Shown here piece after piece: positions 1 to 64,000 of a DNA stretch of 64,000 nucleotides (position 1 is the stretch's first letter; each line of letters opens with the position of its first letter). This DNA comes from Candidatus Dadabacteria bacterium (GTDB lineage: Bacteria; Desulfobacterota_D; UBA1144; Nemesobacterales; CSP1-2). The translations under genes and the position numbers were made by a program. The notes under the pieces were generated by a model. The model had not been told where the DNA came from. It did no database searches and worked only from the letters and a program-made list of their open reading frames with translations. The stretch lies in assembly GCA_963805855.1 (NCBI GenBank), contig CAWDVW010000007.1, positions 480,001-544,000 on the forward strand. The letters run 5' to 3'.

Positions 1-348
1 TATTTCTCCGGAGACCCATTGATATCCCTCTGAATCTTTCTTCGGCTTTGCAATTTCTACAGGCTTTCCTAGTCTCTGGACCGATTGTGCCCAACCTTTT
101 GCAACCTTTGCTGAAATGCTGTCACCAACCTGGATGCCTTCCATCTTGTCGTTCGTAGAAGAAAAGTTGAAAATTTCACCATCGTGCATAATCACACTTA
201 TAAGACTGTTGTCTTTCCCTGATTGGATGGACTCAATCACGCCTGATACCCAGTTTACCTTATCTGAGCCAGTCTGCTCTTGGGCAAAAGCCATGATAAA
301 GTTGATGGTGAAAACTAACAGCAACACTGAAAAAACAGTTGGTTTCAT
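1..348 (-). CDS. Secreted hypothetical protein, truncated by the window edge, with a repeated WVSG motif
   Basis: Hand translation of the minus strand from ATG at 348 (SD GGAGG upstream): MKPTVFSVLLLVFTINFIMAFAQEQ... (signal peptide with AFA cleavage site). The frame is open to position 1. NWVSGVI and QWVSGEI recur. Not in the ORF track. Confidence 0.75.
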   Translation of the reverse strand, partial: MKPTVFSVLLLVFTINFIMAFAQEQTGSDKVNWVSGVIESIQSGKDNSLISVIMHDGEIFNFSSTNDKMEGIQVGDSISAKVAKGWAQSVQRLGKPVEIAKPKKDSEGYQWVSGEI

Positions 349-531
349 CTTATACCTCCACTCTTCGAAAGATCGACCTGAACCATAGATAAAATACTGA
401 TCATATCATAATATTTTTAAAAATTATCGGTTGAAATTCAAGTTAAGAGAAAACCGTTGAATCCTTTTTTTTCTCGTACTACGTCAATAAAATTTGACCG
501 ATTGCTATTATAAAAGTCTGGCTCGTGGGCC

Positions 532-1002
532 TTAATAGGATGCGCAGGGGGGTTTTCGAACCTCCAACTTTGATAGCTTATTTTTGGTAAGGCTTGTCTG
601 GAGCTTCCAACCTGATTCCGCATTTTGATCCTTACCTTTAATGAGAAGCCACTGGTTTTCTTTACCCTTACCCCTAAATCGAACCAAGCTGTAGGCGCCA
701 ATAAGTTTCTTCCCCTTGAGGAAGAAGTTAATCACGTTCTCGTTTTTCTCAATGAGTTCAAATGTACCGCTATCCCACACTACAACTGGTCCTGCTCCAT
801 ACGTCCCTTTCGGGATTATCCCTTCAAAATCAAAATACTCTAAGGGATGGTCTTCTACCAAAATAGCTAAGCGCTTCTCTGATGGATCCATGGAAGGCCC
901 TTTTGGAATTGCCCAGGAGCGAAGAACACCTTCCATCTCTAGGCGAAAGTCATAGTGCAAACGGGAGGCGTCATGTTCATGAACAACAAATCGGTTTGCC
1001 AT
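532..1002 (-). CDS. Standalone LigD 3'-phosphoesterase (PE) domain protein
   Basis: Motifs FVVHEHDASRLHYDFRLE, SWAIPKGPS, RLAILVEDHP and YGAG are characteristic of the LigD PE module; no polymerase or ligase domain present. Confidence 0.9.
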   Translation of the reverse strand: MANRFVVHEHDASRLHYDFRLEMEGVLRSWAIPKGPSMDPSEKRLAILVEDHPLEYFDFEGIIPKGTYGAGPVVVWDSGTFELIEKNENVINFFLKGKKLIGAYSLVRFRGKGKENQWLLIKGKDQNAESGWKLQTSLTKNKLSKLEVRKPPCASY

Positions 1003-1024
1003 ACTTAATTATGCTTTCTCAAAA

Positions 1025-2380
1025 CTAAAATGTTAATTCAATCCCTCTATTCTCTTCTTGAATATCATATTCTTGAATTCCCTCGCTTGTTTCAATTTCA
1101 ACAATTCCTGGCAGTTGTAGTAAATTCGAATCCAGATTTAATTTGATCCTGCCTATGTTTTTAAGTTCGAGCTTAACCCTGTTTATCCCAGAAATCTCCG
1201 CCTTTATGTTTAAGGGCTCTTCCATTCTAAGAGGTGAGAAATCAATCCAAAATATGCTACTTTTATAAAGCCCATTGGGAGCCGTGTAGCTAATGTCTTT
1301 TGGAAATCTGTTTCTTTTAAATCGGTTAAACCAGCTGAATACCCTGGGTAAATCCTCATCCACCATCGCCCAGGTGTGACCGTATTCAGGGTAGTTGGTA
1401 AGCTCCGTTAACGCCCCGAGCTTTTTTAATATCCCTTGAAGGGTAAGCGCTTCATCGAAAGGAATAGTTTCATCGGCGCTCCCATGGGAAATGTACAGAG
1501 GAAAATCCTTCAAATTCAATAACATCCTTTGTGGAAAGTCCAAGTCTTCTAAGAACATTTCTAATTGCTCTCTCGTCATTCCCTCTACCTTTTCCTTGTA
1601 AACCCTGAGGCGGTAAGGTCCGAAAACAACTGCGGAAGCAGCAATTAAGTCGGGATAATAGAGGGAAACAAGCAGGGCTTCAAGCCCACCGTAGGACATA
1701 CCAGTCACGAACATCCCGTCTTCGTCTACGGGAAACAACCCTTTAACAACCTCAAGAAGCTCTTGAAATACATCCAATTTGCCCTGCCGTATATACTCTC
1801 CACCCAGTGTAACAGAAGGCATAACCGCTAGAAATCCGTTTTGTCTGGCATACAAATGAAGTTCTTGCGACTTGATATAGTTGTTTAGACAGATAACAAC
1901 CGGCAACTTTTCTCTTCCATCCCAATGCTTCGGGGAAATATAGTAAAAATCAAAGTCCCTATTATATTTGGTCGAGCGATAAGTTATTCGTTTAATCCCT
2001 CGCCCTTCCAGAGTGAACCTATGCCTCTCAGGGCTTCCCTCAACCAAAATATCACCCTTCTCACCGATAAAAATGACCGAGTTTGCGCCTCCTGCCACGT
2101 CAGGACTCAAGTCCCCGTTATTTGGATCGTTAACCCAGTTTCCGTCAACGATATATTTATAATCGTAGGACCTGTTCGGCTCAAGTTTTAGGACTGTCCT
2201 CCATACATCATCCTTTCCCTTTACTAAAGGGCTTTCTCTCCTCTTCCATCCATTGAAATCCCCTGCCAGGAAAATCTCTTTAGCCCCAGGCGAATAGTAG
2301 CTAAAGAGGAAACCCTCTTTTACTTGAATCGGTTTGGTTGCCCACCAACCCTCATATTGGCTTACTATATCAGCAATCAT
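1025..2380 (-). CDS. CBM48/AMPK-beta-type glycogen-binding domain fused to an alpha/beta hydrolase (esterase/peptidase)
   Basis: N-terminal LAGDFNGW...YDYKYIVDGNWVNDP (CBM48-like); GMSYGG nucleophile elbow, HGSADETIP acid and GHTW histidine give an intact catalytic triad. Confidence 0.8.
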   Translation of the reverse strand: MIADIVSQYEGWWATKPIQVKEGFLFSYYSPGAKEIFLAGDFNGWKRRESPLVKGKDDVWRTVLKLEPNRSYDYKYIVDGNWVNDPNNGDLSPDVAGGANSVIFIGEKGDILVEGSPERHRFTLEGRGIKRITYRSTKYNRDFDFYYISPKHWDGREKLPVVICLNNYIKSQELHLYARQNGFLAVMPSVTLGGEYIRQGKLDVFQELLEVVKGLFPVDEDGMFVTGMSYGGLEALLVSLYYPDLIAASAVVFGPYRLRVYKEKVEGMTREQLEMFLEDLDFPQRMLLNLKDFPLYISHGSADETIPFDEALTLQGILKKLGALTELTNYPEYGHTWAMVDEDLPRVFSWFNRFKRNRFPKDISYTAPNGLYKSSIFWIDFSPLRMEEPLNIKAEISGINRVKLELKNIGRIKLNLDSNLLQLPGIVEIETSEGIQEYDIQEENRGIELTF

Positions 2381-2653
2381 TAGTTACGACTCGCTTCTCC
2401 GGATAATCTACAGGATTTACCATTTCTTGGTGCCCAAATCTTATTATAAGGACAAATTTCTAATTTGATAGCAATTAAACTTACATGCGATAATTAACAT
2501 CTGTACAGGGGTCAGTCCAATGACATTTATTTGACTTCCCGATAACTAGCAAGATTTACGGGCGTATATTCACGATTAATAAGCGCTGAGAAATAGAGGA
2601 AATAGGGAAAGCCTTACGCCCATAATTTCGCTAGAACCAGTCATTGCTGATCC

Positions 2654-3697
2654 TTAAGACAGCCTGTTTTTACCCGCTTTATCAAAGATGTGGATCTTTT
2701 CGGGCGGAATCTTAAAGAAGGCCCTTTTGCCGGGGGCGATATTTTCTTCTGCCGACGCCCTACCCTTTATTTTTATTCCCCTCCACAAGCCGTCTGCCCA
2801 GACGTCACTTCCGGTCGGCTCCAGAAGAGCCACCTCTGCCTCAATCGCCGTCTCATCCCCCCGAGCGCTGACAACTATATCTGACGGTCTTATTCCAATG
2901 AAAATCTCAGCCTTTTCAAAGTGTTTAAGAATGGGTTTAAATACGGGAACATCCCTAAATAATGATCCATCTATGACATTTATTGGCGGGCTCCCGATAA
3001 ATTCAGCAATGAAGAGATTCTCGGGCCTTCTGTACACATCAATAGGATGGCCGCATTGCATAATCTTACCCCGGTATAGGACAGCTATCCTGTCTGAGAG
3101 CACCATTGCTTCTTCCTGGTCGTGAGTTACATATACGAATGTTTTCTTTATGTTTTGATGGAGCCTTTTCAGCTCTGCTCTCATTTCTACCCTCAACATT
3201 GCATCCAGATTGGAGAGCGGCTCATCCATCAGAAAGGCCCTCGGCCTCCTGATAATCGCCCTCCCGAGAGCGACTCTCTGCCTCTGCCCTCCCGAGAGCT
3301 CTCTCGGCTTCCTGTGTAATAGGGATTCGAGACCAAGGAGAGCCGCGACCTGTTTGATTTCCGTATCTATTTTTTGTTTGGACTCATTTTTCACACGCAG
3401 GGGAAAACCGATATTTTCATAAATGGTCATGTGGGGATATAGCGCGTAGCTCTGGAATACCATGGCCACGTCTCTTTCACCGGGGGAGAGGCCATTGATT
3501 GGCTTTCCATCAAAATAAATCGCGCCCTTACTTACCTCCTCCAATCCGGCAATCAAGTTCAGGATGGTTGACTTGCCACAACCGCTGGGTCCCACGAAGG
3601 TGAAAAACTCCCTGTCCTCTATGGTCAGGTCGAGTCCTGTAACGACCCGCACGTCTTTGAATCTCTTCTCGACACCTTCGAATCTTATTTCTGTCAA
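2654..3697 (-). CDS. Sugar ABC transporter ATP-binding protein (MalK/MsmX family)
   Basis: GPSGCGKS Walker A, VFQSYALYPHMT, LSGGQRQR signature, MDEPLSNLD, VTHDQ; C-terminal TOBE-like region; TTG start. Confidence 0.95.
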   Translation of the reverse strand: MTEIRFEGVEKRFKDVRVVTGLDLTIEDREFFTFVGPSGCGKSTILNLIAGLEEVSKGAIYFDGKPINGLSPGERDVAMVFQSYALYPHMTIYENIGFPLRVKNESKQKIDTEIKQVAALLGLESLLHRKPRELSGGQRQRVALGRAIIRRPRAFLMDEPLSNLDAMLRVEMRAELKRLHQNIKKTFVYVTHDQEEAMVLSDRIAVLYRGKIMQCGHPIDVYRRPENLFIAEFIGSPPINVIDGSLFRDVPVFKPILKHFEKAEIFIGIRPSDIVVSARGDETAIEAEVALLEPTGSDVWADGLWRGIKIKGRASAEENIAPGKRAFFKIPPEKIHIFDKAGKNRLS

Positions 3698-3701
3698 TGT
3701 T

Positions 3702-4514
3702 CTATCCCTTGATCGATCCTGCCGTTAATCCTTCGACAATCCTCCTCTGGAATGCAAATGCAAGCAAGATAAGCGGTATGGTTACAACAACCGAAGCCGC
3801 TGCGATATCGCCCCACGGCACCTCGTGGAGACCAGGGAAAAGGGCAATCCCCACAGGGATTGTCCGAGAGGCAACGGTCGAGGTAAATGTTAGCGCAAAG
3901 AGGAACTCGTTCCATGAGAAAATAAACACGAGGATTGCCGTAGCAAAAAGCCCTGGGGCGGATAACGGTAGGATTATTCTATAGAAACTCTGAAAAACCG
4001 TGCAGCCGTCTACCCTTGAAGCAAGGTAGATTTCGTGAGGAATGCTTCTGAAAAAGCTGGTCAAAATCCAGATCGTAAGCGGAAGAGAAAAGGATGTGTA
4101 GGTGATTATTAACGCAAACACCGTATCCCTTAATCCGAGAGCCCTGATTATGATATAAAGGGGACTTACCGTCGCAATTGCGGGAAACATGGATACAGAC
4201 AGCACGAAGACCAAGATGAGTCCCTTTCTTCTCACATCAAGCTTCGCCAGCGCAAATGCAGCCAGTGAACCGATCACGAGTGAGATAACGGTTGTGCTGC
4301 ACGCTACAATAAAGCTATTGGCGATTATCCTGAAAAAGGGATGCGCTCGAAAGATGGAGAAATAATGATCGAACGTCGGGTTACGGGGTAGGATAGGCGG
4401 CAGCGTTGACAGTTCCGCATCGGGCTTTAGAGACGTTATGAACTGCCAGACGTACGGGCCCAGACAATAAGAACAAACGACCACGAGCAGGATGTAAAAG
4501 CCCAACCGCCTCAT
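3702..4514 (-). CDS. Carbohydrate ABC transporter permease (MalG-like)
   Basis: Hydrophobic, EAA-like loop ASRVDGC, FSWNEFLFA, C-terminal QRRIVEGLTAGSIKG. Confidence 0.93.
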   Translation of the reverse strand: MRRLGFYILLVVVCSYCLGPYVWQFITSLKPDAELSTLPPILPRNPTFDHYFSIFRAHPFFRIIANSFIVACSTTVISLVIGSLAAFALAKLDVRRKGLILVFVLSVSMFPAIATVSPLYIIIRALGLRDTVFALIITYTSFSLPLTIWILTSFFRSIPHEIYLASRVDGCTVFQSFYRIILPLSAPGLFATAILVFIFSWNEFLFALTFTSTVASRTIPVGIALFPGLHEVPWGDIAAASVVVTIPLILLAFAFQRRIVEGLTAGSIKG

Positions 4515-5365
4515 TCCATCCCCCTTCTAAGAAGTCTTACGTATAGGATCGTAATGACACCCACGCAGAAAAATATGGCTATAGAGATAGTTGAGCCATA
4601 CCCAAATTGTAGGGTCTGAAAGAGCACCTTATAGGCATAAATTGATAATGTCTCGGTTGTGTTGGCTGGCCCCCCGCCTGTAAGGACATATATTGCATCA
4701 AAAACTCTGAAGGCATCCAGTGTCCTGAAGATGAGGACAATGAGAATAACGGGCATCAGAAGTGGAATGGTTATGCGTCTGAATATATACCAGCCCGAGG
4801 CGCCATCAACCCTTGCAGATTTATACAGGTCTCCATCGATTGTCTGAAGACCGGCCATGAGGAGAAGAGCTACAAACGGAGTTGTCTTCCATACCTCCAT
4901 GAATATTGCTGCATTCATAGCCCAAAAGGCACTGCCCAGCCAGTTGATATTGACCCCGAGAAGGTGATTTAAGATTCCAAAGTCAGAATTATACATCCAC
5001 TCCCATATCTTGGCGGAGACAACAGTCGGAATTGCCCAGGGGATTAATATGATGGAGCGCATAAGTCCCCTACCCGTAAAAACCCTGTTCAAAAGAATGG
5101 CTATCGAAAGTCCAAGTATAAGTTCTAAAGAAACTGAAGCTGCCGTGAAATAGACGGTATTGTATAAGGCATTCCAAAACCTGTCGTCCCTCAGTAAAAA
5201 ACTGAAGTTATCAAGTCCAACAAACCTAGATACATCAAAGATTAGAAGGCGACGGTGAAGGCTGAGCCAAATGACATACGCAAGGGGATAGATTATGACT
5301 CCGGCAATTATAAGGATGGCCGGTGCCAAAAAGAAAATGTGGGGCTTACCCTTTACGGATATCAA
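4511..5365 (-). CDS. Carbohydrate ABC transporter permease (MalF-like)
   Basis: FVGLDNF, WKTTPF, SARVDGA, LTGGGPANTTETLS motifs. Confidence 0.93.
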   Translation of the reverse strand: MISVKGKPHIFFLAPAILIIAGVIIYPLAYVIWLSLHRRLLIFDVSRFVGLDNFSFLLRDDRFWNALYNTVYFTAASVSLELILGLSIAILLNRVFTGRGLMRSIILIPWAIPTVVSAKIWEWMYNSDFGILNHLLGVNINWLGSAFWAMNAAIFMEVWKTTPFVALLLMAGLQTIDGDLYKSARVDGASGWYIFRRITIPLLMPVILIVLIFRTLDAFRVFDAIYVLTGGGPANTTETLSIYAYKVLFQTLQFGYGSTISIAIFFCVGVITILYVRLLRRGME

Positions 5366-5368
5366 CGA

Positions 5369-6700
5369 TCAATCCTCCGCAGTCAATATGTGTTCTATCT
5401 GATCTCCCGCAGATTTTAACGCCTCTTCAGGCTTCTTTACTCCGGATATTACAGCGCTTAACTCAGGCTGAATTACCTGAGATATCATCATATAATAAGG
5501 GGTTATCGGCCGCGGACTCGCTTGTTCAAACGCATCATAAAGGCTTGCCGTGAATGGCTGGGCTCGAATTACATCGGGGTCTTTGTAAAGAACCTTGAGT
5601 GTAGGCTTATAGCCGACGGTTAATGAAAGTATCTTCTGTGCCTTGTAGGATGTTAGAAACTCGATGAACCTTTCGGCCATCTCCGGATGTCTGGAGTAAG
5701 CGTTAATTCCAAGGTGCCATCCACCGAGCGTGGGTGAAGAGTTATGACCGGAAAACTCCGGGAGTACAGAAACACCCACCTTGCCCTTTACTGGGGAATC
5801 ATCCGCGTCGAAAATGTTCCAGGCATAGGGCCAGTTTCGCAAAAATAGAGCCTTTCCCTTGCCAAAGATATGTCTCGTGGGTTCCTCAATCATAGTTGTT
5901 ACAAGCACAGGCGTTACGTGGTATTTATATATCAGGTCATGCATGAATCCAAGTGCTTCTATATTTTCAGGGCTGTCGATAACAACCTTACCGTCTTTCA
6001 GGATATCCCCACCGTTACTGTGGATATATTCAAGCGCCACGCATACAAGGCCTTCATACTGCTTTCCCTGCCAGATAAACCCGTAAAGATCGGGCTCTTG
6101 CCTTATAACCTCCGAAGCGATACGGACCAGATCAAACCACGTCTTTGGTGAAGAAAAACCGTATTTTTCAAGGAGATCCTTTCGATAGTAAAGAATTCCG
6201 GCATCAATGTACCACGGTATTGCGTAAACCTTGTCCCGATAGACGGCAGCTTCCATGGGACCATGGAAGAAGTCATTCCTCTTTTTCAAGGGCAAGACAT
6301 GACTCAAGTCCCTTAGCCAGCCTGCCCTTGCAAACTCCTGCACCCATATGACATCTATGGCATAGACGTCAAAGTCCGATGACCTTCCCTCCAGGTTAAT
6401 CACATAGAACTGGTGCTGTTCATCTGTGGAGGAAGGAAGGGCCTCATCTTTTATCCTGATATCCGGATTCTTTTCCTCAAATCTCCTTATCAATGTGTTT
6501 AGCGCTTCGGGGTCGCCGGCCAACTTTCCATGTTTGAAGACAATGGTTATCGTTTCCTTTTCATCCGTGGATGAGTTTCGAGTACAACCCTGGAACAAAA
6601 TTAATGAACATATTACGGGGATAAGCAGTGGAGATCGCTGTGCGCGGAGAATTTGTAAGATTAGAAACACAAATTTTGTTGCGTTCTTAATTAATTTCAT
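5369..6700 (-). CDS. Sugar ABC transporter substrate-binding lipoprotein (trehalose/maltose-binding-like); start codon uncertain
   Basis: Lipobox-like LFQGC; DVIWVQEFA, LYYRKDLL, QYEGLVC, RNWPYAW and LGGW motifs resemble trehalose/maltose-binding proteins. ATG at 6700 chosen; the ORF track extends to 6766. Confidence 0.88.
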   Translation of the reverse strand: MKLIKNATKFVFLILQILRAQRSPLLIPVICSLILFQGCTRNSSTDEKETITIVFKHGKLAGDPEALNTLIRRFEEKNPDIRIKDEALPSSTDEQHQFYVINLEGRSSDFDVYAIDVIWVQEFARAGWLRDLSHVLPLKKRNDFFHGPMEAAVYRDKVYAIPWYIDAGILYYRKDLLEKYGFSSPKTWFDLVRIASEVIRQEPDLYGFIWQGKQYEGLVCVALEYIHSNGGDILKDGKVVIDSPENIEALGFMHDLIYKYHVTPVLVTTMIEEPTRHIFGKGKALFLRNWPYAWNIFDADDSPVKGKVGVSVLPEFSGHNSSPTLGGWHLGINAYSRHPEMAERFIEFLTSYKAQKILSLTVGYKPTLKVLYKDPDVIRAQPFTASLYDAFEQASPRPITPYYMMISQVIQPELSAVISGVKKPEEALKSAGDQIEHILTAED

Positions 6701-6825
6701 TTGCCTTCCAAATGACAAGATATGAGGGTCGTGTCTGAATAAATTGACAGCTTGAAAAGAACTCACTCAATAAATGGCTGCTCATAATATGCCATCCCAA
6801 TATACAGGGAGGCATAGTATTTCGA

Positions 6826-6854
6826 ATTATAACCAATAGGAAAACCGGTGTCAC
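6826..6854 (-). promoter_or_regulatory. Sigma70-type promoter, copy A, upstream of the sugar ABC operon
   Basis: Minus strand reads GTGACA-N17-TATAAT; near-identical copy at 11166-11194. Confidence 0.6.
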
Positions 6855-6988
6855 ACGTAGCCTATGGATAGATCGAATATATGCAAAGCATTTTATAAAA
6901 ACAACTAATTAGATTGCTTCAATTTAAATATTTCTTAGACCGAATCCTAAAATCTACTTGCTTCACTAATCCCAATTTTTTCTTATGA

Positions 6989-7152
6989 CTTCTTTGTCTT
7001 GATACAAAGAAGCAAAAATCAAGGGCTAACAAAAAATTAGGAATTATTAAATCAATTCCTACAGCTAAAAATATTTAATTCAACCACAACCCCAAATCTT
7101 TTTTTAACGCTTCCGGAATTGATTTTGGTAATTTTTTGAATGCCCATCTAAA
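6989..7152 (+). repeat. Structured dispersed repeat / candidate ncRNA, copy 1 (pseudoknot + long hairpin)
   Basis: CTTCTTTGT-CTTGAT-ACAAAGAAG stem-loop whose loop is complementary to the downstream ATCAAG, followed by nested inverted repeats. 156/164 identical to 14666-14829 by manual alignment. Confidence 0.85.
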
Positions 7153-7280
7153 TCATTTCAATTGGGGAAACCTTTAGAAAAAAAGTAGTTAAAAATATAA
7201 ACCATTATCCGCAAATTATGAATGACGGTGAATCGCAAAAGGCTCATACGGTATATCTATTTTATTAGGAACGACTGCTT

Positions 7281-7315
7281 CTCCTGAGCTTGGTCGAAGG
7301 ATATGCGTCCCCTAC
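7281..7315. repeat. REP-like palindromic remnant
   Basis: CTCCTGAGCTTGGTCGAAGGA followed by GCGTCCCCTAC (reverse complement GTAGGGGACGC); resembles REP-class extragenic palindromes. Confidence 0.4.
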
Positions 7316-7452
7316 GTCAGGATATTTGTTAATCTAGAGTCTCAATAATAGAATGGACTTTAGTGGTCTGGAATTATCGGATGAGTAAATCAAGAATCAA
7401 AAGCAATGAACGTAAGTGATAATCTGAAAGGGGACTACTGCTAAGTTTTAAC

Positions 7453-8298
7453 CTATCTTACAGCCCTTTCGAATCTCTCCATTCTAAGCTGAACAAGGGA
7501 AGGATCAACCTTCGTAGCAGGCATTTCCTCGGCAACTCTCTCTATGCGGTCTTCCGTTCCTGGATGCGTTGTCATTATTCCTCCGCCTGATGCCTGTCCC
7601 TGTTTCATAAGACGTTCAAGGAAAATCTCCAATGCTTGGGGATCGTAGCCCGCTCTTGAGAGGTAAATCAGTGCACTCTCATCGGCGCCGTATTCCTGAG
7701 ATTTACCATAACCATTGACTACAAGGGTCTTGAATACATCATCTACAGACCCCTCAAAAAGGCTCACAAGCTGCGATATCTCCGCGGGAGAATAACTCTT
7801 TGCTGCCTCCGTGGCTATAAGGGTCGCAACGCCGGTTAGACGCGCCTTTTCGATTGCAGATACTCCGTCTCTATGGTTTATATGGGCAACCTCATGTGCG
7901 AGTACTGCTGCTAACTCGTCCTCATTCTGTGTTTCATCTATCATTCCCTTTGTGATCAGAATCATACCTCCGGGACATGCAAAAGCGTTTATCTCATCCG
8001 TGTCGAGAACAGCAAAGTGATACCCACCATAGGTAATGGGATCATCCGAGTGAATAGCAATTGTTTGGCCCACCAGGTTGACGTATTCTGTGAGATGATC
8101 ATTTTCCAGGGGTGGGTATGTAGAGAGGAGCCTGGCCCCCACCGCACGGCCTATATAATACTCCTCCTCATCGGTAAGGGGTCTTGTGGCCTGAAAGGTC
8201 TGCTGTGCGATTCGGCTAATGCTTCCTACATCAACGGTGGCGCACCCGATGAATACAACTGGGATAAGAATTAAAATTGTAAGTATAGATTTAGTCAC
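7453..8298 (-). CDS. M48-family zinc metalloprotease lipoprotein
   Basis: Lipobox FIGC; INAFACPGG, ELAAVLAHEVAH (HExxH), QEYGAD, AGYDP, THP..EDRI. Confidence 0.92.
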   Translation of the reverse strand: MTKSILTILILIPVVFIGCATVDVGSISRIAQQTFQATRPLTDEEEYYIGRAVGARLLSTYPPLENDHLTEYVNLVGQTIAIHSDDPITYGGYHFAVLDTDEINAFACPGGMILITKGMIDETQNEDELAAVLAHEVAHINHRDGVSAIEKARLTGVATLIATEAAKSYSPAEISQLVSLFEGSVDDVFKTLVVNGYGKSQEYGADESALIYLSRAGYDPQALEIFLERLMKQGQASGGGIMTTHPGTEDRIERVAEEMPATKVDPSLVQLRMERFERAVR

Positions 8299-8771
8299 TC
8301 GAGATTAAGCTTCCCACCCTGAATAAAATTTATAAGTTCATTTTCAGAAACTCCGTAATTTTCAATTGTATTTACTGCCTGGAAATTCAAACTGGGATTT
8401 TGTCTTTTATATGCAGCCTCAACCTGAGGATTAAATCCTTTACCAGCAAGGGCAACCTCGTCGCCGGAAGTGGACTGGCTTCCAGAGCCCGAGATTTTAC
8501 TCAAAGAAATTGATTTCTTCTCAACAGCACTCTTATGAATGCACCCCTGTGTTCCCTTAAAGCTCACCTGGTACCATTCACCACTCTGGGAAATTACATC
8601 AAGCACGTCGTTGTAATGAACAGTTGCCTTAACCGGTGAGAAGAACTTACAAGACTCCCTTATGGCGTTTTGCTTGGTAATGACGGTTACGGTTTCAGCG
8701 CTAGCGGACTTTGCTGAAGCAATGGTGAAGGTAATGAAAATGAAAAATATTAACGATATCCTGGTTCTCAT
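8295..8771 (-). CDS. Secreted SH3b-like domain protein
   Basis: Signal peptide ending ASA-E; SH3b-like pattern ...VLDVISQSGEWYQVSFKGTQGCIHKSAV; Ser/Gly linker, then C-terminal EVALAGKGF..QVE segment. Confidence 0.75.
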   Translation of the reverse strand: MRTRISLIFFIFITFTIASAKSASAETVTVITKQNAIRESCKFFSPVKATVHYNDVLDVISQSGEWYQVSFKGTQGCIHKSAVEKKSISLSKISGSGSQSTSGDEVALAGKGFNPQVEAAYKRQNPSLNFQAVNTIENYGVSENELINFIQGGKLNLE

Positions 8772-10819
8772 TTCTCAGTAAACTTTATAATATTCCAACC
8801 CTCTGTCAAGTTGTGGATTGAAATCAGATCAGCGCATCGCTTCCTGTAAAATTCCGAAGGTCCATCCCCGGGATACTTCTTAAGTATTTCATCGAACATT
8901 TCCACGGCTTCCTTAAATTTCTGCCCATTGTGATACTGCATGCCCTGATGATAGAGCTCCACGATGCTCCTCTTTCCTGGATCGGTATCCTTTTCTTCAC
9001 CCATGAGTTCAAATATCCTAATTGGCAACTCCTTACCCTTTACCGCAATGGAGCCAAGCTCCCTTGTAAAAAATGTGTTATTCGTTTTTTTAATTGTTTC
9101 TTCACTTATGATTACCCTTGTCTTAAAGAATTTATTGACAGATTCAAGCCTTGACGCCAGGTTTACCGTGTCCCCTATTACGGTAAAGTGAAAAAGCCTG
9201 TCGCTCCCAATATTTCCAGCTATAGCCTCGCCGGTGTGTATACCAATTCTTATGTTCAAGTCCGCCAAACCCTCGCTACGGAATCCCTCATTTAATTCGT
9301 TAATAGCCTCCATACACTGAATTGCAGAATAACATGCGTTTAGTTCGTCATTATCTCTTTCAAAGGGTGCACCCCAGAAGGCCATCACACAATCGCCTAT
9401 GTATTTGTCAATTACCCCCTGATTGCGAATTATGACATCGGTGAGTGAATTCAGAACCGTATGTAACAATGTGGCTATTTTCTCGGGCGTTGTCTTCTCC
9501 GACATTGTTGTAAATCCCGCAATGTCGGCAAAAAACACGGTGACGCGCTTTTCCTGACCACCCGGCTTGATAAGAGAGGGATTGTCCAGCAGGAAATCTG
9601 CTATTTTTTTATCCATGTATTGCGAGATGGTGTTCTTAAGAAAAATTCTCTGTCTTCCCTCAGTGGCGTAACTATATGCAACGGCAATCATAAAGCTAAC
9701 CGTAAGTGAAGATATAGGAGGTATTATCATCATATAGATTGCATTTTTAAATAATAAGACATCGATTAAAACTATGACGGACAAAGTTACCAAGAAAAGG
9801 GAGAGATTTATGACCAGTGAGTGGCGTTTTATAACAGAGTAACTGACAAGAAGACAGATTAGGAACATAAAGGCAAGGACGAAAACGTTGTCAACAGGTC
9901 TTATGAGGCTCGCGTTGATGATGTTGTCAATAGTAGTTGCATGAATTAAAACACCTGTGGAAATAGGAGAAATAGAGGTTGGTTTAAGGTCGTATAGACC
10001 TGCGGCAGTGAGCCCTAAAAATACTATCTTGTCTTTAAAAAAATCCTCTTTTATAGGAGGCGTTTTTGATGAGTTAACATCGAGGTAGGACTTTAATATT
10101 TCAGAAGCTGAAAAGGTCTTGAATGGATTATTATTTTTATAATATCTGAGCAGGAGTCTTCCATCCACAAGAGGAATTTCCTTATCATTAACATTGATCC
10201 TGTTTTTCATGATTTTCACGATACCCTTATCAAGCAGGTAACTGAGCACAAAATGAGGGATTAGAAATTCACGTAACTGAAAAATAAGAGGTATCCTTCG
10301 ATACACTCCGTCATCGTCGGGAGAAATTGTGACGTTTCCTGAACCCTTGATAGATTTCCTCAAGACGTCTATCGGATAAACTATAGAATTGAACCTAAGG
10401 GCTGTGGAGATTTCATCCCTGATCGCTAAATGATCCAAAAATTCCTTATCCTCTGAGGTGATCAATTCGTCTTTCTTTGAAAGAAAGATGGGAAGATAGA
10501 CATTATTTGCCTTTTTAATCGCTTCTGAAAAAATCAAATCGTCCTCTTCACCATATGACGAAGGCTCGGTAAAGAGAATATCTATGAATAGAGCTTCCGC
10601 CTTAGACAGATACTCTACTATCGGGGCGTATATCTGCCTTGGCCATGGCCAGGTTATGCCTTCTTTGCTCAAGGCGTTTATGCTTTCCTGATCGACCTGA
10701 ACAATCACTATCTTTTCCAGTTCACCGGTTGGATTAAGAGACCTTGAAAACAGGTCAAAGGCTTTAAGCTCAAATAAACCTAAGGCGCCTGATAGAAAGA
10801 TTATTAAAGAGACGATCAA
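8768..10819 (-). CDS. CHASE2-domain class III adenylate cyclase (true start probably further upstream, near 10882)
   Basis: CHASE2 motifs (IVIVQVDQES, WPWPR, DILFTEPS, DDDGVYRRIPL, GVLIHA); three TM helices; cyclase motifs FADIAGFT, DKYIGDCVMAFW, IGIHTG, FTVIGDTVNLASRLE; TPR-like C-terminus. Confidence 0.93.
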   Translation of the reverse strand: MIVSLIIFLSGALGLFELKAFDLFSRSLNPTGELEKIVIVQVDQESINALSKEGITWPWPRQIYAPIVEYLSKAEALFIDILFTEPSSYGEEDDLIFSEAIKKANNVYLPIFLSKKDELITSEDKEFLDHLAIRDEISTALRFNSIVYPIDVLRKSIKGSGNVTISPDDDGVYRRIPLIFQLREFLIPHFVLSYLLDKGIVKIMKNRINVNDKEIPLVDGRLLLRYYKNNNPFKTFSASEILKSYLDVNSSKTPPIKEDFFKDKIVFLGLTAAGLYDLKPTSISPISTGVLIHATTIDNIINASLIRPVDNVFVLAFMFLICLLVSYSVIKRHSLVINLSLFLVTLSVIVLIDVLLFKNAIYMMIIPPISSLTVSFMIAVAYSYATEGRQRIFLKNTISQYMDKKIADFLLDNPSLIKPGGQEKRVTVFFADIAGFTTMSEKTTPEKIATLLHTVLNSLTDVIIRNQGVIDKYIGDCVMAFWGAPFERDNDELNACYSAIQCMEAINELNEGFRSEGLADLNIRIGIHTGEAIAGNIGSDRLFHFTVIGDTVNLASRLESVNKFFKTRVIISEETIKKTNNTFFTRELGSIAVKGKELPIRIFELMGEEKDTDPGKRSIVELYHQGMQYHNGQKFKEAVEMFDEILKKYPGDGPSEFYRKRCADLISIHNLTEGWNIIKFTEK

Positions 10820-11165
10820 AGAAGAAAAAGTTAGAAATAATACCTTTCGAATATTATTATTAATAAAAGTTTTGATCTTAATTCTACCTATCCCAAGCTA
10901 TATTAGCTCCAACTCAATCGGACAATCGTTTTCATACTACATATTTGAGTGCAGGCCATAATCGCGGTCTTTTCGTTCAAAATATAGATAGTGCCAGGCC
11001 TTGACATTTGACGTAAAGTAACATCGCTTATCTCCTTGTCGTGAGATGTTTAGCCCCTCTGTCTCTGACAAAACCCCGCTTAGTGTCGCTAAAACCGCCG
11101 ATGGCTAAAGCAATTCAACTATATCATCCGAAAATTCCACGCTAAAGTGGGGCATTTTAAGTCCA

Positions 11166-11194
11166 ATTATAACAAATAGGAAAACCAGTGTCAC
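11166..11194 (-). promoter_or_regulatory. Sigma70-type promoter, copy B, upstream of the cyclase module
   Basis: Minus strand reads GTGACA-N17-TATAAT, with an extended -10 (TGtTATAAT). Confidence 0.6.
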
Positions 11195-11363
11195 ACCTCG
11201 ACTATGGACAAGTGGGAGTTCTTGCAATTATTAAAGCCAGCTATTTCGTGGGCAGAATTATTACCATTTCATGAATAGATTTGTTTTCATTAATCCCTTT
11301 CAGCATGAAAAGGGTTTAAACTGCACTCCAAAAATTGCGTTAAGAGGATGAATGACGTAGTCA

Positions 11364-11466
11364 GTCATGCTGAGCTTGTTTCAGTACCTAGACAAAGAAG
11401 TTAGGAAGAGAAGTAAGATAAATGAATATAGTACCTGGAAAGATTCCGACAAGGTTAGGAAATGAC
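11364..11466. repeat. Inverted pair of REP-like palindromes
   Basis: GTCATGCTGAGCTTGTTTCAGTACCT (11364-11389) faces AGATTCCGACAAGGTTAGGAAATGAC (11441-11466); GTCAT...ATGAC ends. Confidence 0.5.
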
Positions 11467-11481
11467 GCGCATTTCCCCATA

Positions 11482-11748
11482 CTATTTCAATAGATTAATA
11501 ATTGCTAACACGATCGCTGCTAATCCCAGAATAAGGCTGCTTATAACCATAAAACGTATATTTGCCATGACCCTCGTTATATCCTGTAGTTGGTTTGCAA
11601 TGTCCTTAATTAACTCTGCTTCCTGTTTGTCATCTTTTCTTTTAGAATCATAGAACTTCCGAGCTTCTTCCACGATTGTAGGTGCATGCCTGAGCACCTT
11701 TTCCCACGGGACAAACCTGATTGCTATCGGTATCAACTTCCACGACAT
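11482..11748 (-). CDS. Small hypothetical protein (helical N-terminus, C-terminal TM helix)
   Basis: ATG with GGAG upstream; VPWEKVLRHAPTIVEEARKFY, charged coiled-coil-like middle, hydrophobic C-terminus. Confidence 0.65.
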   Translation of the reverse strand: MSWKLIPIAIRFVPWEKVLRHAPTIVEEARKFYDSKRKDDKQEAELIKDIANQLQDITRVMANIRFMVISSLILGLAAIVLAIINLLK

Positions 11749-12035
11749 TTTGAAAACAACTCCATAACTCGTTTAATACTGCTGCTAACTATACAGTATA
11801 TCACCAACATTATGATCAGAACACCAGTTTCAAGCCAGTCCTTGGAAATAAAACTGCGAGCGATTGTATAGGACCGGGACTATGAACAGTTCGAATATGA
11901 CGTGAAGCATTTTAAAACCACAATGAATGAGACTTCTTCGACTCTTCGACATTCCTCAGGGTTTGTCGCGGATAACCAATTGGATTCCCGACTACGGATG
12001 TCCGGAGTTATCTGGTAAGGGAATAGATGAGCGAA

Positions 12036-13307
12036 TCAAATCTCCATGTCTAAAACTAAACCGGACCAGGTAAATCGCTCCGCCCCATAACCCTTGCCTG
12101 TGAAGGGATTGTAATATTCCCAAAAACCACTCCTCTCAATAAGAGTTATCACAACTTCACGCAGCTTCGTGGCCTCGTCGACAAACCCTTCTTCTTTCAG
12201 ACAACGGAAAAGAAACCAATTATAAAAAGCCCATGTCGGACCGCGCCATAAAAATTCCTGCCCCCTGAACTGCTGCCTTTCGGGAACAAAGGATTTTTCC
12301 GACTTTGAAACGGAGGGAATAGGAAATGGGAGAGCGAAATGCTCCTCCGATTTCAAGTAACGCATTATCATCCTTTTAGATAATTCGGTTGGAACCTTCG
12401 GAAGCGCCATCGGGAATAATACTGTGGGTGTAATAACCTTTAACTTTACGTTATCATGACCGTAAACGTCATAAAACGCATCATCAGCTTCATCGTACAT
12501 CACCTCAAGCATCCGCGTCGACATCCTTACTGCATGTGCCTTATAACTCTCTCCATCACCATCATTTGCGATCTCACAAAGCCTGCTAAGTGCATAAAGA
12601 TCAAGCGCATTTATAGTATTAACCGCAACATCCTTTACAAGGAAGCGATTGGCATTCTTAATTCTTTGAAGATCGTACCTATCGAGGAAATTTCTAAGTT
12701 GAGAATAAACCATTTTAAAATACAATTTCCAATTTGCCGGTCCACCGGAAAATTTCAATACCTCGTCATATGAAGGTTTCCAATCGATTCCAGATTCAAC
12801 GGGTGCTATGATTGTAATCAGGCTATCTCCGTCAAAAGTGCGGTTGGAAGTCACCCATTTGTGGTATTTCTTTATCTTGGGCAGCATCAATGTCAAAAAT
12901 TCCCTGTCTCCAGTTTTTTCAAAAATCCTTTCCAGGGACTGGGCCACAAAACTGGGTTGAATAAGCGCACTCATGTGAGGCCTTAAATACCCTCGAGGGC
13001 GCTTTGCTTCTATAATGGTGAATATATTTTTAGGTAATAAGAGCTGCCAATAAACCATATGCCCTACAAAACCGTCGGGCTCCTGCATAGCGAAAAGACT
13101 CATCAGATTTTGCTTTGCAAGCTCGTATTCTCCCAGGGCGCAAAGGATGTAAATATGAAAACACGTATCCCACCACCATTGGTAAGGATACCTCTCGAAA
13201 GAAGGTTTGTTATAAACATAATGGGTCTTCAGATAATGAGAATAACCCGCCTGAAGGTTTAGAAACATTATATCTCTTACTTTCTTCCTTAGCTCGAGTT
13301 CATCCAT
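12036..13307 (-). CDS. GH63-like / MGH1-like (alpha/alpha)6 glycoside hydrolase
   Basis: YPYQWWWDTCFH, ESGIDW, LWRGPTW and FWEYYNP..G.G...FTWS motifs of mannosyl/glucosylglycerate hydrolase and trehalase-like families. Confidence 0.85.
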   Translation of the reverse strand: MDELELRKKVRDIMFLNLQAGYSHYLKTHYVYNKPSFERYPYQWWWDTCFHIYILCALGEYELAKQNLMSLFAMQEPDGFVGHMVYWQLLLPKNIFTIIEAKRPRGYLRPHMSALIQPSFVAQSLERIFEKTGDREFLTLMLPKIKKYHKWVTSNRTFDGDSLITIIAPVESGIDWKPSYDEVLKFSGGPANWKLYFKMVYSQLRNFLDRYDLQRIKNANRFLVKDVAVNTINALDLYALSRLCEIANDGDGESYKAHAVRMSTRMLEVMYDEADDAFYDVYGHDNVKLKVITPTVLFPMALPKVPTELSKRMIMRYLKSEEHFALPFPIPSVSKSEKSFVPERQQFRGQEFLWRGPTWAFYNWFLFRCLKEEGFVDEATKLREVVITLIERSGFWEYYNPFTGKGYGAERFTWSGLVLDMEI

Positions 13308-13423
13308 TTAATTCTCTCAAAATGAAAGGGTCTGCTGCCTGCCAATTGACAGGTAACTTAAGTATAGAGACCATTCATGACACTTAATCGCAAACACTAG
13401 CCTTAATCCCTTTTTCTATAAAT

Positions 13424-14323
13424 TTAGAACTGAGAAACCGCCGGAATCACTTCTCTACCAAATACTTCAAGAGGGGTGATCTCGTGCACGTTTTGTATAC
13501 TATAAATGACATGCTGGATGCCTATTCCGGCAAGGATACGGCAATTTTTGATAATATGCGAGGAATTCGATGAATCCGGAGCAATTTTTACAGAATCGAT
13601 AACAGTGCGTTCTATTTCATTGTACGGTCGACCTAACTCCTGACAGTGCTGGTTCAAAACATCGAGCTTGTGAGCCATCTCTTCAACCGTATTGCCAAAT
13701 GCAAGCCCATAGAGATTACAGGCATCTCCATATTTGGCTACCAAGCGGAGGGTCTTTTTTTCGCCCGAACCACCTATAAGGATCGGCGGATGCGGTTTGG
13801 TAATTGGCTGTGGATTATTTAATGGCTCAGTTAACTTATAGTGTTTGCCGTCATAGACCATCGTTTCCTCTGACCACATCTGTTTTGCTATCTGTAACGT
13901 CTGCTCGAGGCGTTCAAAGCGCTCTTTTAGTGGAGGGAACAGAAGCCCTAATCCCCTGGCCTCGCGTTCATACCATGCGGCACCGATACCCAGATTTGCC
14001 CTCCCTCGGGATAAAATATCGAGAGATGTAACAGCCTTCACCAATAAACCAGGGTCTCTATAAACCACCCCTGTCACCATAGCTCCAAGGCGTGCTGTTT
14101 TTGTTTTTGCTGCTAGAAAGCCAAGAGTGCTGTATGCTTCCAACATGGGATCATCTGCAAACATGTCGAACTTCTCCATATCAATCTGAAATAGGTGATC
14201 CATGACCCAGATGCTGGAAAAACCCACCTCGTCAGCGGTCTGAGCAATCTCCGAAAGCTTGTCTGCTATAACAGAAGATCCTTCAGGAAATTTGAAGCTT
14301 ATGATCTGCAATCCTATCTTCAT
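13424..14323 (-). CDS. LLM-class (probably F420-dependent) oxidoreductase, Rv1855c-like
   Basis: WVMDHLFQI, LEAYSTLGFLAA, LDILSRGRANLGIGAAW, ILIGGSGEKKTLRLVAKYGDACN. Confidence 0.88.
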   Translation of the reverse strand: MKIGLQIISFKFPEGSSVIADKLSEIAQTADEVGFSSIWVMDHLFQIDMEKFDMFADDPMLEAYSTLGFLAAKTKTARLGAMVTGVVYRDPGLLVKAVTSLDILSRGRANLGIGAAWYEREARGLGLLFPPLKERFERLEQTLQIAKQMWSEETMVYDGKHYKLTEPLNNPQPITKPHPPILIGGSGEKKTLRLVAKYGDACNLYGLAFGNTVEEMAHKLDVLNQHCQELGRPYNEIERTVIDSVKIAPDSSNSSHIIKNCRILAGIGIQHVIYSIQNVHEITPLEVFGREVIPAVSQF

Positions 14324-14469
14324 GATATTACCCCTTTTAACTTTATGGAAACCATGCTAAGTATAAACGAAACCAAACCTTTTTCATTCACGGATTGGCA
14401 ACTACCGATTTTTGGATTTGCACGGGAGTGCTAGCTCTTGGTGATATCTCTGCGCTCGAGCCTGGGATG

Positions 14470-14649
14470 GGTTTGCCTCGGCACTGAGTTTATACTCAGA
14501 GAATCGAATTGGTTCTCGCTTTACTGTAGATGTTAGATATTTAGTGGGCAAAATCCAAAAAGTAATAAATTTCGCGGAAATTTACTCTTCCGTCATCCTC
14601 GGATGTGCCCCGCCTGCGACATGCGGGGACGAGCTTAACCGGGGATCCA
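14470..14649. repeat. Cluster of REP-like palindromes
   Basis: CTGAGT-TTAT-ACTCAG hairpin at 14484-14499; GTCATCCTCGG...CCGGGGATCCA (14592-14649) with a nested CCCCGC/GCGGGG hairpin. Confidence 0.5.
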
Positions 14650-14665
14650 TGGTTTAATTTTTTAT

Positions 14666-14829
14666 TTTCTTTGTCTTGATACAAAGAAACAAAAATCAAG
14701 GGCTGACAAAAAATTAGGAATTATTAAATCAATTCCTTCAGCTAAAAATATTTAATCCAACCACGACCCCAAATCTTTTCTTAACGCTTCCGGAATTGAT
14801 TTTGGCAATTTTTTGAATGCCCATCTAAA
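14666..14829 (+). repeat. Structured dispersed repeat / candidate ncRNA, copy 2
   Basis: 8 substitutions versus copy 1 over 164 nt, including a compensatory C-G to T-A change at the base of the first stem. Confidence 0.85.
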
Positions 14830-15000
14830 ATCCAAGATACTGTCACCGAATTATGTAACATCTAAACCGTACAATGTTAGGCTGGTCAATGGCAGAAGGA
14901 GGATTATAACCTTCGTAACTTCCCAACAATTCTAAATAATTCCTTGACAACCCTACAATTAAAGGTAATCATAATTTGTTATTCACAAGAGAGTTTACTG

Positions 15001-16287
15001 ATGAGCTTTGTAAAAGGACTATTCTGTAAGGAATGTGGTGATGACTATCCGAAGGAACCACTCCACGTGTGTGAATTCTGTTTTGGGCCGCTCGAGGTAA
15101 GTTATGATTATGATGAAATAAAAAAGGTTCTAACAAGGGAGGAAATAGAGCAGAGAAAGCAAGACATATGGCGCTATGCCGAGCTCCTTCCCATTGATGA
15201 ACGACCAAGTATTGGGAAAGATGTCGGTTTCACACCCCTTATCAGAGCCAACAATTTGGCAGAAGTGCTGGGAGTCAGAGAATTATACATCAAAAACGAT
15301 TCTGTATGCTTTCCAACACTTTCATTTAAGGACAGGGTTGTCTCTGTCGCCCTATCAAAGGCCAAGGAATTTGGTTTCGACACTGTAGCATGTGCATCAA
15401 CCGGGAATTTGGCAAATGCTGTTTCTTCTCTATCTTCTTCTGGAAACCTAGAAAGCTTTATTTTCATTCCCTATGACCTGGAACTGGCCAAGATCATCGG
15501 AACGACCGTTTATGGAACGCATCTCATTGGAATACAGGGTAGCTATGACGATGTCAATCGTCTTTGCAGCGAGATTGCTGGTAGATTTGGCTGGGGTTTC
15601 GTGAACATCAATTTGCGTCCATATTATGCTGAGGGATCTAAATCCCTGGGTTTTGAGATCATGGAGCAACTCGGCTGGAGAGTTCCGAAGCATTTTGTCG
15701 TTCCAATGGCAAGTGGATCATTACTAACAAAAATTTGGAAATCCGTAAAGGAGTTTGAGAAGCTAGATCTTGTAGATATGACTGAAACTAGGATCCACGG
15801 AGCACAGGCTAAAGGGTGTTCGCCAATCAGTACTGCCGTGAAAAATGGCTGGGAGATCTTCAAGCCACAAAAACCAGATACAATTGCTAAATCCCTAGCG
15901 ATTGGAACCCCCGCTGATGGCTATTTCGCGATGAGTGTGATAAAAGAAAGTGGTGGTTGGAGTGAAGACGTCACAGATGATGAAATAGTCGATGGTATCA
16001 AACTCCTCGCTGAGACTGAAGGAATCTTTACTGAGACAGCTGGGGGTGTGACAATGGCTGTTACTAAAAAACTCATTGATCAGGGATTTATCGCTAAGGA
16101 TGAATCAGTTGTGGTATGCATAACAGGCAATGGGCTCAAAACCCAGGAGGCGGTTAGGGATAGCTTGGCAGTACCTCAAATTATTGACCCCAATATTGAG
16201 GAATTTGAAGAGCTTTACTGGAGTATAAAAAGCAACGATAAAGGAGGTATTCAACATGCCGTCAGTAAGAATACCCACTCCACTTAG
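15001..16287 (+). CDS. thrC: Threonine synthase-like PLP enzyme with N-terminal Zn ribbon
   Basis: CKECG...CEFC ribbon; PTLSFKDR (PLP lysine), [36 protein letters not shown] at 15001 is preferred over the ORF-track TTG at 14944. Confidence 0.85.
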
Positions 16288-16531
16288 GAGGTTAACAGGG
16301 GAAAAAGATGAAGTTTTGGTGGAAGCCGCAACGATTGGAAATTTGATTGAGGCGCTTGAGAGTCAGTTTCCTGGAATTAAGCAAAGGCTATGCGATGAAG
16401 ATGGCAACGTCAGGAGATTTATAAATCTTTACGTGAATAATGAGGATATTAGGTTTTTAAAGGGGACTGACACCGAGCTTCAGGACACGGACATCGTCTC
16501 GATTATTCCAGCAATTGCCGGTGGGCATTAA
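16256..16531 (+). CDS. MoaD/ThiS/CysO-family ubiquitin-like sulfur carrier
   Basis: [25 protein letters not shown]-terminal IIPAIAGG+H; SD AAGGAGG. Confidence 0.92.
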
Positions 16532-16590
16532 AGCGACAATTTTCACCAACGCAATCCAATGTAGTTACCGTTTCCGAAAGCGTGTTATTA

Positions 16591-16745
16591 CTTCTTTGTC
16601 TTGATACAAAGAAGCAAAAATCAAGGCTGTCCAAAAATTTGCTAAACATCATAAACTCCGACTAAAAAATCTAATTCAACCACAACCCGCAAATTTTTCT
16701 ATACGTCTTCGTTTCTGATTTTCTAAACGCAATTTTCGGAATGCC
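16591..16745 (+). repeat. Structured dispersed repeat / candidate ncRNA, copy 3 (diverged)
   Basis: First 36 nt identical to copy 1; conserved central AATTCAACCACAACCC; stem sequences differ but remain largely complementary. Confidence 0.75.
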
Positions 16746-16921
16746 AGTCAATTTTTTTGTAATGACGAAAGAATAGAATAATTACAATAACATAAGCCAA
16801 TAAACTAATGCGATCTACGACATTATTGCAATATCTCGCCTAAGTATTTGCAATATATGTGATGCACGATTAATTGGGAATCTAAGACCTTACATGAGGT
16901 ATTGGTCGCTATTTACCTATA

Positions 16922-18013
16922 TCAGCTAAGAAGCTCTTGTAACTTTTCAAAAAATTTACCGGCCTTCGGACTATGGCCCTGTTCATAGGTTTTTCCAAAT
17001 TCCTCTAATAGCTCTCTTTGTTTCGAGTTCAGATTTACAGGGATCTCCACGTGTATTTTTATAAACAGATCGCCCTTCCCTCTACCATTTAGGTTTTGCA
17101 CGCCCTTATCCTTAATCCTTAGAACTTGGCCGGATTGGGTCCCTGCCGGTACCTTTATCTTGGTTTTTCCATCGAGTGTGGGAATCGCGATTTCATCTCC
17201 AAGAGCCGCTTGTATGAAGGTAATCGGCACTTCACAGTAAATGTCCTTCCCTTCCCTTGTAAAGAAGGGATGTTCTCTGACATGCGTTTCTATGTACAAA
17301 TCGCCGCTCGGGCCTCCGTATAAACCAATCTCCCCCTCGCCCCGAATCCTAAGCCTTGCACCATCCATAATACCAGCGGGAACCTTCACGTTGACCAGAC
17401 GTTTTGACCTAATTAATCCCTCCCCTCGGCAATTTGAGCAAACTTTTGTGATCCTCCTTCCTGTCCCACCACAATTTGAACAAGTCCTGCTTATAGCTAA
17501 AAATCCCTCCGAGTACCTAACCGACCCCCTTCCTCCGCAGGTAGAACACGTGATTTCACCTCCCGGCGCAGCACCCCGTCCACCGCATTCCTCACAGATT
17601 AATCTTTTCGGTATTTCTACCTCTCTTTCCACTCCAAATGCAGCTTCTTCAAATGATATCTCCAGATCATACTTTAAATCTCTGCCCCTCTCCGCTCGGC
17701 TCCTTCTGCCCGTGCTGAAAACCTCATCAAATAGATTTCCAAAGATATCATTAAAGTTGAATCCGAAATTCGCATCCGTAAAAATACCCTCCGAAGACAT
17801 ATGTCCGAAGCTATCATACTGAGCCCTTTTATTTGGACTACTCAAGATTTGATACGCTTCGTTTATGTCCTTAAATTTTGCTTCGGCGCTCGCATTTCCG
17901 GGATTCCTGTCCGGATGGTATTCGAATGCGAGTTTTTTGTATGCCTTTTTTATCTCTTCCTGGGAAGCATTTCTGTTTATCCCAAGAACATCATAATAGT
18001 CTGCCTTATCCAT
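16922..18013 (-). CDS. dnaJ: Chaperone DnaJ
   Basis: J domain with HPD motif, four CxxCxGxG repeats, C-terminal domain. Confidence 0.97.
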   Translation of the reverse strand: MDKADYYDVLGINRNASQEEIKKAYKKLAFEYHPDRNPGNASAEAKFKDINEAYQILSSPNKRAQYDSFGHMSSEGIFTDANFGFNFNDIFGNLFDEVFSTGRRSRAERGRDLKYDLEISFEEAAFGVEREVEIPKRLICEECGGRGAAPGGEITCSTCGGRGSVRYSEGFLAISRTCSNCGGTGRRITKVCSNCRGEGLIRSKRLVNVKVPAGIMDGARLRIRGEGEIGLYGGPSGDLYIETHVREHPFFTREGKDIYCEVPITFIQAALGDEIAIPTLDGKTKIKVPAGTQSGQVLRIKDKGVQNLNGRGKGDLFIKIHVEIPVNLNSKQRELLEEFGKTYEQGHSPKAGKFFEKLQELLS

Positions 18014-18051
18014 TATTGTTTACCTTGTAATATTAATGAATCCCTAAATTA

Positions 18052-18738
18052 TTATATATCTCCATCGATCAACTTTGTTTTGCCGTTGCCCTCGCCATTT
18101 GAAATTTTAACCTCTATTTCATTTTCGGCTGAATCCATATCCGAAGCGGTTTCAGATTCTCCCTTTGAAACCGACACAAGGGCAGGTCTTAGCAGTCTAT
18201 CTTTTAGCGTATATCCCTTTAACAATTCAGAAAGGATAAATCCGGGTTGAACCTCATCTGATTCTACCCTTTCAACTGCTTGATGAAGGTTAGGATCAAA
18301 TTCGTCCCCTTTATGCACCTCTATAGCTTTAACGCCAAATTTCTCCAGGCAATCCAGAAACTGCTTATGGACTAATCTGAAACCCTCGATAATGGGATTT
18401 GTGCCTCTGTCCGCTTCTGAATGTTCGATTCCCCTTTCTAGATTATCTAACACGCTCAGAAGAGATCTGATAAGCTCCTCGTTACCATAGGATATAAGGT
18501 CCGCTTTTTCCTTTGAGATTCTCTTCTTGTAATTATCAAAATCCGCTGCTAATCTCAAATACCGATCGTTGAGTTCTTCAAAAGCCCCTTTGCTTTCCTC
18601 GAGTTCTTTCTCAAGAGATTCTTCCTTAGAAAGCTGACTCTCTAATGTTGAATTCTCATCTTCTTCTATGGGCCCCTCGTCGGTTTTGAATGTGAGCTCT
18701 TCACTCTCTCGCTGTTTGTCTTTAGAGTTAGGTTTCAT
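18052..18738 (-). CDS. grpE: Nucleotide exchange factor GrpE
   Basis: RLAADFDNYKKR, FDPNLHQAV, KGYTLKDRLLRPALVSVS; ATG at 18738 with GGAGG upstream. Confidence 0.95.
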   Translation of the reverse strand: MKPNSKDKQRESEELTFKTDEGPIEEDENSTLESQLSKEESLEKELEESKGAFEELNDRYLRLAADFDNYKKRISKEKADLISYGNEELIRSLLSVLDNLERGIEHSEADRGTNPIIEGFRLVHKQFLDCLEKFGVKAIEVHKGDEFDPNLHQAVERVESDEVQPGFILSELLKGYTLKDRLLRPALVSVSKGESETASDMDSAENEIEVKISNGEGNGKTKLIDGDI

Positions 18739-18739
18739 T

Positions 18740-19771
18740 TCAACCTCCCGTGCTAACGATTTTGCTGACGATCTTCGCTGTATAATCAACTAAGGGTACG
18801 ATTTGGGCATAGTCCATATGCAGCGGACCTAATACTCCAAGAGTCCCGAGATTTTTATTTGTGCCGTAAGGAGCGGCTATTAGGCTATAGCCGGCAGGTA
18901 CACCGTTCTCCGCTCCCAGGAACACTATGGTACTATCTTCATTCATTGCTTTGCCAAGGATTTCGACTAGAAAACTTTTTTCCTCTATAGCCCTAAATAA
19001 ATCCTTTAGTCCCTCGGGATTATTAAGACTATAACTATCGAAAATTGAGGGGTGACCCTTGATATAAACGCCAGATTTGATCCCTTTCTCAGATTTACCA
19101 GTCCAAAACTTCATTACTCGCTCAAGGAAGTCACGATAGATCTTCCTTTCATGTTTAAGCTTGTCAATAACGATTGAGTCAACCTCGTCTAATGTGAGGG
19201 CCATAGTAAGTTTGTTTACATAGTCGCTCAATTTTCGAAGCATGCCGTCGGGTATTTTTCTGCTCAGTCTGATCATCCTTTGATCTATCATTCCATTTTC
19301 GAACACAATTATTACAAGAACCTTCTTTTCGGCGATTTTTATCAGTTTAGTAGATTTAATTTTCATAGATCTGATCGAGGGAAGCGTAGCCAATCCGGTA
19401 CAGTTCGAAATATCAGAAAGCATTATGCTAGTTTCAGAGATAACCTGGTTAAAAGTGCCATCCAATTGTCTATAGCGTCTTTTGATTACGGTCCTCTTAG
19501 ACTTGGGTAATTCTTTTTGGTTTAATAGTGAATTAATATAAATTCTTAGGCCTTTTTCTGTTGGTACCCGCCCTGCGGATATGTGGGGTTGAACCAGATA
19601 TTGTTTATCCATCAAATCAAACATAACACTTCTTACTGTAGCTGGACTCCACGGCAATTGATACTTCGAGACTAGGTATGACGATCCTACCGGCTCTCCA
19701 GTTTTGATATAATTATCGATGACTGAGTAAAGTATCCTTTTTTCCCTTTCTGAGACTTCCAAATTTGTCAT
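18740..19771 (-). CDS. hrcA: Heat-inducible transcription repressor HrcA
   Basis: YIKTGEPVGS, SPATVR, QPHISAGRVPTEKG, GVLGPLHMDY. Confidence 0.95.
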   Translation of the reverse strand: MTNLEVSEREKRILYSVIDNYIKTGEPVGSSYLVSKYQLPWSPATVRSVMFDLMDKQYLVQPHISAGRVPTEKGLRIYINSLLNQKELPKSKRTVIKRRYRQLDGTFNQVISETSIMLSDISNCTGLATLPSIRSMKIKSTKLIKIAEKKVLVIIVFENGMIDQRMIRLSRKIPDGMLRKLSDYVNKLTMALTLDEVDSIVIDKLKHERKIYRDFLERVMKFWTGKSEKGIKSGVYIKGHPSIFDSYSLNNPEGLKDLFRAIEEKSFLVEILGKAMNEDSTIVFLGAENGVPAGYSLIAAPYGTNKNLGTLGVLGPLHMDYAQIVPLVDYTAKIVSKIVSTGG

Positions 19772-19789
19772 GATTAAATAGTACTAAAA

Positions 19790-19818
19790 AATATAATAAC
19801 TCAGAGATTGATTGTCAA
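19790..19818 (-). promoter_or_regulatory. Sigma70-type promoter of hrcA-grpE-dnaJ
   Basis: Minus strand TTGACA-N17-TATATT, ending 18 nt before the hrcA ATG. Confidence 0.65.
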
Positions 19819-19856
19819 CGAAGATCATTCATAACTAACTAAAATAACTACAATAT

Positions 19857-20792
19857 TCAAATCATAGTCCAATCGATCAGGCTCATCGCAACACCCTCAA
19901 GAAGGCCACCGTCACTTACCACTACCTCGTCTTTTGAAAACCAATCCAAGGATTTCAATAATATAATTATTCCGGGAATGATCACATCTTCTCTCCCCTC
20001 TTTAAGACCTATTACGTTAATTCTTTCATCCGATGGAAGTCTTATCAATTTATAAAATATGTTTGATATCATTTCCCTCGTTAGCACAAATCCATTTACA
20101 AGGTCAGCATCGTATTCATCCATTCCAATCTCAATAGCCGCCAGTGTCGTAGGCGTCCCGGCCGTCGCGATCAACGAGAATGGTTCGGCGGGCATAATGG
20201 TTCGATCTTTCAATTTAGAGCTTATTACGTTTTCTATGTGATCTGAAAGATCCTTGATGGCAGATTGAGTGGGAATGTCGGTATCTATAAATTTTTCCGA
20301 TAGGTGAACGACTCCCATACTTGTAGTGACAACATCCATTCCATAATCACGGTCTAGAAATATATACTCCGTGCTCCCTCCGCCAATATCAAGTATCACC
20401 ACATACTTGCTCCTTATTTTTACGGAGTTTAAAACCCCTGCGGCAGCGAGTTTGGCTTCTTCATAACCGGAGATCAACTCCACATCAATTCCCGCCTCAT
20501 CTTTAACCCTGCTAATAAATTTATGTCCGTTTACAGATTCTCTGACGACACTTGTAGCAACTGTTCTAGACTTGTCAACGCCATAGCTCTTGATGATTTT
20601 AGAAAATTCCTTCAGAACAATCATGGACCGTTTTATCGCGGTGTCGGTCAATAGTCGCTCATCTGTTTTAAATCCACCACCCAGACGAGTAATTACCTGG
20701 TCTATGTATATTTTCCTGATACGTTTCCCCTCGGTCTCGCATATCAGTATACGAAATGTGTTAGTTCCAATATCGATTGATGCAATTCGCAT
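19857..20792 (-). CDS. Ppx/GppA family phosphatase (short form)
   Basis: IDIGTNT, ATSVVRESVNG, ISGYEEA, DIGGGSTE, GREDVI, GLLEG. Confidence 0.92.
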   Translation of the reverse strand: MRIASIDIGTNTFRILICETEGKRIRKIYIDQVITRLGGGFKTDERLLTDTAIKRSMIVLKEFSKIIKSYGVDKSRTVATSVVRESVNGHKFISRVKDEAGIDVELISGYEEAKLAAAGVLNSVKIRSKYVVILDIGGGSTEYIFLDRDYGMDVVTTSMGVVHLSEKFIDTDIPTQSAIKDLSDHIENVISSKLKDRTIMPAEPFSLIATAGTPTTLAAIEIGMDEYDADLVNGFVLTREMISNIFYKLIRLPSDERINVIGLKEGREDVIIPGIIILLKSLDWFSKDEVVVSDGGLLEGVAMSLIDWTMI

Positions 20793-20952
20793 AAATATCG
20801 ATTTAAACTTCTTGGGGATCTTGAAAATCTACAATGGATAAAATACACACGCACTGCCAAGATATTGCTCTTAATTTATACGTAACGGTTGTCAAGTATT
20901 TATCTATGCATGCTATCCATACATAATAGGGAATGTGTATCCCTCTCGTATG

Positions 20953-23034
20953 CTATGCTTCGGATGCTCTTTCTTTATTAGCTTCTTCTATTATTTTATT
21001 CGCAATATGCGACGGCACCTCTTCGTAATGGTCGAATTCCTGGGTAAACGAGCCACGACCGCTGGTGATCGATCTTAGCTCAGGAGCATATGTCAAAACC
21101 TCTCCCATGGGTAACAATGCCTTGATAAGGTGCCCCGCAGCTTGAGGTTCAACGCCTAAGACCTTACCCCTTCTTGAATTAACATCGCCAATTACGTCGC
21201 CTACTGAATCTTCCGGCGTGAATATCTCCATACGCATTAAAGGTTCAAGAAGAACGGGATGAGCCGCTTCCATTGCCTTCTTAAAACCCATGGAGCCAGC
21301 AATCTGAAAAGCTATATCCGATGAATCAACAGTGTGATACTTACCGTCAAAAAGAGTTACTTTTACGTCCATAACAGGATACCCAGCCAACACACCTTTT
21401 TTTAGTGCCTCCCTCACCCCCTTTTCGACTGATGGGATAAAGTTTCTAGGAATTGCCCCGCCAACAATCTTGTCGACGAATTCAAAATCTTTGCCCCTCG
21501 GTAATGGCTCTATATCAAGCCAGGCATCGCCATACTGTCCCCTACCCCCCGTTTGTTTTATGTATTTACCTTCTGCTTTCGCACTTCCCTTAATCGTTTC
21601 TCTGTAGGGGACCTTTGGGGTTTGCAATTCAACATTTACACCATAGGTATGCTTCAATTTTTCAACGACAACCTCGACATGTGTCTGTCCGGTGCCGGAT
21701 ATTAGAAATTCTTTTGTTTCATCATCAATTCTAAAGGATATGGTTGGATCCTCTTCTTTGATTCGGTGCAGCGATGGCATGAGTTTATCCTCGTCTGACC
21801 TCGATTTGGGCTGAATAGCATAGGACATCACGGCTTGTGGGATTGTCACGGGAGGAATGACAACCGCATTTGACAGATCTGCAATTGTCTCGCCTGTCTG
21901 AATGCTTTTTAATTTGTTAACAGTTACTATGTCCCCAAATAAAGCACTGTTAACCGGCAGCTGTTTCTTTCCGATGATCCTGTATAACTGACCAATCTTC
22001 TCGCGCGAATTATTGTTAGAAATATAAATATTTGATTCTGACTTTAATGCACCGGAGAAAATTCTAAAAACGCTTATTTTCCCCGCATATGGATCAGAAA
22101 TCGTCTTGAAAACATATGCGGAAGTAGCCTCTTCAAGTTTGGGGAATATCTCTTTATCTTCGCCCTGGATGTCTTTCACCATCAAGGGTCGTCTGTCAAT
22201 TGGCGACGGCAAAAAACGGTTAATTGCGTCCATGATAATATTAATTCCAATTAACTTTGTAGCAGAACCTACATATAAAGGAACAACCTTTGAACTAAGC
22301 ACGCCCTCACGCAGCTTATTATTTATAACCTCGTTGTCAAGAGTTTCTCCCTCTAGATATTTTTCAAGTAGCTCGTCGTCTAATTCCGCAACTGCTTCGA
22401 TAATTCTCTCTCTATAAACCTTAGCCAGTTCTTCTATTTCGCCTGGTATCTTGTCTATCGTGTCTTTACCATCGACTCCGTATATATGGGCATTCATTTC
22501 TATCAAATCGACCACTCCCGTAAAATCCTGGTCTTTACCGATCGGGATTGTTAACGGAATGATTCTGGCCTGTATTTCCTTTCCGAGTTCTGCAATTGCA
22601 TTTTCAAAACTAGATCTTTCTTTATCCAGTTTATTAATGAACAACAGCTTAGGAATACCCTGCTGCGAAGCCATTTGCCAAAACTTTCTTACCTGTGTTC
22701 TTACGCCAGGCACGGCGTTTAACATCACTATTGCGGAATCTACTACCTTTAGAGAACACTCGGTTTCATATAAAAAATTCATAAATCCGGGAGTATCGAT
22801 TATGTTAACCAGGTGATCATTCCACTGATAAAACGCAATATGTGAGTTGATTGACATCCTTCTGTTCTTTTCCTCCAGTTCATATTCTAACGTGGAAGAA
22901 CCATTGTCTACAGTTCCCAGCTTATCGGTAGCTCCGCCGAGAAATAACATGGCTTCTGCAACGGAGGTTTTGCCTTCGCCATGATTGCCGATAATAGCCA
23001 AGTTTCGGATGCTTTCTCTAGGTAAGTCCGTCAT
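20953..23034 (-). CDS. fusA: Elongation factor G paralogue (EF-G2 type)
   Basis: GNHGEGKTS, DTPG and NKLD motifs; EF-G domains IV/V (KQTGGRGQYG, LAGYPVMD). Switch I reads RRMSI instead of RGITI, and the gene is not in a str operon. Confidence 0.9.
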   Translation of the reverse strand: MTDLPRESIRNLAIIGNHGEGKTSVAEAMLFLGGATDKLGTVDNGSSTLEYELEEKNRRMSINSHIAFYQWNDHLVNIIDTPGFMNFLYETECSLKVVDSAIVMLNAVPGVRTQVRKFWQMASQQGIPKLLFINKLDKERSSFENAIAELGKEIQARIIPLTIPIGKDQDFTGVVDLIEMNAHIYGVDGKDTIDKIPGEIEELAKVYRERIIEAVAELDDELLEKYLEGETLDNEVINNKLREGVLSSKVVPLYVGSATKLIGINIIMDAINRFLPSPIDRRPLMVKDIQGEDKEIFPKLEEATSAYVFKTISDPYAGKISVFRIFSGALKSESNIYISNNNSREKIGQLYRIIGKKQLPVNSALFGDIVTVNKLKSIQTGETIADLSNAVVIPPVTIPQAVMSYAIQPKSRSDEDKLMPSLHRIKEEDPTISFRIDDETKEFLISGTGQTHVEVVVEKLKHTYGVNVELQTPKVPYRETIKGSAKAEGKYIKQTGGRGQYGDAWLDIEPLPRGKDFEFVDKIVGGAIPRNFIPSVEKGVREALKKGVLAGYPVMDVKVTLFDGKYHTVDSSDIAFQIAGSMGFKKAMEAAHPVLLEPLMRMEIFTPEDSVGDVIGDVNSRRGKVLGVEPQAAGHLIKALLPMGEVLTYAPELRSITSGRGSFTQEFDHYEEVPSHIANKIIEEANKERASEA

Positions 23035-23159
23035 ATGATCTCCTTCCTATGGGAATTTTGATATTATAGAGTAATAGGTATTTACTTGTAAAGTAATTTT
23101 TAAAAAATTGCTCAGTTTAATTATAAGGATGGTGTTAGCGGTTATAGTTCGAAAACAAA

Positions 23160-23372
23160 CTAAGAAGCTTTATTATCTTTGTATTTTCTGCGAAAACGTT
23201 CGACTCTACCTTTTGAAGCCGTTGCTCGTTCCCTACCCGTATAAAATGGATGACAATTTGAGCATATTTCCACGGTAAAGTTTTCGATCCTCGCAGATCT
23301 GGTCTTATGAACAGCACCACACGCGCACGTTATACTGACCTCTTTGTACTCCGGGTGAATCCCTGCTTTCAT
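23160..23372 (-). CDS. rpmE: 50S ribosomal protein L31 (Zn-binding type)
   Basis: MKAGIHPEY, CACG, CSNCHPFYTG, GRVERF. Confidence 0.97.
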   Translation of the reverse strand: MKAGIHPEYKEVSITCACGAVHKTRSARIENFTVEICSNCHPFYTGRERATASKGRVERFRRKYKDNKAS

Positions 23373-23581
23373 GTATGACCTCCATTAAGGCTTTTGAAAT
23401 AAAAACATTAAAACCTTAACCCATTTATCTTTTATGTTCAAAGAAAAACTATAAGTGAATCGTATAAAGCTAACATTGAAACCACACACTGGCAAACCCT
23501 TTCAGAATTAATAATTGATTAGGAAAATCAGAGAAGACCATGTTTTGTCCGGATCATCATTTATCTGTATACAATGGCAAA

Positions 23582-25525
23582 CTATTTTTCGGTGAATTCC
23601 GCATCTATAACGTCATCACCTCCGTCTTTTTTCTGTTGGGTACCCTCCGATTCCGCTGCCTCACCTTCAGCAGGCCCCTCGGCACCAAATCCGTCTTCAC
23701 CCTCTGACGCACCACCCTCGGCAGCCTGCTTATACATCAGTTCTGCTATCTTATGCGATGCCTTGGTAATTCTCTCCACCGAACCTTGAATTTTGCCTAA
23801 ATCCTCATCCTTTACTGCCTGTTTTCCTTCTTCCAGTGATTCTTCGAGCTCTTTCCTTTCGTCATCAGAAAGCCTGTCTTTAAACTCCTTGAAGCTCTTC
23901 TCTGTGCGATAGATCAATTCATCAAGTTTATTCCGATTATCAACTAATTCTCGACGCTTTGTGTCTTCCTCTTCTTTTTCCTCGGCATCTCTAACCATCT
24001 GGTCAATTTCTTCCTTGCTTAATCCGCTAGATGCCTCAACCCTTATCTTTTGTTCTTTCTGTGTAGCAAGGTCTTTTGCAGAAACATGCAGAATTCCATC
24101 AGCATCAATATCAAATGCCACTTCAACCTGTGGAATACCCCTCGGCGATGGAGGGATTCCATCGAGGATAAACCTCGCCAGTGCCCTATTATCTCGAGCC
24201 ATGGGACGCTCCCCCTGAAGCACATGAATCTCAACCGAAGTCTGGTTGTCTTCTGCAGTCGTAAAGACCTGACTCTTTTTTGTAGGTATAGTCGTATTTC
24301 TAGTTATAATTGAAGTCCTGACTCCGCCTAGTGTCTCAATACCGAGAGAAAGAGGCGTGACATCAAGCAGAAGCATATCTCTGACGTCACCACCTAAAAC
24401 AGCGGCTTGTATCGCAGCACCGACAGCTACAACCTCATCCGGATTTATTCCCTTATGAGGTTCTTTGCCAAAAAAGTCCGTTACCACTCTTTGTACGAGC
24501 GGTATTCTCGTTGAACCGCCGACCAATACAACTTCGCTTATGTCACTCGCTCTCATACCAGCGTCCTTCAGGGCCTGGCGGCAGGGCTCCAATGTTCCCT
24601 TTATAAGGTCTTCCACGAGCTGCTCAAATTTTGCGCGTGTTATTTTCATTACGAGGTGCCTGGGACCGGCCGCATCAGCTGTGATAAAGGGTAAATTAAT
24701 CTCCGTTTCCATCGTCGAAGAAAGCTCGATCTTTGCCTTTTCCGCGGCTTCTCGGAGCCTTTGAATTGCCATTTTATCTCTGCCTAGATCGATTCCCGAA
24801 TCCTTTTTAAATTCAGATATTATGTAATCCATCAATAGTACATCAAAGTCGTCGCCGCCAAGATGAGTGTCACCATTAGTAGATTTCACTTCTATTACAT
24901 TATCACCGACTTCCAGGATAGATATGTCAAATGTACCTCCGCCAAGATCATAAACGGCGATTATGCCCTCTTTCTTCTTGTCGAAACCATAAGCGAGAGC
25001 AGCAGCAGTAGGCTCGTTTATTATCCTCTTCACCTCTAAGCCCGCAATCTTTCCTGCATCTTTTGTGGCCTGCCTCTGACTGTCGTTGAAATAGGCCGGC
25101 ACGGTTATTACAGCTTCTTTGACTTCTCCGCCAAGATATGTTTCTGCTGCTTTTTTCAGCTTCATTAGAACATGAGCGGATATCTCAGGTGGGGAGTACT
25201 CCTTTCCACTCACGCTCACCCACGCGTCTCCGTTTTTATTCTTTACCAGTTTATAAGGTAATCTCTTAATCTCATCCCCAACCTCTTCAAAACGTCTTCC
25301 CATCAGTCTCTTGATCGAGAAAATTGTATTTTCAGGATTAACTACAGATTGTCTTTTAGCAGGCCCACCAACTAAAATCTCTCCGTCCTTTGTAAACGCC
25401 ACGATTGATGGTGTAATCCTGGCACCCTCTTCATTTATAAGCACCTTAGGCTCACCACCTTCTACTAATGCCACAACAGAGTTTGTGGTACCTAAATCAA
25501 TTCCAATAATTTTAGCACTGGCCAT
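23582..25525 (-). CDS. dnaK: Chaperone DnaK
   Basis: [36 protein letters not shown], acidic C-terminus VIDAEF. Confidence 0.99.
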
Positions 25526-26423
25526 AAATATCTCCTCCTAAAGACTCAATTTCTCTAAAAGTGTTAATTGAATTTGTATTGACATATTGTTTTTCTATGA
25601 CTGATCGAATTTTGTTCAATGCTTCTCTTTCAATCTGTCGAACCCTTTCTTTAGAGATTCCTAATTCTTCCCCAAGTTCTCTCAGCTTTTTAGGAGGGCT
25701 AGAAATGAATCTCCCTTCGATGACGCAACGCTGTTTTTCAGAAAGCTTGTCAACTCCCTGCTTAAGGCCTTCATAAGTTAGTTCATCAGCTTCGCGTTGT
25801 TCAACAATTTCTTCTTGATTCTTTCGATAGTCCGGCAATGAATCAATATAGGTTGATGATTCATCATCACCGATGTGTTTGTCTAGAGAAAAATCCCTTG
25901 AAGCAAGTCTAATCTCCATAGTTAACACATCTTTCTCTCTAACTCCGAATGAATCGGCAACGGACTTAAGATCTTCAGGTCCCAATTTGTCTTTTTCTAT
26001 ATTCAATTTCTTCTTCGCATTCCCAATTTTTTGGAATAGCTTTCTCTGAGCTTGAGTTGTCCCAATTTTTACTAAGCTCCAAGAGCTCATAATAAAATTA
26101 TGTATCCTTGCTTTAATCCACCATACTGCATATGAGATCAGTCTGTAACCCTTATGGGGATTAAATCTCTTTACCGCCTGCATCAAACCTATTGTTCCCT
26201 CTTGGATTAGATCCGAAACCGGGAATCCATATGAGATGTACTCGTTCGCAATTTTTATGACAAATCTCAGGTTTGATACAACAAGTTTCTTTGCCGCCTC
26301 AATATCATTTTCCTCATAGTGCTTTAGGGCAAGCTGATATTCGTCCTCCCTGCTGAGTAGAGGATACCTCTCAACTTCCTTAAGAAAAAAGTTTACAGAA
26401 TCTCGTACGGCAATTTGTTGCAT
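25512..26423 (-). CDS. rpoH: RpoH (sigma32)-family RNA polymerase sigma factor
   Basis: [43 protein letters not shown] (RpoH-box-like), SKERVRQIE; overlaps the dnaK start by 14 nt. Confidence 0.88.
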
Positions 26424-26595
26424 ATTTTTTAATCCGCGTCCAATACACTCAAACTAATCATTATAAGCTAAAAGTCAAGGGAAAAAGGATGGTTACAATA
26501 GCTATAAACGTAAAATTATGAGCAGCTTACTTCCTATTGCAGCTGAATAGTATTCCTTTTAATGTTATTGATAAATGGAATGCCTGAAGACGGAC

Positions 26596-27756
26596 CTATC
26601 TGGCAACCGACACTACTCGTGCGGCAGCTTCTTGCATTTCGGCCCCCGTGAGAATATTTAGCCCAGATTCGGATAGCCTTTTCCTGCCAAGTTCCACATT
26701 GGTGCCCTCAAGCCTAACAACAAGTGGCACGTTCATTCCAACGTCTTTCACCGCTGTGACTATGCCAGATGCTATTGTGTCGCATTTCATTATGCCACCA
26801 AATATATTCACAAAAATGGCCTTAACGTTTGGATCGCTTAGTATCATCTTGAATGCCTGCGTTACTTGATCCGAGTCTGCACCCCCGCCAACATCCAAAA
26901 AATTAGCTGGTTCCCCGCCGTAGTATTTAATAATGTCCATGGTCGCCATTGCCAACCCAGCTCCATTAACAAGACATCCTATATTGCCACCTAGCTTGAC
27001 ATAGCTAATTCCCCAAGATTTCGCCTCCAGTTCCGCTGGATCCTCTTCATCAGGATCACGCAGCTTCTCAATTTCAGGATGACGAAATAAGGCGTTGTCG
27101 TCAAAGTTAAGCTTTGCATCCAATGCCAAGACCTCTTCTTCGTTCGTAACTATAAGCGGATTGATTTCAGCAAGAGAGCAATCATTTTCGATAAAGGCTC
27201 TATAGAGACCTGTGATCAGACTGACCGCTCTATTTACTACTTTTCCTTCGAAACCCAAAAAATATGCTATACTTCTGCACTGAAATGGAAGAAGGCCCAA
27301 AGAAGGGTCTACATATTCTTTGATAATCCTTTCAGGGTGTGTTCTTGCAATCTCTTCAATTTCTACTCCACCCTCCCCGCTCGCCATGATGACGACTCTT
27401 TCTTTTTCCCTATCAATTACCATCCCTAAATAACATTCTCTCTTAATCTCGGAAGCCTCCTCTATTAATACCTTTCTAACTATCTTACCTTCCGGTTCAG
27501 TCTGATGGGTTACAAGACCCATTCCTATTAGTTCAGACACTATCTGAGGGATTTCACTTGGAGAATTAGAAAGTTTTATGCCACCTCCTTTGCCTCTACC
27601 ACCTGCGTGTATTTGTGCCTTTACGACATATTTATTCACACCTAGATCCTTTGCTATTTGTTCTGCCTCATCTTCGCTAAAAGCAACTTTTCCGGTCGGC
27701 ACCTTTACCCCGTACTTAGAAAGCAATTCCTTTGCTTGATACTCATGAATATTCAC
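26596..27756 (-). CDS. sucC: Succinyl-CoA synthetase beta subunit
   Basis: [40 protein letters not shown]. Confidence 0.97.
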
Positions 27757-27881
27757 TTATCTAGTGCCTCCTTTTAGATTATGTGTTATGACATTAATAG
27801 ATTAATAATTGCCAATTAAGTGAGGATGTGGGACCAATTACCTAAATGATATTATCTTTACTTCAAGATCGATTAGCAGTT

Positions 27882-28235
27882 TTATGAAAAATTCCACAAA
27901 ACTACAGCTGTGAGGAGCGTTCCAACAATTGCACTTCCATAGCAAATTACTGAAATCGCGGGGCGAAATTTCGAAAGTCCTACATCGATTAATATTGAAC
28001 GAAACCTATGAGCAAAGTGAAAAAAAGGAAAAACGATAAGACAAAAAATCAAGATCCTAATAATTGGGTTCGCAACTGCTCCGTGAATTCTTTCGTAAAG
28101 AAACGCGTCTTTGCCGGTTACTGTAAATGGGATTACGATACCACTAATTAAGATTAATATAGGTATAAATAGGGCTGAAACAACTCCGCCAGCTGCAAAT
28201 AAAGACCACCAAATTGCATCGTTTGACTTTCTCAT
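27882..28235 (-). CDS. frdD: Fumarate reductase membrane anchor subunit D
   Basis: RKSNDAIWWSLFAAGG, FHFAHR, CYG motifs typical of FrdD; ATG at 28235. Confidence 0.88.
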   Translation of the reverse strand: MRKSNDAIWWSLFAAGGVVSALFIPILILISGIVIPFTVTGKDAFLYERIHGAVANPIIRILIFCLIVFPFFHFAHRFRSILIDVGLSKFRPAISVICYGSAIVGTLLTAVVLWNFS

Positions 28236-28237
28236 TC

Positions 28238-28621
28238 TCACACCACCGAGATTATCCAGACCAGGATAGCGGAAACCACGACCCATGCAACAAAATTCGC
28301 CCCCGATATCAGAAATGAAGGTATTCGCTCCTCTCCAATCCTTAAGACCATTATCTTTGGAGTAAGTTTAAACCAAGTAATACTGTGATACACAGCGAAA
28401 ATGAAGGCAATTATGTGGAGTATTATCGATAGAGGCGACTTCAATGCTTCGATCACTCCGTAATAGGCATCTGGACCCTGGGAGAGCTTATGTATGAAAT
28501 ACACCAGAAAAACGCAATACCCGGCAACAAAAATTGAGGTGAATTCTCTAACCATAAATAAGAAATAAGGGCGCCTACTCAACCACCAGGTATTTGGGTA
28601 CTGACGAACATAGGGATTCAT
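28238..28621 (-). CDS. frdC: Fumarate reductase membrane anchor subunit C
   Basis: PYVR...WWL...[22 protein letters not shown] at 28621 overlaps the frdB stop (ATGA). Confidence 0.88.
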
Positions 28622-29376
28622 TTGCTCTTCCCTCCCCAAGGAACTATCACATTCTTAAAATAATCGATTGTTCCCGACACCTTACCCCTCTGAATAGCCG
28701 CGGCAGGATCGACGTCCTTCGGGCAAACCTCTGAGCATTCGCCAACGAAGGTGCATTCCCATACCCCTTCGTTACTCGCGATGACTTCCTGTCTTTTTTC
28801 GCGGCCCTGATCGCGAGAATCCATGTTATATCGCTGTGCCAGGGCAATTGCTGCTGGGCCAATAAACGAGTTATCTATAGCGTAAACAGGGCAGGCAGCG
28901 TAACAAAGCATGCAATTGATACACATAGAGTACTGCTTGTAGGCAGCCAGTTCAGCGGGTGTTTGCAGGTATTCTCCTTCTTCTAGTGATTTTTCCTCTC
29001 CCTCCTTCCGAATGATCCAAGGCTTGATTTCTTCCAATTTATTTATGAAGTCGTCCATTACGATGACTAAATCCCTCTGAATAGGAAATCCGTTCAGTGG
29101 TTCAACTCTAATCTTTTCGGGATAATAATCTTTAAGAAACGCAGCACAGGTGAGTTTTGGTACACCGTTAACCATCATTCCACAACTCCCACATACACCC
29201 ATTCTACATGACCAACGGTATGATAACGTCCCATCTATATTATCCTTTATGTGATTAATAGCATCTAAAACGACCCACTCCTTCTTGAAGGGTATCACAT
29301 AGGTTTGAAAAGAAGGCTTTTGGTCCTGCTCCGGTCGATAGCGTAGAATCTCCAATTCCATAGTCTTCTCTGTCAT
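28618..29376 (-). CDS. frdB: Fumarate reductase iron-sulfur subunit
   Basis: [35 protein letters not shown]. Confidence 0.95.
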
Positions 29377-29379
29377 TTA

Positions 29380-31131
29380 TTATCTCCCATAAACTCGCTC
29401 TTCGGGGGGCCAGCTCGTGATTACTACATCTTTATACTCTATCTTTGGCCCGTCAGGCGTCCGCAATGCGAGAGAATGCTTCAGGAATTCCTTGTCATTC
29501 CGGTCTGGGAAATCGGTTCGCTGATGCGAACCACGGCTTTCTGTCCGCGCGAGCGCACTGTGAGCTAGAGCCTGCGCGACATCTATCATGAAATCCAACT
29601 CAAGCGCCGAAGCAAGTTCTGTATTAAATGTGAGACTCCTATCTTCAATTACTATATTACCGAATCGACCGCGGAGTTCAGCCAAGGTGTCACACGTATC
29701 TTTTAAGCTATTCTCAGACCTATAAATGCCTGCGCCCGTCTCCATGGCCTTGGTCATTTCCTGCCTCAGATCTGCTATGCGTTCTGTGCCGCCTTGCTTA
29801 CCGGTGAAGTTATTTTTAATTCTTGTCAGCTCATCTGCGCCCTGTTTCTTCAGCGAATCCATGTTTATTTCGGTGTTTTCCATCGCAAATCTAGCCGCCG
29901 ACCTGCCCGCCCTAGCTCCGAACACGAGAAGTTCGGTGAGAGAGTTTGAACCCAGCCTGTTAGCGCCGTTGATTGAAACACATGCAACCTCTCCTGCCGC
30001 GAATAGTCCCGGCAAACCGGTTGCACCGTCATTATCAGTATCTATACCACCCATGCAGTAATGGACCACAGGGCGTACAGGTATGGGATCGTACACGGGG
30101 TCTATTCCAGCATATTTAGAAGCGAGCTCGCGCACGAATGGTATTTTCTTATTTATTTTTTTCTCACCAAGGTGTCTTACATCCAGTTGAACATAGTGAC
30201 CGAATTCACCAGTGAATGTCCTGCCCTTGTCAACCTCTTTCATGAAAGCCTGGCTAAGTCGATCTCGAGGTCCGAGCTCCATACTCTTTTTCACGGGATG
30301 GTCGGGGTCAGAAACATCTAAGGGTTTACCCAGATCGTAGTCCTGAAGATATCTATAGCCGTCCTTGTTTACCATTATCCCACCCTCTCCGCGAGCGGCT
30401 TCCGTGATTAAGATTCCAGTTCCAGGAAGACCCGTTGGGTGATATTGTACAAATTCCATATCCTTTAAAGCTACCCCAGCACGATATGCTAAAGCCATTC
30501 CATCTCCAGTTTTAATCGCTCCGTTGGTTGTAAACGGAAATACTCGACCGGCCCCGCCCGTGCATATTATCACCGCCCTAGCGGCGATTACCTCAACATT
30601 GCCAGTCCTCAATTCCAATGCTGTTATCCCCTGGCATCTACCGCTTTCAACCAGAATATTTGTTGCAAACCACTCATCGTATGAAGTTAAGTTTCCATAT
30701 TTCAAGGAGGTCTGATACAGTGTGTGGAGCATATGAAAGCCCGTCTTGTCAGCGGCAAACCATGTGCGTTCAATTTTCATACCGCCAAAAGGTCGAACAG
30801 CAACCTTCCCATTCGGCTCTCTACTCCAAGGGCAACCCCAATGTTCAATTTGTATCAGTTCTTCAGGGGCTTCCTTAATAAAAATCTCGACAGCATCCTG
30901 ATCAGCGAGCCAGTCACTTCCAGCTACAGTATCTTTAAAATGGTTTTCCATGCTGTCATTATCCTTAATTACGGCAGCAGCCCCGCCCTCGGCGGACACA
31001 GTATGGCTTCGCATAGGATAAACCTTGCTTATCATTCCGACGCTGAATTTTGGGTTTTCCTCGGCAACGGCTATAGCAGCGCGTAATCCAGCCCCACCAC
31101 CTCCGACAATGATAACATCATGTACCGGCAT
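29380..31131 (-). CDS. frdA: Fumarate reductase / succinate dehydrogenase flavoprotein subunit
   Basis: [17 protein letters not shown] (covalent FAD His), [28 protein letters not shown]. Confidence 0.95.
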
Positions 31132-31321
31132 TTAGAAAGTTCCTTTTCTTTGCAAATTATAGGGCATCGTTAATGAACATTTTTGATGAGCTAGAATCAA
31201 AAACCCTCGTGAAAACATCAAAACAAATTGTCGAATCTTGGTGTAACAACGGGTCATCTGATTACCGATCACTCGGGTGAGGAAGTATAATAATTTAATA
31301 TAGAAAGTCAAGATTATTTAA

Positions 31322-31507
31322 AGAGGTACAATAAAAAAGTAACTCAATTTGTATCAAGAAATTTGTCACTTAAATCTTATATATCTCCTTCCAAAAAAGG
31401 TGGATGACAACGATATTAAGGCAAAATATGAAGAAGGGGTTATCGAATTAATTATTCCAAAAACCGGGCAACCAAAGCCACAGAATATAAAAATCGAAAC
31501 TGTGTAA
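31322..31507 (+). pseudogene. Degenerate Hsp20/alpha-crystallin gene fragment (C-terminal half only)
   Basis: Hand translation: RGTIKK*LNLYQEICHLNLIYLLPKKVDDNDIKAKYEEGVIELIIPKTGQPKPQNIKIETV*. It matches the LP..VD...IKA.Y..GV..I.IPK signature and the C-terminal IxI motif; there is an in-frame stop at 31340-31342. Confidence 0.7.
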
Positions 31508-31562
31508 TTTAAGAACAAGCTACTCTTCGAATTGATAAATACACTGTATAGCCTTGCCACTA

Positions 31563-32168
31563 TTAATCCCTGCTAATTACAGTTATGTCTTTTCTGGAGC
31601 GCTCATGATAAGGCTTTTTTAGGTGTCGTGAGTAGTGTTCCAACATCCATAACTCTGGAATAATTTCGCCAATGATATCACCATCGTCAAATACTCTGAC
31701 GATCGAGCTTTCAGAGACCACTACAGCCACAGTATTAGTGTGTTTAGTAATCGAAGCAGCTGCCATATGACGACTACCCAATCCCAGAGGCAAGTCAATT
31801 CCCCTAGAAGATGCGTTAATATATCTGCACGCAGAGATAACCACCCCGTCATCCGCAACTATAAAGGCCCCATCTAGCTGAGATAACTCCTTGACAGTCT
31901 CTCGCATGTTGTAATCTTCTATATGTTTTACACTCGGAGGATGTCCAAAAAGAGGGTCAAGGATTAAACACTTAGAATATCTAATTACCTTTTCGGAATC
32001 AGATACGGTGAACATTGTGCCAACCTTTCTACCTTCCCTCCCCTCACGAGCAATCTCGATGGCTAAAAGAACGACTTTCTCAAGGGTATTAAGATTTATA
32101 TTTCTCTTCCCTGAGCATATCCCAGATAAAAACTCCTTGGATGATGTTAAGTTGCCTTCTAAGGTCAT
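31563..32168 (-). CDS. Standalone diadenylate cyclase (DisA_N/DAC domain, DacZ-like)
   Basis: EIAREGREGRKVGTMF, ELSQLDGAF (DGA motif), GLGSRHMAAASIT (RHx motif), VVVSES. Confidence 0.88.
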   Translation of the reverse strand: MTLEGNLTSSKEFLSGICSGKRNINLNTLEKVVLLAIEIAREGREGRKVGTMFTVSDSEKVIRYSKCLILDPLFGHPPSVKHIEDYNMRETVKELSQLDGAFIVADDGVVISACRYINASSRGIDLPLGLGSRHMAAASITKHTNTVAVVVSESSIVRVFDDGDIIGEIIPELWMLEHYSRHLKKPYHERSRKDITVISRD

Positions 32169-32434
32169 CGTTCCTGTTTACGTAAGGTAGCTTATACAAC
32201 TAATTTAAATCATAGTTTAATAAAATAAAGAGCTTAACGAGACAGCATTTTATCTTCTAGGCCCAGCGAATACTTAAGATTGATAATCCAATACCGATTG
32301 CCGTCAGTTTTAAAACTATAAATAGCCTAAATTATCCAAGAGGGGGGCAAAAGTCGAGAATCAGATCATGCAGTCATGATCGGACGTTAAATTTGGACTC
32401 CACTTTCTCGAAGCCTATTCCTATAATCCAGTAT

Positions 32435-33379
<945 letters not shown>

Positions 33380-33465
33380 TCACCGCCACTAATTGATTTC
33401 ATTACCAAGTTAGTTCCCATGACAAAATTACCTATATAAGTTTTATACCCGATTAAATCCCGAAT

Positions 33466-34713
33466 TCAAACCTGATCCATGTTTTCTACAATCTTCTCAC
33501 CAAACTCTGAACACTTAAGAAGGGTTGCGCCTTCGATCTGCCTATGGAGATCGTATGTTACGGTTTTGTCCATGATTGTTTTCTCCAAAGCTCTGACAAT
33601 CAGATCCGCAGCATCTTTCCAACCAAGATACTGCAGCATCATCACACCAGAGAGAATCACGGAGCCAGGATTTACCTTATCTTGGCCGGCATATTTGGGT
33701 GCGGTTCCATGCGTTGCTTCAAATACTGCATTGGGATCCCCTATATTCCCCCCGGGTGCCATACCCAAACCTCCGACCTGCGCCGCGGAAGCGTCGGAGA
33801 GGTAATCTCCATTTAGGTTTGGTGTTGTTACTATATCGTACTCATCCGTTCTTGTCAGGATCTGCTGAAACATGCTGTCAGCAATCCTGTCTTTAATGAC
33901 AATCTTACTATCTGGCATCTTTCCGCCGTGCTTTTCCCAGAGTTCGTCTTCGGTAATGGTCACATCACCAAACTCGTCTTTTGCCAATTCATATGCCCAA
34001 TCCCTGAAGGCACCTTCAGTAAACTTCATAATATTGCCTTTATGCATCAATGTTACGCTTCTTCTATCATACTTGATTGCGTATTGTATGGCTTTTCTTA
34101 CAAGTCTCTTCGTACCAAATGGACTTATCGGCTTAATACCAATTCCTGAGCCGGGTCTTACAGTTACATTCAGGCTTTTACTCAGAAAATCAATTAGCTT
34201 ATTTGCTTCTTCTGAATCACTCTGCCATTCGATGCCAGCATAAAGATCCTCGGTGTTTTCACGGAATATTACTAGATCCATCAATTCTGGTCTTTTAACT
34301 GGCGAGGGCGTACCCTTAAAATATCTGACCGGTCGGACACACGCATACAGGTCAAGCTGCTGTCTGAGGGCAACGTTTAAGCTACGAATACCTCCACCTA
34401 CCGGTGTGGTCAGGGGCCCCTTGATTGCAACGATATACTTTTTTACGCTTTCTAGGGTTTCTGTAGGAAGCCAGTTGCCGGTTTCGACAAATGCTTTCTC
34501 TCCTGCCAGAACTTCATGCCATACAATCTTTTTCCTACCATCGTATGCCTTTTTTACGGCGGCATCGAAAACGATCTCAGAAGCATGCCAGATATCTGGG
34601 CCAGTCCCATCACCCTCAATATAGGGAATAATAGGGTTATCGGGTACAATAAGACTTCCATCGTCCTTCTTGATTTCTATTCTTTGTCCTTCATTTAAAT
34701 TTGTAGCTGTCAT
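33466..34713 (-). CDS. icd: NADP-dependent isocitrate dehydrogenase
   Basis: [51 protein letters not shown]. Confidence 0.97.
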
Positions 34714-34787
34714 GGTAAGAGCTCCTCATAATCATAGATAATCAGAAGTGAAAATCTATATTAAAATAAATTTATTTCAACATTAGC

Positions 34788-37475
34788 TCATATCATTTGC
34801 CTGAGAACAGTCTGCAATATCCCACCGTTACGGTAGTATTCTACTTCAATTGGCCCGTCTAAGCGGCATACTACCTTAAATGTTTTCACGCTTCCATTCC
34901 CATTACGAACTCTAACTGTGATATCCTTACCAGGCGACAGGCCCTCGGAAATTCCAACTATATCATAATCTTCAAAGCCAGAAAGTTGATGCGTCTCCCG
35001 TGATTCTCCCGGCTTAAACTGAAGTGGTAGTACCCCCATACCAATTAAATTGCTTCTATGGATCCGTTCGTAACTTTCCGCAATTACAGCTTTAATACCA
35101 AGAAGCGCCGTGCCCTTAGCAGCCCAGTCGCGCGAGCTGCCAGTACCATATTCTTTTCCACCTATTACTATAAGCGGTGTGCCTTCTTCCTGATATTTCT
35201 CAGAAGCATCATATATGTTCATCTTCTCGCCCGTTGGTACGTGGATTGTCCATCCACCTTCGACTCCCGGAACCAGCAGGTTTCTTAATCTGATGTTGGC
35301 AAATGTGCCACGAATCATGACCTCATGGTTACCTCGGCGAGATCCAAAGCTATTAAAGTCAGGTGGTTTAACGCCGTGTTCAATTAAGAATTTCCCCGCA
35401 GGACCATCTTTCGGTATAGACCCGGCCGGCGAAATGTGGTCAGTAGTAACCGAATCTCCCAGAAGTGCCAGCACCTTCGCAGACTTTATGTCACCGAGCT
35501 TTGGCAATTCACTTGAGAAATCAAAAAAGTACGGGGGCTCCTGTATATAAGTTGATTCAGCGTCCCAGCTGTATAGTCCTCCCTCTGGAGTAGATAAGGA
35601 TTTCCAAGTGCTATCACCCTCGAAGACATGTGAGTATTGAGCTCTAAAGAGCTCAGGATTGAGTGCCCTTTCAACGGTGCTTCTAATTTCCTCTTGTGAC
35701 GGCCAAACATCCTTCAAGTAAACTAGATTCTTATCTCGATCATACCCGATAGGGTCATTATAAACATCTATGTCAACCGTTCCAGCAAGCGCGAATGCTA
35801 CCACAAGCGGCGGTGAAGCAAGGTATGAAAATTTTACAAATGGATGAATTCTCCCCTCAAAATTCCTGTTACCACTTAGAACGGCCACACATGTGAGATC
35901 ATGAGTTTTTATTGCTTGCTCTACTGCTTCGGGAAGTGGTCCGCTATTTCCAATGCAGGTAGTGCAACCGTAACCTACGAGGTTAAAACCCAACTTCTCC
36001 AGGTAAGGAGTCAGTCCTGAAGCTTCGAGATAGTCCGTAACGACCCTCGATCCGGGGGCAAGACTTGTCTTAACTGTCGGTTTAACATTCATACCACGAT
36101 CGACAGCCTTTTTTGCAACCAAACCAGCAGCGACCATTACCGCGGGATTCGAGGTGTTTGTACAGCTTGTAATGGCTGAAATAACAACCGAGCCATTGGA
36201 TAACTGATGCCTTCCATCCGCGATCTCGACCTCAACACTTTTATCAATTTTACCACTATCATCACCCAATCTTGCCTTTAAACTATTCCGATAAGCCTGC
36301 TTTAGACTCTTAAGCGAGACTCGATCCTGAGGTCTTGTTGGTCCTGCTAGTGATGGCTCAATGGTAGAGATATCGAGTTCTATCAGATCGCTATAGAGAG
36401 GTTCATCCATATCATCTGTCCTGAACAAGCCCTGTTCTTTACTATAGATTTCTACAAGCTCGACAAGTTGCCTGTCTCGCCCTGTCATCTTCAAATACCT
36501 GAGAGTTTCTACATCCACAGGGAAAAATCCCATTGTTGCACCGTATTCAGGTGCCATATTCGATATTGTTGCCTTATCCGACAGGCTCAAGTGGCTTAGA
36601 CCAGGACCGAAAAATTCTACAAATTTTCCCACTACACCCCTTTTCCTGAGCAATTCTGTCACCGTCAGCACTAGGTCCGTAGCAGTTACTCCTTGCGGCA
36701 AAAAGCCATTTAGTTTGAATCCCACAACCTCGGGAATAAGCATATAAAGCGGTTGCCCCAACATACACGCCTCTGCCTCTATGCCGCCTACTCCCCACCC
36801 GAGAACGCTCAATCCATTGATCATGGTTGTGTGGGAATCGGTACCAACAAGAGTATCCGGAAATGCTACGGTTTCTCCATTAATCTCACTCGTGCCTACA
36901 ACGCTTGCAAGGCATTCTAGATTAACTTGATGAACGATACCAGTACCCGGAGGCACAACGCGGAAATTATCAAATGCACTCTGAGCCCATCTAAGAAAAG
37001 CGTATCTCTCTCGGTTTCTTTTGTACTCGATCTCCACATTTCTTGAAAAAGAGTCCGGGGTAGCAGAGAAATCTACTTGGACCGAGTGATCAATGACAAG
37101 ATCGACAGGAACGATTGGATTGATTCTGCCCGGATCACCACCCACCTTTTTCACGACCGATCGCATCGCAGCAAGGTCAACAACACAAGGCACACCTGTA
37201 AAATCCTGCAGGATTACACGACCGGGCTTAAACGGTATTTCGTCGGGTTTGTGTTCTTCAGGACTCCAAGTTGAAAGACTATGTATATGATCAGAATTTA
37301 CCGTGCTTCCATCAAAGTTACGAATTAAATTTTCTATGAGTATCTTAATTGAAAAAGGCAACCTCGATATGTTGATTCCCCAATTTCTTTCAAGAAGCTC
37401 GAGAGAGTAGAACGTGACTGTTCCCTGAGTCGTCTTAAATTTTGAATATGTTCCTTGTTTCCAATCTTCACTCAA
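34788..37475 (-). CDS. acnA: Aconitate hydratase AcnA
   Basis: QDFTGVP, DHSVQVD, GTDSHT, ITSCTNTSNP, CTTCIGNSG, GSSRDWAAKG; TTG start. Confidence 0.97.
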   Translation of the reverse strand: MSEDWKQGTYSKFKTTQGTVTFYSLELLERNWGINISRLPFSIKILIENLIRNFDGSTVNSDHIHSLSTWSPEEHKPDEIPFKPGRVILQDFTGVPCVVDLAAMRSVVKKVGGDPGRINPIVPVDLVIDHSVQVDFSATPDSFSRNVEIEYKRNRERYAFLRWAQSAFDNFRVVPPGTGIVHQVNLECLASVVGTSEINGETVAFPDTLVGTDSHTTMINGLSVLGWGVGGIEAEACMLGQPLYMLIPEVVGFKLNGFLPQGVTATDLVLTVTELLRKRGVVGKFVEFFGPGLSHLSLSDKATISNMAPEYGATMGFFPVDVETLRYLKMTGRDRQLVELVEIYSKEQGLFRTDDMDEPLYSDLIELDISTIEPSLAGPTRPQDRVSLKSLKQAYRNSLKARLGDDSGKIDKSVEVEIADGRHQLSNGSVVISAITSCTNTSNPAVMVAAGLVAKKAVDRGMNVKPTVKTSLAPGSRVVTDYLEASGLTPYLEKLGFNLVGYGCTTCIGNSGPLPEAVEQAIKTHDLTCVAVLSGNRNFEGRIHPFVKFSYLASPPLVVAFALAGTVDIDVYNDPIGYDRDKNLVYLKDVWPSQEEIRSTVERALNPELFRAQYSHVFEGDSTWKSLSTPEGGLYSWDAESTYIQEPPYFFDFSSELPKLGDIKSAKVLALLGDSVTTDHISPAGSIPKDGPAGKFLIEHGVKPPDFNSFGSRRGNHEVMIRGTFANIRLRNLLVPGVEGGWTIHVPTGEKMNIYDASEKYQEEGTPLIVIGGKEYGTGSSRDWAAKGTALLGIKAVIAESYERIHRSNLIGMGVLPLQFKPGESRETHQLSGFEDYDIVGISEGLSPGKDITVRVRNGNGSVKTFKVVCRLDGPIEVEYYRNGGILQTVLRQMI

Positions 37476-37761
37476 TTTGCTTTAACCATTTTAGATTATA
37501 TTGCCCCGATCACCGATCAGGAAATAAACGTAATTCTAAACGAATAAAAATTACTGGATTTTGCTAAATACTCAAATTATATGATTTAAGAATTCGTAAG
37601 GTTCAAATATAATTGCAAATTAATACTGAGTGTTACAAATAACCATGCACCATTTATTAAATCTGCCTTTAATACAATATTATGGAAAATGAAATTACCC
37701 AGAACTCCGGAGACCTTTACGGAATTGCCTCTCGTTCAGAACAGATTTAAGTTTTATTTTA

Positions 37762-39000
37762 TCATTCGAACCTTTTGAAAGCTAAACAGCCATTAGTGCC
37801 ACCGAAGCCGAAAGAGTTGCTGAGAGCATAATCGATCTTTTGTTCCCTTGCTTGATTGGGCACATAATCTAGGTCACAGTCAGGGTCCGGATTGTCTAAA
37901 TTAATTGTTGGCGGAATTATACCGTGATAAAGTGAAAGAACAGTGAAAGCCAATTCTATCGCCCCAGCAGCTCCAAGTAGATGACCGGTCATCGATTTCG
38001 TTGAACTAACCGGTACATTATAGGCGTGGCTTTTTAATACCTCTTTAATTGCTCGGGTCTCGTTTACATCATTTTGCGGTGTAGACGTGCCATGCGCATT
38101 TATATAATCTACATCTTCGGGGTTTAATTCCGCGTCATTAAGCGCAAGCCTCATGCATCTTATGGGACCGTCAAGTGTGGGTGACGTGATATGATTCGCG
38201 TCAGCGCTCATCCCAAACCCGATCAGCTCGGCATATATCCTCGCTCCACGCTTTTTTGCAGATTCAAGTTCCTCAAGAATTACAGTCCCGCCGCCCTCCG
38301 ACATCACAAATCCATCACGCTCCCTATCAAAAGGTCTGGATGCCCTATGCGGTTCGTCATTTCTCGTTGACAGTGCCCGCATCGCATTAAATCCAGCGAC
38401 AGCGATCGTTATTATAGGTGCTTCTGTCCCTCCTGCTATCATTATGTCTGCATCACCCCTTTCAATCATGTGTGCCGCATAGCCTATTGCATGAGCGCTT
38501 GCAGCGCATGCCGTTGTTGTACAACAATTTGGTCCTTTCGCATTAAAACGGATAGATACCAATCCCGCTGCCATATTTGAAATCATCGATGGAATAAAAA
38601 ACGGAGATATACGATTTGGTCCTTTTTCCAGGAGTACAAAATGAGTGTTAACAAGTGTCTCCATACCCCCAATTCCACTGGCTATAAGTGTTCCAACATG
38701 TGGAGATAGCTCCTCCGTGATCTCAAGATTTGCGTCGTCAAGCGCCAGTTTAGTTGAAGCTATTGCAAAGTGGATGAATCGATCTGCTTTTTTCAAATCC
38801 TTAGCATCCATAAAATCATTCGGGTCAAAATCCAGAACCTCACCAGCAATGTGTGTCTTCAAGTCAGCAGCTACTGGATCAAATTTTTGGATAGTTCGCA
38901 CACCCGATCGACCTTCACATATACCATCCCAGGTCAATTTGTTTCCAGTCCCCAATGGCGTTATCAAACCAATTCCAGTGACCGCAACCCTTCTTTTCAT
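37762..39000 (-). CDS. fabF: 3-oxoacyl-ACP synthase II
   Basis: TACAAS (Cys), NAHGTST, KSMTGHLLGAAG, NSFGFGG. Confidence 0.97.
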   Translation of the reverse strand: MKRRVAVTGIGLITPLGTGNKLTWDGICEGRSGVRTIQKFDPVAADLKTHIAGEVLDFDPNDFMDAKDLKKADRFIHFAIASTKLALDDANLEITEELSPHVGTLIASGIGGMETLVNTHFVLLEKGPNRISPFFIPSMISNMAAGLVSIRFNAKGPNCCTTTACAASAHAIGYAAHMIERGDADIMIAGGTEAPIITIAVAGFNAMRALSTRNDEPHRASRPFDRERDGFVMSEGGGTVILEELESAKKRGARIYAELIGFGMSADANHITSPTLDGPIRCMRLALNDAELNPEDVDYINAHGTSTPQNDVNETRAIKEVLKSHAYNVPVSSTKSMTGHLLGAAGAIELAFTVLSLYHGIIPPTINLDNPDPDCDLDYVPNQAREQKIDYALSNSFGFGGTNGCLAFKRFE

Positions 39001-39251
39001 TATTTTTTTCGCTCCATGATAAAATTGATGGCATCTTGGACAGTAACAATACTCTCAGCGTCTTCATCGGCTATTTCAAGCCCAAATTTGTCTTCCATTG
39101 ACATAATGAGTTCAACCAAATCTAGGGAATCTGCTCCTAAGTCCTCAATAAACGATGAGTCCGGAGTAATCTCATCCTCTGACTTACCAAGCTGGCTTGC
39201 TATCATTTTTTTTACTGCGCTCACTATTTCTTGGTCAACCTGAGTTGCCAT
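39000..39251 (-). CDS. acpP: Acyl carrier protein
   Basis: [14 protein letters not shown]. Confidence 0.97.
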
Positions 39252-39276
39252 ATTCTCATCCTCCTAAATATATATT

Positions 39277-40020
39277 TTATGTGTATAACCCGCCATTCAC
39301 TCTTATTACCTCACCAGTTATGTAAGACGCATCATCGGACGCCAGGAACATAACTGCCTTTGCTACGTCATGCGGTTTTCCAAATCTCCCAAGCGGAATA
39401 GCCTCGATGTAAGCGTCTTTTATCTTCTGCGAAAGATCTTGCGTTATATCGGTCTCGATGAATCCAGGACTTATCGCGTTTACGGTAATATTCCTTGATG
39501 CAAGCTCTTTAGCCGTTGATTTTGTGAGCCCAATTATGCCCGCCTTGGATGCTGAGTAATTGGTTTGTCCCACGTTACCCATCTCTCCAACGATAGATGT
39601 TATGTTTATAATCCTACCGTATCTCTGTTTCACCATTATTTTTGACGCCGCTTTTGTGCAATTAAAAACGCCTTTCAAATTAACCGAGAGAACTTCGTCC
39701 CAGTCATTTTCCTTCATTCTCAGTAAAAGTCCATCCTTGGTTATCCCCGCATTGTTTACCAGAATATGTAAGCCCCCAAGCTCTTCGGCGACTTTATCGA
39801 TTTCCTCTTGAACACGAGCGAAATCAGAAACATTGAAACAACTTAGTTTACACTTTCCTCCAGAATTTACTATATTATTTGATACTTCTTCCGCTGCCGA
39901 CACGCTTCGGTGATAATTTATCACCACATAAGCACCTTGTGATGAAAGTTCAAGAGCAATCGCCCTACCAATTCCTCTGGAAGCACCGGTAATTAGAGCA
40001 ATCTTATTATCAAAAATCAT
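39277..40020 (-). CDS. fabG: 3-oxoacyl-ACP reductase
   Basis: TGASRGIG, NNAGITKD, YSASK, PGFIETD. Confidence 0.96.
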   Translation of the reverse strand: MIFDNKIALITGASRGIGRAIALELSSQGAYVVINYHRSVSAAEEVSNNIVNSGGKCKLSCFNVSDFARVQEEIDKVAEELGGLHILVNNAGITKDGLLLRMKENDWDEVLSVNLKGVFNCTKAASKIMVKQRYGRIINITSIVGEMGNVGQTNYSASKAGIIGLTKSTAKELASRNITVNAISPGFIETDITQDLSQKIKDAYIEAIPLGRFGKPHDVAKAVMFLASDDASYITGEVIRVNGGLYT

Positions 40021-40942
40021 TTTCTCTTAACAACTTTAAGCTACTTATATTTTCCACATTTAATACAACCGGATCTGGAATTGATCTTTTAATTAAACCG
40101 GAGAGTGTTTTCCCTGGGCCTATCTCTAAAAATTTCCTTACGCCTATATCGTATAACAGCTCAATCGATTCATACCATTTTACAGGACTTTTAACTTGAT
40201 CAACAAGTATACCTTTTGTCTTTAACGGGTCGGTATTTAGTTTAGCATCAACATTAGTAACAACCGGTATTTTATATCTCGAAATATCGATTTTTTCTAA
40301 ATCTATACCGAGTTTTTCCGCTGCGGGGGCCATGAGTGGACAATGAAAAGGAGCACTTACTTCAAGTGGAATCACCCTTTTTGCCCCATTCGATCTCGCT
40401 ATGTCGGTAGCCCTGTCAACAGCTTCTTTATTGCCAGAAATCACTGTCTGGCTCGGGGCATTGAAATTAGCAGGAGTTACTATAAACCCATTGACAGAGG
40501 CCTCGCTACAGATTTTCTCCACCTCGTGCCTCTGGAGCCCTATGATGGCGGACATTGCGCCAACACCCAACGGGACCGCATTCTGCATATATTCCCCGCG
40601 TTTTCTTACAATCCATACAGCATCTCTAAAATCCATTGCTTCACTCGCAACAAGCGCGGTATATTCACCCAAACTATGTCCGGCAACATAATCCGCTTTT
40701 ATTTCTGTTTCCTCAGAAATCACTCTCAATGCAGCTACGCTAACTGTAACAATTGCCGGCTGAGCATTAATCGTATGTGTCAACTCCCCATAACGGTCTT
40801 CAAAACAGACCCTGCAAAGATCAACTCCCGTTACATCACTGGCCTCTTCAAATGTCGTTCGAGCAATTTTAAATGTGCTGTAGAGATCCTTCCCCATACC
40901 AACATATTGAGACCCTTGTCCAGGAAATACAAATGCTTTCAT
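40010..40942 (-). CDS. fabD: Malonyl-CoA:ACP transacylase
   Basis: FPGQGSQ, GHSLGEY, SAPFH, EIGPG; ATG at 40942. Confidence 0.96.
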   Translation of the reverse strand: MKAFVFPGQGSQYVGMGKDLYSTFKIARTTFEEASDVTGVDLCRVCFEDRYGELTHTINAQPAIVTVSVAALRVISEETEIKADYVAGHSLGEYTALVASEAMDFRDAVWIVRKRGEYMQNAVPLGVGAMSAIIGLQRHEVEKICSEASVNGFIVTPANFNAPSQTVISGNKEAVDRATDIARSNGAKRVIPLEVSAPFHCPLMAPAAEKLGIDLEKIDISRYKIPVVTNVDAKLNTDPLKTKGILVDQVKSPVKWYESIELLYDIGVRKFLEIGPGKTLSGLIKRSIPDPVVLNVENISSLKLLRENDF

Positions 40943-40977
40943 CGAATTCAAGCCCTTCTTTCATGCCCTTAAAAAGC

Positions 40978-41160
40978 TTAGACTTCTGGTTCTTTTTTAA
41001 ATGTCCTTCCTTTATAGAAGCCACAGCTTTTACAGATCCTATGCGGCGATTTCATTTCACCACAATTTGGGCAAATTGACAAACCCGGACGCGTGAGCTT
41101 ATAATGAGTTCTGCGTTTTGCAGATCTTGACTTAGAAATTTTTCTCTTCGGAAGTGCCAT
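40978..41160 (-). CDS. rpmF: 50S ribosomal protein L32
   Basis: [17 protein letters not shown]...[12 protein letters not shown]. Confidence 0.97.
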
Positions 41161-41176
41161 CTGATTTCTCCAAGGT

Positions 41177-41692
41177 TTATAATTTTACGTTTCTGAGAAC
41201 AGCAAGCTTTGGGTCGATCCATTCATCCTCGCAGGAGCAAGTGGCTGAATTGAGGTTTACACCGCAATTTTGACAAAGACCGCGGCACCGTTCGCCGCAC
41301 AATACCTTCACGGGTAGCGACATTGCGATTATTTCTCTAAGGTACCCACCGATATCAATGTCATTTCCATCATAACTCTCATAATCCCCGATCTCATCCC
41401 CTTCAATCTCAGATCTGTGTGGCAGGAGAGTTAAATTTATCTCCGATTCAAGATTGGACTCAACAGGATCGAGGCATCTTGAACATGGAGAAACTATAGA
41501 AAAACTGACATTTCCCTGTACATGAATTTCATTTAGCACCTTTGAGACATAGAGACAAATCTCATAATCTGAAGATATGCGCATTCCTCCCTTACCCGAG
41601 ACTATATCAGGCGCGTTTACCAACCAGTTAGGCTCTTTAGATAGATTTAGACTTAATCCATCGTTACCAATATCAGAAACCTTAATTTCCAT
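41177..41692 (-). CDS. DUF177 / YceD family protein
   Basis: CSRCL, C...[13 protein letters not shown]...CSC, DPKLAVL; canonical position upstream of rpmF. Confidence 0.92.
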
Positions 41693-41770
41693 CTTGTATT
41701 ATGCTCTAAAGATTAAATATAAAATAATAATATAGCTTTCGGTATTTTCAAGTGTATAGTGAATAAATTA

Positions 41771-42739
41771 CTAAGCCATGTGACAAGAAACCATATGGCC
41801 ACCGCCTGCATCACGCAGGACTGGCTCCTCGTGTTTACACTTCTCTATAGCAATCGGGCAACGTGGATGAAAACTGCACCCGGAAGGGGGGTTTATCGGA
41901 TTTGGCACATCTCCTGAAAGGGTTATCCTTTTTCTTTTTGTCTTAGGATCAGGCAAAGGCACAGAGGAGAGTATAACCTTTGTATAGGGATGTAACGGAT
42001 TCTTGTAAAGCTCTTCGCTTCTTGCCAGTTCCACTATTTTGCCAAGATACATCACAGCGACCCTATTGCTAATGTGTTTTATTATCCTAAGGTCATGAGA
42101 TATGAATAGATAAGTAAGATTAAACTTTTCCTGTAGGGATATAAGGAGGTTTATAATCTGTGCCTGTACTGAGACATCGAGCGCGGAGACAGGTTCGTCG
42201 CAGACGATAAATCTAGGTCGTACCGCAAGCGTGCGTGCAATGGCTATCCTCTGACGTTGCCCGCCGCTGAATTCGTGTGGATAGCGTGTAAGCGCGTCTT
42301 GCTTCAGACCCACTATCTCGATGAGTCGTTTGGTCTCGTCCTTAAAGGATTTTGTAATATCTATACCATGAATAAGTATCCCTTCGCCGACTATGCTTTC
42401 GACCTTCATTCTAGGATTTAGCGAGCCATATGGATCCTGAAAGATTATCTGTACATACCGCCTTAGATGACGCATTTTCGCAGTATTGTATTCCGTTATA
42501 TCGTCACCATCATAGAATATGCGACCTTCAGTGGGCTCTATTAGTTTTATAATTGTCTTACCCAGAGTAGTCTTTCCGCATCCACTCTCACCTACAAGTC
42601 CGAGGGTTTCACCTTTGTAGATATCGAGATCAATTCCATCAACGGCTCTGACAAAATTACCCTTGCCTGAAAATATTCCGGTCCTAACCGGGAAGTACTT
42701 TTTTAGTTTGTCCAGTCTTAAAAGCGCAGGAATATCCAT
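41771..42739 (-). CDS. Oligopeptide ABC transporter ATP-binding protein (OppF-like)
   Basis: GESGCGKT, YPHEFSGGQRQR, DEPVSALD, C-terminal Cys motif. Confidence 0.94.
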   Translation of the reverse strand: MDIPALLRLDKLKKYFPVRTGIFSGKGNFVRAVDGIDLDIYKGETLGLVGESGCGKTTLGKTIIKLIEPTEGRIFYDGDDITEYNTAKMRHLRRYVQIIFQDPYGSLNPRMKVESIVGEGILIHGIDITKSFKDETKRLIEIVGLKQDALTRYPHEFSGGQRQRIAIARTLAVRPRFIVCDEPVSALDVSVQAQIINLLISLQEKFNLTYLFISHDLRIIKHISNRVAVMYLGKIVELARSEELYKNPLHPYTKVILSSVPLPDPKTKRKRITLSGDVPNPINPPSGCSFHPRCPIAIEKCKHEEPVLRDAGGGHMVSCHMA

Positions 42740-43723
42740 TTATAGACCTTCGATCAATTCTTCGGACCTAAAACATGCCGCATAATGCATTTTATTTACT
42801 TGTTTAAGGGGAGGTTCATTGATCCTACATTTATCTATCACGTACGGACATCTATCTTGGAACCTACACGCCGATGAGAATTCATTTGGGCTCGGTATCG
42901 TACCTGGGATCGCGTTTAGTTTTTGCTTTTGGTCATTCAAGCGCGGGATAGAGTTCATCAGCCCTATTGTATAAGGATGCGATGGTGAATCAAACAGATC
43001 AATTACAGAAGCATGCTCAACGATCTTCCCAGCGTACATAACATAAACATAATCGGCAACCTCCGCAATAATTCCAAGATCGTGAGTTATCAACAGAACA
43101 GACATACCCATCTTTTCTTTGAGCTCATCTATCAATTCAAGAATTCCGGCTTGAATCGTTACGTCGAGCGCAGTAGTGGGTTCATCAGCGATGAGAAGCT
43201 GTGGATGACACGCAAGAGCCATGGCAATCATAACTCTTTGACACATCCCGCCACTCAACTCATGCGGGTAGCTATTCAATCTTTTCTCGGGCGCCGGTAT
43301 ACCGACAAGCTTCAGCAGCTCAATTACGCGTCCTCTTTCTTCCTTTTTTGATAACTTAAGATGGGTCCTTATAGCTTCACCAATCTGATCACTCACCGGG
43401 AAAACAGGGTTAAGGGAGCTTATCGGCTCCTGGAAGATCATGGAAATTCTATTTCCCCGTAGAGCCCTAATGTCTCTTTCCGATAGCTCTAACAGATTTA
43501 CCCCATCAAAGGTTATCTCTCCTCCGGTAATTTTGCCAGGGGGGTCGGGTATTAACCTCATGATTGAAAGAGCAGTTACCGTCTTACCGCAACCACTTTC
43601 TCCCACTACCCCTACAATCTTACCCTCTGGTATACGGAGTGAAACGCCGCTCACAACCTCCACTTTGCTTTTTCTGGTTCCGAATGAAACCTTCAGGCCT
43701 TTTATTTCGAGTGCATTCTTCAT
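42740..43723 (-). CDS. Oligopeptide ABC transporter ATP-binding protein (OppD-like)
   Basis: GESGCGKT, YPHELSGGMCQR, DEPTTALDVTIQA. Confidence 0.94.
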   Translation of the reverse strand: MKNALEIKGLKVSFGTRKSKVEVVSGVSLRIPEGKIVGVVGESGCGKTVTALSIMRLIPDPPGKITGGEITFDGVNLLELSERDIRALRGNRISMIFQEPISSLNPVFPVSDQIGEAIRTHLKLSKKEERGRVIELLKLVGIPAPEKRLNSYPHELSGGMCQRVMIAMALACHPQLLIADEPTTALDVTIQAGILELIDELKEKMGMSVLLITHDLGIIAEVADYVYVMYAGKIVEHASVIDLFDSPSHPYTIGLMNSIPRLNDQKQKLNAIPGTIPSPNEFSSACRFQDRCPYVIDKCRINEPPLKQVNKMHYAACFRSEELIEGL

Positions 43724-43757
43724 ATCAAGCTATAAAACCGATTCCCATGCCATTAAT

Positions 43758-44753
43758 TTATCTTATTTTTGGGTCGATGGCATTCCTAAAACCTTCTCCA
43801 ACCAGATTGAACGAAGTTACAGTAAGAAAAATAGCTGCGCCGGGAAATAGGACAAGCCACCACGCAAAGTCCACATATTTCTTCGATTGTGATAAAACAT
43901 CCCCCCAGCTCGGGGTAGGCGGAGGGACGCCGAATCCCAGAAAGCTGAGAGCCGATTCGACCAAAATCGCTCCTGCTATACCAAAAGTTGCGGCAACAAG
44001 CACCGGTGCTAATGCATTCGGCAACATATGCTTTAACATAACACGAAAATCGCTGCCCCCGAGAGCTATTGCAGCCTCAACATAATCGAACTTCCTCAAC
44101 TTTAAGAAATCGCCTCTTACCAACCGCGCAATTCCAGTCCAACCGGTTGCACCAATCACTATCATTATATTGTAGATGCTCGGATCCCTGAATGCTAGAA
44201 TGGTCAGGATTAGAAAAAAGACCGGGAATGTCATCATGATTTCAAATAGCCTTGAAATTATAAAATCAATCTTGCCTCCGTAAAAACCGGCTATGCCCCC
44301 TAACACAATACCAATAAAAGCAGCGATCCCAATAGCTATAAACCCGATGGAGAGCGATATCCTCGTTCCGTGTATCATCCTGCTAAGCACGTCACGACCC
44401 CTATCATCGGTCCCGAATAGATGAGACATCGACGGAGGTGAAAGTACAGAAAAAAGATCAGTTTGTGTCGGGCTATATTTTATCGGTGGAAATATGGCAA
44501 ATTCTCCTCGGCCGAGATTCTTGGTAACTTTCTCGAAATCAACACCGTAGAGCTCCCGATAATCGAACAACACCGGGAAATAACTTTTGCCGTTCCACCT
44601 GAGAAATATGGGCCTGTTTCCCGCTAAAACATTGTCGCAAATTGCAGTTGCTAATAGAAACAATATTATGATGAAACCGGCCAAAGCAAGCCTGTCTTTT
44701 TTGAATTCTGTCCACGCTGTACCCCAAAATCCAATACTCTTACTCATATTCAT
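43758..44753 (-). CDS. Oligopeptide ABC transporter permease (OppC-like)
   Basis: HLFGTDDRGRDV, YVEAAIALG, ESALSFLGFG. Confidence 0.94.
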   Translation of the reverse strand: MNMSKSIGFWGTAWTEFKKDRLALAGFIIILFLLATAICDNVLAGNRPIFLRWNGKSYFPVLFDYRELYGVDFEKVTKNLGRGEFAIFPPIKYSPTQTDLFSVLSPPSMSHLFGTDDRGRDVLSRMIHGTRISLSIGFIAIGIAAFIGIVLGGIAGFYGGKIDFIISRLFEIMMTFPVFFLILTILAFRDPSIYNIMIVIGATGWTGIARLVRGDFLKLRKFDYVEAAIALGGSDFRVMLKHMLPNALAPVLVAATFGIAGAILVESALSFLGFGVPPPTPSWGDVLSQSKKYVDFAWWLVLFPGAAIFLTVTSFNLVGEGFRNAIDPKIR

Positions 44754-45751
44754 CTTTTACCTTCAAAGCTTATTCTTGGGTCAACAAATACATAGGCTAT
44801 ATCCGATATAAAGATTCCGATCAGTGTAAGAAATGCAGTTATTGTTGCAATAGCCATGATTACGGGATAGTCTCTCGAGAGAATTGATTCGAAACCCAAC
44901 TGTCCAATCCCGGGGATAGAGAATATGCTTTCAATTATCACGCTCCCACCAATCATCGCGGGAAGAATGGACGCAACTATGGTAACAATGGGTATTAATG
45001 AGTTTCTAAGCGCGTGCTTCAGTATCACTCTGGATTCAGATAGGCCTTTAGCCCTAGCAGTCCTGACGAAGTCCTCACGAAGTACCTCAAGCAAACTCCC
45101 TTTTTGATACCTCGAAAGATATGCGAAGTCCGCATATGTCAGGCAAATCACTGGTAATGTAATATGCCAGAGAAAATTTAGGGCAATTTTGTAAAATGGA
45201 TAATATTCGGCTCCGGGTGAAATTATCCCGTACACCGGGAAGACATCCCAAAAGTCTCCACCTCCTAGAAAGTATATTAAGACCATCGCAAGCCAAAAAT
45301 TTGGAATCGAATAAAGAGCAAATAAGCAAAACGTTATAATTCGATCTGAAAACCTTCCCTGTCTAATTGCCGAAATAACACCCAGGGGAATAGCAATCAT
45401 ATAGACGATTATGATCGAAATGACATTTAACGAAAGAGTGACCGGGAGTCTCTCGGCTATTTTATCGATTACAGGACGATGATCCTTATAAGATCGACCG
45501 AAATTCAACGTGGCTATTTGACGTAGCCATATCCAATAACGAATGTATATTGGTTTATCTAGACCGTACAATTTCTTGGTCTGTTCTATGATGTCCTTTG
45601 TAATGGATCCTGCTTTTATCCCCTCTTCAAGCTGTAATTTTCTTTCGACTGGGCTTCCGGGGGCAAGCTGAATTACTAAAAATGTTATTAAAGTGATCCC
45701 TAAAAGCGTTGGAACTAACAGAATCAACCGCTTAATTACATAGTCTCTCAT
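44750..45751 (-). CDS. Oligopeptide ABC transporter permease (OppB-like)
   Basis: YGLDKPIY, FVRTARAKGL, HALRNSLIP, RDYP, VDPRI. Confidence 0.94.
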   Translation of the reverse strand: MRDYVIKRLILLVPTLLGITLITFLVIQLAPGSPVERKLQLEEGIKAGSITKDIIEQTKKLYGLDKPIYIRYWIWLRQIATLNFGRSYKDHRPVIDKIAERLPVTLSLNVISIIIVYMIAIPLGVISAIRQGRFSDRIITFCLFALYSIPNFWLAMVLIYFLGGGDFWDVFPVYGIISPGAEYYPFYKIALNFLWHITLPVICLTYADFAYLSRYQKGSLLEVLREDFVRTARAKGLSESRVILKHALRNSLIPIVTIVASILPAMIGGSVIIESIFSIPGIGQLGFESILSRDYPVIMAIATITAFLTLIGIFISDIAYVFVDPRISFEGKR

Positions 45752-45829
45752 GATTTAACATATGGTGTAAAATAACCAGTCATAGTGTTAGTTTTAAACT
45801 GATAATCCGAAAATTAACGATTTAAGGGG

Positions 45830-47494
45830 TCAGGGACTCAATGCCGCTTCTTGCTCGTATTTTCTCAATAGCGGTGGAACAAACCACTCGCGTGGCTCTA
45901 AACCGAGTGGATAGACTACCACACCTTTGAATCTCTTGTTTAATGCTACGGTTGACTTTCGACAAAAGAGAAAGGTGTAAGGTTGTTCTTCATGTACTAT
46001 TTTGGAAAACTTTCTGTACAGCTCAATTCGTTTATCTCTATTAAATTCCGTCCTAGCCTCATCAATTAATCTGTCAGCCTCTTTGTTGCTAAATCCGACA
46101 AAATTAGAACCTTGCTCGAGCTGAGAAGAATGCCAGATCTGATATGGATCAGTCTCAACCCCCATCGACCAACCAAGCGTTACCGCATCAAATTTTCTTT
46201 CATTGAGACGCGTTGTAAAAACCGCCCACTCGGTGTTTCTGATATTCATAAGTATTCCGACCTTATCGAGTTCTTCTTTCAATATCGTAGAAATCTTATC
46301 ACCTGTTTCGGAACCATTTGGGATGAGGAATTCAAATTCAAATTTCACACCATCTTTATCTCTAATTCCGTCGCCGTTGTGATCGACCCAACCCGCCTGA
46401 TCTAACAATGCTTTTGCCTTTCCGGGATCGTAACTATATGGCTCTATTGTTTTGTCATATTCCGGGCTATTAATATAGAAGGGATTAGTAACTATCGTAC
46501 CAAGATTAAATAGGATCTTCTCGAGTATTAGTTCCCTATTTACCAGATGAGACATTGCAATGCGAACACGCGTATCGGAGAAATAGGGCCTTCTAGTATT
46601 CCATCCGATGTAACTGTAGTTAGGGGTAAAATAACTTAACTTATTGAACTTCCTTTTGAAATTTTCTGAATCGCTCTGCCTCGACCACTGTATTGGTGTA
46701 AGAGCCATTAAGTCTAGCTCCTCTCTTTTTAATACCTGAAAAGCGACAGTCGGATCATTAATTATCCTAAAAACAATCCTGTCAAGATGAGGTTTTTCCC
46801 CCCAGTAACCCTGATTCTTTTGCAGTACGATTTCCCTGCCCGTGTTCCAGTTGACAAACTTGTACGGTCCTGTTCCAACCGGGCGTCGTCCAGCCTCGTT
46901 AGTATTAAAATCACCCTTTTCGAATATATGTTTTGGCACAATTGGCATACCTCCGCAGAACTCGAGTGCGAGGAAGTAGGGCCTTGAATACGTAAATTTT
47001 ACTGTCAGCTCATCGACGGCGTCTACACTTTTGATATCCTTATAGTAGTTTCTGAGGTGGGGGGCATCAACTTTAGGATCCATTATTTTTGAGTAGGAGA
47101 AAACAACATCTTGCGAAGTGAATGGAACGCCATCCTGCCATTTTATTCCCTTTCTAATATAAAACGTGTAGGTAAGTTTATCATCGGAAATCTTCCAAGA
47201 TTCTGCAAGGAGCGGAACTATGTCAAGGGTTGCGTTATCCCTCTTTACAAGTGTCTCATAAATATTTCCACTATTAATCATCGACTCATATACGTCTGTA
47301 GCGGTAATCGGATTCAGCGTTGCGGGTTCTGCACCGATATGATAGATCAGCCAATCACCTTCAAATGGTTGTGTTTCCATACTAACCTGGACTTTGTTAC
47401 TTTTCGATTCAGGCTGATCACTTCCGCTCTTACATGAGGTTAGAAAAAGGGGTATAAAAAAGGGCAAGATCAGAATGATCAAATTCTTTTTCAT
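45830..47494 (-). CDS. Peptide ABC transporter substrate-binding lipoprotein (family 5)
   Basis: Lipobox LTSC; PLLAESW, KWQDGVPFTSQDV, PVGTGPYKF. Confidence 0.94.
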   Translation of the reverse strand: MKKNLIILILPFFIPLFLTSCKSGSDQPESKSNKVQVSMETQPFEGDWLIYHIGAEPATLNPITATDVYESMINSGNIYETLVKRDNATLDIVPLLAESWKISDDKLTYTFYIRKGIKWQDGVPFTSQDVVFSYSKIMDPKVDAPHLRNYYKDIKSVDAVDELTVKFTYSRPYFLALEFCGGMPIVPKHIFEKGDFNTNEAGRRPVGTGPYKFVNWNTGREIVLQKNQGYWGEKPHLDRIVFRIINDPTVAFQVLKREELDLMALTPIQWSRQSDSENFKRKFNKLSYFTPNYSYIGWNTRRPYFSDTRVRIAMSHLVNRELILEKILFNLGTIVTNPFYINSPEYDKTIEPYSYDPGKAKALLDQAGWVDHNGDGIRDKDGVKFEFEFLIPNGSETGDKISTILKEELDKVGILMNIRNTEWAVFTTRLNERKFDAVTLGWSMGVETDPYQIWHSSQLEQGSNFVGFSNKEADRLIDEARTEFNRDKRIELYRKFSKIVHEEQPYTFLFCRKSTVALNKRFKGVVVYPLGLEPREWFVPPLLRKYEQEAALSP

Positions 47495-47526
47495 TTAGAT
47501 AGCTTGGTTAGTATGAGGCCTAAGAC

Positions 47527-48279
47527 TCATTCACTTCCTGAAGCCTTTTCGTAAAACGGCTTTAAAAGATCCAGTGGCAGTGGAAATACTATCGTCGAAC
47601 TCTTTTCGGACGAAACTTCAACCAAGGTCTGGAGGAATCTAAGCTGTAGCGCCATAGGGCTCTTTGCTAGAATATCAGCAGCATTTGATAGTTTTGTTGC
47701 TGCCTGATATTCACCTTCCGCATTAATAACCTTGGCCCTTCTTTCTCTCTCAGCTATGGCCTGGCCGGCTATTGCACGCTGCATCTCCTGTGGAAGGTCA
47801 ACGTATTTCACTTCAACAAGCGTCACTTTTATACCCCATGGATCGGTGTGCTTATCTAATACCTCCTGGAGCTGGACATTTAATTTTTCCCTTTCTGACA
47901 GGAGTTCGTCTAATTCAACCTGTCCCAATATGCTTCTCAATGTAGTTTGGGAAAGCTGGGATGTTGCATAGAGATAATTTTCGACCTGAATTACCGCTTT
48001 AACAGGGTCAATAACACGAAAATATACTACCGCATTAACCTTAACGGAAACGTTATCCCTCGTTATTATATCCTGGGGCGGAACGTCCATCGTGATTATC
48101 CGGAGACTAATCTTCAACATCTTATCTACACCAGGGATAATCCATCTAAAACCGGGCATTTTTGGGTCTATAATCCTACCAAGCCTAAATACGACTCCTC
48201 GTTCATATTCATTCAGAATTCTGATTCCTGAAAGAAAAAACAACACAATAAATGCAACAAAAATAAAAATAGGTGTCAT
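47527..48279 (-). CDS. SPFH/stomatin-like (slipin) protein
   Basis: [39 protein letters not shown]. Confidence 0.95.
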
Positions 48280-48301
48280 GAGTACCTCCTCAAGAAAATA
48301 C

Positions 48302-49645
48302 TTACGCTTTCTTTACTCTTAGTTTGAATCCACCAATCTGTTCCACAACCTTTACCTTTTCCCCCTCCCTTATTGTTTCATCACTCTCCGCATCCCAGTA
48401 TTCACCATGAATAAATATCTTACCTTTATTTTCGATAGTCGTAACCGCCACTCCGACTTCTCCCATAAGACCCTCAAATCCAAGAGATATGGCGGCACGC
48501 TGGGATTTAACCACATAGTATGCTACGAAAGTAAAGAAAAGACCAATTGCTAAGCCCGCGGCAATTACTACATTAAATCCGACTCTCACGTCAGATTCTG
48601 GAGTATCAAAGAGCAGTAGGGCCCCAAGGATAAAGCTCAATATACCTCCGATAGCAAGTAACCCGTAGCTCGTGACATATACCTCGGTAATGAAAAGTAA
48701 AATCGATAGTGTCAGTAGGGCAAGGCCAGCGTAATTGAATGGAAGAATTTGAAGAGAGACAAGACCTAGTAACAGACATATCGCCCCTGCTACCCCCGGA
48801 AAGATCAAACCCGGATTATAAAATTCTATAAATAAGCCAAGCGACCCCAGGGAAATGAGTAGAAAAGCGATATCCGGAGTACTAAGTATATCAACTAATC
48901 TCTGCTTAGCATTCATATTAACCCTGTCTACCATTGCCCCTTTTGTATTTAATATCTTTTTGCCCGTTGGAAGAGTAACCTCTCTCCCATCAATCTCATT
49001 AATCAATTCATTTAAATTTGGAGAGATCAGGTCGATGACATCTTTCTTGAGTGCCTCAGTTGAGGTTATCGAAGCGCTACTTCTTACCGCATCTATCGCC
49101 CATTTAACATTTCTACCACGTTTCTCTGCTATACTTTCGATAAACGACGCGGCGAAATTCTCTATTTTTTCACTCATCTTCTTATCATTTCCGTTTTTTT
49201 CTTTGTCCTCATCCTTACTCTTCTGGCCGCCTCCACTAGGACCTAAGAATACTGGTGCCGCCGCGCCTATACTTGTGCCGTCTGCCATTGCCGCTATGTT
49301 GGCTGACAACGTTATAAAAACACCCGCAGAAGTTGCCGTAGCGCCGCTTGGATAAACATAGACTATTATAGGTACTGTTGAATTTAAGAGGGATTTTACT
49401 ATCTCTTTCGTAGAGGTGAGCAGTCCGCCAGGTGTATCAAGGAGAATGATCAACGCTTCAGATGAGTTTTCCTTGGCACTTTCCATACCTGATCGAATAT
49501 AATCAACCGTAGCAGGATTTATTGTTCCGTCGATTTCAATCAATGTTATTCTCTTTGCGCTTTTAACATCTGAATCCGAAAGGGCAGGATTGATCCCGGA
49601 GATGAGAATGTGTGAAAAAAAAATCAACAATAGATTAGCTACCAT
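48302..49645 (-). CDS. nfeD: NfeD-family membrane-bound serine protease (long form)
   Basis: [19 protein letters not shown] (ClpP-like domain), TM region, C-terminal OB fold HGEYWDA; adjacent to SPFH gene. Confidence 0.92.
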
Positions 49646-49787
49646 ATCAGAGGTTCCTAATGATATTGTAGCTTTCTAATATGAAAACTGCAAATTGTCT
49701 GATCGCACTTAACTAACCGTGATAAAACCAAAAATCTAAATAGGAATCAAGCTTGTTTTTTCTTTTGTAGTTATTATAATTTCACGG

Positions 49788-50424
49788 ATGGCTAAAAAGG
49801 TAAAATTCACTCGGAAAGAAATAAAAAGCCCTGACGAATTTAGAAAATCTATCTCAAGTATAGTCGAATTCATATCGGATAACTATATTAAATTTGTCAT
49901 CGGCGTTGGCATCACCATAATAATCTTAGTAGCCATATTCTCAGTCAGCATTTATCGTGAAAATCAGGATCTAGAGGCTAACTCCAAGTTTCAAACTGCT
50001 CTTGGGCATTACACCGCCAGGGAACACCGAGACCGCTTTATCCGAATTTACAAGCATTATGGATAATTATCCCAATTCAAAGATATCTGACATCGCCCTC
50101 TACTGTATTGGACTCATAAATTTCGAGGATGGAAAGTATGATGAAGCCATTCTCAGACTAAATGAATTTTTAAGCATCGAAAATACTGATACTATATTGA
50201 AAGATGCGGCGAACTATACGATTGGTGTTGCCAACTTCAAGAAAGGTAGCTGGCAACCCGCAATTGATTCCTTTTCTAAGCTCAACTCAGATGAAAACCC
50301 TTATGCAAAACAGGCCCAACTACTTTTGGCCCTGGCATTGGAAAAACAGGGAAAACGAGTCGAGGCAGAGAAAATTTATCAAGAGGTCTTAACAGGTTTT
50401 TCGGCAAACAATTTTACGTTCTAA
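49788..50424 (+). pseudogene. Membrane-anchored TPR protein (YfgM-like), split by a +1 frameshift near 50019
   Basis: ORF 49788-50066 (N-terminal KSPDEF motif + TM helix) and ORF 50002-50424 (TPR-like helices) join as ...ALGHYTA-GNTETAL... if one base is removed from GCC-A-GGG-AAC. Confidence 0.7.
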
Positions 50425-50569
50425 CCTAAACGCAGCATTACTTTCGTATTGATGAGAATTCGTTGATCTGTTTTGGCTACTTAAGCAAGTTTGACATGAA
50501 TCGGGAGACAGATCTTGTCATTTTTTCTGCTTTGTTCGTCAGTAAGTAATTTTTGCGGAGGATCATGAG

Positions 50570-50929
50570 ATGATAGTTTTGGGTTCAATTTTGATTGGCT
50601 TAGTTGCAGGAATTGCAAGTGGCTTTTTCGGAATCGGTGGTGGACTCGTTATGGTCCCCGCAATTGTATATTTCTTTAAGCTTAGTCAACACCAGGCGCA
50701 GGGAATTTCCCTTGCAGTTCTTACTCCTCCTCTTCTATTGTTCGCAGCCATAAAATATTACAATGAATATAACATTGATTTGCGTATGGCATTATTCATT
50801 GCTCTGGGTTTTGTTGGAGCAGCTTATTTGGGAGCGAAATTGGTTACATATATCCCCGACCCACTCCTAAAGAGGTTATTCGGGGTATTGCTGCTTATAG
50901 TTTCTATAAAGATGATATTGGGAAAGTAA
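50570..50929 (+). CDS. TauE/SafE (TSUP) family membrane protein, short form
   Basis: GIASGFFGIGGGLVMVP, QHQAQGISLA, LKRLFG. Confidence 0.88.
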   Translation: MIVLGSILIGLVAGIASGFFGIGGGLVMVPAIVYFFKLSQHQAQGISLAVLTPPLLLFAAIKYYNEYNIDLRMALFIALGFVGAAYLGAKLVTYIPDPLLKRLFGVLLLIVSIKMILGK

Positions 50930-50985
50930 TTTATAAAATTAAAAATTATTTGTCACAACAATAAAAGAATATGAATATTTTTTGA

Positions 50986-51939
50986 TTATTTATTTTTTAA
51001 ATCTAAACCCTTCACTCTATAAAAGGCCTTAACCTCATCCATCAGTCTTTCCAAATCTTCAGGAAGACGACACCAATTGATCTCCTTGTCACTTTTAAGC
51101 CATGTCATCTGGCGCTTTGCAAGCCTTTTGGTGTCACGCTTTGTGAGCTCTATTGCCGTCTTAAGAGAAATCTTTTTGTCAAGATATTGGTTTACCTGCC
51201 TGTAACCTATCGACCGCAATGGCTTCAAAGTAGGTATAAATCCCATACTCCGAATCTTCTTTACTTCCTCGATAAACCCATTTCTGATCATCGAGTCCAC
51301 CCTGTCTTCTATCCTCCTTCTTATCGCATCTCTTTCGTCATAAAGACCTATCTTCAGATAACTGTAGTCATTATCCCGAAATCCATGCTTTTTCTGCAGA
51401 GTCGAAATCTTCTCCCCGGTTAGGTAATAAGATTCCAGGGCGCGTTCGATCCTCACATAATCATTCGAGTGAATTCCCAGCGCTGACTCCGGATCGAGCG
51501 ATTTTAATTTCTCATAAAAATATCCTACACCAAAAGAAGATTTTAGAATCCTGAACCTCTCCCTTATTTCTTTGTTGCTTGCGGCACCAGCAATCAGGCC
51601 GTGGAGAAGTACTCTCACATACAGATATGTGCCCCCCACCACAATAAGTTTAGTTCTATTGTTTGTCAGTTTGCGAATTACTGAATTTGCGTATTGTCTA
51701 AACAATCCGGCGTTAAATTCCTCGTCTGGATCTACAATATCGATTAGGTGGTGATCAACTTGGGTCTGATCTTCCTTGCTCGGCTTTGCTGTTCCTATAT
51801 CTAAGTAGCGATATACCTGCAGAGAGTCAGCACTTAAGATCGCCCCGCCTATTCTCTTTGCAATCTCTACGGCAAGACTGCTCTTACCTATTGCGGTGGG
51901 ACCCAATATTACCAGCAGCCTGGGTTTGTTGCTTGTCAC
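50986..51939 (-). CDS. miaA: tRNA dimethylallyltransferase
   Basis: GPTAIGKS, DSLQVYRYLDIGTAKP, VGGT, IGY, AKRQMTW. Confidence 0.96.
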   Translation of the reverse strand: MTSNKPRLLVILGPTAIGKSSLAVEIAKRIGGAILSADSLQVYRYLDIGTAKPSKEDQTQVDHHLIDIVDPDEEFNAGLFRQYANSVIRKLTNNRTKLIVVGGTYLYVRVLLHGLIAGAASNKEIRERFRILKSSFGVGYFYEKLKSLDPESALGIHSNDYVRIERALESYYLTGEKISTLQKKHGFRDNDYSYLKIGLYDERDAIRRRIEDRVDSMIRNGFIEEVKKIRSMGFIPTLKPLRSIGYRQVNQYLDKKISLKTAIELTKRDTKRLAKRQMTWLKSDKEINWCRLPEDLERLMDEVKAFYRVKGLDLKNK

Positions 51940-51995
51940 CGATGTTTGAGGTCAATGTCGTTTCTAATTTATCGTAAAATTAAATGCGTAATAGC

Positions 51996-54113
51996 CTAAT
52001 TAGAAGTTCCTTTGTAGTTTTCTATATCTTCTCCTAATGCTTCCTTTCTACTAAGTCTTATCCTGCCGTCATCATCCTTGCCGATACATTTCACAAGTAT
52101 TTCATCACCCTCTACAACGATATCTGTAACCTTGCCAACCCTTGTAGGCGCCAGTTGCGAAATGTGAACCAACCCATCCTTACCGTGTGACAATTCAACT
52201 ATGGCCCCGAAATCAAGAACACGTTTTACTCTACCAAGATATATCTTGCCAACTTCAATTTCTTGTATGATTTCTTTTATCATCCTCTGTGCAGTTTCGC
52301 ATCCCTCTGGATCTGTAGATGAAACGCTAACAGTCCCCGAGTCATCGATATCAATATTAGCACCAGTTATTTCGATTATTTTCTTTATCATTTTACCACT
52401 GGGACCGATCACGTCCTTTATCTTTTCTGGATTGATCTGAAATGTTAAAATTCTGGGAGCGTAGACCGATATATGATCTCTCGGTTCGGAGATAACTTCG
52501 TTCATCTTACTTAATACGAATAGTCTCGCTTCTTTAGCCTGCTTCAGCGCATCTACTAAAATTTCTTTTGCGACACCCGTGACCTTAATGTCCATCTGAA
52601 GTGCGGTCACACCATCTTTAGTTCCTGCTACCTTAAAATCCATGTCGCCTAAATGGTCTTCATCACCGAGTATATCAGAGAGGATCGCAAATTGATCACC
52701 TTCCTTAATCAATCCCATTGCGATACCACTAACAGGAGCGCTGAGCGGGACACCTGCATCGAGGAGAGATAGCGACGCCCCACAAACGGTAGCCATAGAT
52801 GATGATCCATTAGATTCAAGTATCTCGGATACCACTCTTATGGTATATGGGAATTTATCCTTTGGCGGAAGAACCGGCAAAAGAGCCCTTTCGGCGAGGG
52901 CTCCATGACCAATTTCCCTTCTCCCAGGTCCTAGCCTCCCACTAATCTCTCCCACGCTAAAAGGAAGAAAGTTATAATGGAGCATGAACCTTTTAGTTAA
53001 ATCGCCTTCCAGTGAATCTATCCTCTGCTCATTATAGGCCGTGCCTAAAGTAGTACTGACTACTGCTTGAGTTTCACCCCTAGTAAATAGGGCCGATCCA
53101 TGCGCACGGGGCAAAAATTCTATTTCTGCACTTATATCCCTGATATCTTCATACCTTCTGCCATCTACCCTCTTTTCGTCCTTTACTATAAATTCTCTGA
53201 CAACGCCTTTTAACACTTTCTCGAAGGCATTCGTTATCTCATTTTCCATTCCTGGAAAGTCAGTAGATACAGTTTCAATAGTTTCGTGAAGTATAGATTT
53301 TATTTTCTCCTTTCTTTCGATCTTTGAGGTAGATACTAAAGATTCGACCAGGCGATTTTTGACAAACGATAGTACACCCTCGTTGATCGATTCAGCCACA
53401 GCCGATACAGGTATTTCCCTCTTTCTTATATCCAATCCAGTTAATAGTTCTTCTTGAATTTCGATAAATTCCTTTACGCGCTCATGGGCAAACATAAGTG
53501 CTTCAACTATTTCAGCTTCAGCCACTTGATCGGCACCGCCCTCAACCATCACAATTGCTTTGCTTGTACCCGCGACTACGATGTCTATATCGCTTTGTCG
53601 AAGTTCAGACCTTGTTGGATTGCAAATAAACTCACCCCCTATTCTCGCTACACGGACCGCAGCAATCGGGCCGTCGAAGGGTACGTCCGACACCACGAGT
53701 GCAGCCGATGCTGCCGTGACAGAGAGTACGTCGGGTGTATTTTCGGGGTCTGCCGAAAGCACTGTAACTATCATCTGAGTTTCATAACAGAATTCTTTCG
53801 GTATAAGTGGTCTTATCGGTCTGTCGATTAGTCTTGAAATCAGGATTTCGGTCTCGCTTGGCCTTCCTTCCCTTCGGAAATAACCCCCAGGGATTCTACC
53901 GGCGGCATAAGACTTTTCCTGATAATTTATGGTTAACGGTAGAAAGTCTTCCCCTTCGACCCGGTCCTCCTCGGCTACCACCGTAGCCAAGACCACGATA
54001 TCCCCATGGCGAACTAAAACAGCTCCACTAGCTTGTTTCGCGAGCTTTCCAACCTCGATTTCGAAATTCTTTCCCAGTACTTGTTTCTTAACGCCTTTAA
54101 AACCAATATTCAA
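51996..54113 (-). CDS. pnp: Polyribonucleotide nucleotidyltransferase
   Basis: GRIPGGYFRREGRP, RREIGHG, ESNGSSSMA, GDMDFKVAG; KH and S1 domains; TTG start. Confidence 0.98.
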   Translation of the reverse strand: MNIGFKGVKKQVLGKNFEIEVGKLAKQASGAVLVRHGDIVVLATVVAEEDRVEGEDFLPLTINYQEKSYAAGRIPGGYFRREGRPSETEILISRLIDRPIRPLIPKEFCYETQMIVTVLSADPENTPDVLSVTAASAALVVSDVPFDGPIAAVRVARIGGEFICNPTRSELRQSDIDIVVAGTSKAIVMVEGGADQVAEAEIVEALMFAHERVKEFIEIQEELLTGLDIRKREIPVSAVAESINEGVLSFVKNRLVESLVSTSKIERKEKIKSILHETIETVSTDFPGMENEITNAFEKVLKGVVREFIVKDEKRVDGRRYEDIRDISAEIEFLPRAHGSALFTRGETQAVVSTTLGTAYNEQRIDSLEGDLTKRFMLHYNFLPFSVGEISGRLGPGRREIGHGALAERALLPVLPPKDKFPYTIRVVSEILESNGSSSMATVCGASLSLLDAGVPLSAPVSGIAMGLIKEGDQFAILSDILGDEDHLGDMDFKVAGTKDGVTALQMDIKVTGVAKEILVDALKQAKEARLFVLSKMNEVISEPRDHISVYAPRILTFQINPEKIKDVIGPSGKMIKKIIEITGANIDIDDSGTVSVSSTDPEGCETAQRMIKEIIQEIEVGKIYLGRVKRVLDFGAIVELSHGKDGLVHISQLAPTRVGKVTDIVVEGDEILVKCIGKDDDGRIRLSRKEALGEDIENYKGTSN

Positions 54114-54134
54114 CTAATTCCTCCTTGAAGTTAC

Positions 54135-54404
54135 TTACTTTCTTAATCCAAGTTTTTCAATTAAAGCCTGGTATTTTCCCGGTTGCTTCTTCTTCAGGTA
54201 ATTGAGCAATTTTCTACGTTTTGCAACGAGGGAGAGAAGCCCTCGTCTCGAACTCAAATCCTTTGATGCAGATTGCAGATGACTTGAAAGTCCCTTTATT
54301 CGACTCGTCAATAAAGCAACCTGTACCTCAGACGACCCTACGTCTTTGTCGTGTAAACCAAAGTTATTTATCAAACTCAATTTTTCCTCTTTCTCTAACA
54401 CCAT
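54135..54404 (-). CDS. rpsO: 30S ribosomal protein S15
   Basis: [38 protein letters not shown] at 54404 with AGGAG upstream. Confidence 0.95.
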
Positions 54405-54489
54405 ATTTGCTCTCCTTAATACATTTTCTCTGAAAAAGTTAACTATCGACAAATAATCTTACTAATATTATAGAATAGTCAAATTGAAT

Positions 54490-55404
54490 CTATGAATTAA
54501 AAACCCTCAAATGACTGAAGATAATTTGCTGATCCTCAATTTTGCTGAAATCACGAGAACTGAATCTGGCCTGCGATACAGAGATAAGATCAGTATTATC
54601 ATAAAAAGCTAACCTTTCACCAGCTTCAAACTCAGGGATGTTCGACAAATCAAGATAAGATTTACGAACCTGTTCGCCATTCCTGATTCTAATGGACGTA
54701 TTCTTCGCCACATATACATGCTTAAGGTGGGAAAGAGCCCTGTCTATTGGTATTAGATTTAACTCTCCACGCATTATTTCCTCTATCGTAATTGTATCTT
54801 CAATCTTGAAATTCCCGCTCTTTAATCTTCTCAGATCAACCAAATGGCCCCCATATCCTAATTTGCTCCCAATGTCTGCAGCTAGGACTCTCACATAAGT
54901 ACCTCGAGAACATTTGACAAAAAATTTCAGTAACGGGGACCGAAAGTCCAAAATTTCTAATTCCGCTATCTTAACCGCACGAAGGGGCCTCTGCACCTCA
55001 ATGCCATTTCTCGCCAGTTCATATAATCTCCTACCTCTCTGTTTCAGGGCTGAATACATCGGCGGTAACTGCATTGGTTCATTCTTAACACAGGCGAAAG
55101 CAGTCTCAATATCATTTAAACTTATTTCATCTAGCTCCTTCACATTGGTTATTTCCCCCGTCTCATCCATGGTGTCAGTAGTTACACCGAGTTTCAAAGT
55201 AGCTTCATACTCTTTATAGGTTTCATCTAGAAATGGAATGACTTTTGTTGCATTATTCAAACATACCGGAAGAACCCCGGTGGCAAATGGGTCAAGTGTA
55301 CCCGTGTGGCCCGCGCGCCTCGCTTTCACAATTTTCTTTATATCGTGCACAACGACGTGTGATGTTTTGCCCTTGGGCTTGTCTACAAGTAATATTCCGT
55401 TCAT
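54490..55404 (-). CDS. truB: tRNA pseudouridine(55) synthase
   Basis: GHTGTLDPFATGVL, PPMYSALK, CSRGTYVR. Confidence 0.97.
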   Translation of the reverse strand: MNGILLVDKPKGKTSHVVVHDIKKIVKARRAGHTGTLDPFATGVLPVCLNNATKVIPFLDETYKEYEATLKLGVTTDTMDETGEITNVKELDEISLNDIETAFACVKNEPMQLPPMYSALKQRGRRLYELARNGIEVQRPLRAVKIAELEILDFRSPLLKFFVKCSRGTYVRVLAADIGSKLGYGGHLVDLRRLKSGNFKIEDTITIEEIMRGELNLIPIDRALSHLKHVYVAKNTSIRIRNGEQVRKSYLDLSNIPEFEAGERLAFYDNTDLISVSQARFSSRDFSKIEDQQIIFSHLRVFNS

Positions 55405-56390
55405 GTCAATTGTTCGGTTATAGAACTATAAATCCGATGTTTTACATCATTCAATGAACCCTTAAGCATGCATCCAGCCGATCTTTTGTGGCCTCCACCG
55501 CAAAAGGTCTCCGCTACCGTCGCTACGTCGACTTCTCCCTTGGATCGCAGACTAACCTTCCAAAAGGATTCTGAATGATTAATCTTCTCCAATTCATTAA
55601 ACAACACAGCAACTTCTACACCCTTTACACTACGAGGATAATTTACAATTCCTTCGGAATCTTCACCAGTAGTACACGTCCTGTTAAACATTTCCTTGTT
55701 AAGAATTACGGAAGCAATACGCCCGTTTTCTAAGAGTTCAAGTGTCGAGATCGCTAGGCCTATCAACTGTAATCTTTCAGGACTTTCACTCTCATATAGG
55801 GCTTGAGATATATCTGATGGGTTTGCTCCATGTTCCACCAGTTCAGCTGCGACCCTGAAAGTTTCCGGGCTTGTGTTCGAGTACCTAAATGAGCCTGTAT
55901 CTCCAACTATTGTTGTGTATAGGTTAGTAGCTATGTCTGGGTTGATCTCCAGGTTAAGCTCCCTTATTAGTAAATGGACTATCATTCCTGTTGATGAGAC
56001 AGCCGGATCGAGAAGGTATAAATCGGCGGTAGCCCGAGTAGTTTGGTGATGGTCTACGATAACGGATGTTCCGCAAGTGTTTTTATTCATAAAATTTAAA
56101 AATTCCTTTCCTACCCTAGAGACATCGGTGCAGTCCAGGATTATGGTACAATCAAAACTACCTCGCACATTCGTCAACGATTTAATCACCGATCTTGAGC
56201 CCGGGAGAAAGTCTAAGACTTTGGGAACGCCGTCCTTATTATAACAAACGACCTCTTTCTCAAATCGTGTGAGGACTAATCCAAGGGCAAGCATTGAACC
56301 TAACGCATCAGCGTCCGGCCTCTCATGGGAAGCGATAAGAATGCGTTTTGAATTTTGGATAACCTCTACCACTCTGAATAGATTATTCAT
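55401..56390 (-). CDS. nrnA: DHH/DHHA1 phosphoesterase (NrnA-like)
   Basis: HERPDADALGS, VDHH, DTGSF, SLRS, GGGH; typical position between rbfA and truB. Confidence 0.9.
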   Translation of the reverse strand: MNNLFRVVEVIQNSKRILIASHERPDADALGSMLALGLVLTRFEKEVVCYNKDGVPKVLDFLPGSRSVIKSLTNVRGSFDCTIILDCTDVSRVGKEFLNFMNKNTCGTSVIVDHHQTTRATADLYLLDPAVSSTGMIVHLLIRELNLEINPDIATNLYTTIVGDTGSFRYSNTSPETFRVAAELVEHGANPSDISQALYESESPERLQLIGLAISTLELLENGRIASVILNKEMFNRTCTTGEDSEGIVNYPRSVKGVEVAVLFNELEKINHSESFWKVSLRSKGEVDVATVAETFCGGGHKRSAGCMLKGSLNDVKHRIYSSITEQLT

Positions 56391-56733
56391 CTTTAGTTTT
56401 CCTTAAGAGTTCATCAACCCTGTAACCCTCTTGCAGAGCCTCGTCAAATTCGAATTTGAGGTCGGGAATCCGTCTAATCCTAAGCCGCTTGGAAAGTTCC
56501 CTCTTGATATAACTCGAGGCACTTTGGAGCCCCTCCATTATATTCTGCTTGTCAATCTGATCACCGATAACCGTGAAATAAACCCTAGCAAATCCAAGGT
56601 CGTCGGTTAATTTTATGCCGGTGAGAACAACAGGCTCAATCCGAGGATCCCTTACATTACCCTTGATTAACATCTCGGATATCTCTTTTAGAATCATATC
56701 ACCCACCCTGAGGCTGCGTTTACTGCCCAACAT
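56383..56733 (-). CDS. rbfA: Ribosome-binding factor A
   Basis: RVGDMI, VRDPRI, RRIPDLKFEFD. Confidence 0.95.
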   Translation of the reverse strand: MLGSKRSLRVGDMILKEISEMLIKGNVRDPRIEPVVLTGIKLTDDLGFARVYFTVIGDQIDKQNIMEGLQSASSYIKRELSKRLRIRRIPDLKFEFDEALQEGYRVDELLRKTKDE

Positions 56734-56745
56734 CGGACTGATCTC

Positions 56746-57036
56746 CTAGAAAAAAATTATTTCCAATTCTCGACTTACCATATGAGCAATCCCAGTCGAT
56801 TCTATAAATCCAGATACCTGATCCAAAATCGAATTGACATAGTTTTTCTCGTTACTAACTATTGTGATTCCAAGAGTGGCCCTCTGCCACATATCCTGAG
56901 AATCTACCTCGGAGATTGAAACGTTCGAGAATCGCGATTTGGTTCTATGGATCAGACTTTTGAGAAGTTGTCTCTTTCCTTTGAGGGATCTATTTCCATC
57001 CAAGTAGAGCTCAATTCTGAGAACACCTATAACCAT
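56746..57036 (-). CDS. DUF503 (YlxP-like) protein
   Basis: SLKGKR, FSNVSISEV..QD.WQR; typical position downstream of infB. Confidence 0.9.
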   Translation of the reverse strand: MVIGVLRIELYLDGNRSLKGKRQLLKSLIHRTKSRFSNVSISEVDSQDMWQRATLGITIVSNEKNYVNSILDQVSGFIESTGIAHMVSRELEIIFF

Positions 57037-57046
57037 TTCTTTAGAG

Positions 57047-59653
57047 CTATAGCTCTTGTTTAATCTCTTCTAAATCATAAAACTCAAGCGTATCGCCGAC
57101 TTTGATATCATTGAAGTTCTCGATCCCTATCCCGCACTCAAATCCAGTCTGAACTTCTCTTACATCATCTTTAAAACGCTTAAGCGAGCTTATTCTTCCC
57201 TCGTATATCAAAACGCCATCCCTTACCAGCCTTACCTTATTTCCCCTGGAAATCTTTCCGTCTGTCACAATACAACCCGCAATCGTGCCAATCTTTGATA
57301 TGCTGAAAGTAGCTCTAACTTCGGCATGAGCCGAAACCCTTTCCTTGATTACTGGTTCTAGGAGTCCCTCCATTGCTTTTTTTATTCTATCAACAGCATC
57401 GTAAATAATTGTGTGAAGCTCTATGGAAACCCCTTCTCTTTCAGCCAAACTTAACGCGTTTACATCCGGACGCACATTGAAGCCTAAGACTATGGCATTC
57501 GACGCGACTGCAAGCGTTACATCCGTTTCATTTATTGCACCGGCGCCTGAATGCACGATATTCACACGACATTTATCTGTAGATAGTTTTGATACTGCAT
57601 CCTTAATAGCCTCAACAGAACCCTGTGTGTCTGCCTTAATTATGAGAAGGAGTTCTTTTACTTCCTCTTTTTGAATCGATTCGAATAGGTCTTCGAGCGA
57701 AAGCTTTCTTTTTGAAGCCGTCAATCGTTGTCTTTCTTTAATTTCCCTGTGTGTTACTAACTCCTTAGCTGTTTTTTCATCTTTTACTACGTACAATCTT
57801 TCCCCGGCACTAGGAACTCCCGAAAGACCCATCACTTCTACTGGCAATGACGGGCCCGCAGAATCTTTTTTATTTCCTTTATCATCGATAAGGGCTCGTA
57901 CCCTTCCATAGGCCGTACCTGCAACGACGTAATCGCCAACCCTTATAGTGCCTTCGTTTACAATTATCGTCGCTAACGGGCCTCTCCCTCTGCTCAGTTC
58001 GGCTTCTATCACTGCACCATTCGCTCTTTTATCCTCAATGGCTTTCAATTCCATTACATCTGCCTGTAATAACACCAAATCCAATAGCTCCTTAATCCCA
58101 ACATTATTTTTTGCGGAGACTCCGGCAAACAATGTGTCACCACCCCATTCCTCCGGCATCAAACCAATATCCGATAATTGTCTTTTAACCATATCCGGAT
58201 TTGACTCGGGCTTATCAACCTTGTTGATAGCTACAATAATCGGTACACCAGCTGCCTTTGCGTGGTTTATGGCTTCGACAGTCTGGGGCATTACTCCGTC
58301 ATCTGCGGCAACGACTAGGATAACTATATCAGTTACATTAGCACCTCGAGCCCTCATCGCAGTAAAAGCCTCGTGCCCCGGAGTATCTACAAAGACGACC
58401 TTTCTTTCGTCAACGCTCACACAGTAAGCTCCAATGTGCTGGGTAATTCCTCCGGTTTCCTCTCCAACAACGTTTGTCTTCCTTATGGTATCGAGAAGTG
58501 TTGTTTTTCCATGATCCACATGTCCCATAACCGTTACAATAGGCGGACGTGAGACATATTCACCCGTTACTTCTTGATCACGTTCAAACAGCAGTTCATC
58601 TTCCTCAAATTTATCTAATGTAACTTCGAAACCGAGTTCTTCTGCTACGATGGCGGCTGTTTCATGATCAATTGATTGGTTTACGGTATATTTCGCACCC
58701 AGATCCATCAACCTTTTGATAACTTCACCTGCCTTGACTCCCATCTTCTTTGCCAACTCCCCGACGATTATAGTATCCCCTAACTTTATACTTTTCTTAA
58801 TGGGTTTTGTTGGGAAAGGTATTATTTCTGCGGACGGTGCTTCATATTTACCAGGTTCAATATCTTTCGCGTAACCTTTGCGCATTGTTGAACCGGGTTT
58901 CTCCCTCTGGAGACTTCCTTGCGCAAACCTTACCCTCGATCTGCGATCTTCAACAAGGTATTCCCTTTTTCTTCCCGGGAGTTTAGTTTTAAACGCCCTG
59001 CGGAGCTCTTCAAGTGTATCTTCATCAATTATTTCTTCTCTTTTAGGTTTTACTTTACGTCCCTTCTTTTTTACTTTTGCCTCTTCGTCTTTTTCCCTAA
59101 CTTCTTCAACCCTTTTTGTTTCTTCTTTAGCCTCCTCCATCCGAAGTTCTCGTTCTTCCGTCTTTTCGGGACTCACTTCCCCACCAGTTTCCGGTTCCGG
59201 CATCGGCCGTTCTTCCATGATTTCAGTTTCAATCTCCTTTGTTTCCTCAGATGCCTGTTCAGTAGCTGTTAATTGAGTTTCTACCGGTGCTTTCTCTGTA
59301 GTTTTGCCCACCTCTTCTTCAATTAATTGAGCGGCTTTGACCTCAGGTTCTTTTGCCTTTTTCTTTTTCCTTAAAATGACGGAACTACCCTTTCTCCTCT
59401 CTACAACCTCTTCGCCGCTGTCTGAACGGAAGACCGTCACCTTTTCATCGGTCTTTTCAGCTTCTTCGGCTGACGATGATAGGTCCTGCGTATCCGCCGT
59501 CTTAAGATTTTTCTTTATTTTTTCTGCATCTTCACCTGAGATAGAACTCGCATGACTTCGAACTGAAATTCCAAGTCTATTCGCAATCTCGATAACCTCT
59601 TTATTTGATAAACCCAATTCTTTTGAAAATTCGTAAACCCTTACGTTTGCCAT
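57047..59653 (-). CDS. infB: Translation initiation factor IF-2
   Basis: [47 protein letters not shown]. Confidence 0.98.
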
Positions 59654-59823
59654 AACTTTTATACTCTACTCTTTAACCCATCTGCTTAATTTGCTTAAAT
59701 TTTTTATAAGATACCAACTAAACTAATACTATTCAAAAAGCTTTAATATAAACCAACCGTAATCGATCCGTATAATTTAGCTCAAAATCACGAAATTCAT
59801 GATATCGAGACATCTTTACCTAA

Positions 59824-61122
59824 TCAGCTTTCCTCAGGCTCGGCCGATGGATGTTCAGGAACAGACAACTTGTCGAGTTTATCCTTGAGAGCGATTCTAG
59901 CTGCAGTCTGAATTTTCTGGGCCTCCTCGTCGGTCTTTAAACCTGCCACTTTGACCAACGTATCGCGGTCCGAGAATGCAATATCTTCTAAAGTGTGAAA
60001 TCCCTCGCTATACAAAAGATTGGCAGTTACCTCTCCAACGTTCGGCAATGTCATAAGGAGTGAAACTACCTCTTGTTGTTCTTTTTTAACCTGCGATTCG
60101 GTCTTTATATCTATCTTCCACTGTGTAAGTTGCGAAGCAAGTCTGACATTCTGACCCCTTCTACCTATCGCCAATGAAAGCTGGTCATCATCCACTATTA
60201 CTTCCATAGATTTATCGCTTTCGTCAATTATGACCTTACTCACAATTGCCGGGGAAAGAGAATTACATACAAACTTGGCGGGATCCGTTGCCCAGGGCAC
60301 TATATCAATCTTTTCTCCCCTTAATTCTTGAATGATATTCTGCACCCTTGACCCTCTCATGCCAACACATGCTCCGACAGCATCCACATCAGAATCATTC
60401 GAATAAACTGCTATCTTTGTACGGCCCCCTGGATCTCTTGAAATCGACTTTATTCCGACAATACCCTCACTTATTTCAGGAACCTCAGCCTCAAAAAGCC
60501 TGCTGACAAAGCTTGGATGTGCACGGGAAAGTATAAGTTGTGGGCCACGCTTTGTTTCTTTTATGTCATAGAGAATCGCCCTTATTCTTTCCTTTGGCTT
60601 ATAGTATTCTTTTGCAACCTGATGCTCGTATGGAAGAATGGTTTCGGTCCTCCCGAGGTCTACGATTACGTTTTTCCTCTCAATCCTTCTAACTATTCCA
60701 CTAACGAGTTCGCCTTTTCTGTTAATAAATTCTTCATATATAACCTTTCCTTCTGCTTCCTTTAACTTCTGCAATATCTTTTGCTTCGCATTCTGAATTG
60801 CAATTCTGGTAAACTCCGGATTTATTTTTACTCCTATCAAGTCTCCGACTTCTGACTCTGGATCAAGTGCCCTTGCTTCTTCGACACTAATTTCAAGTTC
60901 GGGGTCTTCGACTTCTCTTACTACGGTTTTAAATTCAAATAACTCGACCTCTCCTTCCTCATCGTTGAAATGCACTTCAAGCTCTTTCTCTTTGCCTTCT
61001 GTGCGAAATAGCCTCTGTGCCGCCGAGAGCACCGCTTCTTCGACTGCTCTCACTATTTCATCCCTCTCGATCCCTTTATCCTTTCCAACCGATTCCATAA
61101 CTCTGCTTAGTTCCGTAGCCAT
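59824..61122 (-). CDS. nusA: Transcription termination/antitermination factor NusA
   Basis: EVPEI, RDPGGRTKIAV, GACVGMRGSRV, LSLAIGRRGQNVRLA. Confidence 0.97.
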   Translation of the reverse strand: MATELSRVMESVGKDKGIERDEIVRAVEEAVLSAAQRLFRTEGKEKELEVHFNDEEGEVELFEFKTVVREVEDPELEISVEEARALDPESEVGDLIGVKINPEFTRIAIQNAKQKILQKLKEAEGKVIYEEFINRKGELVSGIVRRIERKNVIVDLGRTETILPYEHQVAKEYYKPKERIRAILYDIKETKRGPQLILSRAHPSFVSRLFEAEVPEISEGIVGIKSISRDPGGRTKIAVYSNDSDVDAVGACVGMRGSRVQNIIQELRGEKIDIVPWATDPAKFVCNSLSPAIVSKVIIDESDKSMEVIVDDDQLSLAIGRRGQNVRLASQLTQWKIDIKTESQVKKEQQEVVSLLMTLPNVGEVTANLLYSEGFHTLEDIAFSDRDTLVKVAGLKTDEEAQKIQTAARIALKDKLDKLSVPEHPSAEPEES

Positions 61123-61133
61123 ATGTTATCCCC

Positions 61134-61613
61134 CTAAAGCTCTAATTCTAAATTGGCTTTCTCGATATCATAAAATGGAATATCATAAACTTCACCCTCT
61201 ACCTGAATCGATGCAACATCATCATGAAAATCGATTAAATGGCCAATAAATACCCTTCTTTGATATAGATTTTCTTTAGTTTTAATTTTTACCTTCTTCC
61301 CTTTAAATCGTTTAAAGTCCTTTGAATCCTTAAGCACTCGATTCAAGCCGGGTGAAGATACCTCGAGGGTGTATGAATACGGTATTACATCATGCAAGTC
61401 TAAGAGAAAACCAAACTCACGACTAATATCAGCGCAATCTTCAACTGTTATACCATTTTCCTTATCTATGAAAATTCTGAGTACGCTCCCCCGACCACCG
61501 CCCGCATATTCTATATCGACTAGTTCGAGCCCTTTTTCCTGCAATATCGGGTCTAACAAATTCTTAATTGTTTCAATTAGATCTGGTTTCTCAAAACGCA
61601 TGCGCGCACTCAC
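61134..61613 (-). CDS. rimP: Ribosome maturation factor RimP (start 61613 or 61601)
   Basis: LRIFID, GITVEDC, YTLEVSSPG. Confidence 0.95.
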   Translation of the reverse strand: MSARMRFEKPDLIETIKNLLDPILQEKGLELVDIEYAGGGRGSVLRIFIDKENGITVEDCADISREFGFLLDLHDVIPYSYTLEVSSPGLNRVLKDSKDFKRFKGKKVKIKTKENLYQRRVFIGHLIDFHDDVASIQVEGEVYDIPFYDIEKANLELEL

Positions 61614-61631
61614 ATTTATCTTTTTTAATTC

Positions 61632-61660
61632 AAATAAAAATGCGGGTAATATACCCGCAT
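61632..61660 (-). terminator. Terminator-like hairpin in the rimP leader (possible attenuator)
   Basis: Minus strand ATGCGGGTA-TAT-TACCCGCAT followed by TTTTATTT, just upstream of rimP. Confidence 0.6.
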
Positions 61661-61902
61661 CGTTTTAAAAAGTTACCTAATTTCGATTAATTGAGCAAAT
61701 CGAATAGTTATATAAAGGATATAAATATTCTAAACTTTCATTAGACTTAAGTCGCATTCCTCTATAGTCATACAATTAAATGGTGGCGTCGGTTTGGTAA
61801 ACCAAGTAAACAAAAAAGAGGGCTGAAAGTTGATCTCTCTATTCTAAAAATTGAATTTCCATCTTAAAATTGTTATATGTAATGCTTTAAGGGTTGACTA
61901 AA

Positions 61903-62397
61903 ATGGACCTCATAAGAAGAATGATTGGTGCTTCAAAACTTGATATAAACCTGTACGATGAGGTTGAGACCAACCCGGATCTTACAAAAGAAGCCTTCCT
62001 AGCTGTACTACTTGTTTCAATTTGCAATGGGATAGGAATGATAGGTATATCGGGCTCAATTGGCATAATAACTGGCCTGGTATCTTCAATTATAGCCTGG
62101 GTCTTATGGAGTGTTATAATTTACGTTATTGGAGTCAGGGGGTTTGGGCATTCCTCAGATCTGGGAGAACTCCTCAGATGTCTAGGCTTTGCTTATTCAC
62201 CCGGTATTTTAAACATTTTCATGCTGTTGCCATTTATTGGACATTTCGTTCCCTATATTACGTCGATTTGGGTATTTCTAACCTTCATAGTGGCTATAAG
62301 GCAAGCACTCGACTGTGAGACATCCAGAGCAATCCTTATTTCAGTACTGGGATTTCTAGCGTATGTAATCATTCGCTTCTTAATATTTTTCATTTGA
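61903..62397 (+). CDS. Yip1-family membrane protein
   Basis: RMIGASKLD..LYDEVE, ELLRCLGFAYSPG, VAIRQALD; multiple TM helices; ATG at 61903. Confidence 0.8.
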   Translation: MDLIRRMIGASKLDINLYDEVETNPDLTKEAFLAVLLVSICNGIGMIGISGSIGIITGLVSSIIAWVLWSVIIYVIGVRGFGHSSDLGELLRCLGFAYSPGILNIFMLLPFIGHFVPYITSIWVFLTFIVAIRQALDCETSRAILISVLGFLAYVIIRFLIFFI

Positions 62398-62560
62398 TCA
62401 TTCGAATTAGAAAAGCTGAATCGGCACCACGCCTCTATCTTTCGAATCACCCGAATCCACTCAAAAATCCTACCGGTAACAAGATCGCGCACATTATGAA
62501 TATGTGCACGACAAATCAACAACAGGAGCCTGTCTCTGGGGTCAGGCGTGAATAAATGAG

Positions 62561-62803
62561 TTATTTTTGTTTTTGATCTTCTTGTCTACTGTTTGTTGAA
62601 GGGTCTTTGCTGCTTGCCTCATCATGAACTTCATTCTTCTTGTCTTGTTTGCTTTCGTTTAAGAAGATCAATTCTTTGAGAGATAGCTGGGGATCGCCAC
62701 AGTGGAGGCTATACTGAGCACTTCGATCATACTCAGTGCAGGCTAGCCAAAGTACGATGACGAGAAAGACTACGAAATTAAAGGGTTGCTCCCTTTTTTC
62801 CAT
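62561..62803 (-). CDS. Possible small hypothetical protein
   Basis: 80-codon ORF with one hydrophobic stretch and a charged tail; no recognisable motif. Confidence 0.3.
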   Translation of the reverse strand: MEKREQPFNFVVFLVIVLWLACTEYDRSAQYSLHCGDPQLSLKELIFLNESKQDKKNEVHDEASSKDPSTNSRQEDQKQK

Positions 62804-63006
62804 TCTTTCAGGTGAAATAACTCTTTTCGGTGCGAAAAGAGCAGTGCTTGCGCCTTATTGTCTCACGAACTTGATCCTCGATAAAGTCGTCGGGGAGAAG
62901 TTTCTCGAGGCGTAGTCGCATAATTTTTTCTCTTACCCCTTTTGACTTTGGCATTGGTCTCATGCTATGTTTGATAGATACTCCAACTTATAAAGGAAGG
63001 AAAAAA

Positions 63007-63486
63007 ATGAAAGGCAACAAAAAGTTACTGGCAGTGCTCAACCAACTCCTCGCGGATGAGCTCACTGCCATCAATCAATACATGGTGCACTCAGAGATGT
63101 GCGACAATTGGGGCTACGATAAGCTCCACAAGGCCATTGAGGCACAAGCAAGGGACGAGATGCACCACGCTGAGTGGCTTATCCAGCGTATCCTCTTTCT
63201 AGAGGGCACGCCGATTGTCTCAAAGCTGAATCCGATCAAAATCGGCACAACTGTCCTTGAAATCATTACGGGCGACCAGAACGCTGAACTTTCAGCCGTG
63301 CATGCTTACAATGATGCCATAGCCCTGGCGCACGAAGTGGGGGACCAGGCTAGTGTTGACCTGTTGACCCGCATTCTCAAGATGGAAGAGGATCATGTGG
63401 ATTGGGCAGAAATGCAACGTGAGCAAATCGGGCAGATGGGTCTCGAGAATTACCTCACCAATCAAACAAGGGGCGCTACAGATTAA
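63007..63486 (+). CDS. bfr: Bacterioferritin
   Basis: MKG start, ELTAINQY..H, DEMHHA (heme Met plus ferroxidase residues), RILFLEG, EEDH; SD GGAAGGA. Confidence 0.95.
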   Translation: MKGNKKLLAVLNQLLADELTAINQYMVHSEMCDNWGYDKLHKAIEAQARDEMHHAEWLIQRILFLEGTPIVSKLNPIKIGTTVLEIITGDQNAELSAVHAYNDAIALAHEVGDQASVDLLTRILKMEEDHVDWAEMQREQIGQMGLENYLTNQTRGATD

Positions 63487-63769
63487 CTTCTCTGCATGCA
63501 TTGGAAAAGGACGATAGTTATCAGCGTACTTTAAACATCGCGGCCCAACACTGCATGCACCCGACACAGCTACCGCAGCTACCGCCTCGTCCCAGCGAAT
63601 GCTCATGTTATTCCGGGAAGTCTTGCCCGCGAAGAATCCCTGGGATCGATAATAAGAAATTAGAGCAATGAGAGAAGATAAAGTCAAACAGCCTTCTTTA
63701 TGGAATTGAGATAGAAATAAGTGGTTATGGGATTATCGGTGGCAAACGGATCCGTCAAGAGATGGGCAG

Positions 63770-63878
63770 GAGATCGCCGCGGCGGAGTCTATACCGCACA
63801 CTTCAATTGACTCAGTACAGGTAGGGCGAAGTACAATCACAAGAAAGAGGAGATTGCTTCGCGCCGCTCGGAATGACA
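63770..63878. repeat. REP-like palindrome cluster
   Basis: GAGATCGCCGCGGCGGAGTCTATAC... and GAGATTGCTTCGCGCCGCTCGGAATGACA; shares GAGT(T/C)TATAC with 14486-14495 and AGATTGCTTC with 6911-6920. Confidence 0.5.
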
Positions 63879-64000
63879 GAGGGTAGCTGAGTGAAAAAGG
63901 GCTATATAATATCGTTTTTCAGAATAAGGAGTAACCTCTCTAAAGTTTTAATCTTCTCATTGGCATTAAATTTGCCAAACCTGAGCTCCAAATATTCCTC

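What the first reader, a model, noticed from the sequence alone, without database searches (positions are those of the whole stretch)
6989..7152. Dispersed ~160-nt structured element (5' H-type pseudoknot + long hairpin) present three times in 10 kb
Seen: stem CTTCTTTGT/ACAAAGAAG encloses loop CTTGAT, which is exactly complementary to ATCAAG at 7018-7023 (pseudoknot). Nested pairings follow: GGGC/GCCC, CAAAAAATTA 7030-7039 with TAATTTTTTG 7129-7138, and AAATCAATTCC 7049-7059 with GGAATTGATTT 7115-7125, around a C/A-rich loop. An alternative local hairpin (TAGGAATT/AATTCCTA) competes for the same bases. The copies at 6989, 14666 and 16591 share one orientation but lie between tandem, divergent and convergent genes, which argues against a cis-regulatory leader. 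There are no terminal inverted repeats and no transposase in the window. Inference: a non-autonomous mobile structured RNA/ssDNA element or multicopy ncRNA. From memory, the 5' part resembles the Flavo-1 RNA motif, whose function is unknown; this is unverified.
Basis: partly seen in the sequence, partly recalled or inferred. Interest (0 to 1): 0.78.

Follow-up and report, generated by a model that had tools for sequence, protein, structure and literature searches.

The report
Widespread structured hairpin repeat, partly MITE-borne
The 160-base element is a real copy of a selfish, hairpin-forming DNA repeat found in dozens of copies in some bacteria of two phyla and absent from a standard RNA catalogue; how it spreads is unknown.

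Summary
Observation confirmed.

The unit is a member of a large family. It has 49 model matches (68 BLAST places) in this 3.1-Mb genome, and 0 or 1-94 copies (mostly tens) in relatives. Its 26-nt 5' hairpin is letter-perfect in Bacteroidota and Thermodesulfobacteriota/Desulfobacterota records and in one phage contig.

The fold is strongly supported: 46 of 49 pairs show compensatory changes, including one pair of the proposed pseudoknot. Nothing in Rfam 15 matches it, Flavo-1 included.

Bare units have no terminal inverted repeats and no detectable target duplication. Window copy 2, like most copies here, instead rides inside a 310-450-bp MITE with 26-bp inverted ends related to an IS481-like element of this genome.

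In one relative, 45 of 46 copies flank the replication terminus and flip strand there, which points to handling as single-stranded DNA. No partner enzyme was found; RAYT, TnpB, Rep_1, IS91-type, phiX-A-type and an adjacent integrase were all tested.

Verdict: a new variant of structured non-autonomous repeat, with mechanism open.

The parts
6989..7144 (+). Copy 1, a bare unit with no MITE arms.
   Evidence: R1 match G000:C7:486989-487144, 110.5 bits, E 7.5e-24. Its flanks are unlike those of other copies.
6989..7012 (+). H0 hairpin: 9-bp stem with 6-nt loop CTTGAT. It is the family's invariant signature.
   Evidence: It matches exactly in >=103 loci of other genomes. Its stem pairs covary (helix 1, 9 of 9 pairs with changes on both sides).
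7018..7023 (+). ATCAAG, complementary to the H0 loop. It forms either a pseudoknot or an alternative hairpin.
   Evidence: The pair at columns 20/112 reads U-A 48, C-G 7, A-U 2, other 3.
7024..7144 (+). Long hairpin. P1 is 7024-7026 with 7142-7144, P2 is 7030-7039 with 7129-7138, and P3 is 7049-7059 with 7115-7125. An apical helix carries a C/A-rich loop at about 7082-7094. A junction motif lies near 7100-7110 (family consensus CTTAAC followed by G).
   Evidence: Folds; family alignment and pair counts.
14666..14821 (+). Copy 2, the same unit (96% identical to copy 1), carried as the interior of a MITE.
   Evidence: R1 match C7:494666-494821, 110.1 bits.
14525..14866 (+). The outer MITE that carries copy 2. 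Its parts are a left arm (14525-14665), the unit, and a right arm.
   Evidence: nhmmer with the 349-nt MITE profile: positions 1-347 map to C7:494525-494864. Ends were read.
14525..14550 (+). Left terminal inverted repeat of the MITE. It starts TGTAGATG.
   Evidence: It is identical at 18 of 25 positions to the end of the IS481-like element.
14841..14866 (-). Right terminal inverted repeat of the MITE.
14608..14628 (+). Small G+C-rich hairpin nested in the MITE's left arm. It is present in only some copies.
   Evidence: comparing copies with and without it.
16591..16745 (+). Copy 3, a bare unit of a diverged subfamily (about 75-80% identical to copy 1). It sits at the same place in two same-genus genomes.
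   Evidence: R1 match C7:496591-496745, 168 bits. Orthologous loci in G006 and G007. Ends confirmed by foreign contigs.

Best explanation
The unit is a copy of a widespread, previously uncatalogued family of selfish, non-autonomous hairpin repeats.

Anatomy. A unit of about 155 nt consists of:
(i) an almost invariant 9-bp hairpin (H0) whose CTTGAT loop can pair with ATCAAG five bases downstream;
(ii) a roughly 120-nt stack of three or four helices, separated by conserved bulges of consensus CTTAAC. The helix sequences drift but stay complementary.

Shown here:
- The family multiplies within genomes: none, or usually tens of copies.
- It occurs in two phyla and in a phage contig.
- It has no inverted ends and no detectable target duplication of its own.
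- In this genome it spread mostly as cargo inside an IS481-type MITE. Window copy 2 is such a cargo copy; copies 1 and 3 are bare.

Inferred:
- Bare units are recognised as folded single-stranded DNA exposed at replication forks, by a trans-acting enzyme not yet identified.
- H0, whose loop region resembles a rolling-circle nick site, is the recognition or cleavage site.
- The long hairpin keeps the strand folded.
For: Multicopy with an all-or-none pattern. The own genome has 49 R1 matches. Among 31 relatives, 10 have 1-94 copies (eight of them 9 or more) and 21 have none. In an even sample of the Flavobacterium genome's (G001's) class, 8 of 101 genomes have it.

Cross-phylum signature. The exact 26-nt H0 pattern occurs in >=103 loci whose records are titled Taibaiella, Tenacibaculum, Flavobacterium, Chitinophagales, Bacteroidales, Thermodesulfobacteriota, Desulfobacterota and Deltaproteobacteria. 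It also occurs in 3 viral contigs, one of which has a terminase.

Fold under selection. On 69 distinct sequences, 91.3% of cells are paired and 46 of 49 pairs have changes on both sides. The covariation score is 0.487, against 0.118 in shuffles (0 of 500 as high) and 0.04-0.07 with partners slid.

No ends of a cut-and-paste element. In the delta MAG G004 the unit alone is the repeat, with unrelated flanks. In 15 bare copies of G004 and G002 the longest word shared by the two flanks averages 6.07 nt, against 5.89 nt for mismatched flank pairs.

Single-strand hint. In G027, 45 of 46 copies lie in C1:2.2248-2.4997 Mb. Seven + copies lie left and 38 - copies lie right of the point where GC skew turns from + to - at about 2.26 Mb. 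The H0-first strand is therefore always on the lagging-strand template. Copies keep that strand even between oppositely oriented genes. IS608 behaves this way and is drawn to termination sites (passages of PMC5027513).

Wobble pairs are rare and not favoured. G-T versus A-C cells are 54 vs 24 on alignment A2 and 35 vs 66 on A3.

Nick-site resemblance. The H0 loop region matches the pC194 rolling-circle origin printed in PMC7072734 at 16 of 23 positions, including CTTGATA (aligned by eye).

MITE carriage. The MITE consensus is 349 nt, and 36 TIR pairs lie within 700 bp of each other, spaced 193-609 bp (33 of them 193-461 bp). The IS481-like partner has 5-bp duplications at both of its copies.
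Against: No enzyme was found.
- Rep_1 and Y2_Tnp: 0 of 5 genomes each, but the control genomes were also silent.
- Phage_GPA: 0 of 5.
- TnpB domain: 0 of 10 element-positive relatives, 5 of 21 negative ones.
- Y1_Tnp: present in 10 of 10 positive relatives but also in 14 of 21 negative ones. It is absent from two positive genomes, G001 and G005. It falls into different subfamilies. The RAYT-like genes examined are flanked by their own, unrelated hairpins.

The replication-strand rule is clear only in G027. It is suggestive in G005:C5 and G001:C12. In the own genome there is no bias: MITE-borne copies 17 agree and 22 disagree, bare or short-arm copies 13 agree and 9 disagree. Local 3-kb skews for G002 and G004 are uninformative.

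The G027 cluster could instead reflect local duplication or an array mechanism.

The alignment used for pair counts was fitted to the model, which inflates pairing.

Relatives of the unit occur in contigs of RNA libraries, so transcription is not excluded.
Confidence: 0.5

Rival explanations
1. A structured RNA module. The unit would act after transcription, for example as a 3'-UTR stabiliser, a processing or termination signal, or a small RNA, and would have been spread passively by mobile DNA.
For: Strong covariation fits an RNA fold equally well.

In G027, G005:C5, G001:C12 and the phage contig, units lie 10-350 nt downstream of co-oriented ORFs.

Contigs of two RNA libraries carry relatives covering exactly 16590/1-16735/58 and run on into flanking sequence.

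Copy 3 is kept at the same locus in three species of the genus.
Against: Orientation relative to the nearest ORFs is mixed: upstream gene co-oriented in 19 and opposed in 15 of 35 copies (one without an upstream ORF) in G002-G004.

Within the G027 array, units stay on one strand between opposite genes.

G-U cells make up only about 1-2.5% of pairs and do not outnumber A-C overall, 89 vs 90 for A2 and A3 together.

H0 is not followed by a U-run.

No Rfam family matches.

The commonest variant in this genome has lost half of the fold.

The RNA-library contigs cannot show strand or ends, and DNA carry-over is possible.
Confidence: 0.2
2. A recombination site of a cassette-array system. It would be an attC-like or Xer-like site recognised by a site-specific recombinase, with H0 (two 9-bp inverted arms around a 6-bp asymmetric centre) as the crossover site.
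For: G027 has 45 co-oriented sites in 275 kb among small ORFs. Of the 20 ORFs examined there, 12 have no Pfam family.

G005:C5 has about 20 sites, all on the + strand.

Pairs of units only 250-350 nt apart look like empty cassettes, and short forms with H0 but without the long hairpin exist.

The array's orientation relative to replication matches that reported for chromosomal integrons, where 25 of 30 have bottom strands on the leading-strand template (passages of PMC5371416).

A-C exceeds G-T in G027, G004 and G001. This would fit folding of the bottom strand.
Against: No tyrosine recombinase lies within or next to the arrays. The nearest in G027 is about 90 kb away, and the 20 kb beyond each array end and the inner ends hold none.

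There are no paired RYYYAAC/GTTRRRY boxes: the CTTAAC motifs sit on one arm only, as bulges (read by eye).

Inter-site segments hold 0-6 ORFs rather than one.

Copies are scattered and randomly oriented in the own genome and in Taibaiella.
Confidence: 0.12
3. Only the interior of an ordinary MITE. The hairpin would be a by-product of old inverted repeats, with no selection on the fold.
For: Most copies in this genome and in Taibaiella lie inside TIR-flanked units.

The commonest interior variant here (18 of the 47 places, 191-202 nt) has the left arm of P3 and the apical helix replaced by an unrelated insert, yet it spread.
Against: Bare units without arms are the repeat in G004, and two of the three window copies are bare.

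The two MITE types have unrelated ends but the same interior.

Helices differ in sequence between genomes yet stay paired, and 46 of 49 pairs are compensatory. Neutral decay would not give this.
Confidence: 0.05
4. A member of the Flavo-1 RNA motif or another described RNA family.
For: None from tools.
Against: cmscan against Rfam 15 gave 0 matches at gathering score in the 64-kb window. It gave only chance hits with E>1 in 6800-7300. In 20 family members from both phyla there were no relevant hits at E<=0.1; the hits seen were a tRNA and two chance matches.
Confidence: 0.01

Closest known systems
IS200/IS605-derived non-autonomous elements (PATEs) and single-strand 'peel and paste' transposition
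   Same: - No inverted ends and no target duplication.
- Hairpin-based recognition.
- In G027, strand choice follows the lagging-strand template and copies pile up around the terminus. This has been described for IS608 (PMC5027513 passages).
   Different: - One invariant hairpin at one end only, rather than similar subterminal hairpins at both ends.
- A 120-nt covarying hairpin fills the element.
- No link to TnpB (0 of 10 positive relatives) and no specific Y1 transposase.
- No conserved target word was seen.
REP/BIME repeats with RAYT transposases
   Same: - Intergenic hairpin repeats in tens of copies.
- Mosaic combination with other small repeats.
- The genome holds 10 Y1_Tnp matches.
   Different: - The unit is five times longer.
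- H0 is a perfect hairpin conserved across phyla.
- The RAYT-like genes looked at are flanked by other hairpins, not by H0.
- Two carrier genomes have no Y1_Tnp match.
MITEs that fold as long hairpins (ERIC/IRU, Correia, RUP; recalled from general knowledge)
   Same: - Non-autonomous and intergenic.
- Long imperfect hairpin.
- Here and in Taibaiella the unit is carried by TIR-flanked MITEs of about 350 and about 600 bp.
   Different: - The bare unit has no TIR and no TSD.
- The same interior sits in MITEs with unrelated ends.
- The fold is kept by compensatory change across phyla.
Integron attC sites and attC-only clusters (CALINs)
   Same: - Structure conserved while sequence varies.
- Read as a folded single strand.
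- Co-oriented arrays among small ORFs, oriented relative to replication (PMC5371416 passages).
   Different: - No R''/R' box pair and no integron integrase nearby.
- Several ORFs between sites.
- An extra invariant hairpin.
- Scattered copies in other genomes.
Double-strand and single-strand origins of pC194-type rolling-circle plasmids
   Same: - The H0 loop region shares a pyrimidine run plus CTTGATA with the pC194 origin printed in PMC7072734 (16 of 23 positions).
- A long orientation-specific hairpin recalls single-strand origins (recalled, not tested).
   Different: - No Rep_1, IS91-type or phiX-A-type gene in the carrier genomes searched.
- Chromosomal and multicopy.
- The nick position itself is recalled and not tested.
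Flavo-1 RNA motif (Rfam)
   Same: Occurs in Bacteroidota.
   Different: No match of the Rfam model to any copy tested.

Membership tests
Flavo-1 RNA motif / any Rfam 15 family | Match to the curated covariance model at or above its gathering score | tested here: not met
   0 matches in the window. Only chance hits with E>1 in 6800-7300. Nothing relevant at E<=0.1 in 20 family members.
MITE (cut-and-paste, DDE-dependent) | Terminal inverted repeats | tested here: met
   Met for the outer unit around copy 2 (14525-14866) and for about 36-40 other units, with a 26-nt TIR. Not met for bare copies 1 and 3, nor for the bare units of G004.
MITE (cut-and-paste, DDE-dependent) | Target-site duplication | tested here: inconclusive
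   Outer MITE, flanks read by eye: of 26 units with both flanks printed, 9 show an exact 5-6-bp direct repeat and 3 a 4-of-5 match. Seven have the same 8-mer inverted on both sides, and 7 are unclear or show none; copy 2 is among these last. Bare units show no signal: 6.07 vs 5.89 nt.
MITE (cut-and-paste, DDE-dependent) | Autonomous element with related ends in the genome | tested here: met
   An element of about 1.02 kb at C6:62429-63463 and C5:174886-175920 (99.5% identical). Its 319-aa ORF scores best with the IS481-family model (174 bits, below the 224-bit cut-off). Its ends match the MITE TIR at 18 of 25 positions. Its 5-bp duplications are ACAGT and ACGCA.
IS200/IS605-type non-autonomous element (PATE) | Similar subterminal hairpins at both ends | tested here: not met
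   Only H0 at the 5' end. The 3' end closes the long hairpin.
IS200/IS605-type non-autonomous element (PATE) | Cognate Y1 transposase (and often TnpB) in carrier genomes | tested here: not met
   Y1_Tnp is in 10 of 10 positive relatives but also in 14 of 21 negative ones. It is absent in G001 and G005. The TnpB domain is in 0 of 10 positive relatives.
IS200/IS605-type non-autonomous element (PATE) | Orientation tied to the lagging-strand template | tested here: inconclusive
   Met in G027, 45 of 45 clustered copies. Not met in the own genome. Too noisy to judge elsewhere.
REP/RAYT system | Repeat flanks its RAYT gene in inverted pairs | tested here: not met
   The RAYT-like genes on own contig C8 and in G027 are flanked by other short hairpins, not by H0.
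Integron attC site | Paired R''/R' boxes (RYYYAAC ... GTTRRRY) closing the hairpin | tested here: not met
   By inspection of alignment A1 and the fold. The CTTAAC motifs lie on the 3' arm only and are unpaired. No attC model was available to run.
Integron attC site | Integron integrase next to the array | tested here: not met
   Phage_integrase matches in G027 lie at 2.054 and 2.135 Mb or further away, outside the array at 2.225-2.500 Mb. None is in the 20 kb beyond each array end or at the inner ends.
Rolling-circle origin (pC194 type) | Cognate HUH Rep gene; nicking at CTTG/ATA | tested here: not met
   Rep_1 0 of 5, Y2_Tnp 0 of 5 (control genomes silent), Phage_GPA 0 of 5. Nicking cannot be tested with these tools.

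The most novel reading that the evidence does not exclude
The unit is the recognition site of an undescribed single-strand DNA recombination or transposition system that needs no element-encoded transposase. Instead it would exploit a host enzyme at replication forks. The system can build terminus-flanking, replication-oriented arrays of up to 45 sites interleaved with accessory genes, making it an integron-like or IS608-like way of moving DNA in Bacteroidota and Desulfobacterota-type bacteria.
Probability: 0.15. Interest if true: 0.9.

Novelty: new variant of a known kind. Interest (0 to 1): 0.6.

Why it matters
If the reading holds, this is a large repeat family spanning two phyla, with one of the clearest covariation signals one can get, and it is missing from the RNA-family catalogue searched here. 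Annotation pipelines will therefore keep leaving it as blank intergenic DNA or calling spurious small ORFs on it.

Three features together suggest a mobilisation route not covered by the known transposase families tested here:
- an invariant hairpin;
- the absence of ends, target duplications and a partner gene;
- the terminus-centred, strand-locked array in one genome.

Finding the enzyme could add a new single-strand DNA mechanism, or show how structured cargo is captured and spread by unrelated MITEs.

Tried and rejected
- Rfam and Flavo-1: no match.
- RAYT as partner: rejected. The genes carry their own hairpins, the subfamilies differ, and two carrier genomes have none.
- TnpB/omega-RNA link: rejected. 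0 of 10 carriers have the domain.
- Rep_1, IS91-type Y2 and phiX-A-type genes: none in 5 genomes each. The controls were silent for the first two, so that result is weak.
- Integron integrase at array ends: none.
- Target duplication of bare units: no signal.
- A rule tying the unit to the strand of its neighbouring genes: none.
- Empty sites: none usable.
  - At copy 1, the same-genus genome G006 has a different, repeat-filled spacer.
  - At copy 3, both same-genus genomes carry the unit, and other genera have about 1-2 kb of other DNA there.
  - A 193-bp TIR pair without H0 is a rearranged fragment, not a clean empty MITE.
- Strand from wobble pairs: contradictory. G-T vs A-C is 54 vs 24 on A2 and 35 vs 66 on A3.
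- Replication bias from 3-kb local skews in G002-G004: too noisy.
- Small ORF on the reverse strand of copy 1 (31 codons, read by eye): not pursued. Helix lengths vary by indels between members, and both arms change together, which fits a fold rather than a reading frame.
- RNA libraries: three runs hold relatives of the unit at low depth as contigs. This shows neither transcription, nor strand, nor ends.
- Viral origin: only 3 exact H0 matches in the viral collection.
- Earlier notes of this scan: nothing on this family, and one note on another hairpin repeat of the same genome.
- Literature: a full-text search for Bacteroidetes + miniature inverted-repeat + secondary structure + Flavobacterium gave one preprint, seen in the listing only and not on this element. 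I did not find the family described, but two or three word searches cannot show that it is unpublished.

Full report
**1. Is it there?**

Yes.
- a 9-bp stem (6989-6997 with 7004-7012) around the loop CTTGAT;
- ATCAAG at 7018-7023;
- nested pairings 7030-7039 with 7129-7138 and 7049-7059 with 7115-7125.

The repeat finder gives the second copy (14667-14829) at 96% identity and a third from 16585 at 73-88% in two blocks.

Folding of 6989-7144:

| Strand and molecule | Energy (kcal/mol) | z-score | Shuffles as good |
|---|---|---|---|
| Top strand, RNA | -32.3 | -3.92 | 0 of 200 |
| Top strand, DNA | -21.7 | -3.54 | 0 of 200 |
| Reverse strand, RNA | -35.4 | -2.39 | 4 of 200 |

**2. How many copies, and what surrounds them in this genome?**

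The window is C7:480001-544000 of a 3.1-Mb, 9-contig assembly. BLAST finds 68 places. The covariance model built later finds 49 matches at E<=1e-6.

The 47 two-ended places printed fall into length classes:

| Length (nt) | Places |
|---|---|
| 155-158 | 3 |
| 162-164 | 10 |
| 178 | 1 |
| 191-202 | 18 |
| 204-237 | 12 |
| 290-407 | 3 |

All share the 5' hairpin and the last ~55 nt, and they differ inside.

Most copies have conserved flanks: about 115-145 nt upstream and about 37 nt downstream. These flanks end in inverted repeats that start TGTAGATG.
- A profile of the 349-nt consensus finds 76 hits.
- A TIR profile gives 36 pairs within 700 bp, 193-609 bp apart, 33 of them 193-461 bp.

Target duplications, read by eye for 26 units with both flanks printed:
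- 9 show an exact 5-6-bp direct repeat (for example GCAAT six times, GAAAT, GCGAT);
- 3 show a 4-of-5 match;
- 7 have the same 8-mer inverted on both sides;
- 7 are unclear or show none.

The preferred target is the end of another abundant repeat.

An autonomous relative exists. It is an element of about 1.02 kb, present twice at 99.5% identity.
- Its ends are identical to the MITE TIR at 18 of 25 positions.
- Both copies have exact 5-bp duplications.
- Its 319-aa ORF scores best with the IS481-family model, 174 bits, below the curated 224-bit cut-off.

Window copy 2 is therefore the interior of an IS481-type MITE at 14525-14866. Copies 1 and 3 have none of these arms and are bare units.

The commonest interior here (the 191-202 nt class) has the left arm of one helix and the apical helix replaced by an unrelated insert. 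The full fold is thus not needed for TIR-driven spread.

**3. The unit is a family of its own, far beyond this genome.**

- Bacteroidota titles include Taibaiella chishuiensis, Tenacibaculum, Flavobacterium lotistagni, Chitinophagales and Bacteroidales.
- Other titles are Thermodesulfobacteriota, Desulfobacterota and Deltaproteobacteria MAGs.

Downstream of the hairpin the sequences differ, but the architecture is the same:
- H0;
- an A-rich linker ending in ATCAAG;
- a closing helix (GGC/GCC or GAC/GTC);
- two or three further helices, each followed on the 3' arm by a bulge of consensus CTTAAC;
- a clade-specific apical loop.

Copy numbers by model R1:

| Genome or sample | Copies or carriers |
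|---|---|
| Flavobacterium genome | 11 |
| Tenacibaculum genome | 9 |
| Taibaiella genome | 33 |
| Delta MAG | 24 |
| Uncultured genome | 33 |
| 31 relatives of the window's genome | 10 have 1-94 copies (eight of them 9 or more), 21 have none |
| Even sample of the Flavobacterium genome's class | 8 of 101 genomes have it |

Three viral contigs hold the exact hairpin. One of them, with a large terminase, has three co-oriented copies between genes.

In Taibaiella the unit sits inside a different MITE of about 600 bp, with unrelated ends: 82 TIR matches against 0 for the control pattern. In the delta MAG G004 the unit alone is the repeat.

**4. The fold is selected.**

Ten members from both phyla give 22 of 44 predicted pairs with compensatory changes.

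On 69 distinct sequences from six genomes and the viral contigs, with the pseudoknot pairs added:
- 91.3% of cells are paired, against 66.1% in shuffles;
- 46 of 49 pairs change on both sides;
- the covariation score is 0.487, against 0.118 in shuffles (0 of 500 reach it) and 0.04-0.07 when partners are slid.

Caveat: this alignment was fitted to the model, which favours pairing.

The loop/linker pairing is supported by one clearly covarying pair (U-A 48, C-G 7, A-U 2, other 3). Two further pairs never vary, and two are weaker. Full pairing of a 6-nt loop with no spare bases is sterically awkward. The same pairs could therefore equally mark an alternative hairpin.

No Rfam 15 family matches, Flavo-1 included.

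**5. How does it move or work?**

Bare units show no inverted ends and no target duplication: 6.07 nt against 5.89 nt in controls, for 15 copies. They follow no rule relative to neighbouring genes (++10, +-9, --8, -+7).

The most telling pattern is in relative G027.
- 45 of 46 copies lie between 2.2248 and 2.4997 Mb. Seven + copies are followed by 38 - copies.
- GC skew turns from positive to negative at about 2.26 Mb, between the two blocks.
- The H0-first strand is therefore always the lagging-strand template.
- Units keep that strand even between genes of the other strand.
- A prophage-like stretch lies between the blocks.

G005:C5 (about 20 copies, all +, skew +0.06) and G001:C12 (4 copies, all -, skew -0.03) agree.

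This is how IS608-type single-strand transposons behave, including attraction to termination sites (passages of PMC5027513). It is also how large chromosomal integron arrays are oriented (passages of PMC5371416).

Wobble pairs are scarce and no commoner than A-C: 54 vs 24 on one alignment and 35 vs 66 on the other. This fits Watson-Crick-only selection on DNA, or young copies, better than an RNA fold.

The H0 loop region resembles the pC194 rolling-circle origin printed in PMC7072734 at 16 of 23 positions, including CTTGATA. The nick position itself is recalled, not tested.

My preferred reading, at about 0.5, is a non-autonomous element handled as folded single-stranded DNA, with H0 as the recognition site. 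The steps beyond 'selfish structured repeat' are inferred.

**6. What speaks against it.**

- No partner enzyme was found.
- The own genome shows no strand bias. That is expected if spread here is by the MITE's transposase, but it means the window itself gives no support.
- The G027 pattern is a single clear case.
- Relatives of the unit occur in contigs of RNA libraries, so an RNA role is not excluded.
- Copy 3 is kept at the same locus in three species of the genus at 85-92% identity, like its flanks. This shows stability, not function.

**7. Comparison and verdict.**

The element works most like a PATE or REP-type single-strand repeat. It looks in part like an attC array, and in this genome it behaves as MITE cargo. 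It fails the defining tests of each of these families, as listed in the membership table.

I file it as a new variant of structured non-autonomous repeat.
- The Flavo-1 lead is rejected.

Noticed in passing
window 6794-6868 and 11134-11208: A second, unrelated 75-nt direct repeat (77% identical) lies just upstream of copy 1 and again 4.3 kb further on.
   Followed up: no
G000:C7 about 450-500 kb (the window starts at 480001); C7:474210-474728: GC skew of contig C7 turns from positive to negative around the window's start, so the window probably lies at the replication terminus. A 300-aa tyrosine recombinase with a top-scoring Phage_integrase match lies 5 kb before the window.
   Followed up: partly
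G000:C8:3342-3364 and 4074-4096; G000:C5:174886: A RAYT-like gene on the 4-kb contig C8 is flanked by an inverted pair of a 23-nt hairpin. One copy of the IS481-like element is inserted in the loop of the same kind of hairpin, with a 5-bp duplication.
   Followed up: partly
flanks of the MITE copies, e.g. G000:C7:377898, C6:164920: The MITE inserts again and again into the last bases of another abundant repeat, which ends ...CTCGCAATGAC. This suggests strong target preference and nested layers of repeats in this genome.
   Followed up: partly
L186 and L187 (G027:C1:2334001-2374000): In G027 each unit is preceded by about 75 nt and followed by about 35 nt of further conserved sequence, including a small G+C hairpin. 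Short forms exist in which H0 is joined directly to that hairpin, without the long hairpin.
   Followed up: partly
L188 and L189 (G027:C1:2251001-2271000 and 2300001-2320000): Phage tail and fibre genes lie between the two oppositely oriented blocks of units. This looks like a prophage at the skew switch.
   Followed up: no
L094 (Chitinophagales MAG contig): Three H0 hairpins in tandem at 54-nt spacing precede one full unit. In L036/L037, two H0 hairpins lie 89 nt apart, and the second has a compensated stem.
   Followed up: no
L204 (G007:C35:4387-4557): At the locus orthologous to copy 3, the same-genus genome G007 has about 120 extra bases inserted between H0 and the rest of the unit.
   Followed up: no
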